Part shown: positions 1 to 20,000 of the stretch, one piece after another
Numbering within the stretch: the stretch's first letter is position 1
Layout of the letters: every line of letters begins with the position of its first letter
IMG/VR virus record: IMGVR_UViG_3300035126_000982
Direction: 5' to 3' (one strand)
Source of the DNA: an uncultured virus (IMG/VR IMGVR_UViG_3300035126_000982)
Taxonomy: Duplodnaviria; Heunggongvirae; Uroviricota; Caudoviricetes
Length of the DNA stretch: 20,000 nt
The notes under the pieces: generated by a model
Seen by the model: only the letters and a program-made list of their open reading frames with translations
Databases searched by the model: none
What the model was told of the DNA's origin: nothing
Translations under genes and position numbers: made by a program

Positions 1-900
1 GGGGCTGTTGAGAGCCTAATTTGGGATATGAAAAACGCTTTAGAAGAAATGGGTCATAAAGTGACCATCATTAATACTGGAGATCCATTAGAAATTATTC
101 GCACTATTAATAGTCTAAGGCCCGATTTTGTTCATATTAATTATGATGATTGGATTCCAATTTATCCCTATATTCAATATCCCTGCGCTATCACGACACA
201 TTTTGCCTATCTGACGAGACCCGAGTTTATGGGGGCCTATAAACAAAGAATTTTTGATCAATTTTCTTATATTAAACCAAATGTCTTTGGACTATCAGAA
301 GAGATCAATGATGTTTATCATTCTGTTTGTAGTATTCCAAAATCTCAACTCTTTTTAAATCCAAATGGGGTTAATTTTGAAATTTTTAAAAAAACGAACT
401 ATCCGGAAAATCCAGATAGTTCAATTTATCTTGCAAAAATAGATCACCGAAAAAGGCAATATTTATTTCAAGAAATAGATTCTCTTTTTTATGCTGGAAA
501 TATTGCTGATTCTAGATTTAATAAAGAGAAGAATTTTCTAGGAGAATGGTCTAAGCAACACCTTTATGAGAATTTAACTGATTATGGTAATCTAGTTCTT
601 CTTTCAGATGGAGAGGCTCATCCTCTTGTTTGTTTAGAAGCATTCGCCGCTGGTCTAGGTGTTGTGATTTCTGAATGGGCATTTGCAAACTTAGATACCT
701 CTAAGGAGTTTATTACGGTTATTCCAGAAGATCAGATAAGTAATATTGCTTATGTTGAAGAAAAAATTATTGAAAACCGGGAATCCTCAATTAAAAATCG
801 AGATCAGATTCTAGATTATGCAAGAACTTTTGATTGGAAAAAAATTCTAACAAGACATTACATACCAAATATTGAGAAATTAATTTATGGACAGGAATAA
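1..900 (+). CDS. Glycosyltransferase, GT-B/GT4-like (5' partial; frame open to the window edge: GAVESLIWDMKNAL...)
   Basis: GAVE-x-LIWD and GHKV N-terminal motifs, PDFVHI, PNGV, and C-terminal E-x7-E motif (EAHPLVCLEA). Confidence 0.8.
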   Translation, partial: GAVESLIWDMKNALEEMGHKVTIINTGDPLEIIRTINSLRPDFVHINYDDWIPIYPYIQYPCAITTHFAYLTRPEFMGAYKQRIFDQFSYIKPNVFGLSEEINDVYHSVCSIPKSQLFLNPNGVNFEIFKKTNYPENPDSSIYLAKIDHRKRQYLFQEIDSLFYAGNIADSRFNKEKNFLGEWSKQHLYENLTDYGNLVLLSDGEAHPLVCLEAFAAGLGVVISEWAFANLDTSKEFITVIPEDQISNIAYVEEKIIENRESSIKNRDQILDYARTFDWKKILTRHYIPNIEKLIYGQE

Positions 901-1675
901 ATCAATCTATAAACTTCAGAATTTTGGTCCGATTTATTATATTAATTTGGACGATCATGTGGAAAGAAGAGAATTTATGGAATCCCAATTTGAATATTGG
1001 GGTATTGAAAATTACACTCGCATTTCGGCGTATGATGGAAGAAATGATGATCTAGGGGATATTATTAAAGGAAAGTATCCTGATAATGTTTCCACTTCAG
1101 AATTGGGGTGCCTAACTAGTCATCTAAAGGCGATTAAGTACTGGTACGAGAATAGTGATACATCATATGCAGTCTTTATGGAAGACGATTGTTTAATTAT
1201 TGCTAATTGTTGGAATTTTACTTGGCAGGAGTTTTTGTCTAGGGTTCCCTATAATTTTGATTGTTTACAGCTTGCTATCATCTGTACCGGAGATCTTCAT
1301 TTGCAAATTCATAGGCATCAAATGAATGAATTTTCTACGGCTTGTTATGTCATAACAAGACGATACGCCAAGAAACTAATCGATCTCCATTGTAGAGATG
1401 GTAAATATAAATTAGATCAAGATATTCGACCTCGTGCGGTGGCAGATGATTTGATCTATTCCACTGGAATCGTATATTCGACTCCTCTATTTTTATACAA
1501 ACTGGAACTTGGTTCTACAATACATGAGGATCATGTAGAAACGTTCCATAAAAATTCTTATGATGGTCTAAAGGCCTTCTGGGAAAATAAGGGTTCTGAA
1601 TTATCTGTGGAGCAAATAACGACATACAACCCGTATTTCAACAGCGTTATTGGCTCTTCTGGTCAGGGGGCTTGA
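887..1675 (+). CDS. Glycosyltransferase family 25 (LPS biosynthesis type)
   Basis: YYINLD...RR, RISAYDG, ELGCLTSH, FMEDD, STACYVI and AVADD motifs typical of GT25. Confidence 0.85.
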   Translation: MDRNKSIYKLQNFGPIYYINLDDHVERREFMESQFEYWGIENYTRISAYDGRNDDLGDIIKGKYPDNVSTSELGCLTSHLKAIKYWYENSDTSYAVFMEDDCLIIANCWNFTWQEFLSRVPYNFDCLQLAIICTGDLHLQIHRHQMNEFSTACYVITRRYAKKLIDLHCRDGKYKLDQDIRPRAVADDLIYSTGIVYSTPLFLYKLELGSTIHEDHVETFHKNSYDGLKAFWENKGSELSVEQITTYNPYFNSVIGSSGQGA

Positions 1676-1700
1676 CAGAACGACAGACCCATGCTATCGT
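1672..1700 (+). promoter_or_regulatory. Sigma70-like early promoter TTGACA-N17-TATCGT with extended -10 TG
   Basis: TTGACA 1672-1677, TGC-TATCGT 1692-1700; same CTTGAC...TGCTA pattern recurs at 5502 and 12943. Confidence 0.7.
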
Positions 1701-1718
1701 AGTGACTTCACCTGGTTC

Positions 1719-1725
1719 CTAAATA
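1719..1725 (+). promoter_or_regulatory. Putative T4-like late promoter CTAAATA
   Basis: Variant of T4 TATAAATA; CTAAATA recurs at gene boundaries at 4699, 6903, 7746 and 14051. Confidence 0.55.
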
Positions 1726-1746
1726 CTTCCTCATTATGAATCAGGT

Positions 1747-1813
1747 GAATTAGAGCCGGAGATGTTGCCTTTAGAACAGGTAATGCCACAACATCAATCC
1801 GGATGTAGAGTTC
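1747..1813 (+). ncRNA. Candidate structured cis-regulatory RNA in the rlpA-like leader
   Basis: Nested pairings GAATT/AGTTC, CCGGA/TCCGG, GATGTTG/CAACATC and CCT/AGG, with a purine-rich internal loop AGAG/ATGTAG; ends 11 nt before ATG 1825. Confidence 0.45.
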
Positions 1814-1824
1814 AATTAAAATTA

Positions 1825-2298
1825 ATGCTTTTTTCTAAAAAAATTCTAACGATTGCGGCCCTAGGTTCAATTGGTGTTTCTATTTTATCTCCAATCGAAT
1901 CTAAGGCTATTTCTGTATCTAAATTTGTTGACCCATCAACTGAAACAAAAACCGAATGGGAAACTAAATTTGAGCAGAAATTTCCCAATTATAAAACGCC
2001 ATTGGCGAGTGTTTATCAAGGTCGAGCGTCATTTTACGGGCCGGGGTTTTATGGTAGACAAACTGCAAATGGTGAAGTTTTCCGCCCAGGTACTATGACC
2101 GCAGCGCATAAAACACTTCCGTTTGGCACTCGCGTCCGAGTTACGAACATGAGTAATGGGAGATCGACGGTTGTTAGAATCAACGACAGAGGACCATATG
2201 TTGGAGGGCGGATCATTGATCTTTCCGAAACAGCAGCAGATGCAATTGGGATGAGAAATTCCGGGGTTTCTCCTGTAAAGATCCAAATCCTAAACTAA
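1825..2298 (+). CDS. rlpA: RlpA-like (DPBB domain) lytic transglycosylase with signal peptide; start re-called from 1762 to ATG 1825
   Basis: GRASFYG, TANGE, MTAAHKTLPFGTRVRVTN, VRINDRGPY, RIIDLS motifs; MLFSKK plus hydrophobic N-terminus. Confidence 0.9.
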   Translation: MLFSKKILTIAALGSIGVSILSPIESKAISVSKFVDPSTETKTEWETKFEQKFPNYKTPLASVYQGRASFYGPGFYGRQTANGEVFRPGTMTAAHKTLPFGTRVRVTNMSNGRSTVVRINDRGPYVGGRIIDLSETAADAIGMRNSGVSPVKIQILN

Positions 2299-2302
2299 GG
2301 CC

Positions 2303-2749
2303 ATGATCCCGACAGTAGAGGAAGTGCGTATTGTTGAACCAAACTTTGAAGAAGTTTTTATTCAAAATCAAAACGCATTCAATAAGTACAATGGTCGAAG
2401 GAACAACTGTTCTAATACAGTAAGGAAATTTCTTTCCTTACTAGGTATAAATACTGACAGAGTTACGGCCTGGGCCGATACAGTCCGTAACCTTGGTAAA
2501 ATCATCTACAACCACAATCAATTACAAAAAGGTGATATTGTGGCCATGGGGAGACCTGGAGATACCTGGCATGTCGGTGTTTATTTCGGAGACGGAAAGG
2601 TTCTCCACCAATCGGCAATGAGAGGCTACAAGGTAGGAATCTTCAACGATATTAATGCCTTCATTAACTATCATCGAGGATTCTATATCGTAAGACCTCA
2701 TACGAACATTCTAGAAAATCAATTTTTCATTTCACCTGAACTTACTTAA
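2303..2749 (+). CDS. NlpC/P60-like (papain-fold) cell-wall hydrolase
   Basis: Candidate catalytic Cys in NNCSNTV, KGDIV, WHVGVYFGDGKVLHQS (His plus polar residue). Confidence 0.75.
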   Translation: MIPTVEEVRIVEPNFEEVFIQNQNAFNKYNGRRNNCSNTVRKFLSLLGINTDRVTAWADTVRNLGKIIYNHNQLQKGDIVAMGRPGDTWHVGVYFGDGKVLHQSAMRGYKVGIFNDINAFINYHRGFYIVRPHTNILENQFFISPELT

Positions 2750-2755
2750 ATTTTT

Positions 2756-4216
2756 ATGAAACTTTATCAACAACTAATGCTTGCCCCAGTAGCCGCTGGT
2801 GTTATGATTTCTCCGGCTACCGCTCAAACAGTTAAACTGGATGTTGTAGATTACTACGCATCTCAGGAGCAAGTAACCAGCATTACACAATTCTCTGATG
2901 TTCGCCCTACTGATTGGGCCTATCAGGCACTCACCAATCTTGTAGAGCGTTATGGTTGTGTTGCTGGTTATCCAGACCTAACCTATCGCGGTGGTCAATC
3001 AATGACCCGTTATGAGGCAGCCGCCCTTCTGAATTCCTGTCTAGATCGTGTAACAGAAGTAACCGATGAAATTCGGAAACTTCAAGAAGAATTTAAGGCT
3101 GAACTAATCGTTCTCCGCGCCCGCGTAGAGGGCCTAGAAGCCCGTGCCGCTGTTCTTGAGGCAACTCAATTCTCTACTACCACCAAACTTAATGGTGAAG
3201 TAAGTTTTGTTCTTGCTGGTGTTCCTGATTATCAGGGTCGCGGTGTCAAGGCAGATGAAACCTCATTTAATTATGATATGCGCCTGAATTTCGATACCTC
3301 ATTTACCGGTAAAGATCTTCTTCGCACTCGTCTACGGGCCGGGAATTTTAGTGATCTTCCTTTTGGCTCTAGTTCTTCACTGTTCAAACTTGACAAGGCC
3401 GAAACCACTGATAATTCGGTAGAACTTGATCGACTGTATTACCAGTTCCCGGTAGGTAGTGACGTAACTGTTACTGTTGGTCCTATGGTACGGAATACTG
3501 AAATGGCCTGGGTTCCCACTGCATATCGTTCTGGGATTCTTGATTTCTTCACGACTGCTGGTGCTCCGGGTGTTTATAACAAGGCAACCGGTTCTGGTAT
3601 TGGTGTTCAGTATCAGGCAAATGGTCTCGTTGCCGGTGTAAATTATGTTGCCCAAAACGGCGACAGCACCGAATCGGGCGTATTTGATGCTGATGGTGCC
3701 CTGAACGTAATGGCCCAGCTCGGCTACAAGGCCTCTAATTGGGGTGTTGGCGTCGGTTATCGTTATGGCTCCGAGGGCACTCGTCCACGCACCTACAACG
3801 GCTTCCGTGGGGCCAATGGAGCACTTCTGGACAACCAGGACTCGAATAGTGTTGCGGTGAATGCTTACTGGCAGCCCGTTGAATCTCGCGTTGTTCCATC
3901 GATCAGTGCTGGTTATGGTTATAATGCCGTAAGTGGCCAACCTGGGGACACTGATGCAACCGATTCCCAATCCTGGTTTGTCGGTATGCAATGGAATGAT
4001 GCTTTTGTTTCTGGAAATTCTGCTGGTGTTGCGGTTGGTCAACCTGCAAATGCAGAAGATCTTGATGAGGCCCTGATGCTTGAAGTTTTCTATAAGGTTC
4101 AAGTAACTGATAATATCAGTGTTACTCCTTCTGTATTTTATGTGAGTAATGATGCTGGCCAACGAGGTAATGCTTCTGAGGTCGGTGGCGTAATTCAGAC
4201 GACCTTTAGGTTCTGA
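2756..4216 (+). CDS. Cyanobacterial Som/OprB-type outer-membrane porin with N-terminal SLH domain
   Basis: Signal peptide; FSDVRPTDWAYQAL..LVERYGCVAGYP; TRYEAAALLN; coiled coil; QFSTTTKL; FDTSFTGKDLLRTRL; C-terminal Phe. Confidence 0.95.
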   Translation: MKLYQQLMLAPVAAGVMISPATAQTVKLDVVDYYASQEQVTSITQFSDVRPTDWAYQALTNLVERYGCVAGYPDLTYRGGQSMTRYEAAALLNSCLDRVTEVTDEIRKLQEEFKAELIVLRARVEGLEARAAVLEATQFSTTTKLNGEVSFVLAGVPDYQGRGVKADETSFNYDMRLNFDTSFTGKDLLRTRLRAGNFSDLPFGSSSSLFKLDKAETTDNSVELDRLYYQFPVGSDVTVTVGPMVRNTEMAWVPTAYRSGILDFFTTAGAPGVYNKATGSGIGVQYQANGLVAGVNYVAQNGDSTESGVFDADGALNVMAQLGYKASNWGVGVGYRYGSEGTRPRTYNGFRGANGALLDNQDSNSVAVNAYWQPVESRVVPSISAGYGYNAVSGQPGDTDATDSQSWFVGMQWNDAFVSGNSAGVAVGQPANAEDLDEALMLEVFYKVQVTDNISVTPSVFYVSNDAGQRGNASEVGGVIQTTFRF

Positions 4217-4222
4217 TAACTT

Positions 4223-4245
4223 TGGGGTGCTAGGTCGGCGCCCCA
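4223..4245 (+). terminator. GC-rich hairpin after the porin gene (possible terminator or processing stem)
   Basis: TGGGGTGC-TAGGTCG-GCGCCCCA; the T-rich tract is not immediately adjacent. Confidence 0.5.
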
Positions 4246-4268
4246 TAACTATTCTTTATTTTTTAACA

Positions 4269-4478
4269 ATGACAGTAGTAACAAACGAACACGGACAAAT
4301 TAATGTATTTCCAAAAGAACCCACTATGTATATTACGGAGAAAGATCAGTTGAAACATGAAGAAATGTCTTATGCTGAAAGAGCAGAAATTCTAAATGCC
4401 CAATGGGCTATTATTGGTGTGATTGCAGGCATTATTTCTTATTCCGCAACCGGCAAACTTTTCTTTGGACTTTATTGA
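4269..4478 (+). CDS. hli: High-light-inducible protein (HLIP), divergent; start re-called to ATG 4269
   Basis: MTVVTNEHGQINVFPKEP N-terminus, AEILNAQWAIIG (canonical ExxNGRxAMxG), TGKLFFG C-terminus. Confidence 0.85.
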   Translation: MTVVTNEHGQINVFPKEPTMYITEKDQLKHEEMSYAERAEILNAQWAIIGVIAGIISYSATGKLFFGLY

Positions 4479-4488
4479 GGATAAAACT

Positions 4489-4578
4489 ATGATTCTTGGA
4501 CGAGCCGCAATGATTTCTGTTGTGATTATGATGGTAACTTATCTTGCCACTGGTCAACTAATTCCAAATGTGTGGTGA
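4489..4578 (+). CDS. hli: Short HLIP-like peptide, 29 aa (MILGRAAMISVVIMMVTYLATGQLIPNVW); not in ORF track
   Basis: GRAAM and TGQLIP match HLIP signatures; GAGG SD upstream; lacks ExxN. Confidence 0.65.
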   Translation: MILGRAAMISVVIMMVTYLATGQLIPNVW

Positions 4579-4579
4579 T

Positions 4580-4666
4580 ATGGGAGAAGTTATCTTTACG
4601 GTTACAAGCATCAGCTTTCTGGTGCTTCTCTTTCACTCGATTAATCAGCTATCTGAAACTTATTGA
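4580..4666 (+). CDS. Small membrane peptide, 28 aa (MGEVIFTVTSISFLVLLFHSINQLSETY); not in ORF track
   Basis: Tightly packed after the second hli, one hydrophobic helix, ends just before a terminator. Confidence 0.55.
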   Translation: MGEVIFTVTSISFLVLLFHSINQLSETY

Positions 4667-4671
4667 TTTAT

Positions 4672-4692
4672 AGGAGCCTTATGGCTCCTTTT
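4672..4692 (+). terminator. Rho-independent terminator
   Basis: AGGAGCC-TTAT-GGCTCCT followed by a T-rich tract. Confidence 0.8.
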
Positions 4693-4698
4693 CCTTTC

Positions 4699-4705
4699 CT
4701 AAATA
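4699..4705 (+). promoter_or_regulatory. Putative late promoter CTAAATA
   Basis: Directly after the terminator, 20 nt before ATG 4726. Confidence 0.6.
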
Positions 4706-4725
4706 GTCCAAATCAGGATTGTTTC

Positions 4726-4962
4726 ATGGAAGGATTTTTTAGTGAGTGTGGTAATTATGGGGCCTTTAGATTTGGTAAAAAATTTATGGTGGTTTATAGG
4801 GGCCAGCAATTAGAAGTTTTTAACACAATTAACCAATGCAAAAAGTTCATAAAGACTCATAGCGCCAGTTTAGAAACTGTCATAACCAAACCAAAGACCA
4901 CCTCAAAACCTGATAAAGTAAAACCAAGTTCTAGGAGAACCAAGTGCTCACAACAAAAGTAA
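4726..4962 (+). CDS. Hypothetical basic protein; start re-called to ATG 4726
   Basis: AGGA SD upstream; the ORF-track start would span the terminator and promoter. Confidence 0.65.
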   Translation: MEGFFSECGNYGAFRFGKKFMVVYRGQQLEVFNTINQCKKFIKTHSASLETVITKPKTTSKPDKVKPSSRRTKCSQQK

Positions 4963-5255
4963 GACTGCAATTGGAAGAAATCTGCCAGCGAATCGAGTTG
5001 AAACAAGAAGTTTCTTTCTCGGACATGAATCTGATTCAAAAATATGCTAATGTAAATAGAACAGTCTATGATATGCTACAGAGAGCCCGAAGGAGGGCAA
5101 TTCAAGGAAGTTTTCATGAAGGCGGTCTAGATGAATTTTTGGACCAGATGAACATCGGAAATCCGGATCCTCAAACTCACATCACTAAAGATAGTAGTAT
5201 TGATGATCTTGCGGATTTCTTCAAAAGCGATAATGACCACATGCGGCGAGATTAA
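4944..5255 (+). CDS. Hypothetical phage protein
   Basis: GTG-start ORF in a packed gene array; stop overlaps the next ATG. Confidence 0.7.
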   Translation: MLTTKVRLQLEEICQRIELKQEVSFSDMNLIQKYANVNRTVYDMLQRARRRAIQGSFHEGGLDEFLDQMNIGNPDPQTHITKDSSIDDLADFFKSDNDHMRRD

Positions 5256-5509
5256 TGCTTCTTTCTAATTATCAAATAGTTTTACTTTTTATCTTTTCTG
5301 TCATTGCCTATATGGTGGTAGTAGATAAAAATGTTGCAGAATACATTAATCTTGCTTTTAAGATTTTCTGGATAACCATTCAAAGATATTTCTGGATTCT
5401 GAGATACCACCCCAAAAATCCAATCACGAACTTTATTATGGCCAGGCGATACGCCAAAATGGCCAAGGAGTTTCACAAGGAAATGACCTCCAAGCCCCCT
5501 CTTGACTGA
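5255..5509 (+). CDS. Hypothetical membrane protein
   Basis: TAATG coupling; N-terminal hydrophobic helix. Confidence 0.7.
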   Translation: MLLSNYQIVLLFIFSVIAYMVVVDKNVAEYINLAFKIFWITIQRYFWILRYHPKNPITNFIMARRYAKMAKEFHKEMTSKPPLD

Positions 5510-5531
5510 TCACACCATCCTGTGCTAGAAT
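5502..5531 (+). promoter_or_regulatory. Sigma70-like early promoter TTGACT-N18-TAGAAT with extended TG
   Basis: TTGACT 5502-5507; TGC-TAGAAT 5523-5531. Confidence 0.65.
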
Positions 5532-5553
5532 GACAACACCATCCGATTTTGAC

Positions 5554-6135
5554 ATGGAAGACAAACTAGATTTTAAGTCCTTACAATCAAGGATTAATGA
5601 AATTAAAGAAGGCGGCGAAGAAAGTGCCGACTTTACAATGGAATACATTCAGTGCCTATTTGATCGACATGATCTAAAAGAAAGTATTCCAGATGATTAT
5701 GAATTACCAGATGTTCCTGATGTTATTTTTGACGCGATTCGCAAAGGAGAAGTTCCCACACGGGATCAAATTCTTCTAATGGATGCTGATACTCAAAATC
5801 ATCTTCTTTTTGAACTTGTCTGGGCCTGTGGGATGCTTGCGGTTTCTTATTACACCCAAGATGAAGAAACAGAAGATGAAGAATCAAGTACTTTTGATGT
5901 TATTCTTAATATGGTCAAGGAGGGTCCTGGTCAATGGTCTGCCTGTTATCTTATTGCGGTCATGACTCTTATGATTGCCAGGGTTCCTTCCCAGACTATG
6001 ATTGCACGACTCACAAATAATTTTGACGAATCAGAAGAACAGGTCCAGGAAAATATTAACAACTTTATCGAACTTGCTTCTGCGTTACTTCTAAGGCATA
6101 AAGAAGACAAGATCTATTATGATTCTGAGGAATGA
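5554..6135 (+). CDS. Acidic hypothetical protein; ATG 5554 preferred because ATG 5530 overlaps the -10 box
   Basis: Long open frame, very D/E-rich, no recognised motif. Confidence 0.7.
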   Translation: MEDKLDFKSLQSRINEIKEGGEESADFTMEYIQCLFDRHDLKESIPDDYELPDVPDVIFDAIRKGEVPTRDQILLMDADTQNHLLFELVWACGMLAVSYYTQDEETEDEESSTFDVILNMVKEGPGQWSACYLIAVMTLMIARVPSQTMIARLTNNFDESEEQVQENINNFIELASALLLRHKEDKIYYDSEE

Positions 6136-6296
6136 CCGATTTTGATCCAACGGCTCCTTGGTTTGAATTTAATTCATATTGCGAGTGTTGCTATTCTTTA
6201 GGAGTAGCCCCGTCAATCAGGGCCTTTGTTGGTTATAACAAGTTCTTCAAAGAGTATTTTAATGAGAAAACGCAAAAATTCGACGCCAAAGGTTAA
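6132..6296 (+). CDS. Small hypothetical protein, 54 aa (MTDFDPTAPWFEFNSYCECCYSLG...); not in ORF track
   Basis: ATGA overlap with the previous stop, GAGG SD, fills the gap. Confidence 0.65.
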   Translation: MTDFDPTAPWFEFNSYCECCYSLGVAPSIRAFVGYNKFFKEYFNEKTQKFDAKG

Positions 6297-6504
6297 ACCC
6301 CCGGCCATCGCCACCTCAAGCGTTGATTATGAGCTGCCCCCTTTCCATATTGCATTTCCGTTCAGGCTGTGCTACAATGACCGAGGAGAAGAAAAGACCT
6401 GCTACTTTTCTTGTAAGGAGCATGTTCAGTCTTATGTCAGTCGCTACAAGTTAAAGAAAAATCAGGTTAAAATCGAGAAAACACTACCCAAAGGAGAAAA
6501 CTAA
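6262..6504 (+). CDS. Hypothetical basic protein; start ATG 6262
   Basis: First in-frame ATG; packed with neighbours. Confidence 0.65.
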   Translation: MRKRKNSTPKVKPPAIATSSVDYELPPFHIAFPFRLCYNDRGEEKTCYFSCKEHVQSYVSRYKLKKNQVKIEKTLPKGEN

Positions 6505-6505
6505 A

Positions 6506-6733
6506 ATGGCACTTAGCGAAAAAGTAGAAGACAAGCTGAAAGAAGCCGAAGGAGTTCTTCGGGATTCTCTTTATTGGGCTTCCAAGAATGAAAAGCCTAC
6601 GACTATCAGTGCAATCTCTCATGTTCTTCTTGAGATTGATGCTCTTCTAAAAATTGATAAATTCCAGGATCAACTAGAAAATCTAATAAATAAACAAGAT
6701 CCTAACAATCCCTTTGGAGGATTCTTTAAGTGA
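6506..6733 (+). CDS. Hypothetical protein
   Basis: AGGAG SD; helical ORF. Confidence 0.7.
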   Translation: MALSEKVEDKLKEAEGVLRDSLYWASKNEKPTTISAISHVLLEIDALLKIDKFQDQLENLINKQDPNNPFGGFFK

Positions 6734-6906
6734 TTAATTACCTTTCTGAAACTGAGCAAGACGAGCTTTTCGCGTTAAAAAACGCTATTACGGACAGTAT
6801 TTCTGCTGTTAATTCTGATAAAATGGAACGCTTTACAGAGCTATTCGTTAGGACTCTTTCAGGAAAAGGCCCTGGTGAGGTTTTTGCAGAACCTTCTAAC
6901 TTCTAA
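6730..6906 (+). CDS. Small hypothetical protein, 58 aa (MINYLSETEQDELFALKNAI...); not in ORF track
   Basis: GTGA overlap with the previous stop, GGAGG SD, fills the gap. Confidence 0.65.
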   Translation: MINYLSETEQDELFALKNAITDSISAVNSDKMERFTELFVRTLSGKGPGEVFAEPSNF

Positions 6907-6909
6907 ATA
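6903..6909 (+). promoter_or_regulatory. Putative late promoter CTAAATA
   Basis: 15 nt upstream of ATG 6925. Confidence 0.6.
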
Positions 6910-6924
6910 GTCAAAAAGGCTATT

Positions 6925-7170
6925 ATGAAAACATTCAGACAATTTCTAGAACAAGATATTTCTTCTTTTGAACAAAGACGTAAAAATACCTTGGACATGA
7001 ATAGAGAAAGACTTGAGCAAGACGCTGAAAGAAGGAAACAAGAGTCTGAAGAAAGAGCAACCAAACTAAAGGCCGAAAGACAAGCTAGGGAAGAAGAACG
7101 ACACCAAAAAGAGGTCGCTAGAAGAGAACAACAATTACAACAAAGATTACGCCAACTAGAGCAACGATGA
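6925..7170 (+). CDS. Charged coiled-coil protein with a capsid-targeting-like N-terminus (candidate internal head protein)
   Basis: MKTFRQFLE resembles the T4 internal-protein leader MKTYQEFIAE; E/R/Q-rich body; late-promoter motif upstream. Confidence 0.6.
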   Translation: MKTFRQFLEQDISSFEQRRKNTLDMNRERLEQDAERRKQESEERATKLKAERQAREEERHQKEVARREQQLQQRLRQLEQR

Positions 7171-7403
7171 AATTCACAATCTATTCAAAACCTGGCTGCC
7201 CTTATTGTGATAAGATTAAAGCAGTCATGTATAATTATAATTTTGAACATGTGGTCTACACTCTTGACGAAGATTTTACTCGTCAACAATTTATTGATCA
7301 ATTTGGGCCAGGACGCACATTTCCTCAGGTTATTATGAATGATCAAAAACTTGGTGGCTGTGTAGATACTGTAAAATACCTAAGAGAGCAAAATCTTGTC
7401 TAA
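7167..7403 (+). CDS. nrdC: Glutaredoxin
   Basis: CPYC active site, TFPQV, LGG. Confidence 0.95.
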   Translation: MKFTIYSKPGCPYCDKIKAVMYNYNFEHVVYTLDEDFTRQQFIDQFGPGRTFPQVIMNDQKLGGCVDTVKYLREQNLV

Positions 7404-7753
7404 TGGAAGAGACTCTTTATGATGTAGAAAAAGCAATTGATTTTGCCTTTAAAGAAAAGAAATTTATTATGAATTTCTACTCTTATTTAAAGGTAAAAAA
7501 TGCTCGTAGGGTTGATGCCCAAGAATTTAAAAAGAGTCTGACTGCCGAAAATATCAGATCCCTGGCTCAGGAACTGAATCTTTATATCCAAGGCGGCCAG
7601 ACCGAAGATGCCAGGCAACTCAGGGAGGCTTATGGACATCTCTCTAAACCAGAAGCCAGAAAAATCATGACCTATATTTTAGGTTTCATTGATGATTGTG
7701 ATAAGTACGTTAAGGACAAGAATGCAAAACGGCCAAGACGAAAGCCTAAATAA
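7403..7753 (+). CDS. Hypothetical phage protein
   Basis: TAATG coupling to glutaredoxin; contains QLREAYGHLSKPEARKI. Confidence 0.75.
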   Translation: MEETLYDVEKAIDFAFKEKKFIMNFYSYLKVKNARRVDAQEFKKSLTAENIRSLAQELNLYIQGGQTEDARQLREAYGHLSKPEARKIMTYILGFIDDCDKYVKDKNAKRPRRKPK

Positions 7754-7778
7754 TATACCAAACCGAGGAATCCTATGG

Positions 7779-7934
7779 ATGATCGGTTCAAAAAGTAATA
7801 AGGAGGAGCAGTTTTTCAATTTTCACATTCAGAAAACTGTTACTCTTTTCTCTAGAAGATTTCAGTTTTCTGCAGGACTTACCGGAACAAAATCTAAGGA
7901 GAAAACAAATGTACGGAATGACTATTTACATTAG
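7779..7934 (+). CDS. Small hypothetical protein (start uncertain; frame open from 7689)
   Basis: Follows CTAAATA at 7746-7752 and a GAGG SD; fills the gap. Confidence 0.4.
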   Translation: MIGSKSNKEEQFFNFHIQKTVTLFSRRFQFSAGLTGTKSKEKTNVRNDYLH

Positions 7935-8169
7935 CATTGTACTAACATTATTACTTTTTGTGGTGGGTGGAATTGTTGGATGGATTATTTCTTTGTATGT
8001 AAATAAAGAAGAAGATACTCGTCCTTTTATTCACCCTGAGTTCATGGACGCATCAGGAAACATACTTCCAGACGAAATTCTCGCATTAAGATTTACCCCC
8101 AAATTAGACATAGAAGAGGATTATTATGACACAGACCCCGACGAAGACGAAGCCGAAAACTACGGTTAA
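7909..8169 (+). CDS. Hypothetical membrane-anchored protein
   Basis: N-terminal TM helix, HPEF..GNI.PDEILALRF, acidic tail; AGGAG SD. Confidence 0.75.
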   Translation: MYGMTIYISIVLTLLLFVVGGIVGWIISLYVNKEEDTRPFIHPEFMDASGNILPDEILALRFTPKLDIEEDYYDTDPDEDEAENYG

Positions 8170-8689
8170 ACCAGTTAATTTACCAGCAAATCCATTTCAA
8201 CATGAGATTTTAGAACTCGCCTGTTCTCAAAGAACTCGGGCCAAGAAGATTGAGATTCTTCAAAAATACCAAAACAATGCTCTTGTTGCATTGTTTATTT
8301 GGAATTATGATGAATCTGTGGTTAGCCTAATTCCTCAAGGAGAAGTTCCCTATTCGGCAGCCGGAGATATGACATCTGGCAATGACACTCTTTCGGCTGC
8401 CATTGAAAAGCAAATTGATGATAAAATGGTTGATGCTCTTGGTGGTAATCAACGAACCACCCTAAGAAATGAGGCCGATAAGTTTTACATGTTTATCAAA
8501 GGTGGTAATGATTCTCTTTCTTCAATTCGACGAGAGACTATCTTTATTCAACTTCTAGAAGGTCTTCATCCAAAAGAGGCCCAGATTCTTTGTCTTGTAA
8601 AGGACAAGCGACTCACTGATGTTTATAATCTACCATTTGATCTGATTCAAGAGACCTTTCCCTTTATTCAATGGGGTGGGAGGTCATGA
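8126..8689 (+). CDS. T4-like cyanophage hypothetical protein
   Basis: PQGEVPY and RRETIFIQLLEGLHPKEA motifs recalled from cyanomyovirus core hypotheticals. Confidence 0.8.
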   Translation: MTQTPTKTKPKTTVKPVNLPANPFQHEILELACSQRTRAKKIEILQKYQNNALVALFIWNYDESVVSLIPQGEVPYSAAGDMTSGNDTLSAAIEKQIDDKMVDALGGNQRTTLRNEADKFYMFIKGGNDSLSSIRRETIFIQLLEGLHPKEAQILCLVKDKRLTDVYNLPFDLIQETFPFIQWGGRS

Positions 8690-8988
8690 TGTGGACCGAA
8701 GAAGAAAAAAAGAATCTTCCCAGGAAGTATAATTGCCAACTGATTTATTCTAGTGCTTCTTTAGAACAGGCCAGGGACAAGTCTCTTCCTCGGGATGCCT
8801 ATCTAGTCTATTATAAGGATAATGAAGGTAATCTCGCAATGGATGTTTGTAGATGTAGTAAAAAGGTTAATTTGTTTGATCTTTATTACGATAAATTTGG
8901 AAATGTTCAAAAAATTGCGTTTGGTTATGGTAATGTGAGTCCTAAACTCTGGGGCGAAGAACCTAAAAAGAAAAAGAGGAATTCTTGA
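8686..8988 (+). CDS. Hypothetical protein
   Basis: ATGA coupling, GGAGG SD. Confidence 0.7.
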   Translation: MMWTEEEKKNLPRKYNCQLIYSSASLEQARDKSLPRDAYLVYYKDNEGNLAMDVCRCSKKVNLFDLYYDKFGNVQKIAFGYGNVSPKLWGEEPKKKKRNS

Positions 8989-9182
8989 TGTCAGATGGAT
9001 TTGGAGACAACAAAAAAGTCAAGATCTCGGTAAATCGAGATGAAATCAATAAAATTATCAAAAAGTACAAAAGAGCCAAGAAACTTATGAGAACCAATGT
9101 TTATCAGGTGCAGGTCATGGACGGCACCGAGACTTATATTTCTGGTCTAATCAAAGAGGCCAAGTCAGATCCGCCTGAGTAA
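8988..9182 (+). CDS. Hypothetical protein
   Basis: TGATG coupling. Confidence 0.6.
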   Translation: MSDGFGDNKKVKISVNRDEINKIIKKYKRAKKLMRTNVYQVQVMDGTETYISGLIKEAKSDPPE

Positions 9183-9185
9183 GAA

Positions 9186-9512
9186 ATGGGAAAGCACTAC
9201 ATCTTAAACCTTTATGGTTGCGAATTTAATGTTCTAGACGATCTAGAATTTCTTGTTCAACTTTTAGTAGACTCGGCTCTTCTTTGTGGGGCCACTATTT
9301 TAGAAAGATGCTCTTATAAATTCCAACCACAAGGAGTCACGGCCATTCTTCTTCTTGCCGAATCTCATATTTCAATTCATACTGTTCCAGAAAAAGGAGA
9401 GGCCTATGTTGATTTTTATACGTGTAGTGTAGTAGACCCAATTGTTGGCTGTCAAAATGTAATTGAAAAACTGGTCCCTTCTTCACATAAACTTGAACTA
9501 ATTGAAAGATGA
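9186..9512 (+). CDS. speD: S-adenosylmethionine decarboxylase proenzyme-like (pyruvoyl-dependent)
   Basis: MGKH, FQPQGVT, LAESHISIHT (E|S autocleavage), D-x-YTC. Confidence 0.9.
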   Translation: MGKHYILNLYGCEFNVLDDLEFLVQLLVDSALLCGATILERCSYKFQPQGVTAILLLAESHISIHTVPEKGEAYVDFYTCSVVDPIVGCQNVIEKLVPSSHKLELIER

Positions 9513-9736
9513 ATCCTGAAAGAGTCAAATTAATTATTAAAAATATGGAGCTTCTTTTGGCCCAGTTAAAATTAGAATATGATGAAGAGGAGCCCACACC
9601 AAAAAGACAAAAAGAAAACTTTATAGATATAAGGGATCTTCTTAGACCAGAAGAATATGAAGAACCAGAGTATTATGAAGAACCGGAAGATGATTTACCA
9701 AATGTTTCAGTAAGATGGAGGAATGATGATGTATGA
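9509..9736 (+). CDS. Acidic hypothetical protein
   Basis: ATGA coupling; KLIIKNMELLL N-terminus. Confidence 0.7.
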   Translation: MNPERVKLIIKNMELLLAQLKLEYDEEEPTPKRQKENFIDIRDLLRPEEYEEPEYYEEPEDDLPNVSVRWRNDDV

Positions 9737-9890
9737 TCTAAATGATTTTGAAAAGGGCCTAGGAAACTTTTCCGACCGCGTAGAGATTATTGTTGGCCTA
9801 GAAATTGGTGATAAGATTTCTTCCGATGAGGCTTATAAAATGATTAAAGAAGAGTTTAAAAAACTTGAAAAACTACGGAAGGAAAATTGA
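9729..9890 (+). CDS. Small hypothetical protein, about 53 aa (MYDLNDFEKGLGNFSDRVEII...); not in ORF track
   Basis: GGAGG SD; fills the gap before thyX. Confidence 0.65.
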   Translation: MYDLNDFEKGLGNFSDRVEIIVGLEIGDKISSDEAYKMIKEEFKKLEKLRKEN

Positions 9891-9892
9891 TT

Positions 9893-11599
9893 ATGAGACC
9901 AGTTAAAGCAGCCGATCTTCTTGAATTAGATAAAAGTTTACAGACAGTGGTTCTTCAGTGTTATCCTATTCCTGAGCAGGTTATATACCAGGCGGCAAAG
10001 TGTGATTATTCTGAAACACCTATTCATGAACAAGTAATTCCTTCTCCGGCTAAATGTGGTGAGTGGATTGTAGAAACTCTTTTGGCTAATGATAAGGGTC
10101 ATTATGGAAGCGTAGAGCATCCAGCAATCACACTTTCTGTTTCTGGTTATGTTCATAGCGTAATGGTGCAGGCCAGAACTCATCGAGTCGGAGTTACTTT
10201 TGACTGCTTAGCAGGAGAAAGTTTAATTACCGTGAATAAAAGAAAAAAAGTAAAGACTACAACTATTTCTCAGTTGTATGAAATGTATACTAAAGGAGAA
10301 GAACTTCCTTTAGTCCGAAGTCTTAATGAAGATAGGGGTTATTTTGAATATTCAAAGATTGGAAAAGTATTTAAAAACACGGAAAAAGATCTATATCTAG
10401 TTACCCTAGATGATGGAAAGCAACTAAAGTGCTCAATGGACCACCGAATTTTCACTGAAAATGGATGGCAGCGCCTTAAAGAACTTAGTGTAGGCGATAA
10501 GGTATCCTGTAATGGCGTATCTTTGGCCTTAATTGGTGAAGCCAGGGAAAAGTATACTAATCCAGTTTGGTTGGCGTCAGAATTAAAAACTAAGACGCCA
10601 ATGCAAATATCTAAGGAACTAGGAGTCTCTTATGAGGTTATTAAAAAATATGCTTATAAATTTGGGTTAACCTGGGAAATTAGGAAGGACCATAATACTG
10701 GTAAAAAACTGGATACCTCTCATTTTACCGAAGAGCAAAGAAAATTGCGAAAAGAAAATGCAATTAAAAATATTTCTAAGGCTCATGAAAAAATAGAAGA
10801 ATGTGGTCATCCTGGTAGAAAACATCCGGATAATACAGAAGTCAGAGTTTATAATTGGCAAAAATATAACAAAGAAAATATTCTGGATCATCATGGAAGG
10901 ATCTGCTCTAATTGCGGGGCAACAACTAAACTTCATTGCCATCATAAAACACCTGTTAAAGAAGACATCAATCAAGCGTATAACATTGATAATTATGAGA
11001 TCCTGTGCTCTAGTTGTCACGCTAAAGAACATAAGGCATTAAGGACACACTTTGTTTCAATTTCTTCAATTGAGTTTTTGCGGACTGATATTACTTATGA
11101 TATTGAGGTTGATGGAAAATATCATAATTTTGTTTGCGACGGAGTTGTGGTACACAATTGTCAATCTCAACGCTATACGGGTAAACGAGTATTAAAGGTT
11201 GTCAACGACGAACTTCCAGTTGAAGACGTTTTTTATATTCGTCCTCCAGGGTATTATACAAATCGTCAAGGTAAAAAATATGATTGGACCCTCGCTGACT
11301 ATAATGATGAATTAGATTTCATTTATGAGGGGTGTAAGAGATACGCAGCAAAGTATGAAAAGGGGATGTGTGAGGAACACATCAGAGATTATCTCCCACA
11401 AGCTATTCGTCAAAACTTTGTAGTATCATTTAACCTCAGGTCTGTTCTACATTTTATGGATCTTAGGGCAAAGATGGACGCCCAACTAGAAATTCAGGCT
11501 CTTTGTGCCCAGATGGCGCCTATTCTTGAGAAATGGGCTCCTAATGTCTGGAAGTATTATGAAGAAAAACGTCTACATAAAGGTAAACTAGCCCCATAA
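9893..11599 (+). CDS. thyX: Flavin-dependent thymidylate synthase precursor containing an intein (about 250 aa after splicing)
   Basis: GHYGSVEH, RTHRVGVTFD|CQSQRY signature split by an insertion, RDYLPQ, NLRSVLHFMDLR, AQLEI. Confidence 0.93.
   Translation: MRPVKAADLLELDKSLQTVVLQCYPIPEQVIYQAAKCDYSETPIHEQVIPSPAKCGEWIVETLLANDKGHYGSVEHPAITLSVSGYVHSVMVQARTHRVGVTFDCLAGESLITVNKRKKVKTTTISQLYEMYTKGEELPLVRSLNEDRGYFEYSKIGKVFKNTEKDLYLVTLDDGKQLKCSMDHRIFTENGWQRLKELSVGDKVSCNGVSLALIGEAREKYTNPVWLASELKTKTPMQISKELGVSYEVIKKYAYKFGLTWEIRKDHNTGKKLDTSHFTEEQRKLRKENAIKNISKAHEKIEECGHPGRKHPDNTEVRVYNWQKYNKENILDHHGRICSNCGATTKLHCHHKTPVKEDINQAYNIDNYEILCSSCHAKEHKALRTHFVSISSIEFLRTDITYDIEVDGKYHNFVCDGVVVHNCQSQRYTGKRVLKVVNDELPVEDVFYIRPPGYYTNRQGKKYDWTLADYNDELDFIYEGCKRYAAKYEKGMCEEHIRDYLPQAIRQNFVVSFNLRSVLHFMDLRAKMDAQLEIQALCAQMAPILEKWAPNVWKYYEEKRLHKGKLAP
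10205..11158 (+). mobile_element. Intein (318 aa) with an HNH homing endonuclease
   Basis: Block A CLAGESLI, block B CSMDHRIFT, block F TYDIEV..YHNFV, block G VVHN followed by extein Cys; internal CSNC..HCHH..N..LCSSCHAKEH. Confidence 0.93.
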
Positions 11600-11604
11600 A
11601 CCCT

Positions 11605-11748
11605 ATGAAACTACCTCTTTCACCTATAATGCGTAGAATTCTTGCAGATCCTGTTGCGAGTAAACAACTTCAAAAGGCTCTAGTAGATAGAGACACTCGT
11701 ATTGAGTTGGATGGTAAAATATATAAAATCACATCTGCCCAATTTTAA
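11605..11748 (+). CDS. Small hypothetical protein, 47 aa (MKLPLSPIMRRILADP...); not in ORF track
   Basis: Fills the gap after thyX. Confidence 0.55.
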   Translation: MKLPLSPIMRRILADPVASKQLQKALVDRDTRIELDGKIYKITSAQF

Positions 11749-11757
11749 TTTAAAACC

Positions 11758-11922
11758 ATGAAATCTTATTGCATAAAAGACCATGAGACTGGTCATGTTT
11801 TTAAGATTCTTCTGACCCAAGAAGAATTTTTAGAATTTCTGGCCGATAATCCAGAAATGGATGAATGCGTTGATTGCGTCGAATGCGAAGACGCTAGTAG
11901 TATCACATTGGAGGATTATTGA
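11758..11922 (+). CDS. Small hypothetical protein, 54 aa, with CxxCxxC (MKSYCIKDHETGHVFKILL...); not in ORF track
   Basis: TGATG coupling to the next gene; N-terminus resembles the next ORF (Y...TG...). Confidence 0.6.
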   Translation: MKSYCIKDHETGHVFKILLTQEEFLEFLADNPEMDECVDCVECEDASSITLEDY

Positions 11923-12176
11923 TGCCCTTATATCCAGTAATTAACAAAAACACAGGCGAAACAAAAGAACTCAGCATGACTATTGCGGAGTGGGAAAAGT
12001 GGAAAGAAGAAAACTTTAAGGACGGTTGGGATAGGGACTGGAGTTGCGGATGCGCTTCTGCGGCTGAATCAGGTTTTTGGCAAGATAAACTGTCAAAGTC
12101 TCATCCTAGCTGGAATGAGGTTCTTAAAAAGGCTAAAAAAGCTGGTGGTATGAATTCAAAAATGGACACTTTATGA
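11922..12176 (+). CDS. Small protein upstream of phoH (FmdB-like N-terminus without zinc ligands)
   Basis: MPLYPVINKNTGE..., W.EVLKK; position typical for cyanomyoviruses. Confidence 0.7.
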   Translation: MPLYPVINKNTGETKELSMTIAEWEKWKEENFKDGWDRDWSCGCASAAESGFWQDKLSKSHPSWNEVLKKAKKAGGMNSKMDTL

Positions 12177-12946
12177 CACGATCAAGAGCAACTCGTAAAT
12201 CCAGGCAACAGGCAAACATCCCACTAAACAAGAAAAAACCCCAGTCACCACTAATAACTCTTGATCATCTAGTCGAACTCCAACCATTAACCGAAAATCA
12301 AGAACGACTTTTTGATTTTTATGATGAAGGCAAAAACATCGTGGCCCATGGATACCCCGGAACCGGTAAGAGTATTTCGTTAATTTACAAGGCCCTAGAA
12401 GAAGTCCTGGATCCATCGACTCCTTATAAAAAGGTAATTGTCGTAAGATCCACCGTTGCAACACGCGACATTGGATTTCTCCCTGGATCAATTTCTGAAA
12501 AAATTGCAGAATTTGAAGTACCTTATAAGTACATGATCAAAAATCTTTTCGATTTCAATTCTGACGAAAAGTATGAGATGCTTTATGGGAACCTAAAGGC
12601 CCAGAAGAGTTTTTATTTTATGCCAACGAGTTTTATTCGTGGGATGACAATTGACGAGGCCGTTATAATTGTTGATGAATTTCAGAATTTATCATATCAT
12701 GAATTAGACAGTATCATTACACGAGTGGGTCTGGATAGTAAGATACATTTCAGTGGTGACATTGCCCAATCGGATCTTATAAAAAAAACAGAAAAAGACG
12801 GGGCCGCATTGTTCCTGAAGATTCTTGGTCAAATGGAATCTTTTGAGACGATTAATTTTGGTATTGATGATATTTGTAGGTCCTCTTTAGTTAAAGAGTA
12901 TATTGTCGCAAAATACAACCTTGGATTATTTTCAGAACCCTCTTGA
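12173..12946 (+). CDS. phoH: PhoH-family ATPase
   Basis: Walker A GYPGTGKS, IGFLPG, FIRGMT, IIVDEFQN, SGDIAQSD, DICRS. Confidence 0.95.
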   Translation: MTRSRATRKSRQQANIPLNKKKPQSPLITLDHLVELQPLTENQERLFDFYDEGKNIVAHGYPGTGKSISLIYKALEEVLDPSTPYKKVIVVRSTVATRDIGFLPGSISEKIAEFEVPYKYMIKNLFDFNSDEKYEMLYGNLKAQKSFYFMPTSFIRGMTIDEAVIIVDEFQNLSYHELDSIITRVGLDSKIHFSGDIAQSDLIKKTEKDGAALFLKILGQMESFETINFGIDDICRSSLVKEYIVAKYNLGLFSEPS

Positions 12947-12971
12947 CAAATCCAGGAGACCATGCTACAAT
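12943..12971 (+). promoter_or_regulatory. Sigma70-like early promoter TTGACA-N17-TACAAT with extended TG
   Basis: TTGACA 12943-12948; TGC-TACAAT 12963-12971. Confidence 0.8.
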
Positions 12972-12996
12972 TACACCAAGATCAGAGCCAGATAAA

Positions 12997-13665
12997 ATGT
13001 TTATACACAAGCCGATAGAAGTTCCAAAGTTAGAAAGATTCCATATAGACGGGAAACGTTTTTATAAAAAAGTAGATTCTGATGAATTAAAGAACTACAT
13101 TTCTATTACCACGGTTACTTCTCATTATACTAAAGAAAAGTTTGCTCTATGGAGGCAACGAGTTGGAGAGGAAGAGGCCAATAGGATCACCAAGGCCGCA
13201 ACGACAAGAGGAACCCAGATGCACTCTCTTGTTGAACATTACCTGGCAAACGAGCCCCTACCAAAAGCGGCCCCTCTACCCAGAACCTTATTTGAAATTA
13301 TCAGGCCAGAAGTAGATAAAATTAACAACATTATTGGAGTTGAAATTCCTCTTTATTCTGATTATTTTAATATTGCAGGTACTGCCGACACTATCGGTGA
13401 ATACAACGGCCAAATGAGTATAATTGACTACAAAACTTCTGCAAAAGTCAAACCAAGAGAGTTTGTCGAGAATTATTTTGTACAGGCCGCTGCATATTCC
13501 GCGATGTTATTTCAGATGACGGGCATAAAGGCTAAACAGTTAGTAATCATAATGGCATGTGAAAGTGGTGAAGTCGAAACATATATAGAGACCGACATTA
13601 TGAAATACCTAAAACTCCTACAAAAATACATTAAAAAGTTCAAGGACGATCATGAAAACTTTTAA
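12997..13665 (+). CDS. PD-(D/E)xK Cas4-like exonuclease; start re-called to ATG 12997
   Basis: SITTV, W..RVGEEEAN, RGT.MH, AGTAD, IIDYKTS, QAAAY; the ORF-track TTG start is the -35 box. Confidence 0.9.
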   Translation: MFIHKPIEVPKLERFHIDGKRFYKKVDSDELKNYISITTVTSHYTKEKFALWRQRVGEEEANRITKAATTRGTQMHSLVEHYLANEPLPKAAPLPRTLFEIIRPEVDKINNIIGVEIPLYSDYFNIAGTADTIGEYNGQMSIIDYKTSAKVKPREFVENYFVQAAAYSAMLFQMTGIKAKQLVIIMACESGEVETYIETDIMKYLKLLQKYIKKFKDDHENF

Positions 13666-13927
13666 TTATAAACAAGAACTAAAAAAAGAATTAGAAAATA
13701 AGTTCCACTCGCCAGAAAAGTTTTCACAAGAAATCGAGAACCTAATCATAAAAAACCCAGAATATAACTACATCACCGCAATCATTGAATACTGTGAGTC
13801 CAATGATATTGATGTGGAACTGGTCCCAAAACTAATCACCAAACCACTAAAAGAAAAACTCAATCAGAAACTCTCCAACAATTGGCGTCTGACAAAAATC
13901 GTTATGTTAGGAAAGCTGTTGCACTAA
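13652..13927 (+). pseudogene. gp33: Truncated gp33 paralog: first 70 aa gp33-like, C-terminus replaced by out-of-frame repeat sequence
   Basis: 40/53 aa identical to the downstream copy over FHSPEKF...PLKEKL; lacks the KWNATELNFLKK...LPI tail. Confidence 0.7.
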
Positions 13928-14022
13928 ATCCGAACGCATCGTCAGAAACTCTCCAACAATTGGCAACGGATAAAAGTTATAAGGTTAGGAAAAAAGTTAT
14001 ACTAAATTTAAATAACTCTTAA
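13864..14022 (+). repeat. Two tandem 78-nt units encoding LRV/HEAT-like repeats (SETLQQLASDKNRYVRKAVALNPNAS SETLQQLATDKSYKVRKKVILNLNNS*)
   Basis: Exact 23-bp repeat TCAGAAACTCTCCAACAATTGGC at 13864 and 13942; L..LA.D....VR..VA.NPN pattern; in the -1 frame relative to the truncated gp33; no ATG of its own. Confidence 0.8.
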
Positions 14023-14050
14023 TTAATTGAACGGCTGGTTTTTATGTCGG

Positions 14051-14057
14051 CTAAATA
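14051..14057 (+). promoter_or_regulatory. Putative late promoter CTAAATA upstream of intact gp33
   Basis: Same motif as at 1719, 4699, 6903 and 7746. Confidence 0.5.
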
Positions 14058-14093
14058 GACGATTATGGGTTGGTAAACCTGTCAAAAAAGATC

Positions 14094-14369
14094 ATGAATA
14101 AAGCAAAAGAATACAAAAAACAATTAGAAGAAGAACTCAAAAAGAGATTCCATTCCCCTGAAAAGTTCGCTCAAGAAATTGAACAACTTGTTCTAGAAAA
14201 TGGGAATTATAATTATATCACCGCAATTGTTGAATATTGTGATGATAATGATATTGATCTGGAAATGGTTCCGAAACTTCTAACCAAACCACTGAAAGAA
14301 AAACTAAAGTGGAATGCGACTGAACTTAACTTTCTCAAGAAGACTTCTTTAGGAAGACTTCCGATTTGA
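14094..14369 (+). CDS. gp33: Late-promoter transcription coactivator gp33; start ATG 14094
   Basis: KFAQEIE, YITAIVEYC..NDID, KLLTKPLKEKLKWNATELNFLKK..LPI; synteny exonuclease-gp33-gp59-gp32. Confidence 0.9.
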   Translation: MNKAKEYKKQLEEELKKRFHSPEKFAQEIEQLVLENGNYNYITAIVEYCDDNDIDLEMVPKLLTKPLKEKLKWNATELNFLKKTSLGRLPI

Positions 14370-14373
14370 CCAC

Positions 14374-14402
14374 TTGACAAAATCCCAATGAGCGCCTATA
14401 AT
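14374..14402 (+). promoter_or_regulatory. Consensus sigma70 promoter TTGACA-N17-TATAAT straddling the gp59 start
   Basis: TTGACA 14374-14379; TATAAT 14397-14402. Confidence 0.7.
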
Positions 14403-14969
14403 GTCTACGAGACGTATCTGGCTCTTCGTCAGCATTTTACGAATCCAAATTATGACTATTTCCGGTATTCAGGAAAAGTAAAAACCAATATTGATTCCTT
14501 TAATAAAAGACGAGACAGATACTTTTTTGAAAAGCTCTCAAGAAAGAAAACCGAACCAGAGATTATAAATTACTTTGTTTCAAACTTTATAGAATCCTCT
14601 GATCCGTCTAAAATGTGGGTCGGAGAACTCAAGACTAACGGAGACGAGAATTATTTAAACTGGAAAACCAGAACTCAGTCGCTTTCATATCGATTCAAAC
14701 AAGAACTAAATATACTGACTGAAAAGCATCATCTCTACGAGGCATTGTTTTCAGAGAATGGATCTCATTCACGAATTATTAAACAATATTTGGGGGGGAA
14801 GGTTTCAATCGAAACATTAGTGATTTTAGAAGATCTAACATCTTTTATGAAGAAATTAAATGCTAATGACGTTGTAGTTTCTTTGGTGATTCATAAGGTT
14901 AGAAAATATAGGCCGTTTCTTTCTTATGATAAAGAGATCTTTATTCAAGAAATTCGGTCAAGATTATGA
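14388..14969 (+). CDS. gp59: Helicase loader gp59
   Basis: Y..YLALRQHF...YDYFRY.GK, F.KRRDRYFFEKLS, VSIETLVIL. Confidence 0.92.
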   Translation: MSAYNVYETYLALRQHFTNPNYDYFRYSGKVKTNIDSFNKRRDRYFFEKLSRKKTEPEIINYFVSNFIESSDPSKMWVGELKTNGDENYLNWKTRTQSLSYRFKQELNILTEKHHLYEALFSENGSHSRIIKQYLGGKVSIETLVILEDLTSFMKKLNANDVVVSLVIHKVRKYRPFLSYDKEIFIQEIRSRL

Positions 14970-14996
14970 TTATTTGTACTTTATTGGTTATTAAAA

Positions 14997-15437
14997 ATGG
15001 ATATTAGAACTTATGCGATTAATGAACTCACTAAAATTGGAATGTATGATTCAGGTGATGAGATGAATGATGCAATGTGCGAACACATTCTCAAAATGGT
15101 GGACGTATTTGCCGAAGAAGGAAACTCTGGATTTTCAGCAAATTATGCAATTAATATTCTTCAAAAACTTTTGCGATTTGAGCCACTCTCTCCCCTGACC
15201 GGAGAAGATGATGAGTGGGATGATATTAGTGATCATTTTGAAGGCCGAGAAGTATATCAAAATAAACGATTATCTAGGGTGTTTAAGGATGGTAAGGATG
15301 GACAAGCATACGATAATCAAGGTAAGGTATTTGTAGAGCCTGATGGTTGTTGTTATACTAGTCGTGATAGTCGAGTATATATTGACTTTCCTTACACGCC
15401 AAAAACTAAATATATTCAAGTAGAAAAATCTGAATAA
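14997..15437 (+). CDS. Hypothetical phage protein
   Basis: Clean ORF with GNSGFSA, PLSPLTGEDDEW, YQNKRLSRVFK; function unknown. Confidence 0.75.
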   Translation: MDIRTYAINELTKIGMYDSGDEMNDAMCEHILKMVDVFAEEGNSGFSANYAINILQKLLRFEPLSPLTGEDDEWDDISDHFEGREVYQNKRLSRVFKDGKDGQAYDNQGKVFVEPDGCCYTSRDSRVYIDFPYTPKTKYIQVEKSE

Positions 15438-15441
15438 TATT

Positions 15442-15654
15442 ATGGAAATAGATTACGCAAAAGTATCACAATATCTTAAAGAATATTATGGTTGTGGTAG
15501 AATACTTATTGACTTTTGTGAACTTGAAGGTAAAATGGTAATTCATAAACACCATATTCTTAAAGATGGTAGACTAAGAATGGGATCCCTTACTTCTTAT
15601 GACTATAAAGATTTTGAACGTATTACTAAACGATTAAATAACAAATCTGAATAA
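15442..15654 (+). CDS. Hypothetical protein flanked by 13-bp direct repeats
   Basis: ORF; AAATCTGAATAAT at 15426 and 15643. Confidence 0.6.
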   Translation: MEIDYAKVSQYLKEYYGCGRILIDFCELEGKMVIHKHHILKDGRLRMGSLTSYDYKDFERITKRLNNKSE

Positions 15655-15716
15655 TTATTGTGGTTGGTAAACCACTCAAGAAAGTTTCCGGTGTTCCGTT
15701 ATTTAAGTAAAAAAAC

Positions 15717-16637
15717 ATGGATTTTAAACAACTAAAAAAACAATCTTCTTTAGGTGGTCTGACTGATAAACTTCTTAAGGAAGCAGAGAAAATGGGGAAT
15801 TCTTCTTCTGCTAAAGATGAACGAATTTTTTCTGTAGAAAGAGATAAGAGTGGACTTGGGCTCGCAATCGTGAGATTTCTACCACCTCCAGCAGGAGAAG
15901 ATGCGGCTTTTGTGAAACTTTATAATCATGGGTTTCAGGTGAACGGGAAGTGGCTTATAGAAAATTGCCCCACGAGTTTGGGGTTACAATGTGCGATTTG
16001 TTCCAAAAATTCAGAATTGTGGGGATCAGGCATTGATTCAAACAAAAAAATCGCTAGTCAGCGTAAGCGTAAACTGAGTTTTTATAGTAACATTTACATT
16101 GTCAAAAACCCGGCTGACCCCTCACTAGAAGGAAAAGTAATGCTCTTTAGGTATGGCCAAAAGATTTTTGATAAAATTGTGAGCGCACTTAAGCCCGAAT
16201 TTGAGGGTGACGAGGTTCTAGATCCATTTGATCTTTGGAATGGTGCTGATTTTAAGATAAAGGTCAAAACTGTGAAAGAATCTTCTGGGGCATCATATCC
16301 GAATTATGATGAAAGTTCTTTTATGTCGCCTTCCGCTCTGAGTGATGATGACGAAGAACTAGAAAGAATTTGGAAGCAGTGTTATTCTCTACAGGAACTT
16401 ATTTCTCCTGATAAGTTCAAAAGCGAGGAAGAACTCCAAAAACGTCTAAATTTTGTTCTTGGTACTCCTTCACCTTCTGTTCAAAAACAAGAAGAAGAGG
16501 TTGAAGAACAATTTACACCATCAGATGTAAACATCACAAAAGAACTAGAGACTTCTTATAGGAGTTCTAAAGTTGCCGATGAGGATGAAATGGAAGAAGA
16601 CGATGATCTGAGTCGGTTTCAAGAATTAGTTGGTTGA
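15717..16637 (+). CDS. gp32: Single-stranded DNA-binding protein gp32
   Basis: AIVRFLP, HGFQ..GKW.IENCPT, C.IC, RKRKLS.YSNI, PFDLW.GA.FK, NYD.S.F, acidic C-terminal tail. Confidence 0.97.
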   Translation: MDFKQLKKQSSLGGLTDKLLKEAEKMGNSSSAKDERIFSVERDKSGLGLAIVRFLPPPAGEDAAFVKLYNHGFQVNGKWLIENCPTSLGLQCAICSKNSELWGSGIDSNKKIASQRKRKLSFYSNIYIVKNPADPSLEGKVMLFRYGQKIFDKIVSALKPEFEGDEVLDPFDLWNGADFKIKVKTVKESSGASYPNYDESSFMSPSALSDDDEELERIWKQCYSLQELISPDKFKSEEELQKRLNFVLGTPSPSVQKQEEEVEEQFTPSDVNITKELETSYRSSKVADEDEMEEDDDLSRFQELVG

Positions 16638-16646
16638 GTTCTATAT

Positions 16647-16668
16647 GGGCGCTCTTCGGGGCGCCTTT
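16647..16668 (+). terminator. Terminator hairpin with cUUCGg tetraloop
   Basis: GGGCGCTC-TTCG-GGGCGCCT then TT; TAAATA follows at 16668-16673. Confidence 0.75.
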
Positions 16669-16676
16669 AAATAGTT

Positions 16677-17114
16677 ATGAATACACCAAGAATTTATACT
16701 TACAAAATTACTTTTTTAGAAGTACCATACTATTACTATGGTGTTCATAAAGAGAAATTTTTTGATGAGTATTATATGGGCTCTCCTGATTCTGATAAAA
16801 CCAAGTGGTGCTGGGATTTTTATACTCCAGAAAAGCAAATATTACAAGTATTCTCTAATGATGAATTTGGGTGGAGCGATGCCCAAAAAGTTGAGTATCG
16901 CATAATTAAATCAGTTTATAATTCGGACAAGTGGTGTCTTAATTTACATTGTGGGGCAACAATGTCTATAGAACAAAGAAGTAAAAATGCCGTTACTACC
17001 AATACTCAAAAATGGCAGTGTACTGTAACAGGGATTATTACAAACCCAGGTAGACTTTCTCAAATTCAAAGATCTAAAGGAATCGACACCTCCAATCGAA
17101 TAAGAATTCAATAG
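16677..17114 (+). CDS. Putative free-standing GIY-YIG-like (Seg-type) homing endonuclease, short form
   Basis: YTY-x10-YYG, YMGS, E..II and CLN resemble GIY-YIG motifs; C-terminal KWQCTVTG module. Confidence 0.65.
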   Translation: MNTPRIYTYKITFLEVPYYYYGVHKEKFFDEYYMGSPDSDKTKWCWDFYTPEKQILQVFSNDEFGWSDAQKVEYRIIKSVYNSDKWCLNLHCGATMSIEQRSKNAVTTNTQKWQCTVTGIITNPGRLSQIQRSKGIDTSNRIRIQ

Positions 17115-17202
17115 GTCACCCCATAAACTAGCACACGGTTCATAAAATTCCACTCATCATCCTGTATAATAAGAACACTTACTAAACATAATTTACTCTT
17201 AT

Positions 17203-17231
17203 AAAGAGGAGTCAAAAAACTCCTCTTTTTT
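17203..17231. terminator. Bidirectional rho-independent terminator between convergent gene blocks
   Basis: AAAGAGGAGT-CAAAAA-ACTCCTCTTT-TTT. Confidence 0.85.
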
Positions 17232-17946
17232 AATGATTATAAATCCTACTATTATCTCCTCTCTTTAATTTCCTATCGATAAACTGAGTTCCGCCTTCTC
17301 TATAGGTCATAATCTCCTCAATATTCTCCAACAAAACGTTTAAATATCTGCCTTTAAGAATAAAAATTTCTCTTTTTCTTTCTTCTTTATTGATTTCGTA
17401 GTCATAATTAGTCACAGGTACTATAAAATCAGTTGAAGGAATAGTCTCGGTTCTTTCTAGACCTGCATCATAAAACTGGTAATATTGAATTCCTTCAATA
17501 ACAACAAAATTTCCATTATCTTTCCAGGTTGGACTAATTCTTTTTCCTCCTTCTAAAATAGTTCTTCCTCTTGAGTCTTTGATTTCTGTGGTTTCATAAT
17601 GATGAATCCCACTGTATAGATTTTCATAAGAACCATACTTTTCAAGCATCACTCGATCAAATATTTTTTGTGACATTGGCCATTCATTTTGAACATTGAT
17701 CATGTTATTTGAAAGAAAGATTACCCAATCAAGAGTTGCATCACCGTAGAATCTTGCGGCCAGATTGTCGGGTCTTTCGTCTCCTTTTATGATGTACTTC
17801 TCAAAGAAGACCACATCATTAAAGATCTCTTCAAAAATCTTTCCTCTTCTGAAGAAGTTTTTTATTTGAATGTAGTCATTGATTTTTGCGTCCTTTATGT
17901 TGCTTATGTAATCAAAATTAGGGACGTAGCTGAAGTAGTGGGCCAT
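17230..17946 (-). CDS. gp53: Baseplate wedge subunit gp53
   Basis: YFSYVPN, KNFFRR, Y.I.GDERPD.LA..FYGD..LDWV, EWP, IHHYET, NE.KR.I-like motif. Confidence 0.9.
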   Translation of the reverse strand: MAHYFSYVPNFDYISNIKDAKINDYIQIKNFFRRGKIFEEIFNDVVFFEKYIIKGDERPDNLAARFYGDATLDWVIFLSNNMINVQNEWPMSQKIFDRVMLEKYGSYENLYSGIHHYETTEIKDSRGRTILEGGKRISPTWKDNGNFVVIEGIQYYQFYDAGLERTETIPSTDFIVPVTNYDYEINKEERKREIFILKGRYLNVLLENIEEIMTYREGGTQFIDRKLKRGDNSRIYNH

Positions 17947-19187
17947 TAGAATCCGATTGGGTGGTTATCGTTATAATCTACGTCATATATTGGATGAAGT
18001 TCTTTGAAGTTTAATGTCAAATTATACATGACCATTGTACTAATCGGTGTACCATTGTTGTCAGTATCATTAAACGTGGTATATGATCCAAGAGGTGTAT
18101 AATCAGTAGTACATGATTGAAGAGCACACATTTTTATTTTACCAATTGAAGGATGGTCTGGTGTATTTTCGGCTAACTTATTTCCGGGATTTCCTGAAAG
18201 GTATTTAATCCTAAAGACATAAGGGGAATTTAAAAATATGTTTGAATCACTAGCTGTTCTTGGGGCCATGTTTTGTTTGAAAAATTTTATAATACTTTTA
18301 ATTTTTGTCGCCTCTTCGTTATTTTTAGAAAACATAGAAAAGGAAAATGCAAACTGTCTTAGTTGGGGACTTTGAAAGAGTAATTCAAGGTTGGGGTTGA
18401 AAATTCCACCAGTTGTACGAGTTAATAGCCCACCGACTCCGATTGCTTGGCCCGCCAGATATGTTAAAGCCATGCTTCCGAATTCAGTACCTCTGGCCCA
18501 ATCTATTAATTGTTTTGTTTGGTCCATTCCTGATCCACCCCCCTCACCTTGCATAAATGACATAGAAATTCTGGCTAATTGCATTTGAAGAGTATTTAAA
18601 CGGTCTTCAGTCCAGTCTGCTGAATTTGTGTCAGATATTTTTGTTATGGGTAGATATACATATGGTTTTTTTTCAACTGCTTTGTAATTATCAAATTCTT
18701 TTCCTGGTTTTTGTACTGATAAATCTAAATTTTCTACTCTAATAGCCGCAGATTGTCCAACTCTTTCGGGGTCCGAAACGTTATCTCTTAAAAGACTTCT
18801 ATTTTTATATTCCCATATACTAAATTGAATTCTATCCTGAGAATCACTCATGTTCGCTGGATACACCAAAATACTAGAATTTGATTTAAAACTAACTCCC
18901 CGTCCTAAACCTGTAGAAACTGGTGTTGATGAGATTTCTCGAACCGATCTACTTGAGGCTTGATTAGCGATCACCGATGATGTAGAAGAGCTTAAAGTGA
19001 GATTTTGGTTTTTTAGATAGTCATCTAAGGATTCCTTTGAGATGAGAGAAATGTTTTTAACATCCCTCTCGGTATTTTCAATTGTTTTAGGATCAAGTTT
19101 ATCTAAAACTTCTGGAATAAGTTTTAATATACCATCATCCCCTATCTCCCCAATTGTCAATAAATATCGTTTATTTTTACTGGCCAT
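17946..19187 (-). CDS. gp48: Baseplate tail-tube cap gp48
   Basis: YP..D.I.F, FNPNLELLFQSPQLRQFAFSF, I..IIKFFK..MAP, CALQ...DYTP, L.FKELHPI; adjacent to gp53. Confidence 0.85.
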   Translation of the reverse strand: MASKNKRYLLTIGEIGDDGILKLIPEVLDKLDPKTIENTERDVKNISLISKESLDDYLKNQNLTLSSSTSSVIANQASSRSVREISSTPVSTGLGRGVSFKSNSSILVYPANMSDSQDRIQFSIWEYKNRSLLRDNVSDPERVGQSAAIRVENLDLSVQKPGKEFDNYKAVEKKPYVYLPITKISDTNSADWTEDRLNTLQMQLARISMSFMQGEGGGSGMDQTKQLIDWARGTEFGSMALTYLAGQAIGVGGLLTRTTGGIFNPNLELLFQSPQLRQFAFSFSMFSKNNEEATKIKSIIKFFKQNMAPRTASDSNIFLNSPYVFRIKYLSGNPGNKLAENTPDHPSIGKIKMCALQSCTTDYTPLGSYTTFNDTDNNGTPISTMVMYNLTLNFKELHPIYDVDYNDNHPIGF

Positions 19188-20000
19188 TGCCAGTTTCCTC
19201 CGTAGTGTCTATTATTTCCACAAAGGGACTTCCCTCATTCAGTAATTCATTATAAAGACTTTCAGGTATGCTTATATTAACTTTTATATTAATGTTCTTT
19301 TTGTCATCTAATGGTGACACAACATTCCCAGTTTTTATCACTTCTGAAGTGGGATAAAATATTTGTATATTTTCTCCATATATTCTCAAGAATGGTGGTA
19401 ATGGTAATTTAGTTTGTGTTCCTGGTGTGGGAACTACTGGTTTAGGTTCTATTACTACCCCATCACCCCCATCACCCTCACCATCAATGGGTGGTGTAAT
19501 AGGCTGTTCAGGAACAATGACAGTCAATGTAACTGTTTGTTCAGAACTATTGCCAGTTTCATCGGTGGCGACAATGGTGATGAAATATTCAGGTTTTATA
19601 TTATAGTCTGGGCTAAAATTAATTGATACAGAACCTGTATTGGGATTTATGGTAAAAAACTCTAAGTCAGGACCACTTAGGCCATAAGTGATTTGGTCTC
19701 TATCACTCGCAACAGCAGTGTACACAACAGTACCAGGAGCAACGCCTTGATCCACTTCTACCGCACCACCAGAAGAAAATACTGGTGGTTCAGTATCTAA
19801 AGATTCAATTGGAGTGGTAGGTGAAGAGGTTACTGATTCTGGATTACCCTTTCCGTCAGTATAGGTGGCGGTTACGGTAATTATTTTGCCAACAACAGAC
19901 TGTTCTAGCAAATAACCTATGGATGTTGCTCCAGGAATTTCTAGCCCGTTAGCCTTCCATTGATAAGAAAGTGTTCCAATTCCGTCTTCATCGGCAAGGG
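19177..20000 (-). CDS. Ig-like plus cadherin-domain protein (5' partial; frame open to the window edge)
   Basis: LADEDGIGTLSYQWKANG..IPGAT..Y.L....VGK.ITVTATYTDG.G..ESVTS adhesin-type repeat, then PVF...VYTA.A.D.D.ITY.L.G.D..FF.I...TG...PDY...Y...I.ATD..GN cadherin-like domain and a P/G-rich linker. Confidence 0.8.
   Translation of the reverse strand, partial: LADEDGIGTLSYQWKANGLEIPGATSIGYLLEQSVVGKIITVTATYTDGKGNPESVTSSPTTPIESLDTEPPVFSSGGAVEVDQGVAPGTVVYTAVASDRDQITYGLSGPDLEFFTINPNTGSVSINFSPDYNIKPEYFITIVATDETGNSSEQTVTLTVIVPEQPITPPIDGEGDGGDGVVIEPKPVVPTPGTQTKLPLPPFLRIYGENIQIFYPTSEVIKTGNVVSPLDDKKNINIKVNISIPESLYNELLNEGSPFVEIIDTTEETGNGQ

Follow-up and report, generated by a model that had tools for sequence, protein, structure and literature searches.

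The locus studied here raises the question of why a T4-like phage should carry two reading frames for the late-transcription coactivator gp33 in a row, the first of them broken off and joined out of frame to a repeat sequence. The locus was analysed within a stretch of 20,000 nt from an uncultured virus (Caudoviricetes; IMG/VR record IMGVR_UViG_3300035126_000982), referred to below as the window. An earlier note on this DNA had proposed either a recombination scar or a functional gp33 variant, possibly extended by ribosomal frameshifting. We consider the locus to be a recombination scar between two related T4-like freshwater cyanophages, rather than a pair of genes that was duplicated or specially evolved, with a probability of about 0.8.

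Layout of the locus

Two reading frames matching the Pfam family Trans_coact (PF16805) lie in tandem (Table 1). Copy 1 runs from ATG 13652 to TAA 13925–13927 and copy 2 from ATG 14094 to TGA 14367–14369; each encodes 91 aa. All elements described in the earlier note were present at their positions. The ATG of both copies was found inside GATCATGAA, copy 1 overlaps the end of the exonuclease reading frame including its stop, and the similarity of copy 1 to gp33 breaks off after PLKEKL. One number had to be adjusted: 40 core residues, from (K/R)FHSPEKF to PLKEKL, are indeed identical between the copies, but over 54 aligned residues rather than 53. Over the longer protein alignment, 50 of 87 residues were identical (E 4e-35), and the DNA was 74.1% identical over 197 nt. 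Copy 2 is followed by gp59, the usual right neighbour of gp33. The order exonuclease–gp33–gp59 also occurs in phage B3 and in the related loci that were tabulated.

The features of the locus are no chance pattern. The one exception is the 17 stop-free codons of the −1 frame upstream of the junction, which are unremarkable: 595 of 4464 such stretches (13%) in the other plus-strand ORFs of the window were equally free of stops. An Rfam search of 13000–16000 gave no matches at E ≤ 1.

Table 1. Features of the gp33 locus, with positions in the window
Feature	Position	Strand	Basis
Exonuclease gene (PD-(D/E)XK), donor-type allele	12943..13665	+	ORF; Pfam PDDEXK_1, E 1.3e-7
gp33 copy 1, first 70 codons of a donor-type gp33 allele	13652..13863	+	Trans_coact positions 1–60 of 73, E 3.6e-19
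Out-of-frame tail of the copy 1 ORF, NQKLSNNWRLTKIVMLGKLLH followed by a stop	13864..13927	+	LRV-derived DNA in the wrong frame
3' remnant of an LRV-repeat gene, two 26-aa repeats and TAA	13864..14022	+, frame −1 relative to copy 1	Translation, Pfam LRV, Tandem Repeats Finder
Decayed end of the LRV gene and first part of the donor gp32 leader	14023..14081	+	Frame continuation, alignment
Right junction, 9-nt microhomology TCAAAAAAG	14082..14090	+	Three-way sequence comparison
gp33 copy 2, intact resident late-transcription coactivator	14094..14369	+	Trans_coact positions 2–72 of 73, E 4.3e-26
gp59 helicase loader, resident type	14388..14969	+	Pfam T4_Gp59_N, E 2.2e-13

Parental lineages and breakpoints

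With respect to the nearest complete genome (G001), the window was 97–99.7% identical throughout except for 11751–13863, where the identity was 78%. The match resumed at 14082 and was 99.1% identical from there. This genome has exactly one Trans_coact gene and no LRV match. Another resident-type locus with a single gp33 (L006) showed only one difference to the window in 1703 nt (14082–15784).

The region 11751–13863 was 93.2% identical to a different locus (L014), and 13648–13863 was 96.3% identical to L018. This lineage has a single, intact gp33; downstream come gp59, several LRV genes in an array and then gp32. Copy 1 itself was about 93% identical to the intact gp33 of L014, and the exonuclease gene, in bins of 200 nt, was 92–98% identical to L014 and 65–78% to G001. 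The exact donor is missing among the relatives, the best matches being 93–96% identical.

A total of 448 sites were informative. Between 12900 and 13863, 254 were donor-like and 21 resident-like; between 12400 and 12899, 20 were resident-like and 3 donor-like. The left boundary of the imported block lies near the border of the PhoH and exonuclease genes, at about 12900–12940. The right junction, TCAAAAAAG, occurs both in the gp32 leader of the donor and at the 3' end of the exonuclease gene of the resident, and it lies 12 nt before the resident gp33 start. For the left join, between gp33 codon 70 and the LRV gene, no clear microhomology was found; the exact donor LRV sequence was absent from the comparison.

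One gp33 was present in 78 of the 80 related loci, and two only in L007 and L008. All nine loci with a copy-1-type allele and enough downstream DNA (L009, L012–L019) carry 2–5 LRV places between gp59 and gp32. In these comparisons, each segment of the locus is near-identical to a different single-copy lineage, and the breakpoints are sharp, as would be expected of a scar uniting two alleles. The recombination scar suggested in the earlier note, in which a second allele would have come in and most of a repeat gene would have been deleted, is borne out: the two copies have near-identical single-copy orthologues in different lineages, and in the donor lineage of copy 1 the gene whose 3' end makes up the LRV piece lies between gp59 and gp32.

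Separately, we observed homing endonuclease genes near the scar region. In 6 of the 80 related loci, such a gene is located exactly at the PhoH/exonuclease border. A homing endonuclease as the trigger of the exchange was considered as a candidate; the window has no such gene at this border, and the idea remains conjecture.

The LRV-repeat remnant

In agreement with the earlier note, no stop interrupts the −1 frame between 13813 and TAA 14020–14022; from 13864, this frame reads SETLQQLASDKNRYVRKAVALNPNAS / SETLQQLATDKSYKVRKKVILNLNNS, i.e. exactly two units of 26 aa. The remnant matched Pfam LRV (PF01816) with 33.7 bits (cut-off 21.6; E 3.6e-8), and Tandem Repeats Finder reported a period of 78 with 1.8 copies and 78% matches at 13864–14007. 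In this respect it resembles the LRV/HEAT-like repeat proteins. Unlike complete LRV proteins, it comprises only the last 52 codons, without its own start or N-terminal part (an internal TTG is the sole possible start), and it ends at a premature stop. Full-length relatives begin with MDYETKLELA..., are 92–140 aa long and are present 2–5 times per locus (E 1e-7 to 1e-19).

The TAA of the remnant stands where the ...NRTELIERLV... of the relatives has a Glu codon (GAA). Past this stop, the ancestral C-terminus can still be read as LIERLVFMSAK and a terminal stop codon (14023–14058). The DNA is homologous to the last LRV gene of L016 and L017, and it aligns to the 3' end of that gene and the gp32 leader in L016 and L019. 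The closest LRV gene was 69% identical over 183 nt. Moreover, 14046–14090 was 100% identical (45 nt) to 4043–4087 of L019, just upstream of gp32 there. With the remnant peptide as query, only the two known scar contigs were matched among viral contigs. This LRV type was absent from cultured cyanophage records, and the only match, a distant one, was in a Moorella phage.

A variant of the scar (L008) differs from the window by a patch of 14 differences, which changes the NPN motif of the LRV frame. No donor for this patch was found among the related loci compared. Outside the patch, there were no differences between the window and L008 in the non-coding scar DNA. The scar DNA was as conserved as the neighbouring genes between these two, with numbers too small to interpret. 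The LRV piece is most likely non-coding debris.

Proposed course of the recombination

The resident genome would have had the order PhoH–exonuclease–gp33–gp59–(Tad3-like gene)–gp32, as in G001 and L006, and the donor lineage the order exonuclease–gp33–gp59–several LRV-repeat genes–gp32, as in L014, L018 and L019. In the window, a donor block stands in place of the resident exonuclease gene. It comprises the donor exonuclease gene, gp33 up to codon 70, the final 52 codons of an LRV gene and the start of the gp32 leader. The left end of the block lies in well-conserved DNA at the PhoH/exonuclease border and is consistent with homologous exchange. The right end would be an illegitimate join at the 9-nt microhomology. 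The internal join, from gp33 codon 70 to the middle of an LRV gene, would have deleted the 3' end of the donor gp33, gp59 and most of the LRV array.

Two routes may have led there. In the first, an unequal join would have produced a heteroduplication (gp33–gp59–LRV / gp33–gp59), followed by a deletion. In the second, a single break-repair event would have included two template switches. The order and number of the events are inferred because no intermediate was found: the search with the junction-2 pattern returned the same two viral contigs only, and no heteroduplication with the right but without the left junction. Since gp33 is essential in T4, truncation of the donor copy would have required a genome or cell that already contained the resident copy.

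For T4-related phages and wild cyanophages, mosaic junctions and gene remnants from illegitimate recombination have been reported (PMC2993671, PMC5112629). The scar is similar in the replacement of an allele at gene borders, the join at a short microhomology, the leftover fragments, the location in a hyperplastic region and the nearby homing endonuclease genes. It differs in that sequences of the recombinant and of both parental types can be compared at 93–99.9% identity, meaning that the junctions can be read to the base, and in that the remnant comes from an essential core gene and lies beside its replacement. The accessible portions of the literature on gp33 in cyanophages and on illegitimate recombination in T4-like phages describe no duplicated or truncated gp33.

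Distribution of the scar

The exact 91-aa product of copy 1 was found on 17 contigs. There are at least three protein variants of the scar, with two different exonuclease contexts upstream, and the scar occurred in 19 lake-water runs dated 2016–2024, many of which possibly belong to the source campaign. Hence, the scar has persisted and is not strongly harmful. Apart from the two viral contigs already known, the junction-1 pattern matched a single metagenome contig.

Copy 2 and the comparison with T4 gp33

Copy 2 scored 91.0 bits against Trans_coact (cut-off 25). Its AF2 model has five helices (pLDDT 79.3), and the best structural match in VIA-align was T4 gp33 (3tbi_A; Z 8.2, rmsd 3.7, 68 of 71 residues aligned), the second-best match having a Z of 4.3. 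Foldseek against the PDB gave no match at E ≤ 0.001 for the model (27 rows, E > 3), and phmmer against the PDB sequences gave only two chance-level matches (E 0.3). Based on the model, copy 2 is predicted to adopt the five-helix fold of T4 gp33, which clamps the tip helix of the beta-flap in T4; flap binding is predicted for copy 2 as well.

Like T4 gp33 (PF16805; PDB 3TBI), copy 2 passes the Pfam cut-off and has five helices and a conserved C-terminal tail. It also adjoins gp59 and gp32 in a type of genome with a gp45 clamp, a homologue of which was found in G001. The differences are the low identity in the structural alignment (22%) and the shorter N-terminal third of copy 2. The C-terminal motif A-x-ELNFLKKTS..LP was nearly invariant across 24 intact gp33 homologues, and its position and conservation point to a putative clamp-binding tail. 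In T4, binding of the clamp by the C-terminus of gp33 is called 'absolutely essential' for activation (PMC2988020), and the clamp-binding motif is placed at residues 106–112 (PMC7892883). Copy 2 is presumably the functional gp33 of the phage.

Truncation and possible function of copy 1

The homology of copy 1 to gp33 ends at codon 70 (13863), which leaves five residues of the last helix in the model. Its Trans_coact domain is incomplete: the conserved C-terminal tail and the greater part of helix 5 are missing, so copy 1 would be unable to support clamp-dependent activation. Copy 1 begins at its native start, whose overlap with the exonuclease stop is exactly that of the intact donor alleles. 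Because this coupled start has been kept, copy 1 is probably still translated. The tail behind codon 70 is variable: L008 has lost the stop and reads to 117 aa instead of 91 aa.

The dN/dS of codons 1–70 with respect to the nearest intact allele was 0.18, based on few substitutions (3 nonsynonymous, 4 synonymous). This value, which is not near 1, fits a young age and is compatible with purifying selection, the substitutions being too few to decide. Two substitutions, Q11K and K16N, date from within the scar lineage, and both are nonsynonymous. Copy 1 is a fragment of a member of the gp33 family and not a functional member; it is probably a young pseudogene.

The earlier note had considered a functional, clamp-blind gp33 variant. 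That copy 1 would be clamp-blind is reasonable; the functional model was not supported. In this model, copy 1 would be kept as a useful product, a tail-less core that binds the beta-flap of the RNA polymerase and acts as a brake or competitor; late transcription might be delayed or dampened, or co-infecting relatives hindered. Several observations agree with it. Translation is likely from the native start on the exonuclease stop, the 70 codons are intact, and the dN/dS is low. Residues that are invariant across the gp33 homologues (E56, K60 and others) have been kept, and E56 and K60 fall near E70 and K75 of T4 in the structural alignment (model 17–85, T4 32–99). The latter are flap and DNA contacts (PMC7892883), and T4 gp33 alone represses basal transcription (PMC2988020). 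Moreover, three variants of the scar persist, with 17, 2 and 2 contigs.

On the other hand, the loss of most of helix 5 makes folding and flap binding uncertain, the tail is unconserved, and one junction sequence across all carriers indicates a single origin. One gp33 suffices at 78 of the 80 related loci, and the few substitutions, with Q11K and K16N being nonsynonymous, fit recency as well as selection. In one metatranscriptome run, two 151-nt contigs covered copy 2 and the start of gp59 and none covered copy 1, which is weak evidence against the brake and says nothing firm on expression (two records only, possibly carried-over DNA). The C-terminally truncated T4 gp33 studied in vitro also misses the clamp-binding region (PMC2988020). 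Unlike that protein, copy 1 has lost most of helix 5, carries a nonsense tail of 21 aa (or 47 aa) and is truncated by natural recombination. Overall, we regard a selected use of copy 1 as unlikely. The more specific model, in which the truncated gp33 is translated from the coupled start and, as a tail-less flap binder, would be a natural dominant-negative regulator of clamp-dependent late transcription, seems a little more doubtful still.

Other explanations of the tandem arrangement

An in-situ tandem duplication of gp33 with subsequent divergence of the paralogues would account for the tandem position, the same orientation and the same start context. However, the copies are only 74% alike, whereas they are 93–96% and 99–100% identical to the single-copy genes of two lineages. 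The flanking exonuclease gene switches lineage along with copy 1, and foreign LRV and gp32-leader DNA lies between the copies. A duplication is therefore very improbable.

We also considered a fusion of the gp33 core with the LRV repeats, for which the earlier note had suggested −1 frameshifting; programmed ribosomal frameshifting and transcriptional slippage within the A-rich stretch were both taken into account. In favour, the −1 frame lacks stops from 13813 on, and there is one heptamer of the canonical pattern in the zero frame (C_CCA_AAA, 13825–13831), the only slippery-type heptamer. This heptamer was inherited, as intact alleles (L009–L015, L018 and L019) have it too; in the others, only a synonymous T abolishes it. 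There are 12 such in-frame heptamers in 14,958 nt of the other ORFs in the window, which translates into a chance expectation of 0.17 per 212 nt. There was no stable structure in the 100 nt downstream (minimum free energy −10 kcal/mol, z −0.17 with respect to shuffled sequences) and no Rfam match at the site. No A run is longer than 5, and transcriptional slippage needs longer ones. Compared with its relatives, the LRV frame ends at a premature stop, and its NPN motif is altered by the patch in L008. The two-frame arrangement arose once and is limited to 2 of 80 loci, and the trans-frame product, like the tail of copy 1, is unconserved. These observations weakly refute a fusion through ...KTNHQTTKRKTQSETLQQLA... 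by −1 frameshifting, and we see hardly any chance that programmed frameshifting or slippage explains the locus.

A chimeric assembly from two co-occurring strains, or an indel introduced by sequencing, is practically negligible: both parental types do co-occur in similar lake metagenomes, but contigs of three DNA runs from different studies and years (X9, X13 and X17; 2016, 2020 and 2023) bridge both junctions with no differences and leave the structure unrefuted, three further public contigs carry the junctions (L007 and L088 100% identical, L008 as a 98.2% variant), and shared sequence of zero at the left join and 9 nt at the right would be too short for an error of a k-mer assembler.

Significance of the scar

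For a recombination scar, the suggested annotation is one gp33, a gp33 fragment and an LRV pseudogene, neither two gp33 genes nor a fusion. The main value of the locus is that of a clean, base-resolved example of allele exchange in wild T4-like cyanophages. Public data include the recombinant as well as its two parental types, and a 9-nt microhomology forms one of the joins. The slot between gp59 and gp32 is a variable site for accessory genes, occupied by LRV arrays, by a Tad3-like gene (in this lineage) or by nothing (in G001).

As a natural tail-less gp33, copy 1 is also a cyanophage test case for the T4-based rule that the contact between gp33 and the clamp is indispensable. If copy 1 were dominant-negative, it could serve as a built-in brake on the late genes of the phage itself or hinder relatives that infect the same cell, and this would explain the persistence of the scar in several variants and backgrounds.

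Structure and confirmation of the locus

The duplicated gp33 locus is, with a probability of about 0.8, a heteroallelic recombination scar. In this reading, the functional resident gp33 is preceded by a gp33 pseudogene of recent origin, an LRV pseudogene and part of a gp32 leader. The elements that the earlier note had described were all present in the window. The gp33 profile was covered from position 1 to 60 of 73 by copy 1 and from 2 to 72 by copy 2. The remnant between them holds two LRV units of exactly 26 aa each (DNA repeat period 78).

An assembly error is unlikely. Both junctions were crossed with 0 differences by Logan contigs of three DNA runs from different studies and years. IMG/VR contig L007 was 100% identical over 13615-15800, metagenome contig L088 over 13310-15889, and L008 was a variant of 98.2% identity (24 of 1330 nt different). 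The left junction shares no sequence and the right one only 9 nt, which would make an assembler origin impossible. The exact 91-aa copy 1 product was found on 17 contigs, and a 117-aa product in two variants on 2 contigs each.

The source of the 20-kb window is a T4-like cyanophage. The closest named phages were Synechococcus phages B3 and B23 (Kyanoviridae; ~68% DNA identity over exonuclease-gp33-gp59), and at least 90% of the sampled words of 13300-14700 were present in 19 lake-water or freshwater DNA runs. A 140-nt segment (11611-11750) containing the 47-aa ORF was present in the related loci L021/L022 and missing from G001 and L014; it is bordered by similar gene-start sequences.

Features of the window and of related contigs, with coordinates
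Feature	Position	Strand	Remarks
OprB-family porin with SLH domain	2756-4216	+	host-like auxiliary gene; E 2.8e-20 and 3.2e-6
S-adenosylmethionine decarboxylase	9186-9512	+	host-like auxiliary gene; E 9.5e-29
HNH intein interrupting thyX (ThyX, Thy1)	9887-11599	+	570 aa; Intein_splicing E 1.5e-14, HNH E 1e-6
47-aa ORF	11605-11748	+	no PHROG match
PhoH	12173-12946	+	
PD-(D/E)XK exonuclease	12943-13665	+	
gp33 copy 1	13652-13927	+	
gp33 copy 2	14094-14369	+	
Sigma-70-type promoter, perfect	14374-14402	+	TTGACA, 17 nt, TATAAT (12/12); gp33 copy 2 end to gp59 start
gp59	14388-14969	+	
Tad3-like protein, 146 aa	14997-15437	+	Pfam PF25185 Tad3 (Type I Thoeris inhibitor), E 3.2e-42
70-aa ORF	15442-15654	+	between Tad3-like gene and gp32
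gp32	15717-16637	+	
Free-standing homing endonuclease gene	16677-17114	+	just downstream of gp32; phrog_314 E 2.5e-10
Logan contig X9 (2016)	13351-14700		spans both junctions
Logan contig X13 (2020)	13386-14700		spans both junctions
Logan contig X17 (2023)	13300-14179		spans both junctions
LRV array in L016	3348-4096		contig coordinates
LRV array in L019	3336-4036		contig coordinates
phrog_655 endonuclease gene in L008	499-1287		contig coordinates; E 2.9e-8

Parentage of the segments

G001 (249.8 kb, terminal repeats), the closest of the complete virus records, served as reference. Its genome carries a single gp33, a gene for the gp45 clamp and no LRV gene. The window matched it at 96.7-99.7% identity throughout, with three exceptions: 11751-13863 (only 78%), 13864-14081 (no match) and 14978-15650, an insertion not in G001. 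This 674-nt segment was also present in L006 and L007. The match picked up again at 14082, 12 nt upstream of the copy 2 ATG.

A recombination scar was one alternative in the earlier note and is the best explanation: the copy 1 block is donor-like (93.2% identity to L014 over 2115 nt) and the copy 2 side resident-like, with 1 of 1703 positions from 14082 onward differing from L006, which carries resident-type PhoH and exonuclease, one gp33 and the Tad3 insert. Duplication of gp33 in situ is unlikely, as the intact L018 gp33 matched copy 1 at 96.3% identity and G001 matched the copy 2 side at 99.1%.

In a three-way analysis of the window, L006 and L014 (448 informative sites), 11900-12199 was donor-like, 12200-12399 mixed, 12400-12899 resident-like (20 versus 3) and 12900-13863 again donor-like (254 versus 21). 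The relevant import therefore begins at the PhoH/exonuclease border, and the imported block comprises the whole exonuclease gene and copy 1. Among 80 related loci, 78 had one gp33 and only L007 and L008 had two; the copy-1-type allele occurred in 11 loci (L009-L019).

Junctions and LRV remnant

At the left junction, the window equals the intact L018 gp33 up to ...GAAAAACTCAA (13863) and then reads TCAGAAACTCTCC..., the beginning of an LRV unit; no microhomology was evident in comparison with that gp33. At the right junction, the donor-like leader has ...GGTTGGTAAACCTGTCAAAAAAG followed by CTTCCGG, the resident exonuclease end ...GAGAAATTCAAAAAAG followed by ATCATGAAT, and the window ...AACCTGTCAAAAAAGATCATGAAT. 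The crossover is the common TCAAAAAAG at 14082-14090.

Positions 13920-14090 aligned with L016/L017 sequence spanning the 3' end of the final LRV gene plus the gp32 leader, and 14046-14090 was 100% identical to L019 DNA immediately upstream of gp32. The remnant therefore consists of the 3'-terminal part of a donor LRV gene and the beginning of the donor gp32 leader. All nine copy-1-type loci with enough downstream DNA had LRV repeats at 2-5 places in the gp59-gp32 interval. Four of these LRV genes, in L016 and L019, were read over their full length; their products have 92-140 aa (Pfam LRV E 6e-7 to 1e-19).

The LRV fragment is decaying. Relatives have ...VRRAVAEHPNRTELIERLVFMTNYK..., and the window reads ...VRKKVILNLNNS, a stop, LIERLVFMSAK and a second stop, with TAA at the relatives' Glu codon and a shortened end. 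In L008, 14 differences fall within 34 nt of the remnant (equivalent to 13909-13942) and the surrounding DNA is identical. This patch abolishes the copy 1 stop, giving 117 aa, and looks like gene conversion from another LRV repeat; no donor was found among the related loci examined.

The gp59-gp32 slot holds the Tad3-like candidate anti-defence gene in the window and is empty in G001. Small LRV/HEAT-like repeat genes in arrays of 2-5 occupy it in L009 and L012-L019, one uncultured freshwater cyanophage lineage; tblastn of these genes against cultured phage records gave a single distant match, in a Moorella phage. The gp32 leader has a conserved hairpin, GTGGTTGGTAAACCAC in the window (15660-15675) followed by TCAAGAAAGTTTCCGG. 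Compensatory changes in its stem occur in L022 and L023, and Rfam gave no match. The hairpin may be an operator-like element for gp32 translation. The donor version (14066-14079) now lies directly upstream of gp33 copy 2.

Coding capacity of the two copies

Copy 2 is a genuine gp33. It passed the Pfam gp33 profile, and the top structural match of its AF2 model (pLDDT 79.3; helices 3-18, 22-35, 41-52, 56-62 and 65-85) among 48,161 chains was T4 gp33 on the beta-flap (3tbi_A; Z 8.2, rmsd 3.7, 68/71 aligned), the second-best reaching Z 4.3. Foldseek and phmmer searches with copy 2 gave nothing.

The C-terminal A-x-ELNFLKKTS..LP was among the best-conserved parts of an alignment of 25 sequences. 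Copy 1 stops five residues into the last helix of the model, and this tail is wholly missing. Copy 1 could not be a coactivator and would at most be a flap binder. A useful tail-less product is improbable. The out-of-frame tail of copy 1 is not conserved (91 versus 117 aa). Codons 1-70 differed from the closest intact allele (L018) by 4 synonymous and 3 nonsynonymous changes, a dN/dS of 0.18 on counts too small to decide; ten intact-intact pairs gave 0.03-0.09. Because a copy 1 protein variant (P0003) keeps the ancestral Q11 and K16, both scar-lineage changes are nonsynonymous, at variable positions. Contigs from RNA libraries matched only copy 2 and the gp59 start and were uninformative for copy 1.

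The -1 frameshift that was proposed to fuse gp33 with the LRV repeats is unlikely. The single X_XXY_YYZ heptamer (C_CCA_AAA, 13825-13831) comes from intact alleles, and 12 such heptamers were counted in 14,958 nt of other window ORFs. The 100 nt downstream fold with a z of -0.17, there is no Rfam match, and the longest A-runs are 5.

Possible origin of the locus

Two routes could have produced the recombination scar. An unequal join may have given exonuclease-gp33-gp59-LRVs / gp33-gp59, followed by a deletion that began at codon 71 of the donor gp33 and reached into the middle of the final LRV gene. Alternatively, the donor may have been copied in a single break-repair event in which the template switched twice. 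As gp33 is reported to be essential in T4 (PMC4621102, PMC2988020), the donor gp33 could be lost only with a resident copy in the same genome or cell. A search of viral contigs for the right-junction sequence pattern found no intermediate form.

The region is surrounded by homing endonuclease genes, among them the HNH intein in thyX and the phrog_314 gene downstream of gp32. A phrog_655 endonuclease gene sits exactly at the PhoH/exonuclease border in 6 of the 80 related loci, where the imported block has its left border. Endonuclease-made breaks are a plausible trigger but stay conjecture, because in the window that border lacks an endonuclease gene.

No earlier description of this gp33 scar was found in the literature as surveyed at listing level. 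The phenomenon is already known in kind, as phage mosaicism with illegitimate joins.
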